This document shows positions 1 through 64,000 of a DNA stretch of 64,000 nucleotides, piece by piece. Source of the stretch: Turneriella sp. GTDB lineage: Bacteria > Spirochaetota > Leptospiria > Turneriellales > Turneriellaceae. Positions within the stretch are counted from its first letter, which is position 1. The number at the start of each line of letters is the position of its first letter. The notes beneath the pieces were generated by a model that saw nothing but the letters and a program-made list of their open reading frames with translations, did not search any database and was not told the origin of the DNA. The position numbers and the translations under genes were made by a program. Location: positions 384,001 through 448,000 of the forward strand of contig CBDIID010000003.1 in NCBI GenBank assembly GCA_965279515.1, written 5' to 3'.

Positions 1-224
1 TGGTCAGATGCAATCTCAGCGGCAAAAAAATCGCCCCAAGTTGTGACATCCGGTGTGACACCGAAACGGCCGACAATGCCGTCCAGTTCGGCTTTTTCCA
101 GGTAAGGCCGTGTTGCCAGGCGTTCGGCCGTGGTGGCGACGCTGACCAGGTTGCGCAATTTACGGGGCGTCAGCTTTTTCTGAAGAATGAAGCTCTCAAG
201 AGCGCGCCGAACGGTTGGCTGCAT
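1..224 (-). CDS. Hypothetical protein, N-terminal part (runs off the window)
   Basis: Hand translation from ATG at 224: MQPTVRRALESFILQKKLTPRKLRNLVSVATTAERLATRPYLEK...; open to window edge. Confidence 0.6.
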   Translation of the reverse strand, partial: MQPTVRRALESFILQKKLTPRKLRNLVSVATTAERLATRPYLEKAELDGIVGRFGVTPDVTTWGDFFAAEIASD

Positions 225-271
225 GACTGATTATCGGATTTTTCTGGAATTTGCATAATGAAATTTGCGCC

Positions 272-937
272 TTAAATACCCTTCTCGACTTTAAAGTCAT
301 CAAAGGTCTGAATATTCGGCGATGACGAACCGGCACGAATTCCGGGTTTTCCTGCAGAATACGTGGTATCTGTCGTGTTAATGGATTTTATCAAGGAGCC
401 GCTGCCATCTTTGAGGTTGAGCGTCAATGCACTGCCATTCAGCAGAAATTCGATCCCATAGGGAGTCGACAGGTTAAGCCCGCCGGCAGAGTTCACCATC
501 ATGGCAGAACTGCCTGATGCAAAACGGTAGATGATCAGATTGCTCTCATCTGCGCCGGCTCCATAACCATTATTGGCCGTACCGTCGGTGCGCGCAAACA
601 GAAATAGTTCGCGACGGGTACCTGCGGCGGGAATCGTCGTTTTCGCTGAAAGCCGGATACAACTATCGCTCATGGGCTGGTTGTAATATGCATTGGCGTT
701 GTTCGAGCCGCGTATCGCGGCACCGGCATTCGATGAAACATTCATGGTCGCTCCGGACGTGCCATAATCCATCGTCCAGTTTCCACCCAGTCCGGTGCTA
801 TTGCCCCTGTTAAAATCATCGGAGATGACTGTTGAAAAGGCCGAACAAGCAGAACTCGATGCAGAATCGCTGCTATTATTACAAAACGATGTTAAGCCGG
901 CTAAAAAAAGAATAGAGACTCGCACTATTTTTTTCAT
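272..937 (-). CDS. Lipoprotein with beta-sandwich (concanavalin A/LamG-like) domain
   Basis: Basic N-terminus, hydrophobic stretch, LTSFC lipobox, Ser linker; 'DDFNR...LGGNW' start and 'FDDFKV' end typical of ConA-like modules. Confidence 0.6.
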   Translation of the reverse strand: MKKIVRVSILFLAGLTSFCNNSSDSASSSACSAFSTVISDDFNRGNSTGLGGNWTMDYGTSGATMNVSSNAGAAIRGSNNANAYYNQPMSDSCIRLSAKTTIPAAGTRRELFLFARTDGTANNGYGAGADESNLIIYRFASGSSAMMVNSAGGLNLSTPYGIEFLLNGSALTLNLKDGSGSLIKSINTTDTTYSAGKPGIRAGSSSPNIQTFDDFKVEKGI

Positions 938-1038
938 ACGCCCTCCGGAAGTTTTGTCTGGAAGGCAGCAACCTGGCCCGGACCTCTAGGGTCGGCAAGT
1001 AAATTCAGGAAATCGGCAAGGGGAAAAACCGCAGGGTG

Positions 1039-1368
1039 TTATTTTTTATCGCCCTCCCAAAGACCGCCATTATCACCGGATATTCCGCTGCCCCAGGTTC
1101 CGGATATCTTCTTGCGGTCATTCAGGAGCCTGAAATGGCCCTTGCCCCATACGCCATTCGTTTGCCACCATTTATAGACAAGCGTGTCGCCATCGATAAC
1201 GCCTTCGATTTCACCCGGCGCCGGTACAGAATATGCCCCGGTCACCCTTTTGCCATCCTGGCGTAGCTCAAGAATACCCCAATTGGTTGTATACCGCCCG
1301 GTAAAATCCACCGCATAGTTGGCGCTGATTGCCCCCAGCAGGAATAAGGTAAGTATTTTTATTCGCAT
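1039..1368 (-). CDS. Small secreted hypothetical protein
   Basis: 109 aa, signal peptide, Gly/Trp beta-strand pattern (FTGRYTTNWG...ISGTWG). Confidence 0.6.
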   Translation of the reverse strand: MRIKILTLFLLGAISANYAVDFTGRYTTNWGILELRQDGKRVTGAYSVPAPGEIEGVIDGDTLVYKWWQTNGVWGKGHFRLLNDRKKISGTWGSGISGDNGGLWEGDKK

Positions 1369-1424
1369 GCTGCTTAGACGTTAGAGCTGCGAAATTGTTT
1401 ATTTTTTGCCCTTACCTGCCGCTA

Positions 1425-1811
1425 CTATCGGGCAGCAGTTTTTCGCCGGCTGATTGTATGCGCGACGGTAATAATCAGCGGAAATACCAGTTCGGGAATT
1501 AAATAACCCAGCCAAACGGCGCGCGGTTCGGGTAGGCCGACGATGCTGATCGAGACAAGCCGACCGACAGCCGCCATGAAAACGCCGAAGGCAATGAGAT
1601 AAATCAGGGTTCCTTGTTGCCGTATCGTCCATGCCGTCCACAGGCAAATCGGTCCCATGGAAAAATATACCCCTGCGAGAAAGCGGTGCACGTTATCCAG
1701 CCGCGGTGTTGTCTGCGGTTCGCCCAGATACATCTGCACGCTGCCGCCGAAGAACGAGATGGCAGCGACGAGAAAAAGGCAAACCTGTACGGTGCGTGTG
1801 CTGATGGGCAT
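1425..1811 (-). CDS. DUF4345-like membrane protein
   Basis: Four hydrophobic segments, 'LDNVHRFLAG' and 'GRLVS...GLP' motifs. Confidence 0.7.
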   Translation of the reverse strand: MPISTRTVQVCLFLVAAISFFGGSVQMYLGEPQTTPRLDNVHRFLAGVYFSMGPICLWTAWTIRQQGTLIYLIAFGVFMAAVGRLVSISIVGLPEPRAVWLGYLIPELVFPLIITVAHTISRRKTAAR

Positions 1812-1855
1812 GCATCGCGGTGCAGCTCCTTATTACTTTGTCAATGGTTAATCGT

Positions 1856-3895
1856 TTAGGTAATTTCGATGCGCATGAGTGAAAGATCGTCCGTGCGCTC
1901 GCCGTAGCGTTCCAGAATTTCCAGGATATTTTCAAGACCGCCGCCCGCTTCTTCTACAACCGTACGGAAACGGTCTTCGTCACTGTCAATCTGCGAGGCA
2001 ATCTGCAGATCGTCGCGTCCGTCGGAACCCAGTATTAAAATATCACCCTTGTGCAGCATGATACGGCGGATGCTTAGCTTTTTTGACAACTGGGGCATGC
2101 CCAGCTTATGGGTCGATAACTCACTTTCAATAAAACCGGCCTTGCCGCTGCGCAAGAGCACCGTCCAGGGATGTTCGCAATTAAAATAATACATGGTTCC
2201 CGATTCACCGTGGATGAGCCCGCAGGCAGCAGACATCAGCATGGAATAATCGAACAGGGAAAAGATATGGTTCAGCTCGTGGTAGATTTTCGCGAGGTAC
2301 TGTTCGGGCCTGGCTGCGATCTTCACGCGCTGCGAATGGCGATCCAGAATCGAATGCAGCGTAACTCCGCAGATCAGGGCTCCCGAAGCCCCCTGCGTGG
2401 ATTTCCCCATCGCATCACCATTAAAGAAGAACAGCCATTCGCCTTCGGAATCTTCGAAAGACAGCGGCGCCATCAGGCAGTAGTCGCCACCGATATCCCC
2501 GGTGCGGCCGCGGAAGTGGTATTTCTTTTTCTGTTCCACGATAAATTCTGCACGGATATGCGGAATGTCGTGCGCGCGCCCCGAGAGTGGTCGCAAGAGC
2601 AGATCGGTCAGGAAATAATCGCCCTCCTGGCTTTCTTTGAGCGCGGTAATGCTGGAAAGCGCGTCATTGAGATCCCTTGTCCGTTCGATGACTTTGATCT
2701 CCAGTGTATCGCGCGCTTCCTGGATCTCGCTGATCTTTTTCTGCAGTTCGGCCGCGAGGGTATTGAAACCCAGCGCCACTTCGCCCAATTCGTCGCGCGA
2801 ATGTTTCGAGATACGCTGGTCGAGATCGCCCTGCGCATACCCTCTCATCGCACCTGAAATCGAAGAGGCGTAATAGGCAATATTGTGGCCGATTTTGAGG
2901 GCAAAAATAATTCCGAAAAAAACCACCGCTAAACTGAAGAGGAAAGATCCCCAAATGATGGTATAAAGCAGCGCGCGCGAAAACGGCGGTGTGACTGCGA
3001 TCACGATTCCGGCCTTATTAATCTCTCCTGACAGGCGCTCTGTCAAAATGGGCAGGTAGCGCATATCGACGGTTTGTTTCGTTGCCGATTTGCCGGCACC
3101 GAGGTTCAGCCGCCGCGTTTCAGACCAACTTAAATTTTCCTCACCATAAGCGCTGTCGTTTCCGGCACTCAAAAAGCCCGCGAATGAAGACGAAATGATC
3201 TTACCGTTCAGTACGAAAAAAACACCTGCCTGCGTCAGATTCGCCAGCGCAGCGGCGAAGCCGTCGTTGAGGATGTACCCCGCGGTGATGGCTCCTACCG
3301 TTTCCCCTTCCTGGTAAACGGGCACAGTATTTTGCAGAATGAGTTGTTTGTCATCAAAGGTCAGAATCGCGGTGTTCTCGCCCTTTTTCAGGGCACGCTC
3401 TACAGGCAGCGACTTGCTTTCGTCGTCGCCAAATTCCGAAGTCTTATGACTGCGCACGACTACAATGCCCTTGCGGTCGTGCACGGTAATGCGGTTGAGA
3501 TCAACGCTCGACTGCACCTGGTTGCATACCCGCAAAATCGGCCCGACATTGATCGCTTCAACCAGGAGTTCCTTCTTAATATACGGGTTCTCAGCGAGCA
3601 TTTTCGCGTAGACCAGGGTTGTTCGTTCATAAAAATTATAGGCGTTCTTTGTCGCGACCATCTTCTCAATCAGCGTCAGGTCGAGCTGTCCCTTCAGCTG
3701 GATATAGAGAAACAGAAACAGCAGGCCGAGGAGTGAAATCATCGGTAACGTCGCTGCGAGAATAATAAAATTGATTTTTCCGCTCAGCGAATAATTTTTG
3801 ATGCGCACATAGAGACTTTTGGGAACCAGTCTTTTGGTTTCCAGGTACCGGATCGCACGCTCCAGCTTTGCCGCGATGGAATTCTTAAGGCTCAT
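1856..3895 (-). CDS. Membrane sensor PP2C/SpoIIE phosphatase (Cache-like periplasmic domain + HAMP + SpoIIE)
   Basis: Two TM segments around a periplasmic domain; HAMP 'GDLDQRI...DELGEVALGFN'; PP2C motifs GGD, GDAMGK, SDG, TDDLS. Confidence 0.85.
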   Translation of the reverse strand: MSLKNSIAAKLERAIRYLETKRLVPKSLYVRIKNYSLSGKINFIILAATLPMISLLGLLFLFLYIQLKGQLDLTLIEKMVATKNAYNFYERTTLVYAKMLAENPYIKKELLVEAINVGPILRVCNQVQSSVDLNRITVHDRKGIVVVRSHKTSEFGDDESKSLPVERALKKGENTAILTFDDKQLILQNTVPVYQEGETVGAITAGYILNDGFAAALANLTQAGVFFVLNGKIISSSFAGFLSAGNDSAYGEENLSWSETRRLNLGAGKSATKQTVDMRYLPILTERLSGEINKAGIVIAVTPPFSRALLYTIIWGSFLFSLAVVFFGIIFALKIGHNIAYYASSISGAMRGYAQGDLDQRISKHSRDELGEVALGFNTLAAELQKKISEIQEARDTLEIKVIERTRDLNDALSSITALKESQEGDYFLTDLLLRPLSGRAHDIPHIRAEFIVEQKKKYHFRGRTGDIGGDYCLMAPLSFEDSEGEWLFFFNGDAMGKSTQGASGALICGVTLHSILDRHSQRVKIAARPEQYLAKIYHELNHIFSLFDYSMLMSAACGLIHGESGTMYYFNCEHPWTVLLRSGKAGFIESELSTHKLGMPQLSKKLSIRRIMLHKGDILILGSDGRDDLQIASQIDSDEDRFRTVVEEAGGGLENILEILERYGERTDDLSLMRIEIT

Positions 3896-4904
3896 TCTTT
3901 TTTTCCGGCGGCGGCTTGTACGCTTTCACGAGACGGCTCGTTTGCCTGACGACCTCGTAAATCTTAGGCGGATGAACTACGTATCCTGAATAAGGTGATC
4001 CGAGGGCTTTGTTCAGGACTTTTTCTCCGGCGGCATTCGTCGTCTCGCGATTGATGGCGAGCAGATGTTTCTGCAGTTTTTCTGCAAATGCCGTGCCTTT
4101 CTTGCGGTAGACAACGATGGCGTCGTAGGGAATCGGATCGGTTTTCATCAATACGGAAATTTTCTTCTCTTTAAAAGCCGAACTTTTTTCCGAAAAACCG
4201 CTGTGTGTTGCCCCTGCATCCGCCTTGCCATTGACCACAGCCTCGACAACATGGGCATGCGAGCCGAGGTAATAAATCTTCGAGAAAAATTTGTACGGAT
4301 CGATGCCTTTCTGCAACAGCAGCGCGAGCGGAAATTTATAGCCCGACGAACTTCCTTTCTCCACGAAGGCGAAGGATTTTCCCCTGAGGTCGTTCAGGCT
4401 TTTAATTCCGGGGCGGGTGATGATCTGCCCGCGGTAATAACTATTGCCGTCGTTCTGTGTCGAAGCGATGTAGATCGCATCTTTGCCGATGCCTTCCTCG
4501 AGGGCATCGCTGTACGCCCCGGAAGAAAATGCGGCGATGTGGATAATGCCGCGCTTGAGATCGGATACGAGGTCGTGGTATTCCTGCGCCACCATGAAAC
4601 GGATGCGCACATGCATTTTTTCACTGAGATAGGCAAGAAAAGGCTCGTGCATGCGCCGGAGTTTTTCCGGGTCTTCCCATGGAGTGATGCCGAAATTGAT
4701 TGCCTCTGAGGGTAAGTTGTCAGCCAGCGAACCTTTGGCGCTGATATCCTTTTCGCCATAGACTTCACTCTTCCTGCCGGCCGCGAGCGAAGCGACGTCG
4801 ACACTACTGCCCCCGCCGCAGCCCGTGAGGAGCGCCAGCAGGGAAATTTGGATCAGCCATTTGGGTCGGTAAACCTGCCGCCTGAGGCATGCAGCCATGG
4901 CCAC
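3885..4904 (-). CDS. PhnD/phosphate-phosphite-phosphonate type substrate-binding lipoprotein (true start probably a little downstream)
   Basis: LLTGC lipobox; 'LRGKSFAFVEKGSSSGYKFP', 'GSHAHVVEAVVNGKADAG' typical of PhnD family. Confidence 0.85.
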   Translation of the reverse strand: MAMAACLRRQVYRPKWLIQISLLALLTGCGGGSSVDVASLAAGRKSEVYGEKDISAKGSLADNLPSEAINFGITPWEDPEKLRRMHEPFLAYLSEKMHVRIRFMVAQEYHDLVSDLKRGIIHIAAFSSGAYSDALEEGIGKDAIYIASTQNDGNSYYRGQIITRPGIKSLNDLRGKSFAFVEKGSSSGYKFPLALLLQKGIDPYKFFSKIYYLGSHAHVVEAVVNGKADAGATHSGFSEKSSAFKEKKISVLMKTDPIPYDAIVVYRKKGTAFAEKLQKHLLAINRETTNAAGEKVLNKALGSPYSGYVVHPPKIYEVVRQTSRLVKAYKPPPEKKNEP

Positions 4905-4957
4905 GGCTGTACAGCGAGTTCAAAGAGTAAAGCACGAAGTCCGTGCAAGGTATTAAC

Positions 4958-6997
4958 TCAGGTAAACTTTGTGGCACCGGCAGAAAGCAAGACATCCCGC
5001 AACTCTGCCAGTTCAAAGGGCTTTACCAGCATCCCATCCATGCCTGACGCTATCACCTGCTCCCTGATATCAGCCTGCGCGTTGGCGGTCAGCGCGACAA
5101 TGCGTGGTTGGCGGATTGCCCTGTCGGCCCTGATCGCCTTTGCGGCATCATAGCCGTCCAATTCCGGCATAAAAATATCCATGAAAATAAGATCATAACT
5201 TTTCTCCCGCGCCCTTGCCACCGCTTCAATCCCGTTCGGGGCAAAGTCTGTGGCATAACCGAAGGCGGCAAGGCTCGCTTCGGTCACAATCTGGTTGATT
5301 TCATTGTCTTCCGCGACCAGGATGTGGAGCGGATTTCTTCCAGCAAGGGTTGCATCCGGCCCGGACGGGGTTTGCGCCCCGGAGACCACTGCATGGGGAA
5401 CGACAAACTCGCTCTCAGCGACAACGGGAAAAGTCAGCGAGAAGAAAAAAACCGAACCCTTATCCGGCGTACTCTCGACCTTCAGCGCACCGCCCATCAG
5501 TAACAAAAGCTCTGAAGCGATTGGCAGCCCCAACCCGGTGCCGCCGTATTTGCGCGAAGTCGACTCATCCGCCTGCACATAGGCGCCGAAGATGCGCAAC
5601 AAGACATCCTGCGTCATACCGATGCCGGTGTCGTGGACGGCAAAATATACCGTGACGGTATTCTCCGTGCGCTGGGTTTCCCTGACCTCGAGATGGATTT
5701 CTCCCGCATGTGTAAACTTTGCCGCATTACTCAAAAGATTCGTCAGAATCTGGCGCAGGCGCAGGTTGTCGCCGACGAGCAGTTTCGGAATTCTCTCATC
5801 GAGACTTAGTCTCATTTCGAGATCCCGGGTATTCGAACTCGTAATGAGCTGGTAGGTTTCAACCACCAGCGCCTCCAGCGAAAAAGGCGCGTTTTCGATC
5901 TTCAGGTGCGCCGCCTCGATTTTTGAAAAATCGAGCACGTCGTTCAGGAGCTTCAGCAACACCTGCCCCGAATCCAGGATAATCCTTACCTGATGCGCCT
6001 GTTCCTTTTCGAGCCTGCTCCACTGGAACAGGCGGGCGATGCCGAGAATACCGTTCATCGGCGTGCGGATCTCATGCGTCATACGGGCGAGAAAACGTGA
6101 TTTAGCCTCGCCCGCTTCACCGAGCAATTTGCCGGAATGTTCACTGCGCACCAATTGCCGGTTTTGTAATGCCATGCCGAGAATCGTCAGCGCACTCGAA
6201 AAAACAAAAACCATGAGGCTGATGTTGGTGTCCGCAGGCTTTAGCGCGGCAAAGGGCCCCAGCCCCCGGGCCGTAGCGGCAATCACCGCAATCATGGATA
6301 AGGCACTCAAGGCCATAACCAGAAAGAGCTGTGCGTTAAAGGACAATAACAAAAGCAATGGCAAGACGGCATAAATCGCGCTGGGCAGGCGCGTCACACT
6401 GAGTACGAGAATGGCAATGAGCATCAGGCCGCAGATCACCAGCCAGCGCCAACTTCGGGCATCCATGGAGCGGTATTCGCGCCACCCCTGGTATAACGGA
6501 TAAACCAGGAGAATGCCGAGGCTGTCGGCCAGCGTCAGCTGTAGAAAAAAAGCCGGCAATTCATCCGGTACCAGGTAGTCCCCTGCCCAAAGCGAAGAGG
6601 TCAGCGCAATACTCGTCAGCGTCGTTGTTACCAGGCAAATCCAAAAACCAAAGGGCAACAGGTCGTGAACCGTAAGCAAGCCCTGCGGCAGGTAACGTTT
6701 CAGGAGTTTTGCCGCGACCAGGCCAGCACTGCCATCGACGAGGGCAACGCCCATGACGGGCCAGATTTTGATCACTGGCCCGCTATTCAATCCGGGAAAA
6801 TTCGCCGCAAAACTCGCGGCCACCACAAGCGGAAACACGCGGATGCCCCACGCGAGGTTCATGAGCAACGCCACGCCGGATGGTAGCCATAACAGGGTGA
6901 TGTTGCCGGGCTTCAGCGCAAAAACAGCCATGCCGAAGCGGGCCAGCAAATAATAGATGAATGCGGCAAACAGCGCCTTAGCTACGCTGCGCAGCAT
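4958..6997 (-). CDS. MASE1-domain hybrid sensor histidine kinase/response regulator
   Basis: Multi-TM N-terminus with 'LWLPSG'; H-box THEIRTPMNG; N/G boxes NAAKFT, DTGIG, GGTGLGL; receiver 'AEDN...MDIFMP...KP'. Confidence 0.9.
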   Translation of the reverse strand: MLRSVAKALFAAFIYYLLARFGMAVFALKPGNITLLWLPSGVALLMNLAWGIRVFPLVVAASFAANFPGLNSGPVIKIWPVMGVALVDGSAGLVAAKLLKRYLPQGLLTVHDLLPFGFWICLVTTTLTSIALTSSLWAGDYLVPDELPAFFLQLTLADSLGILLVYPLYQGWREYRSMDARSWRWLVICGLMLIAILVLSVTRLPSAIYAVLPLLLLLSFNAQLFLVMALSALSMIAVIAATARGLGPFAALKPADTNISLMVFVFSSALTILGMALQNRQLVRSEHSGKLLGEAGEAKSRFLARMTHEIRTPMNGILGIARLFQWSRLEKEQAHQVRIILDSGQVLLKLLNDVLDFSKIEAAHLKIENAPFSLEALVVETYQLITSSNTRDLEMRLSLDERIPKLLVGDNLRLRQILTNLLSNAAKFTHAGEIHLEVRETQRTENTVTVYFAVHDTGIGMTQDVLLRIFGAYVQADESTSRKYGGTGLGLPIASELLLLMGGALKVESTPDKGSVFFFSLTFPVVAESEFVVPHAVVSGAQTPSGPDATLAGRNPLHILVAEDNEINQIVTEASLAAFGYATDFAPNGIEAVARAREKSYDLIFMDIFMPELDGYDAAKAIRADRAIRQPRIVALTANAQADIREQVIASGMDGMLVKPFELAELRDVLLSAGATKFT

Positions 6998-7043
6998 ATT
7001 CGCATTTCCTTTGCAAAAAAATCAGATCGCCGGCGAAAGGCGA

Positions 7044-10048
<3,005 letters not shown>

Positions 10049-10180
10049 CCAGTTCTATACTGGGTTGCCTGTAGGCATTCAGCATCGCCCGGAAAAACCC
10101 AAAAAAGCGACAAATGGCAATTTTTGAATAAATAGTGTAAAAAAGATTGTCATCCTGCCTGAAGGAAAAATCCTGGGCGC

Positions 10181-11113
10181 ATGAAAAAAAATAAGTTGCT
10201 GATCATATCATTTGTAATGCTTAGTTTTATTCTTACAAATTGTGCGAAATCAGAAGATTCGAGTACGAGTGCAAGTCTGAGTTGGACCGCACGAACCATG
10301 CCGGCAAGCGGCCAATGGAATAGAGTAGCATATGGCAATGGCACTTTCGTGGCAGTGGTCGCCAATAGCACGATAGCTGCAACCTCGCCAGACGGGATCA
10401 CATGGACGCAGCGCACATTGCCTGTGAGTTTCGGTAATGCGGGGTTAACATTTGGAAACGGGATTTTTGTATCGGTAGCTTTCGGGACGACGGCGTTGAC
10501 CTCACCGGATGGTATTACCTGGACGCAGCGTACTATGCCAGCCTCCATTTTTTGGCAAAGCGTAACTTATGGAAACGGCGTTTTCGTCGCGGTTTCAAAT
10601 TCAGGCGTTAACGCCGCAGCGACATCTCCCGACGGTATCACTTGGACACTTCGCAGCTTGTTCCAGAACACTTGGCAATCTGTTGCTTACGGTAATGGGG
10701 TGTTCGTCGCGGTCGCGAGCAACAGTGTCCTTAGCGCAACATCGCCAGACGGTATTACCTGGGCAAACAGGTCAATGGGTGTTACCGCAAGTTGGTATTC
10801 TGTCGCATTTGGTAACGGAACTTTTGTCGCCATTGATTCCAGTGATGGAACGAGGGCAGCTTCGAGTACCGACGGTATTACTTGGACGGCAAGAACCTTA
10901 CCAACAAAGACATACTGGGGTTCTGTTGCTTTTGGCAACGGAAAATTTGCGGTGATAGGCTCCAGTTCTGCTAGCTCTGCTTCCTCAACCGACGGAAGTA
11001 CGTGGACAGCAGCAAGTCTGCCCAGTTCTGCGCAGTGGACAGCCCTCGGGTTTGGAAACGGGACTTTTGTTACAATCGCATCATCGAGCGCAAGCGCCGC
11101 GACTTCGCCCTGA
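10181..11113 (+). CDS. Lipoprotein of seven ~40-aa WTxRT...GNGxFVAV...SPDGIT repeats (BNR/Asp-box-like beta-propeller)
   Basis: ILTNC lipobox; seven tandem repeats counted in the translation. Confidence 0.8.
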   Translation: MKKNKLLIISFVMLSFILTNCAKSEDSSTSASLSWTARTMPASGQWNRVAYGNGTFVAVVANSTIAATSPDGITWTQRTLPVSFGNAGLTFGNGIFVSVAFGTTALTSPDGITWTQRTMPASIFWQSVTYGNGVFVAVSNSGVNAAATSPDGITWTLRSLFQNTWQSVAYGNGVFVAVASNSVLSATSPDGITWANRSMGVTASWYSVAFGNGTFVAIDSSDGTRAASSTDGITWTARTLPTKTYWGSVAFGNGKFAVIGSSSASSASSTDGSTWTAASLPSSAQWTALGFGNGTFVTIASSSASAATSP

Positions 11114-11128
11114 TCGGTTGGTGTGGGA

Positions 11129-12118
11129 TTAAGCCACCCCGCGTCCCTTTTGCGAGGCAAAATACGCGGCTTTGCGCGCGCGCATAACATTGCCGAGCGG
11201 CTGGTGCTCTTCAATCGCATTCCATGGATCGAATTTCATAAGTTCCACAGATGCGGCAAAATTGTCATAACCAGCGCCAGACAGCTCTTGCGGCGGGATC
11301 ACCAGCTTACCTACGGTAATAAAGGGCGTCTCATCCTGGGGCCAAACGGACGAAGCGTCTTCGATCGGCGTCGTGGCTGCGTCGGTATAAAACTGCAGCT
11401 GGACATCGTAGGTAATCGGTTTCGATTTCAGAATTGCGCGCAGGTCGGCTGTCAGGTCGTCCTTGGGCGCCGGAGGCAAAACCCCGTTTTGCGGCAGCAG
11501 ACGCAGTTTAGCCGCGTAATCCCCGTTTTTGATCGGCAGCGCCGTGGAGAACTCTTCCGTCGCAAAGCTGGTGAATTTTTTACCGATCACTTTGATGAGG
11601 CGGCCCATCGCCTTGAGCATGCCGAAAAAGCCATGCACTTTGATGAGGTGTTTAATCGCCGCCATGGGACCACCCGAAAGCTCCAGTAAGAGATCCAGGA
11701 AATCGTCTGCGCGCGCCGACGAAAACTCCAAGTGGTTGATCATGACAAAATCCTGTTCCGTCGTCGCCTGGCCCGTCAGAATCGACTTGCCTTTGACACC
11801 GGTTACCTTGAGCGCAAAGCCGCGGATATCGGGTTTCTTGTCACTTTGAATATCCAGGCTGCCATTGGAGAGGCGAATGACGGCATCGTATTTTGTCGCC
11901 TTCGCAAAAATACCCTGCGCCGCATGCACCGGCAAACCCGGGTTCACATGGAATTCGGCTTTAAGCGCCAACAGCCCTTTGCGGTGGAGCAGCCTGCCCT
12001 TGCCATATTTTTGCGATTTCGCCCGCTGGATGAGTTTCAGCTTCTGTGCATAGCCGTTGAACTTCTCTTCTTCACCCGCGGGAATAACTTCTTTAAATGT
12101 GGTTGATGGTTCTTTCAT
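11129..12118 (-). CDS. Small catalase-related heme protein
   Basis: LHRKG (distal His), RLSNG, DIRGFALK, DFVMIN, C-terminal 'PLGNVMRARKAAY' (RxxxY proximal Tyr). Confidence 0.8.
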   Translation of the reverse strand: MKEPSTTFKEVIPAGEEEKFNGYAQKLKLIQRAKSQKYGKGRLLHRKGLLALKAEFHVNPGLPVHAAQGIFAKATKYDAVIRLSNGSLDIQSDKKPDIRGFALKVTGVKGKSILTGQATTEQDFVMINHLEFSSARADDFLDLLLELSGGPMAAIKHLIKVHGFFGMLKAMGRLIKVIGKKFTSFATEEFSTALPIKNGDYAAKLRLLPQNGVLPPAPKDDLTADLRAILKSKPITYDVQLQFYTDAATTPIEDASSVWPQDETPFITVGKLVIPPQELSGAGYDNFAASVELMKFDPWNAIEEHQPLGNVMRARKAAYFASQKGRGVA

Positions 12119-12119
12119 A

Positions 12120-12473
12120 TTATCCTTGTTTTTTTAATTGCTGAGCCCACTGGCCCGAAAATACAAAACGCCAGAAGGTAAAAAAATTCTCGGTGAAAAA
12201 CCGTGCGAAAAAATCGAACGGCGACTGGAAGGGGTCGGGCTTCACAGCCTCGCGGCCATGGCCGATGCCCTGTATTATCACGACGCCGACCATAGCACCG
12301 AAGGAGATCCCCGCAATAGTCCATTGCATGAGAATCAGATGCGCAATCACCGACAGCGTGGCGGCGATAAAGATGGGTGCGGTCAAAATGTGCAGAATCA
12401 GATTCAGTTTATGCGCGTGGTTTTTAGGATAGCCCGCGTATTGCCAGCTCACCAGATTCGGAGTTAACAGCAT
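12120..12473 (-). CDS. Mpo1-like/DUF962 membrane protein
   Basis: 'Y...H....N...H....P' N-terminal motif, 'QGIGHGRE...P'. Confidence 0.65.
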   Translation of the reverse strand: MLLTPNLVSWQYAGYPKNHAHKLNLILHILTAPIFIAATLSVIAHLILMQWTIAGISFGAMVGVVIIQGIGHGREAVKPDPFQSPFDFFARFFTENFFTFWRFVFSGQWAQQLKKQG

Positions 12474-12582
12474 ACCGTATGGGTTGTTTCATTAGGGAGC
12501 GCGTCAAGCGCTGCATCGACTCAAAGTTGACACCTCTGTCCAATCGCCGTTGTCCGCATGTTGACCCCGCGAAAAATTACCC

Positions 12583-13650
12583 ATGATCAAGAATCCGTTT
12601 AAACAAATCTTAGGCTTTGAAGAATCCCGTAAGGAAACCCTGCCTTTAAACGAGCTCGAAAAAATCCGTCTCGCGGCGCCCAGGGTGCGCGATGCCTTCG
12701 TTGCAACAGGCATGCCCATCGCGGTGCGACAGTTCAGCTGCTCGGTGAGCCCTTACCCGACGGTCTATGGTTTTCATACCGCCTATGACGGAATCTATCC
12801 CTTTCTGTGGTTCAACAACCGCGCGACACTCGTGCAATTTGAAGAGGCCGGAAAACTCAAGAACCTGCTCTTTAATCCGATCTTTCCCGATCTTTCGGCG
12901 CAGGCGCCCTTCTATACCAACCTGCGGCAAAAGGTACCGCAATTTATGGAAGGTTTGCTGGCAAAAATTCATGCCCCTGTCGTCGAGCAGCTGAGAGACT
13001 TTGGTCTCAAGGCCAGCGACATCGACTACCTGAGTTACGATCACCTGCATGTGCAGGATTTACGGCCGCTCATGGGTGTGCGTGACAATAAAGGCGGCTG
13101 GCTCATTGAGCCGATGTTCCCGAACGCGAAATTTATTTTCCCGAACGCCGAATGGGAATGCACGGTTGCGCTGCACCCCTCCGTCTCAGAATGGTATGTG
13201 CCGAATGGGCTCGCGAAAGTTTCTACCGAGAATCTGATTTTGTATGAAGGGGATATCCAGCTCGGGCCGGGTGTCGCCTTCATAGCAACGCCGGGGCACA
13301 CGGCCGGCAACCACAGCCTCTACCTCAATACCAGCCAGGGCACGATGACGTTGAGTGAGAATGGCGTCGGCGCCGATGCCTATTCACCCGAAAACAGCAA
13401 GATCAACTCGGTGCGGCAAAAGGCGCGTGACCGCGGCTGGGAGGTCGTGCTAAACGCGAACACGCTCGATTATCGCCTATCGCAATATAATTCCATGGTA
13501 AAAGAGAAGCTTTTATCGGGGCCTGCGGCCGACCCCGATTATATCAACCACCACCCGACATCGGAATTCACGACATGGTTTGCCGCGCCGGGGCTTAAAC
13601 CGTCGCTCGAGCACGGCGATATAAAGCACGGTAATTTACAGGATAAGTAA
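12583..13650 (+). CDS. Metallo-beta-lactamase-fold protein
   Basis: 'DIDYLSYDHLHVQD', 'FPNAK', 'TPGHTAGN'. Confidence 0.7.
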   Translation: MIKNPFKQILGFEESRKETLPLNELEKIRLAAPRVRDAFVATGMPIAVRQFSCSVSPYPTVYGFHTAYDGIYPFLWFNNRATLVQFEEAGKLKNLLFNPIFPDLSAQAPFYTNLRQKVPQFMEGLLAKIHAPVVEQLRDFGLKASDIDYLSYDHLHVQDLRPLMGVRDNKGGWLIEPMFPNAKFIFPNAEWECTVALHPSVSEWYVPNGLAKVSTENLILYEGDIQLGPGVAFIATPGHTAGNHSLYLNTSQGTMTLSENGVGADAYSPENSKINSVRQKARDRGWEVVLNANTLDYRLSQYNSMVKEKLLSGPAADPDYINHHPTSEFTTWFAAPGLKPSLEHGDIKHGNLQDK

Positions 13651-13655
13651 ACGGG

Positions 13656-14894
13656 TTATCCGAGACCGCCGCGCAGGCGTGTGGCGAGGGCAACACGTTC
13701 GACGGCGATGAGGAATGCCGCGGTGCGCAGGTCGGTTTTTCGCCCCTGCGCCAGTGCGACGACAGCGCGGCAGGCAGCGTTCATTTTCTGCTCCAGCGCG
13801 GTATTGACCTGCTCTTCGCTCCAGCCATAACGCTGCGCATTCTGCACCCATTCAAAATAAGAAACCGTGACGCCGCCGGCATTACAGAGTATGTCGGGAA
13901 TGATCGTGACGCCGCGCTGGCGCAGCAGCTGGTCTGCTTCAGGTGTCAAAGGATGGTTCGCAGCTTCGGCAATAAACCGGGCTTTGACGGCAGCGGCATT
14001 GCCGGCATGGATAACTCCGCCCAGCGCCGCCGGCACCAGCACATCGCATTCGAGGGCGAGAAGTTCGTCATTGCTGACCGGTTCGCCCGCGAATGCGGAT
14101 AACCCCCGTGCGCCGGTGGCATAAGCCTGCATGCCAGCAGCGATCTTCAAGCCATCTTTATGAAAGACGCCGCCTGTGGAATTGCTGACTGCAATGACAT
14201 GCCCGCCGAGCTCTGAAAGAATTTTCGCCATCCAGGCCGCGACATTGCCGAGGCCCTGTATGGCAAATGTTTTTCCATGGATGCCGCCGGCATTCAGGGA
14301 CGCCAGTATTTCGCGGATGGTAAAGACGGCACCCCGCCCGGTGGCGGCGTCGCGCCCGGGCGAGCCGCCGAGTTCCAGGGGTTTTCCCGTCACCACACCC
14401 GGAGCATAACCATGGAGCTTCTCATACTCATCGAGAAACCACGCCATCTCTGCGGCACCCGTGCCGACATCGGGAGCCGGTATATCGCGGTCAGGCCCGA
14501 CAATTTCATGGATGGAACGGACGAAGGCACGCATGAGCCGTTGTTTTTCCCGCGCGGACAGTGCCGCCGGGTTACAGGCGACTGCTCCCTTCGCACCGCC
14601 CAGGGGGATATCCACGACGGCGCATTTCCAGGTCATGAGCGAGGCGAGGCTGCGCACTTCGTCGAGATTGACATCGGGATGAAAACGAATACCGCCCTTG
14701 AAAGGGCCGCGCGAATTGTCGTGCTGAACACGGTATGCGGTAAAAACAGCGGGATCACCTTTGTCATTGGCAATCGCCAGTTTGACCTGTGTCTCGCGCA
14801 CCGGGATGCGCAGCCTCTGTTCGAGAATGGCGTCAAGGCCCGCCAGCGCAAAGGCGTTATCTAAAAAGAAATTGGTCTGCTCAAAGGGCGTCAA
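13656..14894 (-). CDS. gdhA: Glu/Leu/Phe/Val dehydrogenase (glutamate dehydrogenase)
   Basis: RGPFKGGIRF, MTWK, GGAKG, DIPAPD, VTGKP, NAGGVTVSYFEWVQN. Confidence 0.9.
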   Translation of the reverse strand: MTPFEQTNFFLDNAFALAGLDAILEQRLRIPVRETQVKLAIANDKGDPAVFTAYRVQHDNSRGPFKGGIRFHPDVNLDEVRSLASLMTWKCAVVDIPLGGAKGAVACNPAALSAREKQRLMRAFVRSIHEIVGPDRDIPAPDVGTGAAEMAWFLDEYEKLHGYAPGVVTGKPLELGGSPGRDAATGRGAVFTIREILASLNAGGIHGKTFAIQGLGNVAAWMAKILSELGGHVIAVSNSTGGVFHKDGLKIAAGMQAYATGARGLSAFAGEPVSNDELLALECDVLVPAALGGVIHAGNAAAVKARFIAEAANHPLTPEADQLLRQRGVTIIPDILCNAGGVTVSYFEWVQNAQRYGWSEEQVNTALEQKMNAACRAVVALAQGRKTDLRTAAFLIAVERVALATRLRGGLG

Positions 14895-14900
14895 TGGAGG

Positions 14901-15911
14901 TCAAATTACAAAATCCCCGTCAAACGTCTGCACATTGCGTATGCGGTAAAAAACCGCGAGCCCCAGGTTTAATCCCAGTGCCTTACCGGTTTCGTAGGGA
15001 ATCTCGGCTTCGACTACCTGCTGCGTCTTGTCGTCGATGAGCGTCACGCGTGTATAAGGCCCGAGCGGCTGCACGCCTTCGACCTTGGCGCTGAAGTCGG
15101 TCGGAAATTTTTGCACGATATCGACCTCGATTTCATGCGGCCGCACATAACCCTTTCCCTGGATACCTTCGATGCGGCCGTGGAACAGGTTGACATTGCC
15201 CATGAACTGGTAAACAAACGGCGTCTTCGGATTGCGGTAAACATCGTCGGGTGTACCGATCTGCTCGACCTGCCCGCGGTTCAGAATCACCACGCGGTCG
15301 GCGACTTCGAGCGCCTCTTCTTGATCATGCGTCACGAAGATACTCGTGATATGAATTTCATCGTGCAGCTTGCGCAGCCAGCGGCGCAGCTCTTTGCGCA
15401 CCTGTGCATCTAACGCACCAAAGGGTTCGTCGAGTAGCAGTACTTTAGGTTCTACGGCGAGCGCCCTCGCCAGCGCCACGCGCTGCCTTTGGCCGCCCGA
15501 CAGTTGGTGCGGATAGCGGTCTTCGAGATTCGCGAGCTGCACGAGGCCCAAAAGTTTCATCACGCGTTCGCGGATTTCTTCTTTGGAGGGGCGGAATTTT
15601 TTCTTGCGCACTTTGAGACCGAAGGCGACGTTATCAAAAATCGTCATGTGTTTGAAGAGCGCATAGTGCTGGAACACAAAGCCGACATTGCGTTCTTTCG
15701 CCGTCAGCGTCTGCACGTCGGTGCCGTCGAAGCGAATAATGCCGGATTCGGGAAATTCAAGACCTGCAATGATGCGCAAAAGCGTTGTCTTGCCGCAACC
15801 CGATGGCCCCAAGAGCGCCAAAAGCTCGCCGTGTCCCGCTTCGATCGAGACATTGTTCAGGGCTTTGAAATTCTTAAAGGTTTTACTGAGATTTTCTACT
15901 TGTATTTGCAT
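14901..15911 (-). CDS. cysA: Sulfate/thiosulfate ABC transporter ATP-binding protein
   Basis: [39 protein letters not shown]-like tail; follows cysW. Confidence 0.93.
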
Positions 15912-15931
15912 GCGAAGTTTCCGTTTCTTTT

Positions 15932-16019
15932 TTAAACCGCAAAGTACGCTGAGGTACGCTGAGTATTTGCGGCAAACGCTGTGCCTTTCTTTGCGTCACT
16001 CTGCGCCCTCTGCGGTTAA
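15932..16019. repeat. REP-like palindromic element overlapping the cysW stop codon
   Basis: ttaaaccgcaaag-tacgctgag-gtacgctgag ... ctttgcg-tcactctgcg-ccctctgcggttaa: imperfect inverted arms with internal tandem units. Confidence 0.7.
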
Positions 16020-16850
16020 TTTTTGTGACAGCTTTGCCTTGAGTTCAACCAGTGTTTTGACCATCAGCGTCGCGAGAGCCAGAAACGCCAAAAGCGACGC
16101 GACAGCAAACGCCGCCGTAAAATTATATTCATTGTAGAGGATTTCCACGTGCAGGGGCATGGTATTCGTTTCGCCGCGGATATGCCCCGAGACCACGGAG
16201 ACCGCGCCGAACTCACCCATCGCGCGCGCATTGCATAAAATTACGCCGTAAATGAGCCCCCATTTGATGTTAGGCAGGGTCACCATGAAAAACATCCGCA
16301 GCGGCGATGCGCCCAGCATCAGCGCCGCTTCTTCTTCACTCTTGCCCTGCTCTTCCATGAGCGGTATGAGTTCACGCGCCACAAAGGGAAATGTCACAAA
16401 GACGGTTGCGAGTACGATGCCCGGTATCGCAAAGATAATCTTGATACCGGCGCCAGAAAGTGCCCCGCCGAGCCAGCCCTGCAAACCGAAAATAAGCACA
16501 TAGATAAGCCCTGAAATCACCGGTGAAATCGCAAAGGGCAAATCGATGAGCGAGACGAGAAAACTCTTGCCCCAGAAATCAAATTTTGCCACGGCGTACG
16601 CGGCCACGACTCCAAACACGAGGTTCAGCGGCACCGAAATGCCCGCGGCAATCAATGTCAGTTTAATTGCCTCCCATGTTACCGGATCCGCGAGAGATTC
16701 GACATAATACCCCCAACCTTTGTTAAAAGCCTGTGTGAAAATTTCGTAAAGCGGCAAAACTAAAAGCAGCGTTAGAAATCCTACGGCGAAGCCGATGAAA
16801 GTAATTTTGAGCCAGAGTGGATCCTGAATTTGTGCGCTTGTCTTCTTCAT
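15996..16850 (-). CDS. cysW: Sulfate ABC transporter permease CysW
   Basis: DLPFAISPVISG, FPFVARELIP, EEEAA..LGA, ARAMGEFGAVSVVSG. Confidence 0.95.
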   Translation of the reverse strand: MKKTSAQIQDPLWLKITFIGFAVGFLTLLLVLPLYEIFTQAFNKGWGYYVESLADPVTWEAIKLTLIAAGISVPLNLVFGVVAAYAVAKFDFWGKSFLVSLIDLPFAISPVISGLIYVLIFGLQGWLGGALSGAGIKIIFAIPGIVLATVFVTFPFVARELIPLMEEQGKSEEEAALMLGASPLRMFFMVTLPNIKWGLIYGVILCNARAMGEFGAVSVVSGHIRGETNTMPLHVEILYNEYNFTAAFAVASLLAFLALATLMVKTLVELKAKLSQKLTAEGAE

Positions 16851-17671
16851 GTAACCTTTCTCTTCTGGCGTATCTGCAAATAGTTCAGGATGAGGAGCAG
16901 CGCAAAGGAAATCATCAGCATCACAGCCGCCACCGCCGTCGCGCCCTGCACATTGTGCTGCTCGAGTTTGGTGATGATGATGAGCGGCGTGATTTCACTT
17001 TTGAACGGAATATTGCCAGCAATAAAGATCACGCTGCCGTACTCACCCAGCGCGCGGGAGAACGCCATGATCGTACCTGAAAACAGCGCGGGTAATAGCG
17101 ATGGTAAGATGACGCGGGTGATCGTCTGCCAGCGCGTTGCTCCCAAACTCGCCGCAGCCTCTTCGACTTCTTTTTCAAAGTCTTCTAGCACGGGCTGTAC
17201 CGAACGCACGACGAAAGGCAGACCGATAAAAGTCAGTGCAATTGTGATGCCGATGGGGTTATAGGCGGCCTTGATGCCAGCCTTCATGAGTGGCGCGCCT
17301 AAAATACCGTTCTCTGCATAGACGGTGGAAAGCGCGATACCGGCAACGGCTGTCGGCAATGCGAACGGGAGATCGACTAATGTGTCGAGCAGGCGTTTGC
17401 CCCAAAAAGTATACCGCGTCAGCACCCAGGCTATCACGAAACCGGCAAAGAGGTTGATCATCGCCGCGATAAATGCCGTCAAAAAACTCAAACGTAAGGA
17501 GATGAGGGTACGTTCTGAAAAGGCATGCTCGGCAAAATCAGCCCAGCCCAAAGAAAAACTCTTCGCAAACATCGCACCGAGTGGAATTAATACAATAACG
17601 GCGAGATAAATTACCGTGTAGGTAGAGGTTATCTTAAAACCAGGTAGGATGGATTTTTCGCGGAAAGTCAA
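16847..17671 (-). CDS. cysT: Sulfate ABC transporter permease CysT (start re-called at TTG 17671)
   Basis: SILPGF N-terminus, DLPFALPTAVAG, EEAAASLGA, RALGEYGSVIFIAGN; the longer ORF start lies inside a repeat. Confidence 0.93.
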   Translation of the reverse strand: MTFREKSILPGFKITSTYTVIYLAVIVLIPLGAMFAKSFSLGWADFAEHAFSERTLISLRLSFLTAFIAAMINLFAGFVIAWVLTRYTFWGKRLLDTLVDLPFALPTAVAGIALSTVYAENGILGAPLMKAGIKAAYNPIGITIALTFIGLPFVVRSVQPVLEDFEKEVEEAAASLGATRWQTITRVILPSLLPALFSGTIMAFSRALGEYGSVIFIAGNIPFKSEITPLIIITKLEQHNVQGATAVAAVMLMISFALLLILNYLQIRQKRKVT

Positions 17672-17778
17672 ACCCCACCCCCTAACCCCCTCCCCATTAC
17701 ATGGAGAGGGGGAAAAAGAAGTTCCCCAAACCCCTCTCCACATCGTGGGGAGGGGTGGCCGTAGGCCGGGGTGGGGTT
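17671..17778. repeat. G/C-rich REP-like double-hairpin element filling the sbp-cysT gap
   Basis: Terminal IR aaccccacccc (17671-17681)/ggggtggggtt (17768-17778) enclosing two hairpins, cccctcccca..tggagagggg and cccctctcca..tggggagggg. Confidence 0.8.
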
Positions 17779-18811
17779 AGCGACGATAGACCTGATCAAA
17801 CAGCCCTCCGTCGGCAAAATGTTCTTTGTTCGCTTTATCCCAGCCGCCGAAGGTCGCATCGACCGTGACGAGCCGTACCGGCTTCACGTGCGCATAGTGT
17901 TTGGCGATATCGGTCTTGCGGGGACGGAAAAAATTCTTGCCGGCCAGATTTTGCCCTGCGTCGGAATACAGGTATTGCAGGTAGGCGGCGGCGATTTCCT
18001 GATTGCCTTTTTTAATAGCGTTGCCTTCCATGAGGGCGACGCTCGGTTCGGCGAGAATGCTGAGCGATGGAATAACAATTTCAAACTGCCCGCCCAACTC
18101 CTTTACCGCGAGGTAGGCTTCGTTTTCCCAGGCAATCAGCACATCGCCGAGTTTGCGCTGCGTGAAGGTTGTCGTCGCACCGCGGGCACCGGCATCCAGC
18201 ACGGCCACGTTCTTATATAAAGCACGCAGAAATTCTTTTCCACGCGCAGCCGCGCTGCCGCCATCTTCCGGGTGCCCCGGAACTCCGCGCGGCCCAGTGC
18301 CTCGTGCACCGTGGGCATACGCCGCGAGATGGTTCCAACGCGCACCGCCCGAGGTTTTCGGGTTGGGTGTAATCACTGAAACGCCGGCTTTTATGAGGTC
18401 ATCCCAATCCTTAATATTTTTAGGATTTCCCTTACGAACCAAAAATACGATCGTTGAGGTATAGGGCGCACTGTTATCGGGCAGCCTCTTCTGCCAGTCG
18501 CTGGGTGCAATCTTCGCTTCGCGCGCAATGGCGTCGATATCTGAAGAGAGCGCCAGCGTGACAACGTCGGCAGCCAGACCGTCGATCACGGAACGCGCCT
18601 GTTTGCCGCTGCCGCCATGCGACATATGGAAACGTACTTCGTCTTGCGGGTGAGTTGTTTTCCAGTGTTTGAGGAATGCTTCATTATACTCGCGGTAGAA
18701 TTCGCGCGTGGGATCATAAGAGACGTTCATGAGCTCGCGCGTCGCCTTTTTACCGCCGCAGGCAGTCAGGGCAGCGATGAACAGAATAAACTTTAACGGA
18801 CTTTTTTTCAT
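17777..18811 (-). CDS. sbp: Sulfate-binding protein, lipoprotein paralog (Sbp2)
   Basis: LTAC lipobox; [33 protein letters not shown]. Confidence 0.93.
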   Translation of the reverse strand: MKKSPLKFILFIAALTACGGKKATRELMNVSYDPTREFYREYNEAFLKHWKTTHPQDEVRFHMSHGGSGKQARSVIDGLAADVVTLALSSDIDAIAREAKIAPSDWQKRLPDNSAPYTSTIVFLVRKGNPKNIKDWDDLIKAGVSVITPNPKTSGGARWNHLAAYAHGARGTGPRGVPGHPEDGGSAAARGKEFLRALYKNVAVLDAGARGATTTFTQRKLGDVLIAWENEAYLAVKELGGQFEIVIPSLSILAEPSVALMEGNAIKKGNQEIAAAYLQYLYSDAGQNLAGKNFFRPRKTDIAKHYAHVKPVRLVTVDATFGGWDKANKEHFADGGLFDQVYRR

Positions 18812-18856
18812 TATAACGACCGACGAATTCGAGAATTCAGACACTCCGTCAATGAC

Positions 18857-19031
18857 GGTAACTTTGAGGGCATGCCGTCCCCGGTCTTAGCAAAACCGGG
18901 AGCAGCGAAGCGCTTTAGTCGCTGACCAAGAGGTCCACGACCTATTGGCAGTCGTTTGTCTTCAAACAACGCGAACCGTCTTCGGGTCTCCGCTTCGGAG
19001 GCTCCCGGTTTTGCCATGCCCTCAAATTACC
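18857..19031. repeat. Highly structured 175-bp intergenic element (MITE-like or structured RNA)
   Basis: Nested IRs ggtaactttgagggcatg/catgccctcaaattacc, gcaaaaccgggagc/gctcccggttttgc, cgaagcg/cgcttcg, plus three inner hairpins. Confidence 0.75.
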
Positions 19032-19037
19032 AGAGCA

Positions 19038-20036
19038 CTATTTCCGGTAGATCTGGTCGAAGGTGCCCCCGTCGGCAAAGTGTGTTTTTGCCGCGTTTTT
19101 CCATCCACCGAAAACACCGTCTACCGTAATCAGTTTGAGGTTCTTGAAGTGGTTGAAACGCGCCGCCGCCTTGGGGTTACGCGGGCGGTAATAGTGTTTC
19201 GCCGCGATATTCTGCCCCTCGGGTGATTCGAGATAGTCGAGGTAAGCTTTCGCGATTTCGGCATTCCCCTTGCGGTTCGCATTGACATCCACTACAGATA
19301 CCGACGGTTCTGCGAGGATACTGAAGGACGGAATCACCACATCGTACTGATCAGGGCCGAGCTCCTTAATCGCGAGAAAGGCCTCGTTTTCCCAGGCGAT
19401 ATAGACGTCGCCAATCTTGCGCTGCGTGAAGGTCGTCGTCGCGCCGCGCGCACCGGTATCGAGCACGGCGACGTTTTTATAGATCGCCGTCACGAATTCC
19501 TTCGGATCCTTTTTTTTATCCAGCGCGTAACCCCATGCCGCCAGGTAATTCCACTGCGCGCCGCCCGAGGTTTTTGGGTTCGGGGTAATGACCGACACGC
19601 CGGGCTTGCCCAGGTCGTCCCAGTCCTTAATCCCCTTAGGATTTCCCTTACGCACTAGAAACACAATCGTCGACGTATAGGGTGCGCTGTTGTTTGGCCG
19701 GCGCTTCTGCCAGTCTTCAGGCAAAAGTTTTGCTTTCTCGGCGATCACGCTGACGTCGTTCGCCAGGGCGAGTGTCACCACATCGGCGTCGAGGCCGTCG
19801 ACAACCGAACGGGCTTGTTTGCCGCTACCGCCATGCGATTGCCGGAACTTAACGTTATCCTGCGGATGCGTCGCTTTCCAGTGGCGGGCAAACGCCGCAT
19901 TAAATTCTCGGTAAAGTTCGCGTGTCGGGTCATACGAGACATTGAGCAGCTCGTAGTCTTTCGCCGCAACCTCGCCGCCGACAAGGGCGGTCAGGATGGT
20001 GGCGAGGTAAATAATTTTCAGATTTTTCACTTTCAT
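19038..20036 (-). CDS. sbp: Sulfate-binding protein, periplasmic paralog (Sbp1); start ATG 20036 or GTG 20030
   Basis: Same Sbp motifs; signal peptide without Cys; AAGGAG upstream. Confidence 0.93.
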
Positions 20037-20056
20037 CTCCTTCAGTATATTGGCAA

Positions 20057-21649
20057 TCAATCAAAAAGCAGGGCGGAAAGCTCGAGATACGCGAAATGCG
20101 AATCACCCGGGCGTTTGAATTTTTCGGTGTAGGCCCCTGCCTTGAAATAGGCGTAACCGATATTCACCTTCAGGTGTGGGAACGGATAGCGAATACGAAT
20201 GTTGTACTCTTCACCGAATTTGCTGTCGGTGTTGGCGTTGCCCGCAGCTGTGGCATTGCTCAGGATGCCGGCATTGTTCCAGCGATCTTTCGGGCTCGCT
20301 GCCCAATACCAGACATAAGCAGTATCGATCTTGAGTTTTTCGATCGGTTCAAACTCGAGAATAACCTTCGGTGTTTCGAGGTTTTCTAACTGGAAATAGT
20401 CGTTCGCGGACCAGGGCCTCGCGAACCCATAAAGCCTTTCGAAGCGGTTCTGTGTATTGTCGGTACGGTCAAGGTCGCCTGAAATGAAGGCATAGAAACC
20501 AGCAAGGCGGGGTTTCCACGAATGCTTGAAGGTGTAACCGACTTCTGCCGTGGTATAAAATGCATCCTGTTTGCGTTCGACGGCGTTAGCACCCAGCTGG
20601 TCTACACCAAATTGTTTGGTATAAGAGAAGTCATAGTCAAAGCCGGATTTACCAAGCACGGCGTATACACGACCACCCACGGTATGAATGTCTCTGAACG
20701 AACGCGCACCAGCGTCGCTTGTGGGATACCAATCCAGCCTGGCCGGCTGATTATCCTGGTTAAGACCGAAATAGTAAGGCTGAATCGTCACCCATTGCGA
20801 CCATTCACGCACATTAAGCACCGCGCCATAAAACCACTGCTGGCCGATGGGTTGATCAATTTTCTCAATCTCGCGGATTAATGGTTGAGCGCCAATCAGG
20901 TTCAGATCCCAGTTGTTTTCTTTTTTTCCGATGGAGATCCAACCACCCTGAAAGGTGTTCGTCGTGTTGCGCCATTCGTTGAGACCCACGAGACGGCGAT
21001 CGGTCAGCTCGAGCGCATAACGCCCGCCGCGCACCGTGAGTGGGCGATTGTAGCCAAAAAAGTTTTTAAAGTGTAACTCGGCGTAGGCCTGAATGGGCTC
21101 TAAATAATTGAAATCCCGTGTATCCGCCGCAGTTGCGATCGGTGTGCGGCGCGAATCCTGTACTTCACCAACCAACCGAAACCAATCAAATTCGAGTTTT
21201 AGGAATGCCCGCGTCTTGAACAGTACAGGGGTTTCCTGTATTGCGGGGTTACCGGTTGGCCCTTGAGGATTTACAGGGCTATTCGCCCGACGAAAGTCGT
21301 TTTGACGAATTTCACCGCGGGTGCGCTGTTCGATACCAAAGATGATCCAGTCGATGTTCTTAAAGACACCGATACCGGTTTCACTGAGTCGCTTCGCGTA
21401 AGCGGGTTGCGTGCTATCGATGGGTTCTGTACCATAACTCGGTGAACGGACATAATAGCTGTCCTTTACTTCTGTGGTTGCTGCCTTTTTATCGGCTTCG
21501 CTGACTTCCGGTGGAATGGACTCGTCGTCTTTTACGGCTTTCTCTGCCGCTTCTGCTGGTTTTGCCTTCTTCGGCGCCGCAAATAACGGGCTTGCAAAGA
21601 CCGCTCCTGCGACAGCGAAGAAGAAAACTTTCTTAATAATCGTTTTCAT
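20057..21649 (-). CDS. Alginate-export-family outer-membrane beta-barrel (probable sulfate/anion porin)
   Basis: Signal peptide; 'QDSR', 'IQAY', '[16 protein letters not shown]', 'SGD......RFERLYG'; first gene of sbp-cysTWA run. Confidence 0.75.
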
Positions 21650-21663
21650 TTTTTATCTCCCTT

Positions 21664-21715
21664 TGCACACGAGGTGCATGGAATGCGGCGCACATGGATG
21701 TGCATTGCCGCATTC
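21664..21715 (-). promoter_or_regulatory. Two stem-loops immediately upstream of the porin RBS
   Basis: gaatgcggc-gcacat-gg-atgtgc-att-gccgcattc (21681-21715) and tgcac-acgag-gtgca (21664-21678); RBS GGGAG at 21657-21661. Confidence 0.55.
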
Positions 21716-21774
21716 TTAGTTTTAATCCCCGCTATCTAAACAAAACTTTGTTTCGCTTCAGATGCGCAGGGATA

Positions 21775-21939
21775 TCACCTTCTTATGTGCAGAAGGGGAT
21801 AGCCGCGGGCACCCTGGCAACAGGATGTTGCGGGGGCTGCGGCGCACCAGCGGCGTTTGGAACAAACGCCTGTGGTGCAAGCCGCGGCCTCGCGCGCGCG
21901 ACAACAGCAACAACAGGAGTTTTTCACGAAATTTTTCAT
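21775..21939 (-). CDS. Poly-cysteine leader peptide (54 aa), candidate Cys-sensing attenuator
   Basis: MKNFVKNSCCCCCRAREAAACTTGVCSKRRWCAAAPATSCCQGARGYPLLHIRR*: 10 Cys, five consecutive; lies between cysK and the sulfate-uptake genes. Confidence 0.65.
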   Translation of the reverse strand: MKNFVKNSCCCCCRAREAAACTTGVCSKRRWCAAAPATSCCQGARGYPLLHIRR

Positions 21940-21973
21940 AGTCAATGATTCGCTGTCAGAATCTCCGCCATGA

Positions 21974-22882
21974 TTAAAAGAGACCTTCGATCGAGAGATA
22001 ACGTTCACCCGTATCGTAGTTGAACGTGAGAATGCGCGCGCCTTTTTTGAGTTCGGGAAGTTTTTTCGCCACCGCGGCGAGCGACGCACCGCTGGAGATA
22101 CCACCGAAAAGCGCCTCTTCGCGCGCAGCGCGTTTGGCATATTCAAACGCTTCTTCTTTCGTGACCTGGATCACGCCGGTGAGAAGTTCTTTTTTCAGGT
22201 TCTTCGGGATAAAACCCGCGCCGATACCCTGGATTGGGTGCGGAGCCGGATTGCCGCCGGAAATTACCGGAGACGCTGCAGGTTCAACCGCATAGACTTC
22301 GAGATTAGGCCATTTTTCGCGTAGCGTTTGCGCGAGTGCCGTGATATGCCCGCCGGTACCGACGCCGGTGATGACGACATCTATACCTTCGGGGAAATCG
22401 CGGAGTACTTCTTGCGCGGTAAATTTAGTGTGCGCGGCGATATTGGCTTCGTTCTCGAACTGCTGTGGGATCCACGAGTTTGGGGTTTGCGCCGAAAGTT
22501 CGTTCGCGCGTTCGATCGCACCCTTCATGCCTTTTTCACGCGGCGTAAGATCGAATGTTGCCCCATATGCAGCCATAACTGCGCGGCGCTCGACCGACAT
22601 GCTCTCGGGCATAACAAGAATGAGTTTATATTTTTTCGCAGCGGCGACGAGGGCAAGGCCAATACCGGTGTTACCCGATGTCGGTTCGATGATGACACTG
22701 CCCGGCTTCAGTATACCGCGGCGTTCTGCGTCTTCGACCATCGATAACGCGATACGGTCTTTAATACTGCCGCCCGGATTCTGGCGTTCCAGTTTTACCC
22801 AAACTTCGGCGTCGCCGAACAGGTGCTTGATACGTAAATGCGGCGTATTGCCGATTGCTTCGAGAATGCTATGTATCTTCAT
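21974..22882 (-). CDS. cysK: Cysteine synthase A (start re-called at MKIHSI, 22882)
   Basis: [14 protein letters not shown] (PLP Lys), [31 protein letters not shown]. Confidence 0.96.
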
Positions 22883-22962
22883 AAATAACTCCTTAATTTG
22901 AATTAACCGGGTGTTTTTTCGAAGCCCCGGTGCTTCCGGGGCAATCCGGGAGTGCTCCCGAA

Positions 22963-23076
22963 TTATCCCTGAAGCGCCGAACAGCCAAGGAAACACGATG
23001 TGTCCGGGCCTGCGCAGCACGCAGAGATGCGACAGCAGCGTGACATTGAACTAAAATCTGCTATACCGAACGTCAT
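22963..23076 (-). CDS. Cys-rich leader peptide upstream of cysK (37 aa; 27 aa from ATG 23046)
   Basis: [37 protein letters not shown]: 6 Cys including two CC pairs; followed by two hairpins before the cysK RBS. Confidence 0.6.
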
Positions 23077-23085
23077 TCTGCGCGG

Positions 23086-23115
23086 AAGATACTCAGGCGA
23101 CCGACACTACGTCAA
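23086..23115 (-). promoter_or_regulatory. Candidate sigma70 promoter for leader-cysK
   Basis: TTGACG (23115-23110) - 18 nt - TATCTT (23091-23086), 9 nt before leader ATG. Confidence 0.5.
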
Positions 23116-23134
23116 CAAAAACAGACAAACATCC

Positions 23135-23752
23135 ATGAAAACGAACAAGAAAAAAAAGCCCGAACCTCCCGCTCCGGCGACCAGCGGAGAAAACCTCACA
23201 GGGGTAGTCGCAGAAAACGTTAAACGACTGCGCAGTGACATGGATTTATCGCTCGATAAACTCGCAGGACTCTCCGGTGTTTCAAAAGCAATGCTGAGCC
23301 AGATCGAACAGGCTCGCAGCGCCCCCTCGATCAATGTGCTCTGGAAGATTGCCCGTGCGCTCGATGTGCCTTTTGCGGCACTAATCTCAAAGCGCACGGA
23401 TTCCCAGCTGCAGGTTGTGCGCAAAAGTGAAATGAAAGTGCTTTCATCACAGAAGGGAAATTTCCAGTCGAAGGCCCTGTTTCCGCTCGACATAGCCCGG
23501 CGCGTTGAATTCTACGAACTGCTGCTCAAGGCTGGCTGCGTCGAGCGCGCTGTGCCCCACCCCGCCGGTACGGCAGAGAATATCGTTGTGTCTGAGGGCG
23601 AGCTGGAGATTGAAATCGGCGGACAGAGAACTTTATTAAAAGAGGGCGACTCCATTTACTTCGTGGCCGACGTGCCGCATATTTACCGCAGCATCGGATC
23701 CAAAGACACACGCGCCTATCTCGTGATGACATACGCAGAAAAGCGCGTGTAA
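23135..23752 (+). CDS. XRE-family HTH + cupin transcriptional regulator (SutR/PuuR-like)
   Basis: 'LSLDKLAGLSGVSKAMLSQIE...PSINVLWKIA' and cupin 'H...E...V..G...GDSIYF.ADVPH.Y'; start re-called at 23135. Confidence 0.9.
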   Translation: MKTNKKKKPEPPAPATSGENLTGVVAENVKRLRSDMDLSLDKLAGLSGVSKAMLSQIEQARSAPSINVLWKIARALDVPFAALISKRTDSQLQVVRKSEMKVLSSQKGNFQSKALFPLDIARRVEFYELLLKAGCVERAVPHPAGTAENIVVSEGELEIEIGGQRTLLKEGDSIYFVADVPHIYRSIGSKDTRAYLVMTYAEKRV

Positions 23753-23801
23753 GCAATTTTCTGTTCAGCCGGTCTCTTTGCCCGTATTCACCGCTCACTA
23801 A

Positions 23802-25130
<1,329 letters not shown>

Positions 25131-25137
25131 TTGAATC

Positions 25138-25163
25138 GCCCGCGGGGAGATATCCCCGTGGGC
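25138..25163. terminator. Hairpin between convergent metY and YeeE genes
   Basis: gcccgcgggga-gata-tccccgtgggc; no clear U-tract. Confidence 0.45.
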
Positions 25164-25183
25164 CGATCTAAGCTGCCGGCAAA

Positions 25184-25594
25184 TCAGCTGGCGCGCTTCT
25201 CTTCTAACCACGCATAGACGTAAGTTCCCAGGAAGATACCCAGCACAATAAACGCGCCTGAGTGGAGTCCATAACCCAGAATTGCGAGCGCGGGGCCGGG
25301 GCATGCGCCTGTTAAGGCCCAGCCTGCTCCCGAAATCAGTCCACCAACCACGTGATTTTTGGACAGTTTCTCCACATTCCACTCGGTTTCGCCGCCCAAA
25401 AGCGGCTGGCGCCTGAGTTTTTTCCAGAGCTGTACGCCGATAAACGAAACCGGCACGGCAACGCCCAGAACTCCGTACATATGCCATGACTTGAGAAGAA
25501 ACATGTCGCGGATCACATCATAACTCGACACGCCTGCGCGGATGAGTATGTAGCCGAACGCAGTACCCAGCACCAGGAAAACAATGCGCAACAT
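25184..25594 (-). CDS. YeeE/YedE-family sulfur-transport protein (small, C-half type)
   Basis: 'GGLISGAGWALTGACPGP'. Confidence 0.85.
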   Translation of the reverse strand: MLRIVFLVLGTAFGYILIRAGVSSYDVIRDMFLLKSWHMYGVLGVAVPVSFIGVQLWKKLRRQPLLGGETEWNVEKLSKNHVVGGLISGAGWALTGACPGPALAILGYGLHSGAFIVLGIFLGTYVYAWLEEKRAS

Positions 25595-26092
25595 CTATTT
25601 TACTCCCGAGATGAATGAAATGAGAATGGTGACAATCACACCCGCCACGAGAAAACCTCCCGTCGCTACAAAACTTGCCAGCGAGCCCTTCGAAAGACCT
25701 GCAATGGAATTACCTGATGTACAACCCTTTGCAAGCCTTGCGCCATAACCCCAGAGAAATCCCCCTGTGATCAGCACAGCTGCCTTCACACCAAGACTTG
25801 TCCCCCAAATATCATTGAACCGGCCAAGGTCCCATGTCGGATGCCATCCCGTTGTGGTTAAAGCGGCGATAGCGCCACCAGCCACTAACCCGACTGTAAA
25901 GAATGTACGAAAACCGAAGGCGCCGCCGAGATCGGGCCTGGAAAAATATTTGAGGCGCGAAAAAATTCCGCAGACCGTGGCATAACCGCGGGTCACCGAG
26001 AGAAATTTTCCTGTGGATATAACTAATAAAATCGAAACTGTGGCAATGGCAAGTCCACCCAACCAAAACGGCCAAATATATGCAGAGGTCAT
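25595..26092 (-). CDS. YeeE/YedE-family sulfur-transport protein (small, N-half type)
   Basis: 'GGFLWGYGARLAKGCTSGNSIAG'; start re-called at MTSAYIW. Confidence 0.85.
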   Translation of the reverse strand: MTSAYIWPFWLGGLAIATVSILLVISTGKFLSVTRGYATVCGIFSRLKYFSRPDLGGAFGFRTFFTVGLVAGGAIAALTTTGWHPTWDLGRFNDIWGTSLGVKAAVLITGGFLWGYGARLAKGCTSGNSIAGLSKGSLASFVATGGFLVAGVIVTILISFISGVK

Positions 26093-26155
26093 GGGGGCAA
26101 CCTCCCGGAGGTTGCTCACGAGCGTAAAGTCAAACAGCTGTCGCACGCCCGGGGG

Positions 26156-27385
26156 TTAGTGCCCGGCCGGTGTCGCACCGGGCTGCGGTTCGGGCATGAC
26201 TGTGATACGCGTGCGTCCCGCAAATAAAACTGTGCCCGCAAGCACCGCGGTGAGTGCGATTAATGCCGCCATCGCGGTCACACCTTTTGCAGCGAAAAGC
26301 CCGATGCCCGCCGAAGCAATTCCGGCGACGCCGATCTGGATAAACCCGAGGAGCGCCGAAGCGCTACCCATATGGCGTGTGAGCGGTGCCAATGCCAGCG
26401 CCGTGGCATTCGGGTTATTAAAGCCAATCGCAGCAAGACAGGTAAAGAGCAGTGCGAATGTCACATAAAAATTCAGCCCCCCCATCAGCGCAGCGCCGAA
26501 AAAGACCAATGCCGCTGCGATTTGTACGCACAGTGCAATACGAAAGATCACCGCGCTCTTCACCCGGCGGCCGAGCAGCACATTGAGCTGGCTGCTCGCA
26601 ATAAAGCCGATAGAAAGCAAGGCAAACACGAGGCTGTAGCTTTTCGGCGAAAGGCCGTAAAACTCCATGAAGACTGTCGGCGAAGCGGCAACATAGATGA
26701 ACAGCGTCGCAAACGAAAAAGCGCTCGCAAAGGCGTAAGTATAGAACGCCGGTTCTTTCAGAATCCCGAAAAAGGTACTGAAAATCGGCCGCAAGTGCAG
26801 CGAAACCGAGGCATCCGCCTTTTGGCCTTCGGGTAAAAAGAAACGCAGCAGAAACACGATGAAGATCGCAACCGCGATCAGCGCAAAAAACACCGAGCGC
26901 CACCCCCACGCTGCCGCAATAAAACCACCGACCGTTGGCCCCAGTAGAGGCGAGACACCGAGAATCAGAACGAGCAGCGAAAAGATGCGCGCGCTTTCGT
27001 TCACGGGAAAAAAATCGCGCACCATGGCGACCGCTGCAACCCAGGCGACCGAACCACCCAGCGCCTGAAAAAAACGAAAGGTGCTGAGCACCTCGAGGTT
27101 CGGCGCGAAGACGCAGCCGAGCGAAGACAAGATAAAGAGGCACAAACCCGCATAGAGTGGCGGCTTACGCCCGAAACGATCGAGAAACGGGCCATACAGA
27201 ATCTGGCCGAGCGCCATGCCGATGAAATAGGCGGTGACCGAGAGTGCGAGCTGCGCCTGTGTCGTCTTGAAGTCGCGCGCCAGTTCGGGAAAAGCCGGCA
27301 GGTAGAGATCGATCGCGAGAGGGCTCACCGTCGCGAGCGCACCCAGAATCCAGACGATGAGCGTGCTCCGCGGATGCGCTTCCAT
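26156..27385 (-). CDS. Bcr/CflA-family MFS efflux transporter
   Basis: 'PLAIDLYLPAFP', 'GPFLDRFGRKP', 'VRD', about 12 TM segments. Confidence 0.92.
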   Translation of the reverse strand: MEAHPRSTLIVWILGALATVSPLAIDLYLPAFPELARDFKTTQAQLALSVTAYFIGMALGQILYGPFLDRFGRKPPLYAGLCLFILSSLGCVFAPNLEVLSTFRFFQALGGSVAWVAAVAMVRDFFPVNESARIFSLLVLILGVSPLLGPTVGGFIAAAWGWRSVFFALIAVAIFIVFLLRFFLPEGQKADASVSLHLRPIFSTFFGILKEPAFYTYAFASAFSFATLFIYVAASPTVFMEFYGLSPKSYSLVFALLSIGFIASSQLNVLLGRRVKSAVIFRIALCVQIAAALVFFGAALMGGLNFYVTFALLFTCLAAIGFNNPNATALALAPLTRHMGSASALLGFIQIGVAGIASAGIGLFAAKGVTAMAALIALTAVLAGTVLFAGRTRITVMPEPQPGATPAGH

Positions 27386-27498
27386 ACGCCAGAAACAGAC
27401 CTTGAGACATGCTGAACATCAGAGCAAAAAACAGGGAGGACTGAAGATACGCGCTGGTTTTCTCCTTTCCGTCCTGTCTCAGCGGCATATTTTTGTGC

Positions 27499-28566
27499 AT
27501 GGCAGAAAACGTTTCGGCACAACTCATTGGTGGCGACCCCGTGACACCCGGATGGAAAAACTGGGGCTTTGTGAAGAAATTCGCCTCGATTTTCATCAAA
27601 GACGTGCGCGACATTGACCTCTTTACCTGCATGATAAAGCTCAGCATCCTCTTGCCCGGCTCGGCATTCGCCATCTGGTATTTTCCGCAATACCGCCTCT
27701 ACATCGGCCTCGGCCACATCGCGCTTTTTCTCATCTATCTCGGCCCCTACATTCTCATGCTGCACAATGTCTCGCACCGGCCGCTCTTCCACTATTCGTT
27801 GCGCTTTTTAAATTTCTGGCCACAGGCGGTTTTAGGTGTCTTTTTCGGATTAACCCCGTATACGTACTTCTCTCACCATTTGGGGATGCACCACCCGGAG
27901 AACAATCTCATGACCGATCTCAGCACGACGCTCAAATACCGCCGCGACAGCTTTCTCGGCTTCATGCATTATTACCTCAGCTTCGCGATCTTCGGCATCT
28001 TTACGCTCGGGTATTATTTCGTGAAACGCAACCGCTGGGCGCTCTTCCGTAAGGCGATCCTGGGCGAGCTCTCTTGGTACCTGATCGTTGGCAGCCTGCT
28101 GTATTTTAACCCCGCGGAATTTCCGCGCCAGGTAACGCTCTTCGTCTTTGTGATTCCCCTGCTGCTCTGCCGTTTTCTGCTCATGGCCGGCAACTGGACC
28201 CAGCACGCCTTTGTCGACACCTCTGACCCCGCTAACCCTTATCTCAACAGCATCACCTTCATCGACTCGCCCTATAACAAGCGCTGTTTCAACGACGGTT
28301 ACCATATCGGCCACCACGTGAACATGAACCGCCACTGGCTCGACATGCCTGGCGACTTCCTCGACAACCTGCAGACTTATAAAGAAACCAAATCGATTGT
28401 TTTCCGAAAACTCGATTATTTTATCATCTGGATTTTCCTCATGGCAAAACAGTATGGCATCCTCAGCAGGTTCTTCGTCGATCTCTCGGATAAAAAAATG
28501 TCCAGAGACGAAATTATTGCGCTGATGAAAAGCCGCATGCTACCGTTAAAATCCAGTGCGCGTTAA
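27499..28566 (+). CDS. Membrane fatty-acid desaturase family protein
   Basis: Three His boxes HNVSH, HLGMHH, HIGHH with TM segments. Confidence 0.85.
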   Translation: MAENVSAQLIGGDPVTPGWKNWGFVKKFASIFIKDVRDIDLFTCMIKLSILLPGSAFAIWYFPQYRLYIGLGHIALFLIYLGPYILMLHNVSHRPLFHYSLRFLNFWPQAVLGVFFGLTPYTYFSHHLGMHHPENNLMTDLSTTLKYRRDSFLGFMHYYLSFAIFGIFTLGYYFVKRNRWALFRKAILGELSWYLIVGSLLYFNPAEFPRQVTLFVFVIPLLLCRFLLMAGNWTQHAFVDTSDPANPYLNSITFIDSPYNKRCFNDGYHIGHHVNMNRHWLDMPGDFLDNLQTYKETKSIVFRKLDYFIIWIFLMAKQYGILSRFFVDLSDKKMSRDEIIALMKSRMLPLKSSAR

Positions 28567-28586
28567 GGGCAGTTCAGGATTTGTAA

Positions 28587-29342
28587 TTGCTCTTATCGCT
28601 CATTATCCCTATATGCAATGAAGCGTTGCACCTGGCTGAATTCCTGAAGCGCATTGATGCATTAAAATTGCCGACGAAAAAAGAACTGATCTTTATCGAT
28701 GACAAATCGAGTGACGGCAGCCTGGAAATTCTCCGCAGGCATAAATTCAAATCGACCCACCAAATTCTCGAACACAGAATAAATATGGGCAAAGGCGCAT
28801 CCATTCGGGATGGCATTGCCGCCGCGCATGGCGATATCATAGGCATCCAGGACGCGGACTTCGAATACGACATGAATGACATCGAAACACTGATCGAACC
28901 CCTGCGCACAAACAAGGCGGATATTGTTTACGGCTCTCGTTTTAGCGGAACTAATGGACAGGTACACAGAACATTTCACTATTTGGTAAATCGTTTTCTC
29001 ACATTGCTAAGCAATGTTTTTTCGGGATTGTATCTGTCGGATATGGAAACCTGTTATAAATTCTTTCGGGCTGACATCATTAAGAATATAGTCCTTCACT
29101 CTAACCGGTTTGGCTTCGAACCCGAAATTACGGCAAAAATCGCCTTGTTGAAGACGCGCATAAAAGAACTGCCAATTCATTATTACCCGCGCAACTACGT
29201 CGAAGGCAAGAAGATTACCTGGCGCGACGGCTTTGCGGCCCTGTGGCACCTGCTGCATTATAACTATTTTGCCTCAAAAAAACGTTTCTTTACACCGGGA
29301 CTTCCCGGGCGTTATATCCCCTCAGGCAGGAACTTTATATGA
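28587..29342 (+). CDS. Glycosyltransferase family 2 (DPM1-like)
   Basis: IIP..NE, DDKSSDGS, NMGKG, QDAD, DMETCYK, FGFEPEIT. Confidence 0.9.
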   Translation: MLLSLIIPICNEALHLAEFLKRIDALKLPTKKELIFIDDKSSDGSLEILRRHKFKSTHQILEHRINMGKGASIRDGIAAAHGDIIGIQDADFEYDMNDIETLIEPLRTNKADIVYGSRFSGTNGQVHRTFHYLVNRFLTLLSNVFSGLYLSDMETCYKFFRADIIKNIVLHSNRFGFEPEITAKIALLKTRIKELPIHYYPRNYVEGKKITWRDGFAALWHLLHYNYFASKKRFFTPGLPGRYIPSGRNFI

Positions 29343-30379
29343 AAAGCGGGATTATCTCAGTGTTTCTGCAGATCGACGCGGAAAGCCTGCGTCTGCCGGC
29401 TTTTGACGCTGCTTCCCTGAAATATCTTGTCTATTTTCTGCTATTCATTATCATCGGCCTGGTGTTTTTCCAATGGCGTTTGCGCAGAAGCCACGAAAAG
29501 AACGCCCTCTCCAACCGGTTCATGCAGATTTTGATGCGCCGGGCATTGACGCGTACACAACAGGCTGCAATGCAGGATTTCTTCGACCGGTTGCACGAAG
29601 TCGAACAAAATGAAATCATGATTTCACAGAAATCGCTGGAGCATCACCTGCACCAGTACCTCGAACGCCATCCGGAAATTTCCGCGGCAGACCGCGTCGA
29701 GATCTTTGATAAACTACTCGCAGGTAAAGCCCCGCAAATTGAAATCAAAACGGTTTCCGACCTGCGCATCGGCGAACTCTGCGCTCTCGATGCCGGCAAA
29801 ACGTCATGGCTCACGACGATCATGAAATCCAAAGATGACCAGATTCTGCTCACGTCTTACGAGAAGACACCGATTCCCGTCGGTGGCGGGCATGTCTATG
29901 CTTACCGGGCAGGGCTCGGCGGATTTCTGCTCTCCGGCCAAATCATCAAAGTGAAGGAAAACTCCCTCATATTTAAACACAACGGCCATGTGGATTTCCG
30001 TGGAGATCAGCACCTGATGTCGACAGTGTCTGTTGCCGTGAAAATCGAGCGCTGGCCGCATCCCGAACTCGGTATCGATGAAGAGAAGCCGCTGGAATCC
30101 GCAGGGGTTGAAGTCTTTACCGGGCTCAGTGATAAGATTTCAGACCGCGCATTGGCTGTACGTTTTACGCCCGGGCCGCCCGATTGGATACTTTCGCGCC
30201 AGGATTTTTGGGAAATGACCCTCGACCTGCCCGAAAAGCCCCTGATATGCCGGGTCAAAGCCACACGTTACCAGAAAACCGATATGCACTTTTTACGCCC
30301 CATCGACATGGATGGCGCCGAACGCAACCGCTTATACACCTTCATTGCCGCCCACAACCCTGTGCGCGAGCACTTCTAG
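29339..30379 (+). CDS. Membrane-anchored hypothetical protein, possibly degenerate YcgR/PilZ-like
   Basis: N-terminal TM, two beta-rich domains, 'DKISDRAL' resembles the PilZ DxSxxG position. Confidence 0.5.
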   Translation: MKSGIISVFLQIDAESLRLPAFDAASLKYLVYFLLFIIIGLVFFQWRLRRSHEKNALSNRFMQILMRRALTRTQQAAMQDFFDRLHEVEQNEIMISQKSLEHHLHQYLERHPEISAADRVEIFDKLLAGKAPQIEIKTVSDLRIGELCALDAGKTSWLTTIMKSKDDQILLTSYEKTPIPVGGGHVYAYRAGLGGFLLSGQIIKVKENSLIFKHNGHVDFRGDQHLMSTVSVAVKIERWPHPELGIDEEKPLESAGVEVFTGLSDKISDRALAVRFTPGPPDWILSRQDFWEMTLDLPEKPLICRVKATRYQKTDMHFLRPIDMDGAERNRLYTFIAAHNPVREHF

Positions 30380-30381
30380 CG

Positions 30382-31761
30382 TTAAGCGCTTTTTACGTGC
30401 CAGGCCTTGGGGCGTGTGAACGTTTCAATGCCGTAAGTCGAAAGAGTCAAACCGACACCGCTGTGGCCCCGGCCCGACCACGGCAACCGGGGACTCACGC
30501 GGTCGCAGCAATTGATATAGGCACTGCCGGCGTTCACACCGCTCAGTATTTTGCGGGCACGATTTTCATCGCGCGCATAGACTGCGGCAGTCAGGCCATA
30601 TGCGGTATCATTCATAAGGTTTTGCGCTTCGGCGTCATCCCTGACCTTCATGATGCCGATCACAGGACCGAAACTTTCTTCACGCATCAGGGCCATATCA
30701 TGGCTCGCATCGGCAACAACCGTGGGCTCAAGAAATACGCCCGCGGGGGTGGCAGCTTTTTTACCACCCGTGAGTATCTTGCCGCCTTTTTTCACGGCAT
30801 CCGTGAGCTGGGCTTCGAGAAAATCCAGTTGGATCTGCCCCCGCGTCAAAGCCCCTACGTATGTGGCATTATCTTCCACATTGCCTGATTTGAAACCTTT
30901 CACCGTATCGGCAAACTGCCGCACAAAATCGTCGTAGATTTTTTCATGTACATAGACGCGTTCGACACTGCAGCAGCTCTGCCCGGTATTGTACATGGCA
31001 CCGTCTGCAGTGCTCTCTGCCGCCGCCTTGACGTCGACATCATCCGTGATGTACGCGGGATCTTTGCCGCCCAGTTCCAGCTGCACCTTAATCATCTTTT
31101 TTGCCGCAGCTTCTGCAATCTTCATGCCCGTCGCAACCGAGCCTGTGAAAAAGACGCCATCAATTTTTTGCGCAAGCAGTGCCGCGCCAGCATCACCCTT
31201 ACCACGGATGACGGTGAAGACATCTTGCGGCACCCCGCCATCATGGAGGTATTTCGCCATGAGCTCGCCACTCATCAGTGCAAACTCAGAGGGCTTATAG
31301 AGCACTGCATTGCCGGTGATGAGCGCCGGCACATAGACATTCGAGCCCACAAACCAGGGGTAATTCCAGGCGGAGATATTGGCGATAACGCCCAGGGGCT
31401 CGTGTTCAATCTCTTCGCTGAGGACATTGCCGTCCTTAAGTACACTTTCACGGGCTACGACTTTCGCCGAATTTGCGAGAAAGAAGTCAAAACGCGCCAG
31501 GAGCCCCTTCAGTTCATTGCGCGACTGGCTAATAGGCTTGCCTACCTCGCGCGTCATAGTCAGGGCGGCTTCGTCGATATTCGTCTCTACACAATCGCGG
31601 AACTTTTTTAAGATGGCAAGGCGCTTTTCGATGCCGAGTGCCTGCCAGCCTGGCTGCGCCGCGCGCGCCTGGGCATACTTCTTAGCAATCGTCTCGGCTG
31701 AGTCAGCCGTAAAAGATGTTATTTTCTCCCCGGTAGCGGGATTGATGACTTCAAGTTCCAT
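30382..31761 (-). CDS. Aldehyde dehydrogenase
   Basis: INPATG, WNYP, KPSE, FTGS, LELGGK, GQSC, EESFGP. Confidence 0.93.
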   Translation of the reverse strand: MELEVINPATGEKITSFTADSAETIAKKYAQARAAQPGWQALGIEKRLAILKKFRDCVETNIDEAALTMTREVGKPISQSRNELKGLLARFDFFLANSAKVVARESVLKDGNVLSEEIEHEPLGVIANISAWNYPWFVGSNVYVPALITGNAVLYKPSEFALMSGELMAKYLHDGGVPQDVFTVIRGKGDAGAALLAQKIDGVFFTGSVATGMKIAEAAAKKMIKVQLELGGKDPAYITDDVDVKAAAESTADGAMYNTGQSCCSVERVYVHEKIYDDFVRQFADTVKGFKSGNVEDNATYVGALTRGQIQLDFLEAQLTDAVKKGGKILTGGKKAATPAGVFLEPTVVADASHDMALMREESFGPVIGIMKVRDDAEAQNLMNDTAYGLTAAVYARDENRARKILSGVNAGSAYINCCDRVSPRLPWSGRGHSGVGLTLSTYGIETFTRPKAWHVKSA

Positions 31762-31772
31762 AGTCTCTCCGG

Positions 31773-32564
31773 TTAAGCGGTCTTGGTTGCGCCCATGCGC
31801 GAACTTAATTTTCTCACTTCGCACTCAGACATAAAATCCCTGAGCAGGGGATCGCCCGATAGCAGGGCATTGTCTTCATCGTCATGGAACTCCGGGTGCC
31901 ACTGGATACCACAAACATAGTTCGGCCCCTGGTATTTTACACCCTCGACGATGCCATCTTCGGTCGAGACTGCCTCGACGACAAGACCGTCGCCGATTTT
32001 CCTTAATGCCTGATGGTGAATGCTGTTGGTGCGGAAACTACCACGCCCAAAAATTTTTTCCAGGTACGATCCCTCATTGAACTTAATCTCATGAAAATTC
32101 TGATCATAGATATGCCAGTCGCGGTGGTTGAGACTAGGTTCAACCTGCGTCGTGATATCCTGATAAAGTGAGCCGCCCAGGGCAACGTTGATCAACTGCG
32201 CGCCGCGGCAGACTCCCAGAACCGGTTTATCTGCGTCTTTGAAGGCCCTGAAGAGTTCAATCTCATAGAGATCGCGGACACGATCCCCTTTCCACTCTTC
32301 TTTGAGAGGGGTTTCGCCATAACTTTCGGGCGCGACATCGGCGCCGCCGTGCAGCACCAAACCGTCCAGGGACTCTGCATATTCTTTGAGCGCAACTTTG
32401 CCCCCCGTGGCTACCGAGGGAATCATATAAGCCTGCGCCCCAAGACGCATCACCCAATGTGCCAGGGATTCCTCGACATAAAGCAGCGTCTTGCCTTTAA
32501 AAATCGCCCGCGTCGGGTCTTTGTGCATGAAACATGCTGAAATACCAATCTTTAATTTATCCAT
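31773..32564 (-). CDS. Gamma-glutamyl-amide hydrolase (peptidase C26, PuuD-like)
   Basis: DGLVLHGGAD, GVCRG, NSIHHQA, QWHPE. Confidence 0.92.
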   Translation of the reverse strand: MDKLKIGISACFMHKDPTRAIFKGKTLLYVEESLAHWVMRLGAQAYMIPSVATGGKVALKEYAESLDGLVLHGGADVAPESYGETPLKEEWKGDRVRDLYEIELFRAFKDADKPVLGVCRGAQLINVALGGSLYQDITTQVEPSLNHRDWHIYDQNFHEIKFNEGSYLEKIFGRGSFRTNSIHHQALRKIGDGLVVEAVSTEDGIVEGVKYQGPNYVCGIQWHPEFHDDEDNALLSGDPLLRDFMSECEVRKLSSRMGATKTA

Positions 32565-32632
32565 GTGTTCGCTCCCGGACGATCTGGCTATCCGCAATAG
32601 GATTTATAGCGTTTTTGGATTCCGCATCCGGT

Positions 32633-35600
32633 TTAGCGCTTATCCCCGTAACCGAATACGCGCCTTGCTTCTTCCGTAGCCAAATCCAGCCCCTTTATCA
32701 GCTCACTGCGTAACGTTGCCGGGTCTTCAAATACCCAGTCCAGGACCCCTGTCGACTTCGCATCCGCCCCGGCAGCTGCTTTCTCGTTGTAACTGCGAAT
32801 ATACTCGTTCCTGAAGTTTTCTGCAATTTCTTTGTCGCCAGCCAGCAGCTCGCGGTATCTTCCCTGCTCAAACAGATCGAAGGCAGATTGGGCGCCCATG
32901 ACGGCCATGACAGCGCGCCGCAAGGCGATATAGATGATTCCAGGCCGCAAATACTTGCTAAACGCATGAATCTGCCTGCCGCCAAAATTCTGGTTAAGCA
33001 CAACGGACACAACCGGCACGTCCCCCCGGATATTCGTATCCAGCGACAACCCGCCGATTTGCTGAATCCTTGCCCCTTCCTGCTTCTTTCCGGGGACAAA
33101 TCCCGGAGCATTGGAAAGCATGATGATCGGCATTGCATTCTGATTCATGAGTTCGGTAAAAATCCTGAATTTCTCCGTGCCGGCAGCATCCGGAGCTCCG
33201 CCGATAATTGCGGGCTGATCAGCGATGACTCCGACTGTGCGGCCCGCGATACGCGCGAGCCCTGTGAGTAAAGCCGGCCCTGCCACGCGGTCGTTCATGT
33301 TCGCAAAAAATTCGACAAAACTCCCTTTATCGAAAACGGGTTCGAGGACGGCCGTCATCATATCGTAGGGTTCCGCCGGATTTTCCGGAATCATGACCGC
33401 ACCTTCGCCGGAAACGCTGGCGGCTTCACGGGACTTCAGCAAATCCATAATGCGCTCTGCGAGGGCAAAACCTTCCCCGAGTGACGGCACCACATGGGTC
33501 GCGGATTTATTGATGTAACTCCTGGTTTCGTCGCTCATGCCATCAGGTGCGACAACGATCACTGCATCAGCATTCGCTGTCAATCCTGCCTCGTCCAGCC
33601 CATGCGGGTGCGTCAGAATATGTATCCGTACTCCGGATTTTTTCTGCAATAACCGCATGAAATCCAGGCGCGCGCGCAGTACGATACTGTCTTCACTGTT
33701 CATTTCCTGGAACCATCGGGCACCACTCAGGAAAATCTGACTGGCCCCTGTTTTTCGTGCGGTTCGCAGCAGTTCGCACGACTTCGTTACCGCCGACGGC
33801 GATCGGATACCAAAATCGTCTCTCGGCCCCATCAGCAAAATCTTACGCCCGCCGAGTCTTGCAAATCCCCCGACCAGCGAAAATGAGCGGTGGTATTTTT
33901 CCTTAAATTCAAGAAATTCGCCCCGATCAACGAAATCCGGAATATGGACGCCGCAGATTTGCACCGCTGGTTGTGTATCTGGGGGAATTTTATTCATGTT
34001 CTTACCGGGTGTATCCGGTGCGAATATTTCGTGAATCTGGCGGATGACACTCAGCATATGAAGGTTACTCTCTGCGACGATATCGACGGTGCCCGTATAG
34101 AAGCCCATGATCCGGGCTCCTCCCAGATCATAATTTGAAACCTTTTCACCTGTCACCGACTGGATGACCTTGGCCCCCGTCAGTACCCTGTACGACTCGG
34201 GAGAATCCACCATGCACTGAATCGCCGCCTGGCTTGAGCCATATACATCCAATCCCGTCGATGAACCGACCCCGATCGCGACAATAAAAGAGCCTGTTTC
34301 GACCCGGCTGCGATCCAGGGAAAACAACTGATCTAACTCAGCAATCAGTGCGCGAAAGCTGCTATCCGCATGCGCATCGACGCGATTAAAAAAATCGCCA
34401 ACACTTGTCTCTGCGTTGACCAGGGAGTTCAGCATGAACCCCTCCCCGGCCCTGTTCAGCGAGATGACGCCCTCCCGGATATTTGCACCGGCACCGTCAT
34501 TAAAGACATAAAGCGGGACGGATGACATAAAAGCAAGGTAGCAGGCAGCAATGTATTTGAGCCCTTCAAGGTTACCCGTGGCGCCGCCGTTGATGCGCGA
34601 ATCCTTGACGTACAGAAATGCTCTTCTGCCTGAAATAGTGCCGTCAAAAAGACGGCTTCCGACAGGAATTTTTCCGGCTTTCCCTGTTTTGGGATTTTTC
34701 GCCCGTACGTCATCGACGGACGGGATAAATACTTCGCGCATAGTCGTGTGATCGAGGCACTGGCTGGCCCAGAATTCAGCAGGCCATTTGTTACGGGCGT
34801 AGAGCGCCTGACTGGCCGTGTTCGCAGATTCTTCCGAATATGGATACGCCGGATCCTGTTCAGAGAGGAGCGTTAGGTCAACCCCATCCTGGGCGGGGGC
34901 AATGAGCAGGTGCACAACGCCTTCTTCGTTATCGGGCTTTGAAAGATATTTTAAACTAACAATGTTCTTTGCCAACCCATCATCGACAAAAAACGGCACG
35001 ACGCGGTCGACGACACGGCGTATGGTTTCAAGGTTTGGGATTCTGGGATCACGGCCTGTGATTTCCATTTCGATGGCCTTTCCGGTAGCGATGATCTCGA
35101 TCCAGCTGAGCTGGCGTCTCTCCACAGACTGGTAAGCGAGGAAAAGTTTCGCGGCGTCAAAGTTTGTGCGCTCCATATTATCACTGCCGATAGCTCTGCC
35201 ATGCAGATCAGCAACAATTGCAACCTCATCCATCAGCGCAACGCAGAGATAATGTTTCTCGCTTGTATTTTGGATGCTTTGCAGCCCAAAGATCAGGATT
35301 TGGGAATAAGGGGAAAAACAGCGGATTATATTGAATTTTTTGGCCAGCTTCTGTTGACGCTCCCGCAATACTTTCTGAGCCCAGGGCGGGATCTCCTGCG
35401 GGATAAGAGCAAACCGGGATTCGCAGAGCGACGCCGTGATCTCGCGTAACAAATTAATGCGGTCGATCCCCGGAAAAACGGAAAGCGGGTCTTTCACCAT
35501 ATCCCGGTATTCGCGGATATATTGCCTCGGCACAGCGCGTCGCGATCTCGGCTCGTGGGGTGAAATACCCCAATCCTGAAAGGTCTGAAGAGCGAGGTCG

Positions 35601-38476
35601 GCCAGGGAATCATCGCGCTCGACTTCTTCCTGCCTGATGAGGCGACGCAGGATGCGGATCGTGCGTTTAGAAGGTTTTGTCAACAGGCTTAATAACTTAA
35701 CAACGATGCGTACCAGTGGTTGAAAGTTCTGACTCGCATAGTATGCCCTAAGAACCTTAATCAGGATGATTTCAGTGCGGCTGTGATTGATGCCGGATGC
35801 AGGTAACCAGTTCGCTACACCATATGGCCGCAAGAGGCTATCCATGGTGGTTTTGAATGCGGGGGATGGATGGTAAGGGGTGCTTACGCCCTGCTCCCTG
35901 GATATGGAATATGCGAACAATTCACGCAGATCGCGGAAGATCCCCGACGGTTCAGTTTCGCTTGGAGAAAAGACTGCTTTGATATTACAATACTGCGAAA
36001 CAATATCTGCCAGTTTATGCTCGGGAAGAGAAGTTGTATCCAACTTCAGCCGGGAATCCGCGAGATTTGCGAGCGCGACCGAAATTTTACCGATGAGCCT
36101 TTCATTGCCCAGCAGGCCGCGAAAGACGGACGCTACGATTTGCAAAAGGACGGGTAAGTGTGCTTCAGGGTTATCCTGAACCAGGTGTGTGAAGCGCTCT
36201 TCCAGGAGATTCTCCATCGTGCCATCACCCACGACTCTTGGGACATGGTCTTTTGACGCCGCATTGGGTGATTCGGCGAGCGCTTCTTCCGGGTTGATAT
36301 GGACCAATACCTCACCCTCGTCGATTTTTTTGCCGAATATCTGTCCCGAAGAAGAGATCCCTAACTGCAGTTTGGATAAATCTCCGTCTTCTAGTAAGTA
36401 AGTTATTTTGCCGCCGATAGGTGCCGTCAGCGTCGCTTCCATTTTCATCGCGGAGAGGATAAGCAGAGGTTGATCTTTACTGACAAGACTACCGATACGA
36501 AGCGGCTCCCCGAGCGAGTCCTTGTCTGCGCAGAATTTCACGAAGCTACCATGAAAAGGCGCGCGCATCAATCCTAACGGATCAGAACGTTCTTTTCCGT
36601 CCTGTGCATGCAGCCTCAAACGGTGGTAATTGACCTTCCCGTCGGCATCGGGAAAGCGCAGCATCATGTACGTGGGGCGCAAATCCAGGCGAACGTGATA
36701 GGAGCGCGATTCAAAACGGATAAAATAATCATCGGAAGCCGGGATGCGCGAGAGAACTTCAATGTCGCCGTAATACGTATTATTGGCAAAGACACGGACG
36801 TTATCGAGCGTCATCGGCAACAAATGTAAATGGAATTGCAGCTTCCCCGCTTCGGCGACGTACTCCTCAGGCGGCGGATTAAACTCTCCCGAATGCAAAA
36901 TGCCCTCGATATCCCGGGCCAAAAGGACGCTCCGGGCCAATTCACTGTTTTTCTTCAGATTGACGGCTACCGACGCAAACACAGCCGCCTGTAATGCGCT
37001 GGCATCAGAAACACCATACTCTGTAAGCTCTGGATGATCACTCAGCAAATTATTCGTGTAATTAATTTCCTGGAAAAAAGGTGAGCGCAGGATATTCAGT
37101 AATTGCTGGGTATTCGTCGTGACGCCTTTGACGTAAAATTCGCTGAGCGCGCGCTCGAGCCGGATAAGTGCTTCGGTGCGGGTTGCCCCCTTTGCAATGA
37201 TCTTGCCGAGCATCGGATCGAAATCCGGCAGAATACTGTCGCCTTTGCTGAAACCAAAATCGCAGCGGATCGCATTAAATGTGGGTAAATTCAGTTCGAG
37301 GAGAGTACCAGAAACAGGATGATAATTATTTTCAGGATCTTCTGCATAGATGCGTGCTTCAATTGCATGGCTTTTATCGGTAAACCGCTGGCGCAATGCA
37401 TGTTCAAAAGGGATCTCGTCCGTTTTTCCGTCAAATTGCAGAATTTGCCACTTCGCGAGATCGATCCCCAGCGATTGATCTGTCACAGGGTGTTCCACTT
37501 GCAGGCGCGTATTCATTTCGAGAAAGCCCAAAGTATTCGAAACCTGATCATATAGGAACTCGACAGTTCCAGCGCCTGCACCGGCGCCGTAACCGGAAAC
37601 TTGCGCCATTTTTTCCGCAGCAGCGATAATGGAGAGATTCATCTGCGGTGAAAGAAAGATGTCGCCACTTTCCTCGATAATTTTCTGGTTTCGCCGCTGC
37701 ACTGCACATTTCCGGATGCCGATCGCCATACCGTTGAAAATCTGCACCTCCATGTGCACGGCCCTGATGATATACCGTTCCAGGTAAAAAATATCGTCGC
37801 CGTTGATTTGCCGGCCCACGCGCTGACAGGTATCTATCGCAGATGCAAGGCCTGCGCGGCTAAAGACGGGTTCCATGCCCTTGCCTCCGCCCCCGGCGTT
37901 TAACTTGACGATTACCGGATAGCCGATCTTTTCCGCGGCGGCCACCGCTTGCTCAGCATTTTTCAAAGCGCTGCTGCTTTGGAACAAAGGGATGCCATGT
38001 TTCCCGGCCAGCTCTCTCGCATTGAGCTTGTTCCCCACACCTTTCATAATTTGGGCCGAGGGCCCCATGAAAATAACTTCCTGTCCGGTTTTTTTCACAT
38101 ATGCATCGAGCGCATCGACGAAGGCATGATTTTCCGAAAGAAAACCGTATCCCGGAAAGATGGCATTGGCCCTAACCAAGGCGGCAGCAGCGATCACCGT
38201 CGCGATATCCATATAGTTCATGGCGTCGCCGATAAAGAGCGCTTCATCCGCCATCGCATACCAGGATTGCCCAAGATCAGGGTTGGTGACGATTGCGACG
38301 CTCGGAATACCAGCTTCTTTCAGCGAATGGAAAAAACGCTTCGCAATCTCGCCCCGATTAGCGACCAGAACTTTCTGCAGGCGGCCCGCACGTTTATCCG
38401 GCTCTTTAGCCAGATAACGCGGATTGAGTTCATGCAGATAACGGATCGGCGCTTCGAGCAAATCTAAATCGGGCAT
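32633..38476 (-). CDS. Single-chain biotin-dependent acyl-CoA carboxylase (BC - BCCP - central region - CT), 1947 aa
   Basis: BC: VLVANRGEIA, PGYGFLSEN, GGGGKGM, QRRNQK, EMNTRLQVEHPVT; biotin AMKM; CT: GGA, DGAGANIREG, LGGA, GLARIAGRTVGVIADQ, APGF. Confidence 0.9.
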   Translation of the reverse strand: MPDLDLLEAPIRYLHELNPRYLAKEPDKRAGRLQKVLVANRGEIAKRFFHSLKEAGIPSVAIVTNPDLGQSWYAMADEALFIGDAMNYMDIATVIAAAALVRANAIFPGYGFLSENHAFVDALDAYVKKTGQEVIFMGPSAQIMKGVGNKLNARELAGKHGIPLFQSSSALKNAEQAVAAAEKIGYPVIVKLNAGGGGKGMEPVFSRAGLASAIDTCQRVGRQINGDDIFYLERYIIRAVHMEVQIFNGMAIGIRKCAVQRRNQKIIEESGDIFLSPQMNLSIIAAAEKMAQVSGYGAGAGAGTVEFLYDQVSNTLGFLEMNTRLQVEHPVTDQSLGIDLAKWQILQFDGKTDEIPFEHALRQRFTDKSHAIEARIYAEDPENNYHPVSGTLLELNLPTFNAIRCDFGFSKGDSILPDFDPMLGKIIAKGATRTEALIRLERALSEFYVKGVTTNTQQLLNILRSPFFQEINYTNNLLSDHPELTEYGVSDASALQAAVFASVAVNLKKNSELARSVLLARDIEGILHSGEFNPPPEEYVAEAGKLQFHLHLLPMTLDNVRVFANNTYYGDIEVLSRIPASDDYFIRFESRSYHVRLDLRPTYMMLRFPDADGKVNYHRLRLHAQDGKERSDPLGLMRAPFHGSFVKFCADKDSLGEPLRIGSLVSKDQPLLILSAMKMEATLTAPIGGKITYLLEDGDLSKLQLGISSSGQIFGKKIDEGEVLVHINPEEALAESPNAASKDHVPRVVGDGTMENLLEERFTHLVQDNPEAHLPVLLQIVASVFRGLLGNERLIGKISVALANLADSRLKLDTTSLPEHKLADIVSQYCNIKAVFSPSETEPSGIFRDLRELFAYSISREQGVSTPYHPSPAFKTTMDSLLRPYGVANWLPASGINHSRTEIILIKVLRAYYASQNFQPLVRIVVKLLSLLTKPSKRTIRILRRLIRQEEVERDDSLADLALQTFQDWGISPHEPRSRRAVPRQYIREYRDMVKDPLSVFPGIDRINLLREITASLCESRFALIPQEIPPWAQKVLRERQQKLAKKFNIIRCFSPYSQILIFGLQSIQNTSEKHYLCVALMDEVAIVADLHGRAIGSDNMERTNFDAAKLFLAYQSVERRQLSWIEIIATGKAIEMEITGRDPRIPNLETIRRVVDRVVPFFVDDGLAKNIVSLKYLSKPDNEEGVVHLLIAPAQDGVDLTLLSEQDPAYPYSEESANTASQALYARNKWPAEFWASQCLDHTTMREVFIPSVDDVRAKNPKTGKAGKIPVGSRLFDGTISGRRAFLYVKDSRINGGATGNLEGLKYIAACYLAFMSSVPLYVFNDGAGANIREGVISLNRAGEGFMLNSLVNAETSVGDFFNRVDAHADSSFRALIAELDQLFSLDRSRVETGSFIVAIGVGSSTGLDVYGSSQAAIQCMVDSPESYRVLTGAKVIQSVTGEKVSNYDLGGARIMGFYTGTVDIVAESNLHMLSVIRQIHEIFAPDTPGKNMNKIPPDTQPAVQICGVHIPDFVDRGEFLEFKEKYHRSFSLVGGFARLGGRKILLMGPRDDFGIRSPSAVTKSCELLRTARKTGASQIFLSGARWFQEMNSEDSIVLRARLDFMRLLQKKSGVRIHILTHPHGLDEAGLTANADAVIVVAPDGMSDETRSYINKSATHVVPSLGEGFALAERIMDLLKSREAASVSGEGAVMIPENPAEPYDMMTAVLEPVFDKGSFVEFFANMNDRVAGPALLTGLARIAGRTVGVIADQPAIIGGAPDAAGTEKFRIFTELMNQNAMPIIMLSNAPGFVPGKKQEGARIQQIGGLSLDTNIRGDVPVVSVVLNQNFGGRQIHAFSKYLRPGIIYIALRRAVMAVMGAQSAFDLFEQGRYRELLAGDKEIAENFRNEYIRSYNEKAAAGADAKSTGVLDWVFEDPATLRSELIKGLDLATEEARRVFGYGDKR

Positions 38477-38558
38477 AACACTGATGCAGCTGTCTTACTT
38501 TTAGATACCGAGTAAATAGGTTAACGCCGCGGCACCTAATGCACGCGTCGATGGACGA

Positions 38559-39365
38559 TTATCGCTGCGCCGGGGTAGTTAGTTTTCCGGGATCAAAATG
38601 TACCAGTTCATGCCCTTGTTGCCGTAAATAAGTTACGATTTCGGTTAAATGCTGATACGTCTTTGGCATAATGTCGTGGAATATAAGCACGACAGGTTCA
38701 CCGGCAGGAATTTTGGGGTCCGCAAATATCTGGGTAATCCTTGTCTTAATGTCCTCTATGGAATTCAGCGGCGAGGCATCCCCCACCGTATATCCGGTTA
38801 CTACCTGGTAGCCTAAAAGTTTGGAGCTCGCTGTAACGCCTTCATTCTTAATCAAATGGGGCGGACGAAACAACTTTGGCTTTGGCAACGGCGCGCCTGC
38901 ATGGCTGGCATGCGTTTCCCAGTCGCGAATTTCCTCATGAATCGCCGTATGAGACCAAAACCAGGGCCAGCGCAGCCATGCATGGTGCGCAGTATGGTTA
39001 CCCACAAAATGCCCTTCGGCGAGCACGCGTTTCACCAAATCGGGATATTCCAGCATGCTTCCTTTGTTTGTCCAGATTTCATATGGGGCAAAATACCTCC
39101 GCGCAGCAAGCGCGTCTTTGGGAGCATCGCCGATCATGAAAAAAGCTGCTTTAACCCTCGTACCATCTGCTGTCTTCATCTTTTTCACAGCATCGAGAAC
39201 CAGGTCTGTCTTGCCGGGAACCGGGCCATCATCAAAGGTCAACATGAACATACGGGAATGTCCACGGATCGGTAGCGGTGAATTTGCAGACGCCTGTTGA
39301 GTGGGTATCGGCAATGGATACCATAGCAGAGATAAAAAACCAACCAGCAAAAAATTAACGCGCAA
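38559..39365 (-). CDS. Polysaccharide deacetylase (NodB/CE4), secreted
   Basis: LTFDDGP, NHTAHH, FRPP, LIFHD. Confidence 0.88.
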   Translation of the reverse strand: MRVNFLLVGFLSLLWYPLPIPTQQASANSPLPIRGHSRMFMLTFDDGPVPGKTDLVLDAVKKMKTADGTRVKAAFFMIGDAPKDALAARRYFAPYEIWTNKGSMLEYPDLVKRVLAEGHFVGNHTAHHAWLRWPWFWSHTAIHEEIRDWETHASHAGAPLPKPKLFRPPHLIKNEGVTASSKLLGYQVVTGYTVGDASPLNSIEDIKTRITQIFADPKIPAGEPVVLIFHDIMPKTYQHLTEIVTYLRQQGHELVHFDPGKLTTPAQR

Positions 39366-39513
39366 TGGAGCTACTCAGGTTAGGGATTCGGGCAGATATC
39401 TCACAAGGATTTCTCGCGTTGCTTTGCAAAGAGCGCTTTGAGCGCTCAAGAATCACCGCGTCAAGTAATTGTCTTGATTTTTTATTGCCAGCTTATAAGT
39501 ATCCTGGAAAGCA

Positions 39514-40467
39514 ATGGAGTTTTTGAAAAATAATATGAAGAGTGTTCACAATCTGGTCTTTCCCGGCCAAGGATCGCAGCGCCCCGGTATGGGTGCAGAT
39601 TTTTTTGAAAATTTTCCCGGGGCAAAAGCCGTTTTCGAACGCGCCTCAGCAGCGCTTGGGGAAGACCTTGGCGCGATATGTTTCAGTGAAAATGAGAAGC
39701 TCGATCTCACCGAGTATACACAGCCCTGCATCCTGACATGTTCGATAGCCATGCTCGAAACTTTACGAAACGAACTGCCATTAGAAGCGGCGTTTTTTGC
39801 CGGGCACAGTTTGGGCGAATACACCGCACTGGTCGCAGCTGGCGTATTTCAGCTCGAGGATGCCGTTAAAATTGTCCGAAAACGGGGCGCCCTGATGCAG
39901 CGGGCCGTACCGGCTGGCGAGGGAGCTATGGCAGCGCTGATCGCTGAAGACCTGCAAAATCTACCGTACCAGGAACTGGTACTCGCAAGCGGGGCTGAAA
40001 TAGCGAATGTTAATTCTGCCGAGCAGACGGTGATTAGCGGGCAAAAGGTAAATGTCGAGAAAGCGGTGGCGGCACTCGAAGAAAAACTGCCCCAAATTCA
40101 GGTGATTTTCCTGAATGTCAGTGCCCCCTTCCATTCCAGCCTCATGAAGCCAGCCGAATCCGAATTCCGCGAATACATCACGGGCTTTTCACCTTCTATC
40201 AATTTTACGCCTGCCGGCCGCGTCGCTTCCAATGTTTCCGGAACCCTGCACAATGAAAGTACCTTGATCGATAATTTGGTAGCACAGATCGGTGCTCCGG
40301 TGCATTGGCTGGAAAACATGAGACTACTCATTGAAACAAAAAATCCGATCCTGGAAATCGGCCCGAATAAAACTCTCAGCAGATTTTTCGGTGCCGAAGG
40401 CGTTAAAATAAAATCCGTCACGAATTTGCGATCGATGCAGGCGTTCTGCGCCCCCGAGACGGTTTGA
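39514..40467 (+). CDS. fabD: Malonyl-CoA:ACP transacylase
   Basis: FPGQGSQ, TQP, GHSLGE, VSAPFHS, EIGP. Confidence 0.93.
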   Translation: MEFLKNNMKSVHNLVFPGQGSQRPGMGADFFENFPGAKAVFERASAALGEDLGAICFSENEKLDLTEYTQPCILTCSIAMLETLRNELPLEAAFFAGHSLGEYTALVAAGVFQLEDAVKIVRKRGALMQRAVPAGEGAMAALIAEDLQNLPYQELVLASGAEIANVNSAEQTVISGQKVNVEKAVAALEEKLPQIQVIFLNVSAPFHSSLMKPAESEFREYITGFSPSINFTPAGRVASNVSGTLHNESTLIDNLVAQIGAPVHWLENMRLLIETKNPILEIGPNKTLSRFFGAEGVKIKSVTNLRSMQAFCAPETV

Positions 40468-41171
40468 CCAAACCTGGGGACATCCGCCTTATTCCTGTCA
40501 AACTCTGGCAAGAGACGCGACTATTACGCTCTGCCATGGCGATATGCACGGTTGTGAAAAATCCTGAAGCGGGTTTGCTCAGGAGCCATGAAGAGCGGCA
40601 ACTCTTTGCGGACTTTAAAACTCCTAAGCGCAGGCAGGAATTCCTCGCCGGCCGGCAAGCGGCATACCAGGCGATTGCACAACTACTGCCCGCAGGGAGT
40701 TCATTGCCTGCGGTAATACCAGGGATTATGGGACAACCAACACTTGTCGGGTCAGAAAATCTCGAACTTAGTATTACCCATACATTTCCCTGCGCTATCG
40801 CTTTTGCCTGCGAACCGGGATTTCCGCTTACCATTGACCTGGAACGCACCGACGGTAGCCGTCAAGCCGCATTGGCCGAGGTACTCACTGACTCCGAGAA
40901 GTCACTTTTCCCTGAACACGCCATTGCATTTAGTGCAAAGGAAGCCATGGGGAAATTTTTGCGCTGTGGTTTTCAGGCCAGCTGGCAGATCTTTGAAATT
41001 TCAGGTTGTACGAAAATTGACGAAGGATACGAAATTACTTTTGCACATTTTTCAGGGATTCGCGTGATCTCCCATCGCATCGGCAACTTTGTTCTCAGCC
41101 TCGCCCTCCCGGGCGAAATGAACGTCAATACGGATCTTCAACTCTTAGCTCAAACGCTTGAAAATCAGTGA
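40464..41171 (+). CDS. Sfp-type 4'-phosphopantetheinyl transferase (start uncertain)
   Basis: RRQEFLAGR, GQP, SITHT, IDLE, FSAKEA. Confidence 0.8.
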   Translation: MTKPGDIRLIPVKLWQETRLLRSAMAICTVVKNPEAGLLRSHEERQLFADFKTPKRRQEFLAGRQAAYQAIAQLLPAGSSLPAVIPGIMGQPTLVGSENLELSITHTFPCAIAFACEPGFPLTIDLERTDGSRQAALAEVLTDSEKSLFPEHAIAFSAKEAMGKFLRCGFQASWQIFEISGCTKIDEGYEITFAHFSGIRVISHRIGNFVLSLALPGEMNVNTDLQLLAQTLENQ

Positions 41172-42371
41172 GGTATTGATGCCGCCGAAGGCGAAGTTGT
41201 TGCTCATCGTATACCCACTCTGTATCTTTCTCGCCGCACCGGCAATATAGTCTAATTCCGCGCATTCCGGATCCACCTCGGTGAGATTTAAGGTGGGAGC
41301 ATACCAGTCGGAATTCATCATCTGCACGGTGGCCCAGGCTTCGATGGCTCCGCAGGCACCGAGGGTATGCCCGAGGTAACTTTTCAGCGAACTCACCGGA
41401 ATGCGCTTGCCGAAAACTTTTTCCGTGGCACGGCTTTCAACGATGTCACCCACCGTGGTTGCAGTCGCATGGGCATTAACGTAACCGATGGCCGAGGGAT
41501 CAAGACCGGCTTCTGCCAGGCTGCGGCGCATGACCAATTCAATCGTTTCCTGATTCGGCTGCGTCACATGTTTACCGTCTGAATTCGTCGCGAAACTGAC
41601 GAGCTCGGCATAGATTCTCGCGCCCCTGGCTTTGGCATGCTCATATTCTTCGAGCACCAATGTCCCGGCGCCTTCGCCGATCACAAGGCCATCGCGGTTT
41701 TTATCAAAAGGCCGTGGCGTCGTCGCTGGTGCGTCATTCCGCGTGCTCGTCGCAAACAAAACATCAAACACGGCGGCTTCGGTCGCGCATAATTCTTCAG
41801 CACCGCCCGCAACCATGAGATCCTGGAGACCAAACTTAATCGCTTCATACGCGTAACCTATGCCCTGGCTGCCGGATGTGCAGGCACTGCACGTCGGTAT
41901 CACCCGGCCTTTTAACTGGAAAAACAATCCGATGTTGGCTGCTGCTGTGTGACTCATCATTTGGATGTAAGATGTGCCATTGATCATAGACATGTCCGAG
42001 TCCATCCGCATTTTTGCGAAAGCGCCTATCGCATCTGTGCTGCCGGTAGACGAACCGTAGGAGACCCCCATGCGGCCGTCCTTAATCGATTCATCGTTCA
42101 GAAGATCAGCATCCCTTAAGGCTTTTTCTGTCGCAGCGGTGGCCAGGAGCGCAACCCGGCCCATGCCCCGCGTTTTTTTTCGTTCGAAGGATTCCGGCGC
42201 TTCAAAATCCAGAACCGGGCCACCGAGGCGGGTATTGAGTTTGTCATAACGATCCCACTCGTCCATGCGGACCACACCATTTTTACCGCGTTCCATGTTT
42301 GCCCGAAATGTTGGCCAATCGTGACCAATCGAAGTAATGGCTCCAAAGCCTGTGATGACAACGCGCCGCAT
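41145..42371 (-). CDS. Beta-ketoacyl-ACP synthase (ApeR-like)
   Basis: RRVVITG, SACTSG, PRPFD..RDGLVIGEG, NAHAT, GHTLGA, NNFAFGG. Confidence 0.92.
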   Translation of the reverse strand: MRRVVITGFGAITSIGHDWPTFRANMERGKNGVVRMDEWDRYDKLNTRLGGPVLDFEAPESFERKKTRGMGRVALLATAATEKALRDADLLNDESIKDGRMGVSYGSSTGSTDAIGAFAKMRMDSDMSMINGTSYIQMMSHTAAANIGLFFQLKGRVIPTCSACTSGSQGIGYAYEAIKFGLQDLMVAGGAEELCATEAAVFDVLFATSTRNDAPATTPRPFDKNRDGLVIGEGAGTLVLEEYEHAKARGARIYAELVSFATNSDGKHVTQPNQETIELVMRRSLAEAGLDPSAIGYVNAHATATTVGDIVESRATEKVFGKRIPVSSLKSYLGHTLGACGAIEAWATVQMMNSDWYAPTLNLTEVDPECAELDYIAGAARKIQSGYTMSNNFAFGGINTSLIFKRLS

Positions 42372-42372
42372 G

Positions 42373-43113
42373 TTAGACCATGCCTCCATTCACCGAAATG
42401 ACCTGGCGGGTGACATACCCTGCCATGTCTGAAAATAAAAAGCTGACAAGTGCCGCAACCTCTTCGGCTTTACCGAATCGCCTCAGCGGTATCAATCCCT
42501 TGATCTCAGACCGGATAGTTTCATCGTTTAGCATCTCTTTGGTCATTTCGGTTTCGATAACTCCCGGGGCAACACAGTTAACGGTGATATTGCGCTTGGC
42601 GAGTTCAATCGCCAGTGACTTCGTCGCGGCAATGATACCTGCTTTGGCCGCACTGTAATTCGTCTGCCCCCGGTTACCCGTAAGCCCCGAAATAGAAGAG
42701 AGCGTCACAATACGGCCGCCGAATTTTCCATGGATCATGGGCATGATCAGGGGATGCAGGACGTTAAAAAAACCGTCGAGATTCGTACGCATAACCTCAT
42801 CCCATTCTTCCCCCGACATTGCCGGAAAAGCATTGTCCCGGGTTATGCCCGCATTACAGACAACGCCATAATAAGGCCCTGAAGATTCAACCCGTGCCTC
42901 GAGAATCTGTCTGCATGTTTCCCGATCGGAAATATCAAATGACAAAGTGTTGGCCTGGCCACCTGCACCGCGGATCTCGGCGGCAGTTTGTTCGGCCATC
43001 GCCGCATTCTTGTGATAGTGTACCGTGATTTCAAAATTATCTTTACCCAACTGCAGTGCGATCTGCCTGCCAATACCGCGACTGGCCCCCGTTACTAATA
43101 CCTTTCTGTTCAT
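42373..43113 (-). CDS. 3-oxoacyl-ACP reductase (ApeQ/FabG-like)
   Basis: VTGASRGIG, NAGI..DNAFPAM, YSAAK, VAPG. Confidence 0.92.
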   Translation of the reverse strand: MNRKVLVTGASRGIGRQIALQLGKDNFEITVHYHKNAAMAEQTAAEIRGAGGQANTLSFDISDRETCRQILEARVESSGPYYGVVCNAGITRDNAFPAMSGEEWDEVMRTNLDGFFNVLHPLIMPMIHGKFGGRIVTLSSISGLTGNRGQTNYSAAKAGIIAATKSLAIELAKRNITVNCVAPGVIETEMTKEMLNDETIRSEIKGLIPLRRFGKAEEVAALVSFLFSDMAGYVTRQVISVNGGMV

Positions 43114-43598
43114 CGACCCTCTCCTTGCAGAAACTCTCTCATGTCATTAGGCTGAAATGCTTTCAATTGGCCTTCCGCCATGACTGCCCCGTCTGCATCC
43201 CTCGTTATATTACATGTAAACACGCCCAGCAATTCAGCCTCGAAAGTCATCTCTACGGAAACCGTATAGGTTTTACCACTCTCAAAAACATCTTCTTTTG
43301 CGTTGAAATTATCCACCGCAACCAGAAATCCCGGTTTCGGAGTTTCATTTTTATTGCGGCCGATATTTCCTGCGAAGACGGCTATCGTCTGCGCCATGTA
43401 TTCTATGCCGACGTAATTCGGCACATTACCCGATGGATCCACAAACATGCTGTGCCGGCCGATGCGCACACGCGCTTTCGCTCCGTTTTCCGACGTCTCA
43501 ACAATACCATCCAGCAGCAGCATCGGGGTCGTGATGGGAATAAAATCTTTTAGATCGGCGCCGCCACCAGTGAATTCCACTTCAGCCTCCCTTGCCAA
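43110..43598 (-). CDS. Hotdog-fold dehydratase (ApeP-like); start may be GTG 43580
   Basis: 'PMLLLD', 'GIEYMAQTIA', 'PGFLV'. Confidence 0.85.
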   Translation of the reverse strand: MAREAEVEFTGGGADLKDFIPITTPMLLLDGIVETSENGAKARVRIGRHSMFVDPSGNVPNYVGIEYMAQTIAVFAGNIGRNKNETPKPGFLVAVDNFNAKEDVFESGKTYTVSVEMTFEAELLGVFTCNITRDADGAVMAEGQLKAFQPNDMREFLQGEGR

Positions 43599-44775
43599 TA
43601 ATCACTGCAGCGTTATTGCCGCCGAAGCCGTAAGACGCGCTGAGAAAATTCAAATTTCCTGCCGCCGGGATTGTCTGCGAAGGAGATACCATATTAATCC
43701 GCGGTAAAGTCTCATCGAAATTTCCGTCCCAGACATGGGGTGGCAGCATCGTTGTCTTGCCGGATTTCTTCAGGGCAAGGTAACACATTCCCACCTCCGT
43801 TGCTCCTGCCGCGCCTAAGGTATGCCCGGTCAGCGGCTTAGTCGAACTAAACAGGGTATGCTTTTCAAAGACCCGTGAGTTGACCTGTGATTCCATGCTA
43901 TCATTGAGCTCTGTGCCGGTTCCGTGTAAGTTTACATAGGCGATATCTGCCGCGGTGAGCTGGGCATCACGCAAGGCGTTTCTGATGGCGATCTCCGCGC
44001 CGCGTCCCTCGGGTTGGGGAGATGAAATATGGTACGCATCGTTGGACGCACCGACGCCTAACAGGCCAATCTCGCTTTCTTCCCTGTTTAAAATGAATAA
44101 TGCAGCGGCTTCACCAATGGTAATGCCATCGCGGTTGGCGCTGAACGGATTGCAGATAGATTTGGAAAGTGCCTCAAGGGAATTGAAGCCGTTTAGCGTC
44201 AGCTTACAGAGCGAATCCACACCGCCGACAATGACCGCATCGCAGATATTTTTTTCCAGGAGATTTCTTCCCGAGGCGAAGGCATGAGCACTCGACGAAC
44301 AAGCCGTGGATATCGAATACGCAACGTTGCTGAGGCCGAGGTAATCTGCAAGAAACTGTGCCGGCGAACCCAATTCCTGCATTTTATAGCTAAAATCTGC
44401 CGGAAAATGATGATGCCGCGTACGGTAATCGAGCGCTACCTCTCCTTCGGCGATGCCAGCAGTGGTTGCTCCAAGAACGATACCGATACGGTGCCTGCCA
44501 TATTTTGCAGCTTGTTTTTCAAACTCATCGCGAATCTGGTTGAAGGCTTCGAGCAGAATGCGGTTATTCCGGCAGTTGTATGCGCCGAGGGCCCCGCCGA
44601 TTTGCGGCAACTCCCCGCTAATTTCACCCACCCAGACATCTTTTCCGGCAATCAGGTCTGAACGCTTTTTTATACCTTTCTGTGACGCACTGCACAGCGC
44701 TTCGTAGACATCGTCGATGCCCCGCCCGAGGGCATTGATCATGCCCATTGCATGCAAATAGGTTCGCCGGGTCAT
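43582..44775 (-). CDS. Beta-ketoacyl-ACP synthase (ApeO-like)
   Basis: STACSSS, VDSLCKLTLNGF, RDGITIGE, NLHGTGT, GHTLGA. Confidence 0.9.
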   Translation of the reverse strand: MTRRTYLHAMGMINALGRGIDDVYEALCSASQKGIKKRSDLIAGKDVWVGEISGELPQIGGALGAYNCRNNRILLEAFNQIRDEFEKQAAKYGRHRIGIVLGATTAGIAEGEVALDYRTRHHHFPADFSYKMQELGSPAQFLADYLGLSNVAYSISTACSSSAHAFASGRNLLEKNICDAVIVGGVDSLCKLTLNGFNSLEALSKSICNPFSANRDGITIGEAAALFILNREESEIGLLGVGASNDAYHISSPQPEGRGAEIAIRNALRDAQLTAADIAYVNLHGTGTELNDSMESQVNSRVFEKHTLFSSTKPLTGHTLGAAGATEVGMCYLALKKSGKTTMLPPHVWDGNFDETLPRINMVSPSQTIPAAGNLNFLSASYGFGGNNAAVIIGKGG

Positions 44776-45360
44776 TTAATGCATCATGGCTGTGCCATTC
44801 AGAATCGCCAGGCTGTAGTTACGCTGTAAATTCCTGAAAGCAATACCGCCACGCCACGGATTTTTATGACTGTATTCGATTTCGACAATAAGGCGACCAT
44901 CGCGTAACAATTCCCTGCGAACCCGGGGAGTATCCTTCAGGACAAGCGCCCATTCTGGTCCCTGCAATGCTGCGCGGATAGTCTCTGCAGGCCAGAAAAT
45001 CAACTGAAAGTCTGCGACGATATACTCTGGCTTCACCGTAGTATCATCGAGGACGCCTGAATCAAAATCCAGTTTTCCCTTATCCGAAAGATGAAGCGTA
45101 AAAAGCCGCTGGCCGGTTGCCGTTGCAGCGACGATCGTCATTTTTTCCGGCGAGATCTCGACAGCTGAGAGAAATGTTCCCTTTCGGTCGCCATAATTGG
45201 CGTCAATTTTTTGCTCGGTGCTAATACTGATTCCCAGCTGCCTGGGGTTCAGTCGCTGAAAATACAGCCCGGCTTCGCTTTCAACTGGCCGCACTTGCTC
45301 CATGCCCGAACAAGCCACGAGGAAAAACCCCATGCCAATAAGTGTTACTGCTTGCGGCAT
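44776..45360 (-). CDS. DUF3261 lipoprotein (ApeN-like)
   Basis: LVAC lipobox, 'GQRLFTL', 'ADFQLIFWP'; position in cluster. Confidence 0.8.
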   Translation of the reverse strand: MPQAVTLIGMGFFLVACSGMEQVRPVESEAGLYFQRLNPRQLGISISTEQKIDANYGDRKGTFLSAVEISPEKMTIVAATATGQRLFTLHLSDKGKLDFDSGVLDDTTVKPEYIVADFQLIFWPAETIRAALQGPEWALVLKDTPRVRRELLRDGRLIVEIEYSHKNPWRGGIAFRNLQRNYSLAILNGTAMMH

Positions 45361-46568
45361 ATTTCAGCAAGTGTCGCCAGGCGCCGGCCCGTATGTTGGT
45401 TGTACGGATTTGTTTCATCCCAGGCATAACCTGCGAGAATAGAGCAGATCTTCCTTTTTGTTTCCGGATCGGGAGATTCATAGAAAATAATATCCTGTAA
45501 ATCATGCGAATACCAGCCATTGACAAAATGCCTGAACGCATCGACACCTTTCATCAGCGGAATATGGAATTCATTTTGCCAGTCAACCGGCGAGCCGGCC
45601 AACTCTTTTTCAATTAAAGGTGCTGCGACACTCGCTCCTTTAAGAGCGATCGTCAGCCCTGAAGAAAAAATGGGATCCAAAAAACCTCCGGCATTCCCGA
45701 TCATGGCAAATCCCGGACCATATGTCCTCTCCACTGTTCTTGCAAATGCGGATAATCTCCGTGCAGGCCAGAGGAATTTGCAATCCCCGACGGCTGCCGT
45801 CATGTGTGCTTCTTCGCTGACCAGACGGCGCAATATTTCGCTCTCATCGCCCGCAAGCGTATCAGCATGGGTGCTCGGCATCACCGCACCTACGGAGGCG
45901 CGGCCGTCGGAAAAGGGAATCATCCAGTACCAAATGTCCCGGTTTTGCGGATGCACACAGATTAGAATTTTTTCCCAATCTGTGTTTGGGTTTCTCTCTT
46001 TAACTTCGACATGGGAAAAAAATGCCGAACGATCGTCTACGAGCGTCGTGATTTTGTGATTCCAGAGCGCTGCGAGTACATTTGCCTGACCGCTCGCATC
46101 AACAAGAAATTTTGCTGCAAATTCAGTCTCATTACCGTTGACGTCCGCCGCAACAAGGCTGACCTTGCCTGACGAGCACTCTGCCTGCATGACCTTCTGG
46201 CCAAAGAGTATTTTAACACCCTGGGCCGCCGCTCCAGTGGCAAGGACCGAATCGAAATCGGCCCGGGGAACCTGGAAAGTGGTTCCAAAACCCGGAGAAA
46301 ATTTATCAGAAAAATCGAATGCCGTGCGCCTCTCTGCATATCCAAAATCTGCGCCATTCTTTAACTGGTACTTCTGCTCCTGAACGGAGGATAATAACTC
46401 TGCTTCCTCGAGAAACCGCATCGCCTGCGGCAGAAGACTCTCCCCGATCGAAAATCGCGGAAAGACGGAAGCTTCGAGGACCGTTACATGGAGTCCGCGC
46501 CGGGCGAGCATGGTAGCCACGACTGAGCCCGCGGGCCCGGCTCCGATAATTATGACGTCATTTTTCAT
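45345..46568 (-). CDS. FAD-dependent halogenase-like oxidoreductase
   Basis: IIGAGPAG, FPRFSIGESL, DASG, WYWMIP (WxWxIP), GNAGGFLDPIFSSG. Confidence 0.85.
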   Translation of the reverse strand: MKNDVIIIGAGPAGSVVATMLARRGLHVTVLEASVFPRFSIGESLLPQAMRFLEEAELLSSVQEQKYQLKNGADFGYAERRTAFDFSDKFSPGFGTTFQVPRADFDSVLATGAAAQGVKILFGQKVMQAECSSGKVSLVAADVNGNETEFAAKFLVDASGQANVLAALWNHKITTLVDDRSAFFSHVEVKERNPNTDWEKILICVHPQNRDIWYWMIPFSDGRASVGAVMPSTHADTLAGDESEILRRLVSEEAHMTAAVGDCKFLWPARRLSAFARTVERTYGPGFAMIGNAGGFLDPIFSSGLTIALKGASVAAPLIEKELAGSPVDWQNEFHIPLMKGVDAFRHFVNGWYSHDLQDIIFYESPDPETKRKICSILAGYAWDETNPYNQHTGRRLATLAEICRKQ

Positions 46569-48915
46569 ATGCCTCCGGAGAAAATTTGATAATAAATGGG
46601 GACAAGACATATACGACCCCCACCCCGATCGCAGTGGTGAATCCAAAAGCGGAAAGTAATGGCGTGGAGCTGAAGAATAGCAGCCCAAAGGAGAGGATCG
46701 TCGTCACTGCGGAGAGAAAAGTAGCAAGGCCAACGGTCTCATACTCATACCTGGCCTCCTGGAAAAAGATCGCGTAATCGATTCCAATTCCCAGAATCAG
46801 AAGCAACGCAAGCGTATTGAATAAATTCAGAACCTGCCCCGAAAGCGCGAGTAACGCGATTGCGGTAAAAGCGCCAGCAACCGCCGGCAGCATGACGGTG
46901 AAAGCCTGCCTGCGGCCATAACGAATTCCCAGAACGATAAATATGGCGCCATAAGAGACCAGAACCAGGATTGTCGCCAAGATACGGTAGTAGCGGAATA
47001 GATCTGAAATGTCCGCCACCCTATCCACATATGCGGCATGTGAAAGGTTAGATGTCGCCTTCTTTAAGGCAGCGACATCCTGCAGGTCGGAGAGCGGGAC
47101 GATGGAAGCAAATTTTTTGCCCAATTTGCCCTGCCATAAATATCGGTAAGGCTGACTTGCAGGACTTTCCAACCAAATTGAAAAATCCAGCGACTTTTCC
47201 GGGTTCTTTCGGAATCGGCCAAGAGCGCGGTCGATGTCATTTTGAGCGAAGCCCAATTCTCTCATGTATCCATTCAATCTACCTGAATCAATCAGCTGTT
47301 TCCGCAATGCGGAACGACTTTGCTTCTGCTCACTGAGCGGAGGTGCCAGCCGGGAAAGCGCCTGGTAGCCGCTGAGTCCTCCCTCGCTCTTCAGGATATC
47401 CAGCGCTGCAACCAGCTTCGATTCATTGGCGAGAACATCCTGAACGTTTTCGCCGGTCACGACAAAAAAACGGCTGCGGTCCGAATAGCCCAGCAACGAA
47501 GTAATCTTCTCTTCCATTGCCGACAAAGCTGAAGAGCTGCCCCTGAGCAACCTAATATCATCGTCGATCCTGATGAAGCCAAGCCCGGCGACTGCCACCA
47601 GACAGATAAGAATCAGGAGCGCCGGCTTGCGATGGAAATTCCGGGCCCATCTTACAGGTTGGGCGCTGATACGCAGTAAAAATGTTTTCGGGGACCACGG
47701 GGCTTGCCCCATAAGCGCAGGCAGCGCCAGAAGGACGGTAAGATACGCGCCCAGAAGCCCTGCTGTCGAAAAAACAGCCATCTGCCGCAGCGCCGGTAAT
47801 GGCGCGACAAACAGGCAAAGAAAGCCGAGAATCGTCGTCACAAGACCGAGCGTAATACCGGGAAAAATATTGCGGATGCCCGCAGTAGGATTCCACGCGC
47901 CCTTGGTCATGGCCTTGTCGGCGAAATAATGGAACGAATAATCGATCGATACGCCAATGAGGCTCGTGCCGAAAATAACCGTGATGATATGGATCTTCGC
48001 AAAGATAAGAACGCATAGGCAATAAGCGGCGAGAATTCCGTAGGCAACCGGCAGAATACCGAGGAGCAGCGGCCTAACACTGTTGAAGGCCAGTAACAAC
48101 AAAATGATAATGGCTGCGATGGAAATCGATCCGAAGAGCGAGATCTCCCGCCGGGCAGAGTCGACTCCGGCGACTGCGTGGAACAGCAGGCCGGCATGCA
48201 AAATCTCTGCCCCTGTGCCGGCGGCGTGGACGGCAGCGATGCCTTTTTTGAGAGCAGCCATCAGATCGGCCTGCACTTCGGCGGAAAATAATTCCCTTCC
48301 GGATTGGAGAGTCACGAGTACATAGGATTTTTCTTTGTCCTGTGTGGCCATGACGCCATCCCGGACAGAGATCCGTCCGGAAAACTGCTGCACTCCCTGC
48401 ATGAAGTCCTGAAAAAACAGCAACGGGTCGTACTGGAGAATTTTTGAACTGACTATCGAACCCGGGTTAAAAAGCAAATTGCGTCGTTCCGCCAAAAACC
48501 CTGCCGGATCATTCTCCAGAAGTGCCCGTTCCCTGGAACGCAAAAAACCGGGTAAATAATCCTGGTAAAAATCATAAAGTTTCCGGCCGAACTCATCTAC
48601 CCGAAAGATAATCGAATCAAAACTTTTTTCTTTGGCTACGATATCCTGGAACAGAGCTGCGTTTTTTTTCGCCTCGTTGAAGTCGCGGTGACCAAAGAGA
48701 AATATTGTTTTCTGTCCTATCTTTGCCGTAAATTGCCGGGTTGCTTCACCGACTTCATCGTTTCCGTTTTCTCTGGGCAACAGGGCAAGAATATCGGTTT
48801 CGACCGCGATACCCGAATGGGCCCGCCAGAAAAAGAAACCGAGCAAGAGCAATAAGGATGCCGCCCAGACGGCAAACAAAAGACGTTTATGGCTTGCTAA
48901 AAAATCTTTTTTCAT
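46558..48915 (-). CDS. MMPL/RND-type exporter (ApeM-like)
   Basis: 'VETDILALLP', two TM bundles with GVSIDY and GIGIDY. Confidence 0.88.
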   Translation of the reverse strand: MKKDFLASHKRLLFAVWAASLLLLLGFFFWRAHSGIAVETDILALLPRENGNDEVGEATRQFTAKIGQKTIFLFGHRDFNEAKKNAALFQDIVAKEKSFDSIIFRVDEFGRKLYDFYQDYLPGFLRSRERALLENDPAGFLAERRNLLFNPGSIVSSKILQYDPLLFFQDFMQGVQQFSGRISVRDGVMATQDKEKSYVLVTLQSGRELFSAEVQADLMAALKKGIAAVHAAGTGAEILHAGLLFHAVAGVDSARREISLFGSISIAAIIILLLLAFNSVRPLLLGILPVAYGILAAYCLCVLIFAKIHIITVIFGTSLIGVSIDYSFHYFADKAMTKGAWNPTAGIRNIFPGITLGLVTTILGFLCLFVAPLPALRQMAVFSTAGLLGAYLTVLLALPALMGQAPWSPKTFLLRISAQPVRWARNFHRKPALLILICLVAVAGLGFIRIDDDIRLLRGSSSALSAMEEKITSLLGYSDRSRFFVVTGENVQDVLANESKLVAALDILKSEGGLSGYQALSRLAPPLSEQKQSRSALRKQLIDSGRLNGYMRELGFAQNDIDRALGRFRKNPEKSLDFSIWLESPASQPYRYLWQGKLGKKFASIVPLSDLQDVAALKKATSNLSHAAYVDRVADISDLFRYYRILATILVLVSYGAIFIVLGIRYGRRQAFTVMLPAVAGAFTAIALLALSGQVLNLFNTLALLLILGIGIDYAIFFQEARYEYETVGLATFLSAVTTILSFGLLFFSSTPLLSAFGFTTAIGVGVVYVLSPFIIKFSPEAYEK

Positions 48916-49534
48916 CACTGGTAAGCTGACCATCGCTGGCGGGGTTTAACAGCCGGATTCTCGTATAGTCGGATCCCCGCTCCCGGATAACGATCTCTTC
49001 GATGGACTTATTGCCTGTTATTTGCAGGGAGGCAATAAACTGCCGCAGGCTAACATTCCGGGGAAAAAGTTCGATTTGCCATTTGGTTTTTCCTGACACA
49101 TAGCCTATCTCAAAGCGATCTTCAAGCACCGCGGCATCGCCTGAAAATAATGCCAGGAACAGCTCGATAAATTCGTGAACGACTGGCTGCTGGGCTGCGG
49201 TCACGAACACAGGTTTTTTTCCCTCTTCGTATTGAACAACGCCCTGGTTGGTCAGTATATAGATAAAGGGAAAAGGCTTCCGGATCTGCCAGATAATACC
49301 CTGAGACCTGGAAAAAATCAGCTGCCCCTGGGAGACCAGGGGTTTGCTGAGTGCGGAAACGTGTTTCGTCTGCTGGAAATCCGCCCGCATAAATTGAGTA
49401 GCCTTGAGACGATCGACAATCCCCAGCAGGCTCTGCCGGTTCACACCTTCGACTTTCGCCGCGTAACCGGAATAGTTGCCGCCGAGGAAGGCGAGGCATA
49501 AGATAAAAAATATTTTTACGCTAAAGATCTTCAT
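48887..49534 (-). CDS. LolA-like carrier protein (ApeL-like)
   Basis: Signal peptide; 'ADFQQTK...LSKPLVSQG...GIIWQ..KPF'. Confidence 0.85.
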   Translation of the reverse strand: MKIFSVKIFFILCLAFLGGNYSGYAAKVEGVNRQSLLGIVDRLKATQFMRADFQQTKHVSALSKPLVSQGQLIFSRSQGIIWQIRKPFPFIYILTNQGVVQYEEGKKPVFVTAAQQPVVHEFIELFLALFSGDAAVLEDRFEIGYVSGKTKWQIELFPRNVSLRQFIASLQITGNKSIEEIVIRERGSDYTRIRLLNPASDGQLTSDEKRFFSKP

Positions 49535-49949
49535 CACCCTGAATCCCGAATTTCTCGAGAACGCTTTTCGGCGTTTCAAAACACATTTCGAGCGTATCCA
49601 TTTGCACGGCGACCTGAACTGTGTGGCCGCGGCAAATGCGCTCATTTTTTTCAACACTTTCGATCAGATATTCAATCCATAAACGGTTGGTCAGTTCCCT
49701 GAGGCTCGCCGTCACGCGCACCTGCATCCCATAAAAAAGCGGCTTGATGTATTTGCAGCGGCTTTCGATGACAGGCCAGCCATAATTCGACTCTTTCATC
49801 GCGTCAATATCGTAATTGTACTTTTGCATAAGCGCGGTGCGGGCAAGTTCAAAGTATTTCAGGTAGTGCCCGTGCCAGACAATGCCAACCATATCCACAT
49901 CGTGGAACGGAATGGTGATAGTGACATCGGCGGAGATTTTTCCTGGCAT
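49521..49949 (-). CDS. 4HBT-like acyl-CoA thioesterase (ApeK-like)
   Basis: 'PFHDVDMVGIVWHGHYLKYFELAR'. Confidence 0.9.
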   Translation of the reverse strand: MPGKISADVTITIPFHDVDMVGIVWHGHYLKYFELARTALMQKYNYDIDAMKESNYGWPVIESRCKYIKPLFYGMQVRVTASLRELTNRLWIEYLIESVEKNERICRGHTVQVAVQMDTLEMCFETPKSVLEKFGIQGDEDL

Positions 49950-49952
49950 ATG

Positions 49953-51479
49953 CTATCCAAATTCCAGTGCAAGCTCCTGGTTCTGAATCCACCGGGTCAA
50001 TTCTTCCAGCTCCCCATCGAGCTCTCTGTCCTCGGTGACGAACTTAAAGCGGGAACGCAGGCTGTGAATCATGTCCTGCACGGGCCGGGACAGCTTTGGT
50101 GTCTGCGAATCCCCGATGCGCAGTGTCACTGCCTGAATCGTAGCCAGAAGCAAAGCCGCAGCAACCTGTTCGGTCAGCTGCAATACGCGCAGGCAATCGC
50201 GGGCGCTTATACTCCCCATACTTACCTTATCCTGGTTATGGCATTCCGTAGACCGGGAAAAAACACTCGCTGGCATCGTCAGTTTCAAAGCTTCGGCAGT
50301 CCACGAAGAGACGGCGATCTGCACTGCTTTGAAGCCGTGGTTAATCTGCCGCCGCTCACCCGTCGCTCCTGAGAGATTTGCGGGCAAGCCGTTGCTGAAT
50401 TTTGTATCTACGAGTAAGGCCAGCTGTCTGTCCATCAGGTCGGCGAGATTGGCAACCAGCGTTTTCATCGAATCCGCTGCAAACCCGATATGCCCGCCAT
50501 AAAAATGCCCGCCATGCAATACCTTCTTCTGTGCGGCGTCGATGATGGGATTGTCGTTGGCGCTGTTGAGTTCAATGCTGATGAACTGTCTCAGCCACGG
50601 CAGCGAATCGGCGAGGACGCCGATAATATGGGGTGCGCAGCGTATGGAGTATCGATCCTGAAGACGGTGGCCACCCGCCATTCCCGTAAGGTCGGTGCGG
50701 ATCAGCCGGGCAATTTCATTCTGCCCGGGATGCGGTTTTACCTGGAAAAGCTCATCGGCAAAATGGTCAGGATTTCCATCGAGGGCAATAACTGCCAGCG
50801 ATGTAATGCGGGCGCACAGCTTCGCGAGGTATTCGGCACGCCTGAATGCCAGTATTGTCTGGGCCGTCATCACCGCGGTGCCATTCATGAGCGCGAGCGC
50901 TTCTTTAGGCTTGAGCACCACCGCCTCCAGGCCTGCTTTTTGCAACGCTGCCGCTGCGCCAAACTCTCCGCCGTCCATGTAAACTTTTCTCTCGCCCGTC
51001 AAGGCCGCGGCGATATATGACAGGGGTGTGAGATCCCCGCTTGCTCCCACGGATCCCTCTTCAGGAATAACCGGAATAATATTGTGGTTTAGAAATTCGA
51101 CCAGGAGCTGAAGGATCTCCAACCGAACCCCGGAATGCCCGCGCGCCAGGGAACACAGCCTGACGAGTAAAATAGCCTTCGCAATCGGCGGCTCAATTTT
51201 TCTTCCGAGACCGACACCATGAAACCGCACCAGGTGTTTCGGCAGCTCTGCCACAAGATCAGCAGAGACGCCGCTCGAAACCGAATCCCCAAAACCGGTA
51301 GTTACGCCATAGACCACTTCGTGATTATCTACCAGCGCCTGAAGAAAATCAGCCCCTGCCTGGATTTTGCCCAACCAGGATGCGTTGTCCGAAAGCTGAA
51401 CCTGCCTGCCCGAGAAGACGACGCTGCAGACATCTTCAATACTAAGATTTTCTAAGCCGACTTCCAGGAAATCATTCAT
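49953..51479 (-). CDS. MIO-dependent aromatic amino-acid ammonia-lyase (HAL/PAL/TAL family)
   Basis: VYGVTTGFG, GSVGASGDL (ASG = MIO), QDRYSIRC, NDNP, HNQDKVSMG. Confidence 0.92.
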   Translation of the reverse strand: MNDFLEVGLENLSIEDVCSVVFSGRQVQLSDNASWLGKIQAGADFLQALVDNHEVVYGVTTGFGDSVSSGVSADLVAELPKHLVRFHGVGLGRKIEPPIAKAILLVRLCSLARGHSGVRLEILQLLVEFLNHNIIPVIPEEGSVGASGDLTPLSYIAAALTGERKVYMDGGEFGAAAALQKAGLEAVVLKPKEALALMNGTAVMTAQTILAFRRAEYLAKLCARITSLAVIALDGNPDHFADELFQVKPHPGQNEIARLIRTDLTGMAGGHRLQDRYSIRCAPHIIGVLADSLPWLRQFISIELNSANDNPIIDAAQKKVLHGGHFYGGHIGFAADSMKTLVANLADLMDRQLALLVDTKFSNGLPANLSGATGERRQINHGFKAVQIAVSSWTAEALKLTMPASVFSRSTECHNQDKVSMGSISARDCLRVLQLTEQVAAALLLATIQAVTLRIGDSQTPKLSRPVQDMIHSLRSRFKFVTEDRELDGELEELTRWIQNQELALEFG

Positions 51480-53160
51480 GCGGATGTTTCCCTGAGCCTT
51501 TCCAGAAATCAAAAAAATTAAACCATTGGTATGGATAGGCAAGCGCATATTTTTCAAGGCGCCTGGCGAATTCCCGGGTTGCTGCCTCGATGGTCCTGGC
51601 GCGTTCTTTTCTCGGCGATTTCAATGTCTTGGCCAGCTTTTCAAAATAAATTTCATAGATGGAATCGTTTCTCAGGCAAAACATTGTATATACAGGGCAT
51701 TCAAGCAGACTGGCTAGCACAAAGGGCCCCTGGGGGAATGGAGCTTTCTGCCCCAAAAAATCCACATCACTGACGCGTAAAATTGAACCGACACTGGTTC
51801 GGTCAGACAGCGCTACAACCAGTTCACCCTCAGCTATCTTATTCTGCAGGTAAATAATGGTATCCGGCATCATCTCTTCGGCCTGGATTAACTCCAGCGT
51901 CACATTCGGGTTAATCTTACGCAGCAGGCTGTTAAAATTGGCCGCATGCCGGGTCACGACCAGCACATTCAATTTAACTTCCGGGACATCTGCGGCCAAT
52001 GCTCTTAGCATTTCGAGGTTACCGAGGTGCGCCCCGAGAATGACGCCGCCGCTCTTGCTCTTGGCGAGATTTACGAAATCCTGGCGGTTGGGCCAATGGA
52101 TGTGTCCGTGATGGAGCTTTCCCATCCAGGCTGAGATCTTATCGAGGGAACTCCGCCCGAATTCCAGAAAATGTGCAAAGCTCTGGAGCAATCCTGGTTT
52201 TTTGGTAAGCGCGCCACCCCGCTCACGGTATTCATAGACACGTGCAAGAAAAAAGCGCGATGCATTTCTGGCCTCCCGGCCGGTAATGAAAAAATATATT
52301 ATAACGGGATACAAAATCAGGAAAAATACCGGCCGCCCGAAAACCCTGTAGATAAAAACCAGAAAACGGATGCCCAGGGAAGATCCCCGCTCGTCCATCG
52401 TCGACCAATGTTGTGGTTTCTGTTGGCGGAACTTACGCCACAGCAGCGCCGGCAGGCGCAGCAACATGGCAAAAAATAAACGCGTATGCGCGCGCGAAAT
52501 CAGGAGATTATCCTGCAAAGCCCTGAAATGCGACGTGCCGCCCTTAGGATAGATTACCTGGGTCGGCAAAGGGATCATCTGCACACCCTTCCAGTACAGC
52601 CGCACGAGAATCTCGATATCAAAATCCATACGGTCACCCAGCTTGCGGCCTTCCAACAAAGGCATGATCTCTTTAAGGCGATACAGACGAAATCCGCACA
52701 TCGCGTCTTTTATGTGAAATGAAAGCGTTTCAACCCACACCCAGAATCTGGTGACGTAGCGACCATACAGCCTGCTTTTCGGGATGGAAGCATCGAATAC
52801 CGGTTCCCCGACGACCATAGCATCCGGGTTCTGTTTTAACGTCTCCAGAAATCGTGCGATGTCCCGTGAATCGTGCTGGCCGTCGGCATCGATTTGCAGC
52901 ACATGCGTATAACCAGCTTTAAATGCCGCCCTGAACCCGTCTTTTACTGCGGCACCTTTGCCGCCATTTGCCGGGCGATGCACAATAGTGACCCATTTTT
53001 CGCGTTTAGCAATCTTGCTGAGAGCCTCGACCGTCACATCATTGCTTCCGTCGTTGACGACAATACAGGGGAGGTTGAACGATTTTATCGCGGCAATTGT
53101 ATGGAAGATCTCGTTCGTATGATTGTAGATCGGAATCACAATGCAAAGTTTCTGATTCAT
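51472..53160 (-). CDS. GT2 glycosyltransferase + lipid A-type acyltransferase fusion (ApeJ-like)
   Basis: IPIYNH, DGS, DADGQH; C-terminal AHLGNLE, DR, YPYQWFNFFDFW. Confidence 0.9.
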   Translation of the reverse strand: MNQKLCIVIPIYNHTNEIFHTIAAIKSFNLPCIVVNDGSNDVTVEALSKIAKREKWVTIVHRPANGGKGAAVKDGFRAAFKAGYTHVLQIDADGQHDSRDIARFLETLKQNPDAMVVGEPVFDASIPKSRLYGRYVTRFWVWVETLSFHIKDAMCGFRLYRLKEIMPLLEGRKLGDRMDFDIEILVRLYWKGVQMIPLPTQVIYPKGGTSHFRALQDNLLISRAHTRLFFAMLLRLPALLWRKFRQQKPQHWSTMDERGSSLGIRFLVFIYRVFGRPVFFLILYPVIIYFFITGREARNASRFFLARVYEYRERGGALTKKPGLLQSFAHFLEFGRSSLDKISAWMGKLHHGHIHWPNRQDFVNLAKSKSGGVILGAHLGNLEMLRALAADVPEVKLNVLVVTRHAANFNSLLRKINPNVTLELIQAEEMMPDTIIYLQNKIAEGELVVALSDRTSVGSILRVSDVDFLGQKAPFPQGPFVLASLLECPVYTMFCLRNDSIYEIYFEKLAKTLKSPRKERARTIEAATREFARRLEKYALAYPYQWFNFFDFWKGSGKHPHE

Positions 53161-54890
53161 TGGAAAATTATCGCGCCCCCTGAATATTTTACGTTTTCAG
53201 AAGAATACTGAAAGCCTAAGCGCTTCCCGGCCGGCTCATACGTAAGCTCAAGCTCAAGAAGCTGCGCCGGGTAAATGACTCTCTGGAATTTCAATCCCTT
53301 TACGCGGCGGACTGGCTCAGCAATCATAAAATACTGCGATGCAAATTGCACAGCCCAGTTTATCTGAACGATGCCGGGTAAAACCGGCAGGTCGGGAAAA
53401 TGGCCTTCAAAATAACCGAGATCGCGCGGCACGCGTAACTGTGCTGCAATATGGAGATCATCACGGGTCAGTGAAATGACATGCGGTTGCAGAACCTCGC
53501 CGCTGAAGACCGGCTTAAACCATGTTTTCAGCGCAACCGCATTCCGCTTTCCCTGGCTATTCAATTCAATCTTATCTACATAACGCCACTTTTTGGGTAA
53601 AACCACAGCGTCGAGATAACCGGACAGAAAATCCCGGATTTTCTCATTCATGCCCTTCGCGCCGATACGATCCAGCTCCAGTTTTCCTTCAGTGGATAAC
53701 ACCACGGCACAAACAATCTGGCGGCGTTTTAAGTTAACGCTGTCAATCACCAGGGCCGCGCAATCTTCGATTAAAGGCAACTTGCAGACCAGTTGTTCAA
53801 TTTCAAGCAGCGAGACCCGCTTTTCCTGAATCTTTACCACTGAATCTGCGCGCCCCAAAAGCTCAAAGCTGCGGGACTCCCCAAGGCGGACGAGATCGTC
53901 GGTTCTATGCCAGTCAGTGGTCGTAAGGTAGGGCGATTTGATGAGTAAGCGCCCTGAATCATCCTGGGAAATTTCAATCTTCGAAAACGGTTGCCAACTT
54001 CCATCAATAGCCGGACTCCTGAAGGCAATGCCACCGGTCTCCGTTGACCCGTACACCTCTGCCAGAATGTGTGGTTCGCCCCCGCCGATGAATGCGGCGG
54101 TGCTCTTATCAAGCACACCGCCCGATGAAAAAACGCGGGAGAAAAACCGGCTAAGTGCCCTGAGCCGATCTTCGGGCAATGCCCGCAGAAATGCCGGCGA
54201 AGAAACCAATATGGCTTTTCCACCTCCATCTGATGGCGGAGAAAACTCTTCCGGGTAGCGAATGATTTGGCGGCGAAAAGCTCTTCCCGCTGCTAATGGC
54301 CAAAGCACCGAAAACAACAAGCCATAAATGTGTTGGTGATGCACGGTTGAAACAACCGGGGATGCCCCCAGAAACCCGCCCCAGTTGTTTTCCAATTCCG
54401 CAATTTCCGTCTCCAGCTGGCCCAGGGTTTTAAGGACGCGCTTGGGTTCACCTTCAGACCCGGATGTAAAAAGTTCTATTCCGCATTTTGCGGCATTAAG
54501 TACGGAAAATTTTCCGACTGGCCCTGCCTGGCCCGGCCAGCTTTGAACCGGAATATGCGAGAGTTTTGTTTCATTGGAAAAATCGCTGATTATGGCGTCT
54601 GCATACTTCTCCATACCCATCAGGGTGTTGCGTTGCTTATTCGGAGGTAAAAGAATTATTTTCCCTGCATGGCATAACGCAAAAAAACACACGGAAAATG
54701 TATATGCATCGTCGCAAGAAAGCACCCAGCGCTGGGCGGTTTGTCGCTCCAGCACCTGCGATAACTTCCAGACTTCTGATTTAAACCCGCTCCAACGGAC
54801 AGCTTCCTGCTCATCGAAGGCCACGACAGATTCGTCAGCTTCCCGCTCAGCCAGCATCCGGCTCAGCAATTGAAAATGTGAGTTTTTCAT
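53157..54890 (-). CDS. Acyl-ACP/CoA synthetase fused to dehydratase (ApeH + ApeI-like)
   Basis: FTSGSEGEPK, HQHIYGLLF, EVYGSTETGG, GRAD..VKI.EKRVSL; C-terminal 'FEGHFP..PVLPGIVQI.WA'. Confidence 0.88.
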   Translation of the reverse strand: MKNSHFQLLSRMLAEREADESVVAFDEQEAVRWSGFKSEVWKLSQVLERQTAQRWVLSCDDAYTFSVCFFALCHAGKIILLPPNKQRNTLMGMEKYADAIISDFSNETKLSHIPVQSWPGQAGPVGKFSVLNAAKCGIELFTSGSEGEPKRVLKTLGQLETEIAELENNWGGFLGASPVVSTVHHQHIYGLLFSVLWPLAAGRAFRRQIIRYPEEFSPPSDGGGKAILVSSPAFLRALPEDRLRALSRFFSRVFSSGGVLDKSTAAFIGGGEPHILAEVYGSTETGGIAFRSPAIDGSWQPFSKIEISQDDSGRLLIKSPYLTTTDWHRTDDLVRLGESRSFELLGRADSVVKIQEKRVSLLEIEQLVCKLPLIEDCAALVIDSVNLKRRQIVCAVVLSTEGKLELDRIGAKGMNEKIRDFLSGYLDAVVLPKKWRYVDKIELNSQGKRNAVALKTWFKPVFSGEVLQPHVISLTRDDLHIAAQLRVPRDLGYFEGHFPDLPVLPGIVQINWAVQFASQYFMIAEPVRRVKGLKFQRVIYPAQLLELELTYEPAGKRLGFQYSSENVKYSGGAIIFQ

Positions 54891-54901
54891 CCTGGTAAAT
54901 G

Positions 54902-55471
54902 TTAGTTGGCTGCCGGTCTCTTAGGGCGGACGGCAAACTCAACCGCAAATATTAATCCCATAAAAATATAACTGATGAACCCGTTGTAGAGCGTCCAGAT
55001 CTCCAGCGATGTAAAAAAGACTGTGTATAGGGCCACCAGGCCGTTCATAACAAAAAAAGCCATCCAGACTTTTGTGACCTTTCGCGTATACCTCTGGCCG
55101 CTCTCCGGTAAATCCGGATAACTCAGCCTTGCAATCCGCTCAATCATCGACGGCGGCCTGAGCAGCGTGTAAAAGAAAAGCCCTAAAAGAGTGACGTTAA
55201 TCAATACGGGAATTGCTCTCAGGTAAAGCGGATCATTCGAAATCAAGGTTAAGACGACGATCACCAAAACAGCTAAAAAGACCGGAACAAGCTGTTGCAG
55301 ATTTTTTTTCCGCAGCGAGAGCGTCAGCAACAGACGCAAGGCGAAAACCGCGAGAATCATGAGGCCGACAGATTTAGGCTGCAATGTCTTCAAACCGAAA
55401 TAAACAGCAGGGGGATACGCGACAATCGTAATACCAATGAGAATAGTCAACGCTGTGCGCAGCAGGCGCAC
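54902..55471 (-). CDS. COG4648-type membrane protein (ApeG-like)
   Basis: 'YP..VY.G', 'PSMIERIARL..P', 'YTRKVTKVW', 'WTLYNGFISY'. Confidence 0.85.
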   Translation of the reverse strand: MRLLRTALTILIGITIVAYPPAVYFGLKTLQPKSVGLMILAVFALRLLLTLSLRKKNLQQLVPVFLAVLVIVVLTLISNDPLYLRAIPVLINVTLLGLFFYTLLRPPSMIERIARLSYPDLPESGQRYTRKVTKVWMAFFVMNGLVALYTVFFTSLEIWTLYNGFISYIFMGLIFAVEFAVRPKRPAAN

Positions 55472-55474
55472 GAT

Positions 55475-55738
55475 TTAAAGTCCGTGTATGACTTTATACG
55501 CAGCTTCAACCATGTCGTCAACGGTTCTGACGGTCTTAAAGTCTTCGGGCTTTACTTTCTTTCCGGTTTTTTTCTGCAGAAAGATTAACACATCCACGGC
55601 ATCGATACTGTCCAGATCAAGATCATTGTAGATATGGGCAGCCGGTACGACATGTTTTGCATTTAGTTCGAAACGATCGACCAGCAAATTTTTTATTTCC
55701 TGAAATAATTCGTCTTTGGAGGCAATTTCTGCATTCAT
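55475..55738 (-). CDS. Acyl carrier protein (ApeF-like)
   Basis: DLDLDSIDAVD; FKTVRTVDD. Confidence 0.92.
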   Translation of the reverse strand: MNAEIASKDELFQEIKNLLVDRFELNAKHVVPAAHIYNDLDLDSIDAVDVLIFLQKKTGKKVKPEDFKTVRTVDDMVEAAYKVIHGL

Positions 55739-56019
55739 ACGTGGCTCGGTTCCTGATGAGACTTTTGCTGGCTTTCAATGAACAAAACCAGACTCTTGAC
55801 AGAGGCAAAGTGCTCTTTGTTTTCCTTCGATTTTGCGTTTATTTTAATATTATATTTTTTTGAAATGCGCAGGCCAAGCTCAAGGGCGTCGACGGAATCG
55901 AGCCCGAGGCCTTTACCGAAAAGCGGCGCTTCGCTGTCGATATCGGCGGGCTTGACATCTTCGAGATCGAGTGCACTGACGATAAGTTCTTTCAATTCCA
56001 GATCAAGCTTTTGATTCAT
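55735..56019 (-). CDS. Acyl carrier protein (ApeE-like)
   Basis: PLFGKGLGLDSVDALELG. Confidence 0.92.
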   Translation of the reverse strand: MNQKLDLELKELIVSALDLEDVKPADIDSEAPLFGKGLGLDSVDALELGLRISKKYNIKINAKSKENKEHFASVKSLVLFIESQQKSHQEPSHV

Positions 56020-56788
56020 ATTCTTCCTGAGCTTTTAAAAAATAAGCTTCGAAATACTCGGTAAGGCGACGCGGCCCATTGTCACTATATTGTAAAAATG
56101 CATCTACCTGAAAAGCATCTTTCACAATGACAGTCAGCGTCGCCGGCACCTCGGGAACCTGATACCATTTTTTATCTTTCGTCAGCGTCGATGGCCGCAT
56201 GTCGATGAAAATCGGCTGTACCTTCCGCGAACTCAGTAAGGCAATGCGGGCAGCCCCGCGCTGAAAATGCCGGGGTTTGCCTGGCGTTGTTCTCGTTCCT
56301 TCGGGAAAGAGAATCAGATTATTCCCGGCCTGTATGCGCGCAGCGCACTCGTCTATCAGCGAATGGGGATCATCACTTTTAATGAATCCTGCGGCCCGCA
56401 CAACTCCACCCCAAAAGAAATGGTGGTACGCTCCTGGTTTAACAATACAATCTGCCGTTCGCAGAACTGACATGATGGCAACGACGTCGATCAGTGATGG
56501 ATGGTTCGCTATAATTAACTGGCCTTTGGCCGAGCGCAACTTCTCCCGGCCGATAATTCTAACGCGCATGGCACCCACGCAGCGCATGAATGTTATGAAA
56601 AACTTAAAGGCGATATGCAGATTATACTGAATCAGTTTTTTGCGCCGTTCTTTTCCGATCGGAAGAATCCGGTAAAGAGGGAAAACAAAGAAAAACAACA
56701 CCAGGGCTCCGGAACCAAAGACAAGGAACGATAAACCTGTGCCGCCCACGCGCACCCAGTACGCAAGGGATTTAAGCATTTTTCTCAA
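56003..56788 (-). CDS. Lysophospholipid acyltransferase (ApeD-like)
   Basis: ANHPSLID, FPEGTRT. Confidence 0.9.
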   Translation of the reverse strand: MRKMLKSLAYWVRVGGTGLSFLVFGSGALVLFFFVFPLYRILPIGKERRKKLIQYNLHIAFKFFITFMRCVGAMRVRIIGREKLRSAKGQLIIANHPSLIDVVAIMSVLRTADCIVKPGAYHHFFWGGVVRAAGFIKSDDPHSLIDECAARIQAGNNLILFPEGTRTTPGKPRHFQRGAARIALLSSRKVQPIFIDMRPSTLTKDKKWYQVPEVPATLTVIVKDAFQVDAFLQYSDNGPRRLTEYFEAYFLKAQEEYESKA

Positions 56789-57488
56789 ACTGACACCGTA
56801 GCCGGTTGCTGCCTACAGAAATTTGGCGGTCTGAAGAAAGCAACCAGCGCACAAATCCAATTATATCGTTGTTCTCAGGGTATGTCTTTTTCTCAGGGGA
56901 AATCCGCGCGCTGACCTGCATGCCGGAATCTTTACTGATGAGCAGTGCCAATGCCAAATCGACGGCGTCGGGCGAATCAAAGCCTTGATATTCTTCCGGT
57001 AATATGCGGTCGGCGAAAATGAGAAGCACCTCGGGGTAATCCTCATCGAGAAACCCCAGCGCTTCGACGAGGCCGGCAACGAAAGTATCCTCACCGGCAG
57101 CCACGGCGGTCGAAGGCGCAGTGCTGCCCGTGAACATCGAATAAAGCCCGATGCCTGCATTATGCACCGACAAACCAAAAGACATCGGAGATATTTCTTC
57201 ACCTGCGTTTACAAGGTGAAGGAGCTCCACGGCGCGGTGAATTTCTCCGTGCCGTGAAGCCAGTACAGTACGCACGTCTCTCTGCGGAGCGCATTGCTGC
57301 CCCGCAGCAAATAATAACCGGGTCAGAGTGCTCATCCGCCGCCTCATGTTTGCCGGCACGAAACCGACATCTGGCTCTGCCGGATCGCTTGAGAGCGTGA
57401 CTTCACCCCTGCCCCACTTTGTCCATTCATCTCTGGAGGTTAGGCCCGGGGCGATGGCCGCCCATTCCTGAATATAAAAATCAAACAA
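56772..57488 (-). CDS. Ketosynthase chain-length factor (ApeC-like)
   Basis: 'PANMRRRMS', 'ASRHGE', 'SPMSFGLSVHNA'. Confidence 0.9.
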   Translation of the reverse strand: MFDFYIQEWAAIAPGLTSRDEWTKWGRGEVTLSSDPAEPDVGFVPANMRRRMSTLTRLLFAAGQQCAPQRDVRTVLASRHGEIHRAVELLHLVNAGEEISPMSFGLSVHNAGIGLYSMFTGSTAPSTAVAAGEDTFVAGLVEALGFLDEDYPEVLLIFADRILPEEYQGFDSPDAVDLALALLISKDSGMQVSARISPEKKTYPENNDIIGFVRWLLSSDRQISVGSNRLRCQFEKNA

Positions 57489-57517
57489 TCAGATTACCGC
57501 GCCGGTAAAGGCAAACG

Positions 57518-57904
57518 TCACTGGCAACGTCGAATATCGTTAAACAACTTGTCTTCGATCCACGTAAAGTACTTACGGTGGATGTGTTCGCCGTCATACT
57601 TCATGTCGGCGCTGTCGACATAGTCAACGGTAATACCATCCCTTAAGACATTAAATTGTACGCGAACCATGTGTGAACGAACTCTCAGCTCGCCGATATG
57701 TACATCCGGAGACTGTTGCGTCAGCGACCAACCTTCGCTTTTAGTGATCGCTTTTTTTAAACATTCCGTCAGCTTCGCGGGGGTGCTTTCTGCGGGTAGC
57801 GGTGCCCTATAAACCATCTGCCGCATCGGCTTCGTCGTAAAACTACTACAAGCAGAAACCAGCAGAACACAACACATCAGTACATTTCTCATATTACCAG
57901 CCAT
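57518..57904 (-). CDS. Small lipoprotein heading the APE operon
   Basis: LVSAC lipobox; 'R.H...V', 'YVDS....Y....IH..Y..W'; same strand, 29 bp upstream of CLF gene. Confidence 0.65.
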   Translation of the reverse strand: MAGNMRNVLMCCVLLVSACSSFTTKPMRQMVYRAPLPAESTPAKLTECLKKAITKSEGWSLTQQSPDVHIGELRVRSHMVRVQFNVLRDGITVDYVDSADMKYDGEHIHRKYFTWIEDKLFNDIRRCQ

Positions 57905-58122
57905 TTATTATCTCCTGTTATAAGCATTGCGCTTCGGGTGCCTAAAATTGACGTCCACTATGAAATGTGAAGCAGTAACGTAAATTTTATTCCACGTCAA
58001 TGCCTGAGATTTTGAAAAAACGGATGGCAGCTGATTCGTTTTTCTGCTTGTCGTCTAAGCGCATTTGAGATTGGTAGCCGGTTCAAAGCCTTTTGGCATC
58101 ACATCATTTCGAAGGAGATCTA

Positions 58123-58722
58123 ATGAAAAAAAGCACACCCCTAAAAACTCAAATAATCTGCAGTATTTTGATACTCGGAATATTAAATGCCTGCAGCACA
58201 AACGCAAAAATACTCAAGTCCGACAATACGCATGTCACGGGCAAAATTGTCCGCGCTGATGCACAAAATGTTCATATGGAGCAATTTGGCCGTGAGGTCA
58301 CGGTGAAAAGATCTGAGATTCTCGAAGTCTCGCATCCTGGTAAACCCCTGATGTGGGTGGGCGGAGGTACTTTTGCTGGCGGGGCCACGATGGCCATAGC
58401 AGGGGCCATATTGATGTCTACGAACTCATCCGCGACGACTAATTCCGGGTATGGTGTAACGACCACAACGAATTGGAACACTCTGGGCACCGTTTATATT
58501 GTTTCCGGGAGTATTTTAGGCGTTGCCGGAATCGTTCTCTTTTTCACCGGTTATTCACGATACACTACATCGAAAGACAATTTTCAGTCTGGCGGCGGCA
58601 TGACCTTGTGGTCACCGACTCCGGGTATATATCTCGGCTATCAGTCGATTATGCAAATGCCAGTATCTGCTGCCGTTGGTAGTGAAACCATCCACCAAGG
58701 CCGACTCAGCTTTCGCTTCTAG
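58123..58722 (+). CDS. Hypothetical lipoprotein with two TM/Gly-rich helices
   Basis: GAAGGAG RBS, ILNAC lipobox, hydrophobic segments. Confidence 0.65.
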   Translation: MKKSTPLKTQIICSILILGILNACSTNAKILKSDNTHVTGKIVRADAQNVHMEQFGREVTVKRSEILEVSHPGKPLMWVGGGTFAGGATMAIAGAILMSTNSSATTNSGYGVTTTTNWNTLGTVYIVSGSILGVAGIVLFFTGYSRYTTSKDNFQSGGGMTLWSPTPGIYLGYQSIMQMPVSAAVGSETIHQGRLSFRF

Positions 58723-58729
58723 CTCGTAA

Positions 58730-58761
58730 TTCATAACCGCCTCTTTGGAGGCGGTTATGAA
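58730..58761. terminator. Perfect hairpin between convergent genes
   Basis: ttcataaccgcctc-tttg-gaggcggttatgaa. Confidence 0.6.
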
Positions 58762-58762
58762 A

Positions 58763-59896
58763 CTACAAGATAGCGGCGAAAATTTCGCGGAAATTCTGCT
58801 CTGTGACGGGCACGGGGTTGCTCGGATGACAACCGTCGGCAATTGCCACTTTAACGAGCGCATCAATCTTATCCGCTGTGACGCCGGCCGCCTTGAGCGT
58901 CGCCGGTATCTTCAGCCGTTCTTTAAGAGCCTTGACCCACGGTAAAAAATCCGCACCCGATTTTAATCCCACCGCCTGCGCCAGCCGGTCGAAACGATCG
59001 GGCACCGCCTTGAAGTTGAAGGCAAGCGCGTGATCGAGCATGATGCCATTCGCGAGACCGTGGTGCATGTCGACGACAGCCGACAGCGCATGCGCGCAGG
59101 AGTGCACAATGCCGAGCCCTTTCTGGAACGCCACGGCGCCCATCATCGAGGCGGCCAGCATGTCGGCGCGCGCCGCGAGGTCGCCGCCCTTCTCGCACGC
59201 TACAGGAAGAGCCTTCGCAGAGAGATGCAAACCTTCAAGTGCGATACCCTCTGCCATGGGATGCCACCCCTTCGCCAAAAAGGCTTCGATCAAATGCGTC
59301 ATGGCATCCAGGCCCGTCGCCGCGGTAATATGCGCGGGTAAGGCAACCGTCAGCTCAGGGTCGGCAAAGACAGCCTTCGCGAGGAGGCGCGGCGAAAAAA
59401 TAACTTTTTTGACATGCGTAACTTCGTCGGCGACAACGGTGCTGCGCCCGACTTCAGAGCCCGTGCCTGCCGTCGTCGGGATGGCAATCCAGTAAGGGAT
59501 CTCTTTATCAAAAGGCAATGCGCCGGGCTTTTCATCTTCGTAATCGAAGATGTCGCCGGGATGATGCACCATCAGCGCAATCGCTTTAGCGACGTCGAGC
59601 GCAGCCCCGCCACCGATGCCCAGGATCGCATTGGCCCCGCTTTTTCTAAAGGCTTCAACGCCCGCAGTCACCTGGGATTTTACCGGATTCCCGCGCACGC
59701 CGCTGAATATTTCAACGGAGAGGTTTTTCTGAAGCTCGCCCGCATATTCGATGAAGAACGGGAGTTTTGCAAGACCTTCATCCGTGACGATCAGGATCTT
59801 TTCAAAGCCTTGCTGCGCGAGATGTTCACCCGCCTGGCGGCGTACACCCGCGCCGAATGTGATCGCAGTCGGAAAGCTAAAACGTGAAATACTCAT
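58763..59896 (-). CDS. Iron-containing alcohol dehydrogenase
   Basis: GGGAALD..K, PTTAGTGSE, DAMTH, H..AH, HHG. Confidence 0.93.
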   Translation of the reverse strand: MSISRFSFPTAITFGAGVRRQAGEHLAQQGFEKILIVTDEGLAKLPFFIEYAGELQKNLSVEIFSGVRGNPVKSQVTAGVEAFRKSGANAILGIGGGAALDVAKAIALMVHHPGDIFDYEDEKPGALPFDKEIPYWIAIPTTAGTGSEVGRSTVVADEVTHVKKVIFSPRLLAKAVFADPELTVALPAHITAATGLDAMTHLIEAFLAKGWHPMAEGIALEGLHLSAKALPVACEKGGDLAARADMLAASMMGAVAFQKGLGIVHSCAHALSAVVDMHHGLANGIMLDHALAFNFKAVPDRFDRLAQAVGLKSGADFLPWVKALKERLKIPATLKAAGVTADKIDALVKVAIADGCHPSNPVPVTEQNFREIFAAIL

Positions 59897-59908
59897 ACCT
59901 TACCCCGA

Positions 59909-61276
59909 TTAAATAATTTCAAAATAACGCTTTGTCTCCCAATCGGTGACGGCATCCTGAAACTGGCGCCACTCCCATTCGCGGGTTTTCACAAAGTGTT
60001 CGATCAGTGCGTCGCCCAGAATCGTCCGGGCAATTTTTGAATCGGCGAGCTTACGCGTTGCATCGAGCAAATTATTCGGCAGACGCGGCACCTTGCTTTC
60101 TGCATAGGCACTGCCGATCACCGGCGCATCTTCGAGGGTGAGCTTTTGCTCGAGGCCATAAAGCCCGGCAGCAAGCGAGGCGGCCACTGACAGGTAGGGA
60201 TTTACATCTGAACCCGAAACACGCACTTCCAGCCGCGTCGATTTTTCAGAGCCCGGAATCACCCGGTGCGAAACGGTGCGGTTGTCGACACCCCAGGTGG
60301 GTTTGACCGGTGCCCAGTAGCCGTCGACGAGACGTTTATACGAATTTACCGTTGGGGCAAAAAATGGCAAAAGCTCGGGCAACAGTTTCAGCTGGCCTGC
60401 AAGATAACTCTTAAAGGCGGAGCTCATCTTGTTTTTATCTTTGGCATCGAAGAAGGCGTTTTCGCCGTTTTTTGTCCACAGCGACTGGTGCATGTGCCCC
60501 GAACAGCCCGGCAGGTTCTGGTGCCATTTCGCCATGAAGCTCGGCATGATGCCGAAACGCACCGCGATATCTTTCGCACCCGACTTGAAGAGCGTGGCGC
60601 GATCGGCGCTCTCCATGGCATCGCTGTAGAGAATCGCTGCCTCGTAGACGCCGGGGCCTGTCTCCGTATGTAATCCTTCTATTGGTACCCGAAATGCCGT
60701 GAGCTCGTCCATGAGTGCATTGAAATAATCTTTCTCTTGCCCGACACGGATCAGCGAGTAGCCGAACATACCTGGGGTTATGGGCTCAGGGCGGATGTAC
60801 CCTTTTTCGGATAAACTCTTCGCCGTCTCACGGAAATTAAACCACTCGAACTCCATGCCGTTCTTCGCGGTGAGCCCCATCGCTTCGGCCTTACCGAGCA
60901 CCCGCGCCAAAGTCTGCCGCGGGCAGATATCGAGGGGTTTCATATCGGATGAGACAAACCCACCCAGAAAAAACGGGATATTGTTATCCCAGGGAACAGT
61001 ACGCTCAGTCGCCGGGTCAAGCTGCACCAGCGCATCGGGATAACCCGAATGCCAGCCGGTATAGGTTATGTTATCATAACAGACGTCGCTGCTATCCCAG
61101 CCTAAGACGACGTTGCAGAAACCGAAGGTCGATTCTGCAGCAGATTTGAATTTATCGAAGTGCAGGTATTTGCCGCGCAGCACGCCGTCGATGTCGGCAA
61201 CCGCGACCTTCACCTTTTTGATGCCGCCTTTTTCCAGGCGTTCTAAAATCTTCTTAAAGTCCGGCGTGCCTTCCAT
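59909..61276 (-). CDS. Glutamine-synthetase-like gamma-glutamyl ligase (GlnA4/PuuA type)
   Basis: DIDGVLRGK, EFEW, HTETGPGVYE, GHMHQS, NSYKRL, WGVDNRT, RLEVR. Confidence 0.9.
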   Translation of the reverse strand: MEGTPDFKKILERLEKGGIKKVKVAVADIDGVLRGKYLHFDKFKSAAESTFGFCNVVLGWDSSDVCYDNITYTGWHSGYPDALVQLDPATERTVPWDNNIPFFLGGFVSSDMKPLDICPRQTLARVLGKAEAMGLTAKNGMEFEWFNFRETAKSLSEKGYIRPEPITPGMFGYSLIRVGQEKDYFNALMDELTAFRVPIEGLHTETGPGVYEAAILYSDAMESADRATLFKSGAKDIAVRFGIMPSFMAKWHQNLPGCSGHMHQSLWTKNGENAFFDAKDKNKMSSAFKSYLAGQLKLLPELLPFFAPTVNSYKRLVDGYWAPVKPTWGVDNRTVSHRVIPGSEKSTRLEVRVSGSDVNPYLSVAASLAAGLYGLEQKLTLEDAPVIGSAYAESKVPRLPNNLLDATRKLADSKIARTILGDALIEHFVKTREWEWRQFQDAVTDWETKRYFEII

Positions 61277-62600
61277 GCGTGGCCGTATTATGAACGGGCA
61301 TAATCCTGTAACGAAAATAAACAGATGCGGCGCAGAGAATACCGAGGTAGATGAGGGCCAGTAACTGATTAAAATACGCCATGGCACCGAGCGCAAAGAC
61401 AGCAATGGCGAGTGCCAGCGCCGGAGTCAGCGGATACAGCGGCACCTTGAAGGGGCGTTCCATTCCGGGCGCCGATTGGCGCAGTTTGAAGAGCGAAACG
61501 ACAGCGAGAATATAGATCGAAAGCGCGCCAAAGGTCGCCAGCGTGATCATCTCGCCGGTTTTGCCCGAAAGCAGTATGGCAATCCCAAGCAGCATATTGA
61601 GGGCAAGCGCCCATGCCGGGGTCTGACGCGACGCATGCAGCCGCGCAAATATGCCATGGATATAACGCGCTCGCCCCAGCTCCATGGTTGTGCGCCCCGC
61701 AACGTACAGAATGCCGTGGAATGAGGCGACGAGGCCTAAAAGACCAATCGATACCAACAGATGGTACATGGGATGCCCCGGTCCCGTGATATACGCGAGC
61801 GCGAGCGGCAGCGGCGAATCGGAAGGTGTATTTTTTCCTGCGGGGTAAACCACTGCTTCCCAGCCGGCGACGCCGACGGCGCCAAAGAACACCAGCAGAA
61901 CCAGCACGGCGAGAGTTACGATCGCAAGCTTGAACCCCAGGGCGAGGTCACGGCGCGGATTTTTCACCTCTTCTGCCATATTGGCAACGCCTTCGATTGC
62001 GAGATAGAACCACATCGCAAAGGGAATCGCCGGTAAAATGCCCCACCAACCCGACGGCAATGGATTCGCGGTAAACTTGCGGACATCAAAATGCGGCAGC
62101 ACCAGGCCCGCGAAAACCAGAATCTCTGCCACGGCCAGAACTGTGATAAAAACGCCGAAGGCAGTCGATTCCCGTACACCCCAGATATTCAGAACGGTAA
62201 AAAGAAAATACGCCCCAATCGCAAAAACCGTCGGCGGAATCTGCGGCTGAAAAATATTCAGGTAGGCACCAATGGCCGCCGCAATAGCCGGAGGCGCAAA
62301 TATAAATTCGATGTTTTGCGCCAGCGCGGCGAGAAATCCCGCATAGGCACCAAAGGCGCGGTCGGTATAAACAAAGACGCCACCGGCACGCGGCATCGCG
62401 GTGGCAAGTTCGGCGTAGCTGAGTACAAAACAAAATGCCATGACGGTGATGATGGCCATCGCCACCAACATGCCATAGGGCCCCGCTTGGGGTAATCCCA
62501 GGTTCCAGCCAAAATACATGCCGGAGATGACATAACCCACGCCCATGCCCCAGACAGCGAGCGGCCCTAAGCTGCGTTTAAGTTGCGGAGTTTCCGACAC
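61254..62600 (-). CDS. APC amino-acid permease, ethanolamine permease (Eat)-like
   Basis: 'WGMGVGYVISGMYFGWN', 'IPFAMWFYLAIEG..AEE', 'GLVASFHG'. Confidence 0.85.
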   Translation of the reverse strand: MSETPQLKRSLGPLAVWGMGVGYVISGMYFGWNLGLPQAGPYGMLVAMAIITVMAFCFVLSYAELATAMPRAGGVFVYTDRAFGAYAGFLAALAQNIEFIFAPPAIAAAIGAYLNIFQPQIPPTVFAIGAYFLFTVLNIWGVRESTAFGVFITVLAVAEILVFAGLVLPHFDVRKFTANPLPSGWWGILPAIPFAMWFYLAIEGVANMAEEVKNPRRDLALGFKLAIVTLAVLVLLVFFGAVGVAGWEAVVYPAGKNTPSDSPLPLALAYITGPGHPMYHLLVSIGLLGLVASFHGILYVAGRTTMELGRARYIHGIFARLHASRQTPAWALALNMLLGIAILLSGKTGEMITLATFGALSIYILAVVSLFKLRQSAPGMERPFKVPLYPLTPALALAIAVFALGAMAYFNQLLALIYLGILCAASVYFRYRIMPVHNTATHGRHAGL

Positions 62601-62609
62601 CTTGAGAAA

Positions 62610-63284
62610 TCAATCGTATGTTACGCTGAACACAACGCCTGCGTAAAAATTCGAAATGGTACTATTGTTAAACGGTGCCGGACCGGTATCGGCGACCTGA
62701 CCATAGTAGACTATGGCCGATACACCCAGGCTCAGGCGCGGTGAAACCGCAAACTCCTGTCCCGCCAGCAGGTGGCTGCCCCAGCCATGGCGTGTATAAG
62801 TGCTGACGCTGGAGTCATAGACACTGTATCGATAGTGACTCTGTGCAATGGAAGCGCCTAGTGATAGATACTGACCACCCTTGAGATAATACGCGGCACC
62901 CAGACCTAAATCGAAAATAGTTTGCATACTGTAGACAGTTTCGATATTGAGATTCGTCGTTTTTGCTGACGGCTTGGGCGCAAGGGCCAACCCCGTAAAA
63001 CCAAAGACTTTAAAAGACTTATTCAGCGATCCGCCAACATAGAGGTAGCCAAGGCCGCTGACAGCCGAAAAAGACAGCTTCATATCTTCAGCAGTTTCTG
63101 AAACCGATGTATAGGCACCACCAGCCAGGGCTTTTATGTAGATGCTCTCACCTTGCAAAGCCTCCAGACGGGGAGCCGCAAGACTGATGAGAGTCAGGGG
63201 GATGGCTATTTTCAGGCGGTGTAGCACGGTCTTTGTCTTATTATCGACGGTTTCGGGAATACATTCACGACAACCCGGAAGCAA
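62610..63284 (-). CDS. Hypothetical outer-membrane beta-barrel-like protein (start probably downstream)
   Basis: Signal-like segment, alternating Gly/aromatic strands, C-terminal FSVTYD. Confidence 0.55.
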   Translation of the reverse strand: MLPGCRECIPETVDNKTKTVLHRLKIAIPLTLISLAAPRLEALQGESIYIKALAGGAYTSVSETAEDMKLSFSAVSGLGYLYVGGSLNKSFKVFGFTGLALAPKPSAKTTNLNIETVYSMQTIFDLGLGAAYYLKGGQYLSLGASIAQSHYRYSVYDSSVSTYTRHGWGSHLLAGQEFAVSPRLSLGVSAIVYYGQVADTGPAPFNNSTISNFYAGVVFSVTYD

Positions 63285-63348
63285 CTAATGAGCAAACTGC
63301 TCATTTGTTGTCGCCGTGTATAGGATTTTTCTCCCGTCAGGAAACTAT

Positions 63349-63837
63349 ATGCGAAAAATAGAGCAGAACGTCTTCCCACGTTGGGAACGACTGTCTACTG
63401 AACTGGGGTTCGACCAGGCCTTCGAGCATTTCGCCCCCTACGTGGGTGCCAACGTAAAGATCCATACCATCGACCGCTACACGGTTGAATCGTCGATGGC
63501 GCTCATTGAAACCAATACCAACTATGTCGGCACGCATTTCGGCGGTTCGCTGTATTCGATGTGCGATCCCTTCTTTATGTTTATTCTCATGGAGAATCTC
63601 GGCAAAGAGTATATCGTCTGGGACAAGGCGGCTGCCATTGAATTTGTGAAACCTGGCACCGGAACGGTGACGGCGCGTTTCCATATTCCTGCAGAAGAGT
63701 TTGATGCCTTGAGATCAGAGCTCGCAAAAGTGCGTAAGCTCGATCGGATTTATCAGTGTGAAGTGAAGGATGAAACCGGGGCTGTTGTGGCGAAGATGAC
63801 CAAGACTTTGTACATCCGCCTTATGAAAAAATCGTAG
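63349..63837 (+). CDS. DUF4442/YiiD-like hotdog-fold protein
   Basis: 'NYVGTHFGGSLYSMCDPF', 'IVWDK...EFVKPG'. Confidence 0.85.
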   Translation: MRKIEQNVFPRWERLSTELGFDQAFEHFAPYVGANVKIHTIDRYTVESSMALIETNTNYVGTHFGGSLYSMCDPFFMFILMENLGKEYIVWDKAAAIEFVKPGTGTVTARFHIPAEEFDALRSELAKVRKLDRIYQCEVKDETGAVVAKMTKTLYIRLMKKS

Positions 63838-63871
63838 GTTATGTCTGAAGCATGATGCCTTAGACATAACC
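63837..63871. terminator. Inverted repeat between convergent genes
   Basis: ggttatgtct...agacataacc. Confidence 0.5.
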
Positions 63872-63889
63872 CGACGAATCTAAGTTTGC

Positions 63890-64000
63890 TTAGCGTGAGC
63901 CGTAAAAACTTTTTACGCCTTCGTTTCTTACTACCAGGAAGAGTACCAGTAAAGGGTACAGCAAACCGATAGCTAAACCTGTAATCTGAGCACCGATGAA
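63890..64000 (-). CDS. C-terminus of a membrane protein entering from beyond the window
   Basis: Hand translation ...FIGAQITGLAIGLLYPLLVLFLVVRNEGVKSFYGSR*. Confidence 0.5.
   Translation of the reverse strand, partial: FIGAQITGLAIGLLYPLLVLFLVVRNEGVKSFYGSR

Follow-up and report, generated by a model that had tools for sequence, protein, structure and literature searches.

Introduction

The trp, his, leu and thr operons are governed by classical leader-peptide attenuators that sense amino acids. To our knowledge, leaders that sense cysteine have been demonstrated in mycobacteria alone, with predictions for a small number of further groups. The mycobacterial polycysteine short open reading frames (ORFs) are reported to be cysteine-responsive attenuators, at Ms5788A and five other loci, and a ribosome stalled on the Cys tract is described as blocking the structure that sequesters the downstream ribosome-binding site (10.1101/834739). 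Leader peptides with Cys runs are also predicted upstream of cys operons belonging to Mycobacterium and Propionibacterium acnes, and of cbs in Bifidobacterium longum (PMC1262725). The uORFC-8-2 motif, upstream of cysS in Rhodobacterales, contains two tandem Cys codons, at which stalling is proposed to report the charging of tRNA-Cys (PMC8632094).

Here we analyse a locus of Turneriella sp. (GCA_965279515.1, contig CBDIID010000003.1, genome of 4.9 Mb), located at positions 14901..23115 of a stretch of 64,000 nt, hereafter the window. A first-pass annotation had presented it as a candidate for an undescribed system. This has to be given up for Cys-codon leaders as such, which the sources above already put in print for Actinobacteria (10.1101/834739, PMC1262725) and for cysS of Rhodobacterales (PMC8632094). 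Our literature searches found no report of Cys-codon leaders in spirochaetes.

The Turneriella locus and the mycobacterial ORFs, as these are reported, have in common consecutive Cys codons upstream of cysteine or sulfur genes and the lack of an intrinsic terminator (10.1101/834739). They differ in that the mycobacterial ORFs are leaderless and belong to Actinobacteria, whereas the second leader of Turneriella (Spirochaetota) is intercistronic and apparently coupled to the termination of cysK (10.1101/834739). The Turneriella leader also differs in its target, an outer-membrane porin and a sulfate ABC importer, and in having a hairpin around its stop codon that pairs a Shine-Dalgarno (SD) mimic with an anti-SD mimic. 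The leaders of PMC1262725 are likewise comparative-genomics predictions without a conserved terminator hairpin, although genes and phylum are not those of Turneriella. Rho-dependent termination is proposed in that source; the Turneriella spacer is in contrast short and highly structured, and we judge that it would be a poor Rho loading site. Finally, uORFC-8-2 resembles our leaders in its tandem Cys codons within a conserved upstream ORF, but it is described with a U-run intrinsic terminator and controls a tRNA synthetase, whereas in Turneriella we found no U tract, and the genes targeted are cysK and those for uptake (PMC8632094).

Results

Gene order and sulfur content

The minus-strand order proposed in the first-pass annotation was borne out: a promoter-like site is followed by leader 1, cysK, leader 2, hairpins, the porin gene, two sulfate-binding protein genes (sbp), cysT, cysW and cysA (Table 1). 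The annotation had also seen neither a CysB/LysR regulator nor a riboswitch at the locus, and we can agree: no regulator of the LysR type came up in a scan of 22 ORFs from 8723 to 31821, and Rfam families gave no match at E values up to 1 in the region 14000-25500.

The three proteins directly downstream of the leaders (the cysK product, the porin and the first sulfate-binding protein) contain no Cys, as had been noted. Only 4 of the 2039 crude genes of at least 300 aa in this genome combine the absence of Cys with at most one internal Met, and two of these four are the porin and the first binding protein, which are essentially sulfur-free.

Table 1. Features of the locus, in window coordinates.
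Feature	Positions	Strand	Remarks
Promoter-like site	23086..23115	-	two hexamers, 18-nt spacer, 9/12 consensus matches; faces leader 1 and cysK
Degenerate palindromic operator, candidate XRE-cupin site	23056..23071	.	1 mismatch to pattern GTYYGNTATANCRRAC; binding presumed
Leader ORF 1 (P0002)	22963..23076	-	37 codons + stop; 6 Cys, including two Cys pairs
Two G+C-rich hairpins	22924..22962	-	between leader 1 stop and cysK ribosome-binding site
cysK, cysteine synthase A	21974..22882	-	302 aa, 0 Cys; PALP; TIGR01139 386 bits, cut-off 351
Hairpin enclosing leader 2 start codon	21936..21973	-	begins directly after cysK stop; fold positions 3-40
Leader ORF 2 (P0001)	21775..21939	-	54 codons + stop, 10 Cys
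Five tandem Cys codons	21901..21915	-	codons 9-13 of leader 2
Hairpin H1	21774..21800	-	arm mimicking 16S anti-SD pairs with SD-mimic arm
Hairpin H2	21725..21773	-	G+C-rich base conserved, insert variable
Hairpin H3	21681..21715	-	compensating changes between own sequence and G001
Hairpin H4, small	21664..21678	-	adjoins porin ribosome-binding site
Porin SD sequence and start codon	21647..21661	-	paired with leader 2 3′ end in minimum-energy fold
Outer-membrane porin, Alginate_exp family	20057..21649	-	530 aa; PF13372, 5.5e-79; 0 Cys, initiator Met only
Sulfate-binding protein 1	19038..20060	-	profile matches; 0 Cys
Sulfate-binding protein 2	17777..18844	-	profile matches
cysT permease	16847..17743	-	TIGR02139, match from residue 32; listed ORF 5′ end probably over-extended
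cysW permease	15996..16850	-	TIGR02140
cysA ATPase	14901..15911	-	profile matches
XRE-cupin regulator gene, divergent	23135..23752	+	profile matches
Homocysteine synthase gene, next after XRE-cupin gene	23811..25130		

Leader 2 is a conserved Cys-rich ORF

Leader 2 proved as rich in Cys as had been claimed, with 10 Cys in 54 codons, five of them in tandem. A Cys-codon run of this length occurs nowhere else in the 4.9-Mb genome; there is one run of six, within an ORF of 514 aa but out of frame. A short ORF with two to five tandem Cys codons was found upstream of the porin, between cysK (or the operator) and the porin gene, at 12 of 12 Turneriella-type loci, and at 8 of them the run reaches at least three Cys; these loci (our genome, G001, G002, G003, G005, G006, G007, G009, G011, G012 and the metagenome contigs L053 and L055) are kin, so that the counts overstate their independence. 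Apart from the Cys run, the encoded peptides do not align across classes, of which there are at least four. The runs change in steps of whole codons and contain TGT as well as TGC, and TGY accounts for 67 of 527 codons in the leader 2 frame, compared with 28 and 24 in the two alternative frames. The first-pass annotation had named an equal frequency of Cys-rich short ORFs in random intergenic regions as a refutation of its proposal. The proposal stands up to this test, since such ORFs are rare elsewhere: among 807 upstream regions of this genome, 31 contain a short ORF with at least five Cys and 4 contain one with three Cys in a row. Leader 2 is not a chance ORF.

It is very improbable that these ORFs encode Cys-rich small proteins which are expressed along with the sulfur genes but have a role of their own, be it in metal or redox chemistry or as a trans-acting peptide. 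Their lengths (27-66 codons) do exceed those of many leader peptides, and N- and C-terminal residues of leader 2 are common to our genome, G001 and G006. However, Cys is the sole residue that the classes have in common, the C-terminal residues just mentioned are specified by a conserved RNA core (see below), and a peptide with 19% Cys makes little sense as the product of an operon whose proteins avoid sulfur.

Leader 2 starts 34 nt behind the cysK stop, and no obvious SD sequence was found for it in this genome. The hairpin that encloses its start codon behind the cysK stop is nearly identical in G001 and G006, and in two other relatives the leader start overlaps the cysK stop itself (ATGA in L055, GTGA in G003). 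The enclosed start codon and the start/stop overlap suggest that translation of leader 2 would be coupled to that of cysK. The start codons assigned in four relatives are presumed GTGs.

Uptake genes also occur without a leader, in G004 (where cysK is followed by sbp), in G008 and at 8 Leptospira-type porin loci, and no Cys leader was found at the cysH-cysD-cysN-sulfite reductase operon of our own genome. In a second genus of the family (G016), an unrelated ORF of 43 codons (P0004), preceded by an SD sequence, has three Cys codons directly before its stop. Some 90 nt further downstream comes a short porin-like ORF, and then sbp and a cysT-like permease ORF.

A structured RNA core follows leader 2

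The spacer between leader 2 and the porin folds with a z score of -8.2, and none of 100 shuffled sequences folded as well. The 3′ arm of H1 contains the stop codon of leader 2 (21777-21775). These structures could mean that function resides in the RNA core, H1-H2 with the adjoining elements, as a site for a protein, the ribosome or a small molecule, and that the ORF counts only through its stop, which places a ribosome on H1. Several observations agree with this. The H1-H2 core is present exactly once per genome in seven genomes, always at the position upstream of the porin, and a search with it recovered G006 at an E value of 3.6e-20 although this genome was outside the seed alignment. It is conserved at the nucleotide level, even across differing reading frames (our genome against G005); its arms mimic the anti-SD and SD sequences, and the leader stop codon lies in its loop or 3′ arm in every class. 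On the other hand, Cys leaders exist without the core in four relatives and in G016, which makes the Cys run a more general feature than the core. No Rfam family matched the region, and covariation support for H1 and H2 is weak because they are conserved mostly at the sequence level, with only one pair changed on both sides; the compensating changes in H3 come from the comparison of two sequences, our own and that of G001. We therefore consider it unlikely that the core alone is what matters.

The leaders of four relatives (G002, G009, G011 and L053) are laid out in the classical way. The last Cys codon marks the beginning of hairpin 1:2, segment 2 is directly followed by the stop codon, the sequence of segment 3 complements that of segment 2, and 3:4 makes a strong hairpin. 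The 2:3 duplex reaches only -4.6 to -7.0 kcal/mol. The Turneriella leaders resemble the trp, his, leu and thr attenuators in having tandem regulatory codons in a short, presumably translated ORF and, in these four relatives, candidate alternative 1:2, 2:3 and 3:4 hairpins. Unlike those attenuators, they have no U-tract terminator, and the four-segment layout is not evident in our own genome. No hairpin with a U tract was found between either leader and the next gene; the strong hairpins run into A-rich or mixed sequence.

We then modelled the effect of a ribosome by placing its footprint on every codon of 11 leaders and computing equilibrium folds. In minimum-energy folds the porin ribosome-binding site pairs with leader sequence. 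For the 11 leaders this site was no more open with the footprint on the Cys codons than on other codons (in our genome, mean unpaired probability of 0.38 against 0.42), so that, unlike what is described for the mycobacterial ORFs, unmasking by a ribosome on the Cys codons is not seen in the equilibrium folds of Turneriella. What opens the site in our genome, G012, G003 and L055 is instead a ribosome at the leader's 3′ end, and a response based on this alone would have the wrong sign.

Leader 1 overlaps a conserved operator

The description of leader 1 as Cys-rich also held: it has 6 Cys in 37 codons, and TGY accounts for 14 of 88 codons in its frame against 4 and 2 in the others. Its ATG lies 9 nt after the end of the -10-like second hexamer, with equal spacing in G001, which is compatible with a putative near-leaderless start. 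Homologues are present in G001 and G006 (P0003, four Cys in a row); our leader 1 and that of G006 differ in length by 10 codons, in frame, and keep the last four residues. The leader 1 region folds at a z score of -4.0 relative to shuffles. Of the two hairpins behind it, the second is identical in G006 and its motif is unique in our genome, while the first has another sequence in G006 yet reads as a hairpin there too. All three genomes with leader 1 also carry leader 2, and the series of leader 1, cysK and leader 2 proposed in the first-pass annotation hence recurs in three species; it does not extend to the other genomes with the same regulator/cysK layout, 6 out of 9 of which lack leader 1.

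Leader 1 and the operator overlap at the start of the leader, where the operator sequence determines the first 10 codons. An operator-like palindrome stands beside the promoter in every Turneriella locus read, with better palindromes in relatives than in our own genome, and a similar half-site precedes the porin in Leptospira-type loci, which have no leaders. The XRE-cupin regulator has orthologues in 13 of 13 genus relatives and in 7 of 7 genomes of the Leptospira-like family, and its gene is the divergent neighbour of the locus in the relatives read. The palindromic operator is likely to be bound by this protein.

All these observations would also suit a control exerted at initiation only, by the XRE-cupin protein and its operator, with the Cys-rich ORFs arising incidentally from G+C-rich structured RNA and having no sensing role. 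This would leave unexplained the in-frame tandem Cys codons at all 12 loci, within leader classes that do not align, as well as the variation of the Cys runs by whole codons, the start/stop overlap with cysK and, in a second genus, the unrelated ORF that closes with three Cys; it is also at odds with the low background of three Cys in a row. We find it improbable, slightly more so than a role of the RNA core alone. Since the operator and the regulator gene are conserved more widely than the leaders, and even where there is none, initiation control likely coexists with them.

Discussion

Our analysis directly observes ORFs with in-frame enrichment of Cys codons, their positional conservation, structured RNA behind them and the absence of sulfur amino acids downstream. 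The leader system is real and conserved, and likely senses cysteine. Our main reading, to which we give a probability of roughly 0.6, is that leader 2, joined in our genome by leader 1, is a translated mini-gene that likely monitors the availability of charged tRNA-Cys by means of stalled ribosomes and would thus raise downstream expression under Cys shortage. A ribosome stalled at the Cys codons of leader 2 would alter the folding of H1, of H2-H4 and of the porin ribosome-binding site, and the porin, the two binding proteins and CysTWA would then be made. Candidates for the output step are a ribosome-binding site that becomes unmasked, a termination event that needs no U tract, or an effect on RNA stability. 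The palindromic operator would add control at initiation.

Leader 1 would act as the gate of cysK, and since leader 2 comes after cysK, both would have to open before the uptake genes are expressed. The two-threshold graded induction that follows in the first-pass annotation is a purely inferential idea. More speculative than the stalling mechanism, and in our opinion doubtful, is a full serial reading of the operon, with two ribosome checkpoints, a steeper, later response of sulfate import than of cysteine synthesis, and an upstream segment recombined between species. Checkpoint 1, in control of cysK, would be the near-leaderless Cys leader whose sequence is partly shared with the operator. 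Checkpoint 2 would be the intercistronic Cys leader, with a start opened only by ribosomes that finish cysK and an end within the hairpin of SD and anti-SD mimics, and would gate the sulfur-free uptake proteins. On this reading, recombination between species appears to have swapped the upstream segment, which begins at cysK or before it and extends across leader 2 as far as the signal peptide of the porin.

If true, the stalling mechanism would widen the range of cysteine leader sensing to include a lineage of spirochaetes and the uptake of sulfate across both membranes. It would also be a naturally occurring example of an attenuator located inside an operon, between its genes, and of two sensors in series, and a compact, testable case of a stalling readout without a terminator, layered on a conventional repressor and operator. 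Furthermore, the uncharacterised XRE-cupin regulator and its operator are flagged as the likely initiation-level sulfur regulator of Turneriella and Leptospira relatives.

Two cysteine-rich leaders in one sulfur gene run

ORF calls and family scans bore out the minus-strand gene map of the first-pass annotation, which placed one Cys-rich short ORF before cysK (leader 1) and a second between cysK and the porin gene (leader 2) (see table). A homocysteine synthase gene follows the divergent regulator gene. A 123-aa ORF at 21775-22146 is no gene; it is the frame of leader 2, which stays open on its upstream side and reaches into the 3' end of cysK. Our results show that the two-leader feature is real and conserved.

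Features of the sulfur gene run and its divergent regulator (window coordinates)
Feature	Position	Strand
XRE-cupin regulator gene, divergent from promoter	23135-23752	
Promoter-like site	23115-23086	-
Leader ORF 1 (P0002), 37 codons, 6 Cys	23076-22963	-
Putative palindromic operator	23056-23071	
Two G+C-rich hairpins	22962-22924	-
cysK	22882-21974	-
Leader ORF 2 (P0001), 54 codons, 10 Cys	21939-21775	-
Five consecutive Cys codons in leader ORF 2	21915-21901	-
Hairpins H1 to H4	21800-21664	-
Porin ribosome-binding site and start	21661-21647	-
Alginate_exp-family porin	20057-21649	-
Two sulfate-binding proteins, then cysT, cysW, cysA	downstream of porin	-

Conservation of the Cys run before the porin gene

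Of 13 genomes from the same genus, 8 yielded a porin orthologue, as did one genome from a different genus. Immediately 5' of the porin gene, our genome and all eight of these same-genus genomes have a short ORF containing tandem Cys codons. Further tandem-Cys leaders were recovered from genome G006, whose contig stops just past the leader, and from two metagenome contigs, L053 and L055, so that a counterpart of leader 2 is present at 12 of 12 loci. Contigs L039-L043 were dropped from this count as duplicates of G005, G001, G009, G003 and G012, and L054, L060 and L062 for missing upstream DNA. G014, a genome from another genus, has no tandem Cys codons within about 450 nt upstream and was counted as a miss beyond the genus.

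The leaders fall into mutually non-aligning classes (own/G001/G006; G005/G007; G002/G009/G011/L053; G003/L055; G012), and the Cys run is the sole feature common to them. The runs vary in length by whole codons and mix TGT with TGC. Over the 12 leaders, 67 of 527 in-frame codons encode Cys, whereas the two alternative frames contain 28 and 24 TGY triplets. The leader start and the stop codon of cysK overlap in L055 and G003, and such an overlap is a usual sign of coupled translation. The three-Cys frame of G003 (L008, about 1004-1204) is out of register by one base with that of its close homologue L055 across the structured RNA described below, and hence its ORF ends about 20 nt later; either a genuine frameshift or a mistake in the assembly would account for the shift.

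Beyond the genus, G016, from another, A+T-richer genus of the family, carries an unrelated 43-codon ORF (P0004; L077 3067-3195, minus strand) with its own Shine-Dalgarno (SD) sequence and three Cys codons immediately ahead of the stop. About 90 nt downstream of this ORF comes a 115-aa porin-like ORF, with sbp and then a cysT-like permease ORF behind it. Three-frame translations of eight Leptospira-type porin loci, some of them near-duplicates, contained no such Cys ORF. No Cys leader ORF was found either in G004, where sbp follows cysK and there is no porin gene, or in G008, where the regulator gene lies beside sbp.

Comparison of Cys-codon runs with chance

Leader 2 holds the sole run of five Cys codons in the 4.9-Mb genome, where block shuffles yield 0.4 on average; a single six-codon run falls within a long ORF, but not in its frame. 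We also surveyed 807 upstream regions of 300 nt, mostly intergenic. Only 4 of these, our locus included, contained a short ORF with three consecutive Cys, while two Cys in a row (92/807) and ORFs with at least five Cys (31/807) were more frequent.

Other genomic runs of at least four Cys codons were almost all out of frame within long ORFs. Candidates rejected on inspection (positions marked C3 are not window-based) were a short repeat without start codon ahead of an unknown gene (C3:508855), the antisense frame of an Ala/Gly-rich gene (C3:521586) and a run overlapping coding sequence (C3:3476496). Outside the window, upstream short ORFs with three Cys in a row lie at C3:612951, C3:2240830 and C3:1961201-1964503. 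The genes behind these three ORFs, in which we saw no link to sulfur, are two putative lipoprotein genes and one large gene whose N-terminal sequence we take to resemble a B12-dependent mutase.

Conserved RNA structure behind the leaders

Both leader regions are predicted to fold more stably than shuffled sequences (z=-8.2 for leader 2 and -4.0 for leader 1). At the 3' end of leader 2 lies an RNA core conserved at the nucleotide level in seven genomes, and this holds despite differing reading frames across the core, for example in our genome and G005. In its first hairpin, H1, an arm resembling the 16S anti-SD tail pairs with a near-perfect SD arm; the leader stop codon falls within the H1 loop or 3' arm in every class that has the core, and H2 follows directly. 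Pairing is found in 87% of cells, against 41-60% with slid partners. A single pair has changed on both sides, so support for the core from covariation is weak. A covariance model of the core matched once per genome, at the leader 2 locus only, and also recovered G006, which was absent from the seed.

The G002/G009/G011/L053 class lacks the core and shows a classical layout instead: the last Cys codon marks the start of hairpin 1:2, the stop codon comes after segment 2, segments 2 and 3 are complementary to each other, and 3:4 forms a strong hairpin. G009 and G011 have an extra small hairpin over part of the ribosome-binding site, and the predicted tail fold is less clear in G002 and L053. No U tract follows the core or the hairpins of this class. 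A terminator scan gave 6 matches, against 3.2 +/- 2.1 in shuffles; its sole minus-strand matches were one antisense to the regulator gene and one within leader 2, a stem of 5 bp at 21882-21868. We consider leader 2 very likely to be functional.

Ribosome position and access to the porin start

In minimum-energy folds, leader sequence pairs with the porin ribosome-binding site. We set a 27-nt ribosome footprint on each codon of 11 leaders and computed the equilibrium accessibility of that site. The Cys codons were not special, and a ribosome placed there did not open the site. Opening was predicted with the ribosome on the last leader codons in our genome, G012, G003 and L055, and, in G005, with the ribosome about 4-12 codons 5' of the Cys run, a position that would fit a queued second ribosome, although this is speculation. 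Hence equilibrium folding does not support at these leaders the simple scheme of the mycobacterial polycysteine sORF model (preprint 10.1101/834739). A cysteine-sensing role remains our best reading of leader 2. The sensing step would probably be ribosome stalling at the Cys codons (probability roughly 0.6), and unmasking of the porin ribosome-binding site is our first guess for the output step.

Leader 1 and the serial layout

Nine genomes share the divergent regulator/cysK layout, three of which have a Cys ORF between operator and cysK: our own, G001 (24 codons, 3 Cys) and G006 (P0003, 27 codons, four Cys in a row). The cysK ribosome-binding site comes directly after the operator in G003, G004, G005, G007, G010 and G012. 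Our leader 1 and that of G006 have the same first ten and last four residues and differ in length by an in-frame stretch of 10 codons. Codons 1-10 coincide with the operator, and conservation there is therefore at the DNA level. In our genome and G001 the ATG lies 9 nt past a -10-like hexamer, a spacing that makes a near-leaderless start possible. All three leader 1 genomes also have the own-type leader 2; the serial arrangement noted by the first-pass annotation is thus conserved in three species.

Probable control at initiation

The same annotation had seen neither a CysB/LysR regulator nor a riboswitch in the locus. An Rfam scan of 14000-25500 (E up to 1) indeed returned no matches, but the divergent XRE-cupin gene is conserved and the first half of that statement needs qualifying. 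Orthologues were found in 13 of 13 genus relatives and, at 47-48% identity, in all seven genomes of a Leptospira-like family. Every Turneriella locus read has, beside the promoter, a palindrome that matches GTYYGNTATANCRRAC or comes near it, and a related half-site precedes the porin gene in Leptospira-type loci. Regulator and putative operator are conserved together beside sulfur genes across Turneriella (L031-L038, L044-L046, L065, L072, L076). We infer that the XRE-cupin protein binds the palindrome, and it looks like an uncharacterised sulfur regulator of the class Leptospiria. Genome-wide, the pattern with at most one mismatch matched at chance level (7 matches against 5, 9 and 11 in three shuffles), and the only other seemingly intergenic match, C3:69692, is inside a real gene. 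This initiation layer leaves the leaders in place and does not replace them.

Sulfur-poor products and a mosaic porin gene

The proteins behind the leaders avoid sulfur. As noted in the first pass, Cys is absent from cysK, the porin and the first binding protein; of 2039 crude genes of at least 300 aa, only 4 lack Cys and have no more than one internal Met, the latter two among them. The other two such genes lie at C3:554474-555658 and C3:1319053-1320006. A single Cys is present in the second binding protein (17777-18844), within the N-terminal signal region. A search upstream of other sulfur genes found the cysH-D-N-sulfite reductase operon to be without a Cys leader. In the same search the SATase_N family was not found, and a second NIR_SIR gene, which sits after a transporter gene, looks like a nitrite reductase.

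Over its first 45 alignment columns our porin is 86% identical to that of G001 (L005) and 24% to that of G005 (L002), while from about column 90 on identity is 84-97% with G005 and 22-80% with G001. Both the class of leader 2 and the occurrence of leader 1 go with G001; cysK DNA is about equally identical to the two (77% and 76%). These mosaic identities, with leaders following G001, suggest that recombination has exchanged the upstream regulatory region, the junction falling in the 5' part of the porin gene.

Relation to known cysteine leaders

Cys-codon leaders as such are already known, and this locus is a variant. Earlier sources comprise, besides the mycobacterial work, a prediction of Cys leaders in actinobacteria (PMC1262725) and a cysS uORF in Rhodobacterales (PMC8632094). 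In our literature search, which covered few subscription journals, we found no Cys leader for spirochaetes or before sulfate transport genes. In these Turneriella species, the two leaders in series may provide a graded output.

Follow-up and report, generated by a model that had tools for sequence, protein, structure and literature searches.

In this free-living spirochete, sulfate import at low cysteine is most likely activated by a ribosome on a cysteine-rich open reading frame acting together with an RNA switch. The reading frame lies in a stretch of 64,000 nucleotides from Turneriella sp. (contig CBDIID010000003.1, positions 384,001 to 448,000; hereafter the window), between cysK and the genes for a porin, two sulfate-binding proteins (sbp) and CysTWA. 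The open reading frame, its enrichment in Cys codons, the conservation of that enrichment and a conserved RNA core are established at the level of the sequence, and together they very probably represent a cis-acting cysteine-sensing leader that is found across the genus. As for its output, we lean towards translation, a reading drawn from folding models in which the leader would control initiation at the porin start through a relay of four RNA arms, with polarity onto the sulfate-import genes.

Results

Operon context of the leaders

All features described here lie on the minus strand of the window unless stated otherwise. A consensus scan places a promoter-like site for the cysK-porin-sbp-sbp-cysTWA unit at 23086-23115 (-35 element 23115-23110, -10 element 23091-23086), and a TTGAC hexamer is found about 28-33 nt 5' of the start codon in every promoter-proximal leader compared. 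The first element behind the promoter is a Cys leader that was absent from an earlier, sequence-only reading of the window and that we designate type A (22963-23076; 37 codons, 6 Cys, two CC pairs). It is near-leaderless, has no Shine-Dalgarno (SD) sequence, carries by folding a GC-rich 3:4 hairpin without a U tract at 22924-22942 and precedes cysK, the gene for cysteine synthase A (21974-22882; TIGR01139 above cut-off). An imperfect palindrome at 23056-23071 is the probable operator of a divergent regulator with an XRE-family HTH and a cupin domain (23135-23752, plus strand; PF01381 and PF07883), whose cluster members are named XRE-family regulator and which presumably resembles E. coli SutR. 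A one-pattern scan found a similar palindrome at the promoter, which it overlaps or follows, in 10 of 20 loci, and the conserved palindrome recurs before sbp in some genomes.

The second leader, which we designate type B (21775-21939), follows cysK and is itself followed by an outer-membrane porin of the Alginate_exp family (20057-21649; PF13372), the first gene proposed to be regulated. Two sulfate ABC substrate-binding proteins (19038-20060 and 17777-18844; TIGR00971 and PRK10752), cysT (16847-17743; TIGR02139), cysW (15996-16850; TIGR02140) and the sulfate ABC ATPase gene cysA (14901-15911; TIGR00968) complete the unit, all with profile matches above cut-off, and the Pfam, TIGR and PRK matches bear out the gene identities that had been read from the translations. 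A frame for a Glu/Leu/Phe/Val dehydrogenase (13656-14894) starts a few bases past the cysA stop and possibly belongs to the same transcript as the sulfate genes. On the other side, an OAH/OAS sulfhydrylase (23835-25130, plus strand) stands behind the XRE-cupin regulator, and two small Sulf_transp membrane proteins of the YeeE/YedE type (25184-25594 and 25595-26146) converge on it, so that the sulfur cluster extends beyond the leaders, the porin and the sulfate genes. A further promoter-like match (21959-21931) overlaps the start of the type B leader, and an RNA from it would begin inside the reading frame.

Cysteine codons of the type B leader

The type B leader has 54 codons, of which 10 encode Cys (translation checked), and its ATG stands 34 nt past the cysK stop. 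Five consecutive Cys codons at 21915-21901, four TGT and one TGC, are what we regard as its main sensor. These properties agree with the sequence-only reading, as does its remark that the list of open reading frames holds the leader only as the tail of a longer one; the latter is a 123-codon TTG frame (21775-22146) that overlaps cysK out of frame and was taken as incidental. In a six-frame translation of the genome (9,797,060 codons), 37 runs of four Cys, one of five and one of six were counted; the only run of five is that of the leader, and the run of six has no in-frame upstream ATG. The leader ranks first, both for the density of its Cys cluster and for Cys number, among 4330 intergenic short ORFs before same-strand genes, as delimited by crude gene calls made for this analysis. 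The peptide has no Pfam match and an exact-sequence search found neither of the window's two leaders in the protein collection; such leaders mark short ORFs that are missing from it.

Across the nine type B loci (the window, G001, G003, G005, G006, G007, G012, L117 and L120), Cys accounts for 61 of 458 codons (13%), against 24 of 458 (5%) in each other forward (+) frame and 0.8% in long genes. TGT provides 29 of the 39 codons in the leader Cys runs, compared with 29% of Cys codons in genes. The genome has one tRNA-Cys, with anticodon GCA (only 39 tRNA genes were called), and RNA pairing might add to the TGT bias. The run of the window is the longest of the nine, and its frame is intact between the conserved start and stop codons. 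The peptides range from 27 to 66 residues and vary in sequence, length and Cys spacing, with no conserved CXXC, and between closest relatives (G003 and L120, G005 and L117) the frame is shifted after the Cys run. This freedom, together with the frameshifts, favours a sensor that acts in cis over a functional peptide, and the peptide itself is probably irrelevant.

Type B leaders start at the cysK stop or within about 40 nt of it. The start overlaps the stop in G003 and L120, and a nine-codon mini-ORF (21942-21971 in the window) spans the gap in the window, G001 and G006, from which we infer that leader translation is coupled to that of cysK; judged by its position, the mini-ORF is possibly a re-initiation relay between the two.

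Conservation within and beyond the genus

Porin orthologues were searched in 41 genomes, and a strong one was found in 10, nine in Turneriella and one in another genus of the family. All nine in the genus have a Cys-run leader upstream, six of type B after the cysK stop (the window, G001, G003, G005, G007 and G012) and three of type A directly behind the promoter (G002, G009 and G011), whereas no such leader lies upstream of the orthologue in the other genus (G014). A Cys run is present in the leader at 9/9 loci of the genus, despite otherwise dissimilar peptides. In G006, whose contig does not reach the porin, cysK is likewise followed by a type B leader, and G001 and G006 share with the window the type A leader before cysK. 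A metagenome scan gave 21 loci, of which four without upstream DNA were dropped and 17 were read; leaders are present in all three close loci (L117 and L120 type B, L118 type A before the porin) and in two of the 14 distant ones. The genomes compared are kin, so that none of these counts represents independent trials.

No leader was seen at sbp in G004 and G008, members of the genus in which the locus passes straight to sbp, in the three Leptospira porin records, or behind the promoter of cysK in seven genomes of family f8, taken as Leptospiraceae (one of them covered only in part); no convincing leader was found at 14 cysH/cysD loci or upstream of the second cysK of the window's genome. Of 141 genomes of the class scanned with a covariance model of the RNA core described below, seven, all from the genus, contain a single strong copy each, and G010 gives a weak match. 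The idea of a Cys regulon spread over the genome through such leaders was rejected, since the core occurs once per genome and no convincing leader precedes cysH/cysD or the second cysK. A CCC frame at C3:612707 was set aside because it precedes a lipoprotein-like gene. On contig C1 (38 kb) of the genome, a set of short frames and the gene downstream of them are found in two copies (6107-6247 and 29582-29722), pointing to a duplicated segment or a repeat in the assembly.

Other designs occur outside the genus. Two genomes from other genera of the family, G016 and G017, have leaders before cysK whose Cys runs, of six Cys in G016, extend right up to the stop codon, and in G016 (L073) a leader with a terminal Cys run also precedes a porin remnant. 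In a high-GC non-spirochete lineage (L128:2065-2210, L134 and L151, the last entitled Thermodesulfobacteriota bacterium MAG), a 28-codon near-leaderless ORF with four Cys in a row stands about 180-270 nt before the start of a porin of the same family; behind this ORF comes a textbook intrinsic terminator, complete with U tract. We consider this arrangement a candidate for a classical Cys transcription attenuator; in L134 and L151, a ribosome placed on the Cys run is predicted to allow antiterminator pairing, with a weak contrast to other positions. The unrelated type A and type B designs before the same porin in one genus, together with the designs of the other genera and of the distant high-GC lineage, indicate repeated independent invention.

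A conserved RNA core at the leader stop codon

The RNA of the type B region (21630-21975) is strongly structured (z = -8.6 against 100 shuffles). Alignment of the nine type B loci revealed a common core of 49 nt at the leader stop (21811-21763), which forms a single long hairpin, the 2:3 hairpin, of -17 to -23 kcal/mol in the seven loci folded. In this hairpin 90.1% of 171 cells pair, compared with 34-61% in slid controls, two pairs are changed on both sides and the covariation score was reached by none of 500 shuffles, although the structure was derived from the same sequences and their relatedness inflates the result. The core comprises arm 2 (21803-21811), a pyrimidine-rich anti-SD segment B (21787-21802), an SD-like decoy C that spans the leader stop codon (21773-21783) and arm 3 (21763-21772); the stop codon lies 22-34 nt into the core in eight of the nine loci, and the core of the window is intact, with a score of 69.8 bits in the covariance model.

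Each of the outer arms has an alternative partner. Arm 3 can pair with arm 4 (21725-21733), which is present in all nine loci and gives a 3:4 duplex of -12 to -22 kcal/mol; arm 4 is followed in the window by A-rich sequence and in none of the nine loci by a U tract, so that 3:4 is not an intrinsic terminator, and no terminator-like match was found on the coding strand behind the window leader. Arm 2 pairs upstream in naked nascent RNA in five of seven loci, in the window with region 1 (21831-21843). Segment B likewise has two possible partners, decoy C across the stop codon or the porin ribosome-binding region E (21654-21668), its predicted partner in the OFF fold. Cognate B:E duplexes have a mean of -11.0, against -9.2 for non-cognate ones (permutation p 0.01, among kin that are not independent), and in the window and G012 the two partners change together; the B:E duplex is weak, at -5 to -8, in four of the nine loci, and the 3:4 duplex displays no cognate preference (p 0.23). 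The spacers between leader stop and porin ATG measure 47-125 nt, with at least as much G as C in 9/9 loci. In five of the nine loci the last Cys codon is inside arm 2, where the window has Arg, and in G005, G007 and G012 the Cys codons themselves are within stems. The type A leaders are laid out in a parallel fashion: their stop codon falls in arm 2, and their GC hairpin lacks a U tract. An extra 33-nt hairpin (21714-21682) between arm 4 and the porin SD is shared, among the nine loci, with G001 only, with changes that keep the pairing. An Rfam search of 21500-23900 gave no family at gathering score and five chance-level matches, none of them near it.

The sequence-only reading had placed the switch further upstream, in a strong stem with a 35-nt span (21844-21878) and a small gcaaca hairpin (21817-21831) that carries the second CC pair. 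Both stems do form in the predicted fold of the window, but the large one is absent from its two closest relatives, and the conserved switch is located 3' of both, at 21811-21725 together with the porin ribosome-binding site. The pairing between the gcaaca arm and the Cys run that it had envisaged has a probability of 0.18 transiently and of 0.0 after the local hairpin is complete. Its central proposal, a Cys-sensing leader that switches on porin-sbp-sbp-cysTWA, gains from the leaders at the nine porin orthologues and from the conserved core at the stop codon, while the structural detail has had to be redrawn. The porin SD of the window is predicted to pair with B near the 3' end of the leader, not with the Cys tract; for G001 and G006 the predicted SD pairing is at the first Cys codons or next to them.

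Folding models of the proposed switch

When the nascent RNA was folded with a ribosome on the leader, the probability of 2:3 was higher with the ribosome on Cys-run codons than on other leader codons in eight of the nine loci, with the same outcome for two footprint settings; G001 displayed no contrast. Of the five codons in the Cys run of the window, just the final two or three increase 2:3 (0.52-0.74, compared with 0.20 in the free RNA), and for a ribosome at the stop codon the value is zero by construction, because the footprint covers the hairpin there. According to these models the 1:2, 2:3 and 3:4 hairpins would be mutually exclusive and set by the position of the ribosome. Holding 2:3 reduces the cost of opening the porin start in seven of the nine loci (for the window, 10.8 falls to 2.6 kcal/mol), and in the other two the stalled ribosome directly covers the anti-SD at or near the Cys codons, where it lowers the cost from 7.2 to 0.6-1.3 (G006) and from 4.6 to 0.2 (G007).

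At equilibrium, with the full-length RNA and a single ribosome on the Cys codons of the window, the porin SD stays paired (unpaired 0.0-0.2), and the opening cost is 7.3 for the free RNA and 4.0-11.3 with the ribosome in place. Relative to the relaxed module, the 2:3 state loses 4-17 kcal/mol in stability, the 17 kcal/mol of the window being the largest gap; as the ON state is less stable than the relaxed fold, it has to be a kinetic trap. Compared with 150 ordinary genes, the occlusion of the porin start is exceptional in three of the nine loci only, and that of the window is at the median. For most type A leaders, moving the ribosome has little effect on the opening cost of the downstream start.

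Discussion

Proposed mechanism

In light of these data, we propose that ribosomes leaving cysK would re-initiate on the type B leader. Scarcity of charged tRNA-Cys would stall them in the Cys run, where they would keep region 1 off arm 2, and the long 2:3 hairpin would form on the nascent RNA, locking the anti-SD B onto decoy C and leaving the porin start accessible (ON). If cysteine is plentiful, the ribosome would reach the stop codon and, since this codon is inside the 2:3 hairpin, would block it there; arm 3 would pair with arm 4, and after release of the ribosome B would pair with the porin ribosome-binding site (OFF). Rho polarity would carry the effect on porin translation to the downstream sulfate genes. 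The lack of a U tract after 3:4 makes control of porin translation with polarity the likeliest output. The promoter-proximal leader, of similar layout, would act in the same operon before cysK, and the XRE-cupin repressor probably acts on the promoter.

A more tentative extension, which we regard as possible rather than likely, is that the gating is double: the near-leaderless leader would control cysK, and the cysK ribosomes would then be handed to the intercistronic four-arm leader, working as a kinetically set switch. Sulfate uptake would in that case need both cysK translation and a stall at the Cys codons, a cascaded AND gate made of ribosomes and RNA only.

Alternative explanations

The main rival retains the sensor and the 1:2/2:3/3:4 switch and makes Rho-dependent premature termination the direct output, with 2:3 hiding B as a possible Rho loading site and 3:4 serving as a pause hairpin. 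It is a serious one, since Rho is encoded in the genome and U-tract terminators are scarce: a strong hairpin with at least five T was found at only 30 of the 805 gene ends examined, and 99 of 167 strong hairpins are followed by two T or fewer. Both leader types carry a conserved GC hairpin without a U tract, type A with little SD switching, and there are precedents, as uORF-controlled Rho termination is documented in the accessible part of a review (PMC12360218) and Rho is proposed for actinobacterial Cys leaders in the accessible part of PMC1262725. However, the RNA from leader stop to porin ATG is short and structured, with C not above G in 9/9 loci, B measures only about 16 nt, and B:E pairing has coordinated changes in the window and G012; the 3' half of the leader is mildly C-rich (34 C and 24 G in 91 nt) but structured, and the stop-to-ATG spacers are not C-rich. 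On balance we consider a direct Rho output somewhat unlikely, and translational control of the porin preferable.

The leader could also be a genuine Cys sensor of the genus of which the copy in the window works otherwise or poorly, through ribosome queues or RNA cleavage, or because it is mostly stuck in the OFF state after acquiring the extra hairpin and a stronger B:E pairing. The largest gap between the relaxed and 2:3 states (17 kcal/mol), the missing Cys codon that ends the series in five of the nine loci and the lack of equilibrium opening of the porin SD are all consistent with such a copy, but the longest Cys run of the nine, the intact frame and the intact core (69.8 bits) make it unlikely. 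It is very unlikely that the Cys codons arise incidentally from the TGT/TGC-rich stems of an untranslated structured RNA (a riboswitch, a protein-binding site or a stabiliser): the strong structure (z -8.6), the Cys codons in stems of G005, G007 and G012 and the lack of a good SD right before the leader ATG of the window would fit, but it is only in the frame with a start codon, and with its stop inside the core, that Cys is enriched (13% against 5%), in-frame Cys runs precede cysteine or sulfate genes in the unrelated type A and type B leaders and in two other genera, and no Rfam family reached its gathering score. Least credible of all is a peptide that itself has the function or does the sensing, as a small Cys-rich protein that resembles metallothionein or senses copper (CruR/CutF type), for which one may cite the 10 Cys in 54 residues and the metal-sensing uORFs with Cys in the part of PMC12360218 at hand, but which is contradicted by the lack of a Pfam match, the unconserved sequence, length, Cys spacing and CXXC, the frameshifts in G003 and G005, and downstream genes that import sulfate.

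If the translational reading of a cis-acting sensor is true, ribosome-based cysteine sensing would be extended to spirochetes and to sulfate import, and the leader would offer a compact test case of the classical four-arm attenuator layout without a terminator.

Comparison with known systems

In a search of largely open-access literature, main texts only, neither a Cys leader in spirochetes nor an amino-acid leader attenuator in the phylum was found, in agreement with the sequence-only reading, which knew of no such description; the accessible part of PMC2965389 contains nothing on cysteine or spirochetes. Unlike metal-sensing Cys uORFs and metallothionein-like peptides, the leaders have no conserved CXXC-type motif and no metal-related target genes. 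With the uORF-controlled Rho-dependent attenuators mgtL/mgtA and corL/corA of Salmonella and cruR, as presented in the accessible part of the review (PMC12360218), they share a leader translation that is proposed to refold the RNA before a transporter gene without an intrinsic terminator, but the proposed signal is cysteine rather than Mg2+ or copper, and a Rho loading site is here only possible.

Among predicted Cys leaders, uORFC-8-2 before cysS in Rhodobacterales, to judge from part of PMC8632094, shares with ours the run of cognate codons. The actinobacterial leaders, according to part of PMC1262725, resemble ours in having Cys runs before cys operons and no obvious terminator; there the Cys runs adjoin the stop codon, no hairpins are conserved and Rho has been proposed. 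The leaders of G016 and G017, with their Cys runs at the stop, resemble this actinobacterial layout, whereas the type B leader does not.

With the trpL, hisL and thrL attenuators the type B leader shares a run of cognate codons and mutually exclusive 1:2, 2:3 and 3:4 hairpins, seen here in folding models and conservation, but its 3:4 hairpin is without a U tract in 9/9 loci, its targets are importers and the element is intercistronic. In signal and probable output the type B leader is akin to the mycobacterial attenuators, polycysteine leaderless sORFs (Ms5788A, the 'Cys ribulon') in which, in the part of the preprint available (bioRxiv 10.1101/834739), the Cys tract pairs with the SD of the next gene. 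As far as that part goes, both systems place a short ORF with consecutive Cys codons before cysteine or sulfur genes, and both dispense with an intrinsic terminator in favour of SD control of the next gene and polar effects, which are modelled here. The type B leader differs from the mycobacterial leaderless first ORF in being intercistronic, behind cysK, and from the Cys tract:SD pairing in that its Cys run is near the 5' end and would act on the SD by way of a relay of four arms in which the anti-SD and the decoy are separate elements; on the same partial source, the type A leader of the window is closer to the mycobacterial layout than type B. The general principle of Cys-codon leaders has already been published, and what is new here is the lineage and the layout.

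Follow-up and report, generated by a model that had tools for sequence, protein, structure and literature searches.

Does the short cysteine-rich reading frame in front of cysK in a Turneriella species act as a cysteine-sensing leader, and by which output would it control the genes behind it? The window studied here is the whole stretch of 64,000 nucleotides that was analyzed, and its genome (G000) was compared with those of 13 congeners (G001–G013). The gene at 21974..22882 (minus strand), previously called cysK, scores 386 bits against TIGR01139 (cut-off 351) and is cysteine synthase A. Beyond it lie a second Cys-rich leader of 54 aa with 10 Cys (21775..21939, minus), which belongs to a separate sequence family, an outer-membrane protein of the alginate-export family, hereafter the porin (PF13372; 20057..21649, minus), two sulfate-binding proteins assigned by protein families, and ABC transporter ORFs. 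The divergent gene (23135..23752, plus) encodes an XRE-family transcription factor with HTH_3 and Cupin_2 domains over the Pfam cut-offs, and an O-acetylhomoserine/serine sulfhydrylase comes after it. The sulfhydrylase is followed by two small membrane-protein ORFs (25184-26146, plus), which we take to resemble YeeE/YedE sulfur transporters.

The leader ORF (22963..23076, minus) encodes 37 aa with Cys at codons 14, 15, 20, 21, 28, and 32, that is, six Cys with two CC pairs, exactly as the original prediction described it. It is a short ORF before cysK that is enriched (6 Cys/37) in the codon for the end product of the operon. The promoter motif TTGACG-N18-TATCTT announced for it was also found (23086..23115, minus), ending 9 nt before the leader ATG. 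Since this ATG lies 39 nt after TTGAC, a start site at about 23082-23079 and a 5′ UTR of 3–6 nt are predicted; the leader has no Shine–Dalgarno (SD) sequence. A scan for motifs of this type returned 3 sites versus 0.9 ± 1.1 in shuffled sequences, which alone is weak evidence. The distance of 39 nt falls in the shoulder of a genome-wide peak. By gene calls from our own script, TTG[AC]C stands 33–35 nt before the ATG of 243 of the 2003 G000 genes, 228 of them without an SD, compared with about 6 per position elsewhere, and 99 genes form the shoulder at 36–39 nt. Promoters of G000 appear to be dominated by the −35 region, with a TTG[AC]C box preceded by AT-rich sequence and a −10 that is hardly conserved; in actinobacteria and Deinococcus, it is usually the −10 that dominates leaderless promoters. 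A second cysK paralog (G000:C3:4171930-4172838), present in many congeners (L005, L028, L029, L038-L043), has neither an SD nor a leader and is probably leaderless itself, judging by a TTGCC/TTGTC box about 34 nt before its start. For Leptospira interrogans, one study reports that leaderless transcripts are common (PMC5243855); the literature search found no paper combining Turneriella and leaderless transcription.

By a loose criterion, the sense strand has Cys-rich ORFs in 17 of 2226 intergenic gaps, and the reverse complement likewise in 17 (about 0.8% per gap). Because these counts are equal, a Cys-rich ORF alone is background and unremarkable, and the case for a leader is one of position and conservation. 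Two of the 17 sense-strand matches fall within this single sulfur cluster, and the leader ORF holds the most Cys among the 286 short intergenic ORFs that start 33–39 nt after TTG[AC]C; at random-codon frequency, at least six Cys in 36 codons have a probability of about 1e-3. When G000 was searched under strict hairpin rules for attenuators of the his, trp, leu, and related kinds, this leader ORF was the only one returned. The exact peptide has no match in a collection of 15 billion proteins, no Pfam or NCBIfam family matches it, and no Rfam family (riboswitch, T-box, or leader) reached its gathering score in the window.

Conservation of the Cys codons, named in the original prediction as a check, holds in part of the genus: a leader follows the same promoter in five of the 13 congeners (G001, G002, G006, G009, and G011) and is missing at this promoter in the other eight (G003, G004, G005, G007, G008, G010, G012, and G013). 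The G006 leader has 27 aa with a CCCCxC run, ends as that of G000 does, and differs from it by a 30-nt in-frame indel, while the G001 leader (24 aa) has a different 3′ end and no hairpin 2. The leaders of G002, G009, and G011 encode 30 aa, start with GTG 34 nt after TTGAC, at the leaderless-type peak of the genome, and precede the porin gene instead of cysK. Among these three, codons 2–15 share 13–29 of 42 nt and the remaining part 43–47 of 48; start, length, and Cys codons are kept despite identity down to 13/42 in the first part. Consecutive Cys codons recur throughout, as two CC pairs in G000, CCCC in G006, and CCC in G002 and G009. A two-gene tree places G000/G006 and G002/G009/G011 on opposite sides of its deepest split, with a weak backbone support of 34–53 on several nodes; this placement fits either an ancient origin with several losses or transfer.

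Outside the genus, two of the five genomes with a cysK match (G016 and G017) have unrelated leaders, each with a Cys run at its end. These leaders (L033 and L034) end in CCCCCC and CSCCC, respectively, with pyrimidine-rich RNA after them that lacks the hairpins described below, and are closer to the actinobacterial type; the downstream ORFs at both loci are presumably sulfate-activation genes. In the neighboring family f8, for which 35 loci from the 103 genomes with a match were covered, one of the 35 cysK upstream regions has a loose Cys ORF, placed unlike a leader. Metagenome and genome scans with cysK yielded no additional congeners and led mostly to other phyla. At 6 of the 152 loci from these scans with enough upstream DNA, a short ORF containing CCC precedes cysK on the sense strand, versus 2 on the reverse complement, which is suggestive only. 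Such CCC-run ORFs stand before cysK in distant bacteria (L050, L089, L166, L171, L180, and L187), and the four titled loci among them are Bacteroidota: Sunxiuqinia, two Prolixibacteraceae, and one Bacteroidia.

The porin is itself a common neighbor of such elements, as 9 of 10 porin loci are preceded by a Cys leader of either family. Members of the second family, which lie between cysK and the porin gene in six genomes (the window, L221, L222, L224, L227, and L228), have 27–66 aa, 3–10 Cys, and conserved hairpins of their own without a U-tract. At about 21725-21670 of the window, extra stable hairpins are inserted between switch and SD. Folding of the porin-leader family gave contradictory results for the ribosome-binding site (RBS) from one genome to another.

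Behind the leader of G000, the two hairpins, the AAGGAG SD of cysK (22889..22894, minus, read from 22894 to 22889), and the lack of a U-tract after the hairpins are all present as earlier described. Hairpin 1 (about 22945..22963, minus) sits at the stop codon, and hairpin 2 (22924..22942, minus), with seven G–C pairs and no U-tract, is likely a pause or termination hairpin. The last leader codons (22967..22978, minus) supply an anti strand that pairs with 22941-22929, the 5′ arm and loop of hairpin 2; in the resulting anti helix, hairpin 1 forms the inner part. Neither this helix nor the operator-like sites treated below figured in the original prediction. The anti helix and hairpin 2 are mutually exclusive, and the minimum free energy fold of the G000 leader (z = −3.0) lacks hairpin 2 and contains the anti helix instead, stacked on hairpin 1. 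Hairpin 2 has one site in G000 and is not a genomic repeat, and a search of 34 genomes found the whole motif in 5, with a single copy in each.

An alignment of the five leaders, which represent two lineages only (G000/G006 and G002/G009/G011), keeps the register of the 12-bp anti helix with 88% of its cells paired. Between the lineages, two pairs of this helix have changed on both sides and one on one side, and 3 of 12 are broken in one lineage; with two lineages, its covariation amounts to a single comparison. Hairpin 1 has changes on both sides in 5 of 8 pairs. Taken together, the anti helix and hairpin 1 have 89% of cells paired, and in 7 of their 20 pairs both partners have changed; their covariation score was reached by none of 500 shuffles and slid controls were 25–59% paired, the tested structure having been drawn from the same five sequences. 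From one lineage to the other, the loop of hairpin 2 has changed, and so has the anti strand. The stem of hairpin 2 is invariant in all five leaders, while all that lies behind it varies, the downstream gene and the distance to its ATG (41–94 nt) included.

Folding was modeled with the ribosome mimicked by masking the 5′ RNA, on full-length RNA and, with a 12-nt footprint, on nascent transcripts ending at hairpin 2. In full-length G000 RNA, the predicted probability of hairpin 2 rises from <0.001 with a stalled ribosome to 0.93 with a ribosome at the stop codon; the corresponding shifts are from 0.05–0.07 to 0.99 in G006 and from 0.01–0.02 to 0.98 in G011, and hairpin 2 stays at 0.998 in both states of G002 and G009. 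In nascent RNA, the anti helix reaches 0.65–0.98 for most upstream Cys stalls in all five genomes, and a ribosome at the stop gives hairpin 2 at 0.99–1.00 in all five. The exceptions are the Cys32 stall of G000, which favors hairpin 2, the Cys13-14 stalls of G006, which leave hairpin 2 at 0.94–0.99, and Cys18 of G002/G009 at a 15-nt footprint. Untranslated G000 RNA is predicted to be mostly in the anti state (hairpin 2 at 0.17), and it has no strong 1:2 protector. In this model, the switching of G002 and G009 only at nascent length fits a co-transcriptional decision.

Based on these features, we infer translation, stalling, and termination at hairpin 2 as the functional steps. The 37-codon ORF would be translated from a near-leaderless transcript. 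A ribosome that reaches the stop would cover the anti strand and let hairpin 2 form, and transcription would likely halt there. A ribosome stalled on the Cys codons would leave the anti strand free to capture the 5′ arm of hairpin 2, and with hairpin 2 blocked, RNA polymerase would read on into cysK and the sulfate-uptake genes. The central claim of the original prediction, a near-leaderless leader that senses cysteine, is thus strengthened by conservation, by genome-wide promoter spacing, and by a covarying predicted RNA switch, all of them drawn from sequence. Cysteine sensing by any output is highly probable in our judgment, and that a near-leaderless translated Cys ORF acts specifically as a cysteine-sensing transcription attenuator is a reading toward which we incline slightly.

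Cysteine could also be sensed with a translational output, in which a freed 3′ arm of hairpin 2 or a covered Cys tract would open the SD. This is how the mycobacterial precedent was found to work when tested (10.1101/834739), and an SD-sequestering hairpin does exist in G002, G009, and G011. Forcing the anti helix makes RBS opening 3–4 kcal/mol cheaper in G002 and G009, and in the porin leaders of G005 and G007 a stall lowers the cost of opening (to 9.3 from 18.9 and to 4.0 from 16.0). Against this, the forced states of G000, G006, and G011 lie no more than 1.3 kcal/mol apart and in no consistent direction, the porin leaders of G000 and G001 shift the opposite way, and G006 (L207) has an extra stable hairpin between hairpin 2 and the cysK SD, flanked by duplicated AAGGAG. 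In particular, without forcing, the RBS opening energies are nearly equal for stall and stop in all five genomes (4.5/4.6, 7.2/5.2, 9.2/10.0, 13.7/14.2, and 4.6/5.9 kcal/mol), the G000 values being 6.1, 4.5, and 4.6 kcal/mol for naked, stalled, and stop states. A mechanism of the mycobacterial type, in which the Cys tract pairs with the SD, is not supported by this unswitched opening. As RBS access does not switch, the output is likely transcriptional, and a translational output appears unlikely. The invariant hairpin 2, the varying ATG distance and downstream gene, and the nascent-only switch in two genomes likewise favor a transcriptional decision; for transcriptional output specifically, we judge the chances to be a little better than even.

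How transcription might stop at hairpin 2 bears on another part of the earlier claim, a mechanism other than intrinsic termination. The U-tract after hairpin 2 is indeed absent in all five genomes, but by itself this absence does not suggest a special mechanism, as only 24 of the 146 strong post-gene hairpins of G000 have one and 122 do not. Many of the U-less post-gene hairpins belong to a repeated family of C-rich/G-rich palindromes that look REP-like rather than like terminators. Among other G000 hairpins of similar stem, 3 of 5 are terminators with a U-tract. A rho gene is present in G000 (TIGR00767 over cut-off). Relative to coding windows, the C-skew of the leader stands at the 52nd percentile in G000 and the 65th in G006, and at the 74th–98th in the other 12 leaders; all 14 leaders are pyrimidine-rich above the median (61st–98th percentile). 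In the G000 leader, C is not enriched relative to G, and it therefore offers no clear Rho loading site. Since hairpin 2 has no U-tract, termination there would need help from Rho or Nus factors or would be a U-less stop, and the sequence may be equally compatible with assisted and with U-less termination. Alternatively, cysteine may be sensed while hairpin 2 sets mRNA stability or processing through a cleavage site that is protected or exposed. The same observations, an invariant hairpin 2 without a U-tract and an unswitched RBS, would agree with such a role; yet the states of G002 and G009 differ only in nascent-length RNA, a difference invisible to a post-transcriptional process, and we hold the proposal to be improbable.

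The transcriptional attenuator we favor would be accompanied by a second, DNA-level layer, in which the XRE-cupin regulator acts on palindromes at the −35 box and in codons 2–7. One operator-like 16-mer (23111..23126, minus) has 4 mismatches to a degenerate palindromic consensus, and its right half is the −35 TTGAC; the same site is found in congeners. Another palindromic 16-mer, with 2 mismatches, lies inside leader codons 2–7 (23056..23071, minus). Sites with ≤3 mismatches occur in 13 of 16 XRE-divergent regions, genomes without a leader included, a count that is partly circular because these very regions supplied the consensus, which was set by eye; among 16 coding controls there is 1 match at 4 mismatches. 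In G000, the site in codons 2–7 ranks 5th of 152 position weight matrix matches and is the best intergenic one, and the genome-wide scan, with most of its 152 matches within genes, defines no regulon. Two further sites are not above this noisy background: one where the second sulfate-binding protein begins (18806-18821) and one at the start of another gene (8604-8619), whose N-terminus, we assume, resembles ThiC. The XRE-cupin regulator is found in 13 of 13 congeners, and 12 of them have cysK or sulfate-uptake genes on its divergent side; from this gene arrangement, it likely binds the palindromes. Its best NCBIfam matches, PuuR among them, are far below cut-off. Escherichia coli SutR (YdcN), an XRE-family regulator of sulfur utilization (PMC4797297), is like the divergent gene in its family and in its link to sulfur genes, with no orthology implied.

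Because the operator-like site covers codons 2–7, the identical N-termini of the G000 and G006 leaders reflect conservation of DNA, not of peptide. One could thus argue that the ORF is untranslated, with an operator and RNA hairpins as the functional elements and the Cys codons incidental. The operator would explain the conserved N-terminus and the RNA helix the conserved C-terminus, the loose Cys-rich ORFs are at background rate (17 vs. 17), a 5′ UTR of 3–6 nt may lower initiation, and 8 of 13 congeners run this promoter without a leader. This view leaves aside the in-frame Cys pairs or runs in six genomes here, before cysK in two other genera, and before the porin in six genomes, as well as the frame-keeping indel between G000 and G006 and the starts at leaderless-type distance, and we give it little credence. 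Despite its 6 Cys in 37 aa, the peptide is very unlikely to be a product with a function of its own, such as a small thiol- or metal-binding protein, as it varies in length (24–37 aa), in Cys number (2–6), and in the spacing of the Cys, its other residues differ from one lineage to the other, and neither Pfam nor NCBIfam has a match.

A further feature concerns where part of the switch may have come from. Hairpin 2 and 19 adjoining nt form a 38-nt stretch (22906..22943, minus) that is nearly identical to part of a family-9 glycosyltransferase coding sequence (PF01075), in the same sense and in frame. Identity is 32/38 to the gene of G000 itself (G000:C3:1678926-1678964; BLAST E 4e-4) and 34/38 to that of G007 (E 6e-7), and the borders of the match are sharp (7–13/39 in the upstream flank). 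None of 400 random intergenic 38-mers scored as high against G000 coding DNA (26 vs. a maximum of 23), in a match that was noticed after the fact. The G006 leader carries the same tract (33/38 to the G007 gene); the G002 and G011 leaders share only 20/38 and 15/38 with the genus-majority glycosyltransferase stretch. From these identities, the 38-nt stretch and the glycosyltransferase segment probably have a common origin, and the simplest account would be that the common start of the stem primed the copying of a short piece, after which the anti strand was repaired. A role of the leader in trans on the glycosyltransferase mRNA was considered and rejected, as the gene stretch varies at silent sites (25–34/38 across 13 genus loci and G014) and the best match sits in a genome without this leader. 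The composite history remains tentative: a near-leaderless, U-less spirochete attenuator whose first codons are a repressor site, and whose switch hairpin in G000/G006 had its loop and tail overwritten by 38 nt copied from a housekeeping glycosyltransferase gene, after which the antiterminator strand co-evolved and pairing was restored. If true, it would let one trace how a piece of coding sequence came to serve in an RNA switch.

The kind of control proposed is itself already known; the element is real and conserved, and its functional steps are those suggested by sequence and modeling. If they operate as predicted, the leader would extend cysteine-codon attenuation to spirochetes and add a third type of output beside SD sequestration in mycobacteria and U-tract termination in Rhodobacterales. 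It is disputed if, and by what means, transcription can terminate at a hairpin that lacks a U-tract, and this small element, with a switch defined base by base, would allow a direct test of U-less hairpin termination. Control at one and the same promoter would also fall to a putative operator by itself in some species and to operator and leader jointly in others, and the operon would hold two different Cys leaders in tandem. In the literature searched, mostly outside subscription journals and supplements aside, no paper on a spirochete cysteine leader was found.

In trpL and hisL, the position of the ribosome chooses between an antiterminator helix and a terminator hairpin. The Turneriella leader shares with them an antiterminator-like helix opposed to a terminator-like hairpin and set by ribosome position (10.1101/834739, Fig. 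1 legend); it differs in having no U-tract, a leader without an SD, and no strong 1:2 protector in G000. The polycysteine leaderless sORFs of mycobacteria (Ms5788A, and Rv2334A before cysK1) have been tested, and their Cys tract is reported to pair with the SD, with a translational output (10.1101/834739). The likeness to them lies in a Cys-rich ORF, predicted here to be near-leaderless, of about 30 codons placed 80–100 nt before a cysteine or sulfur gene, in the lack of an intrinsic terminator, and in the presence of several per genome. In contrast to that description, no RBS switch is predicted here and the anti helix competes with a GC hairpin; the Cys are dispersed or central instead of forming a C-terminal run, and an operator-like site lies inside the ORF (10.1101/834739). 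The uORFC-8-2 motif before cysS in Rhodobacterales, for which transcription attenuation with a 3′ U-run is predicted (PMC8632094), resembles the present leader by description in its tandem Cys codons at about 14–15 and its two stems, and is unlike it in the U-run and in preceding cysS rather than cysK or sulfate-uptake genes. Actinobacterial cys/cbs leader peptides, predicted without terminators and proposed to use Rho (PMC1262725), likewise place a Cys-codon leader without a U-tract terminator before cys operons; they are reported to lack conserved hairpins, whereas here alternative helices covary. The Turneriella leader therefore stands outside both the classical U-tract class and the mycobacterial SD-duplex class, lacking one defining feature of each.
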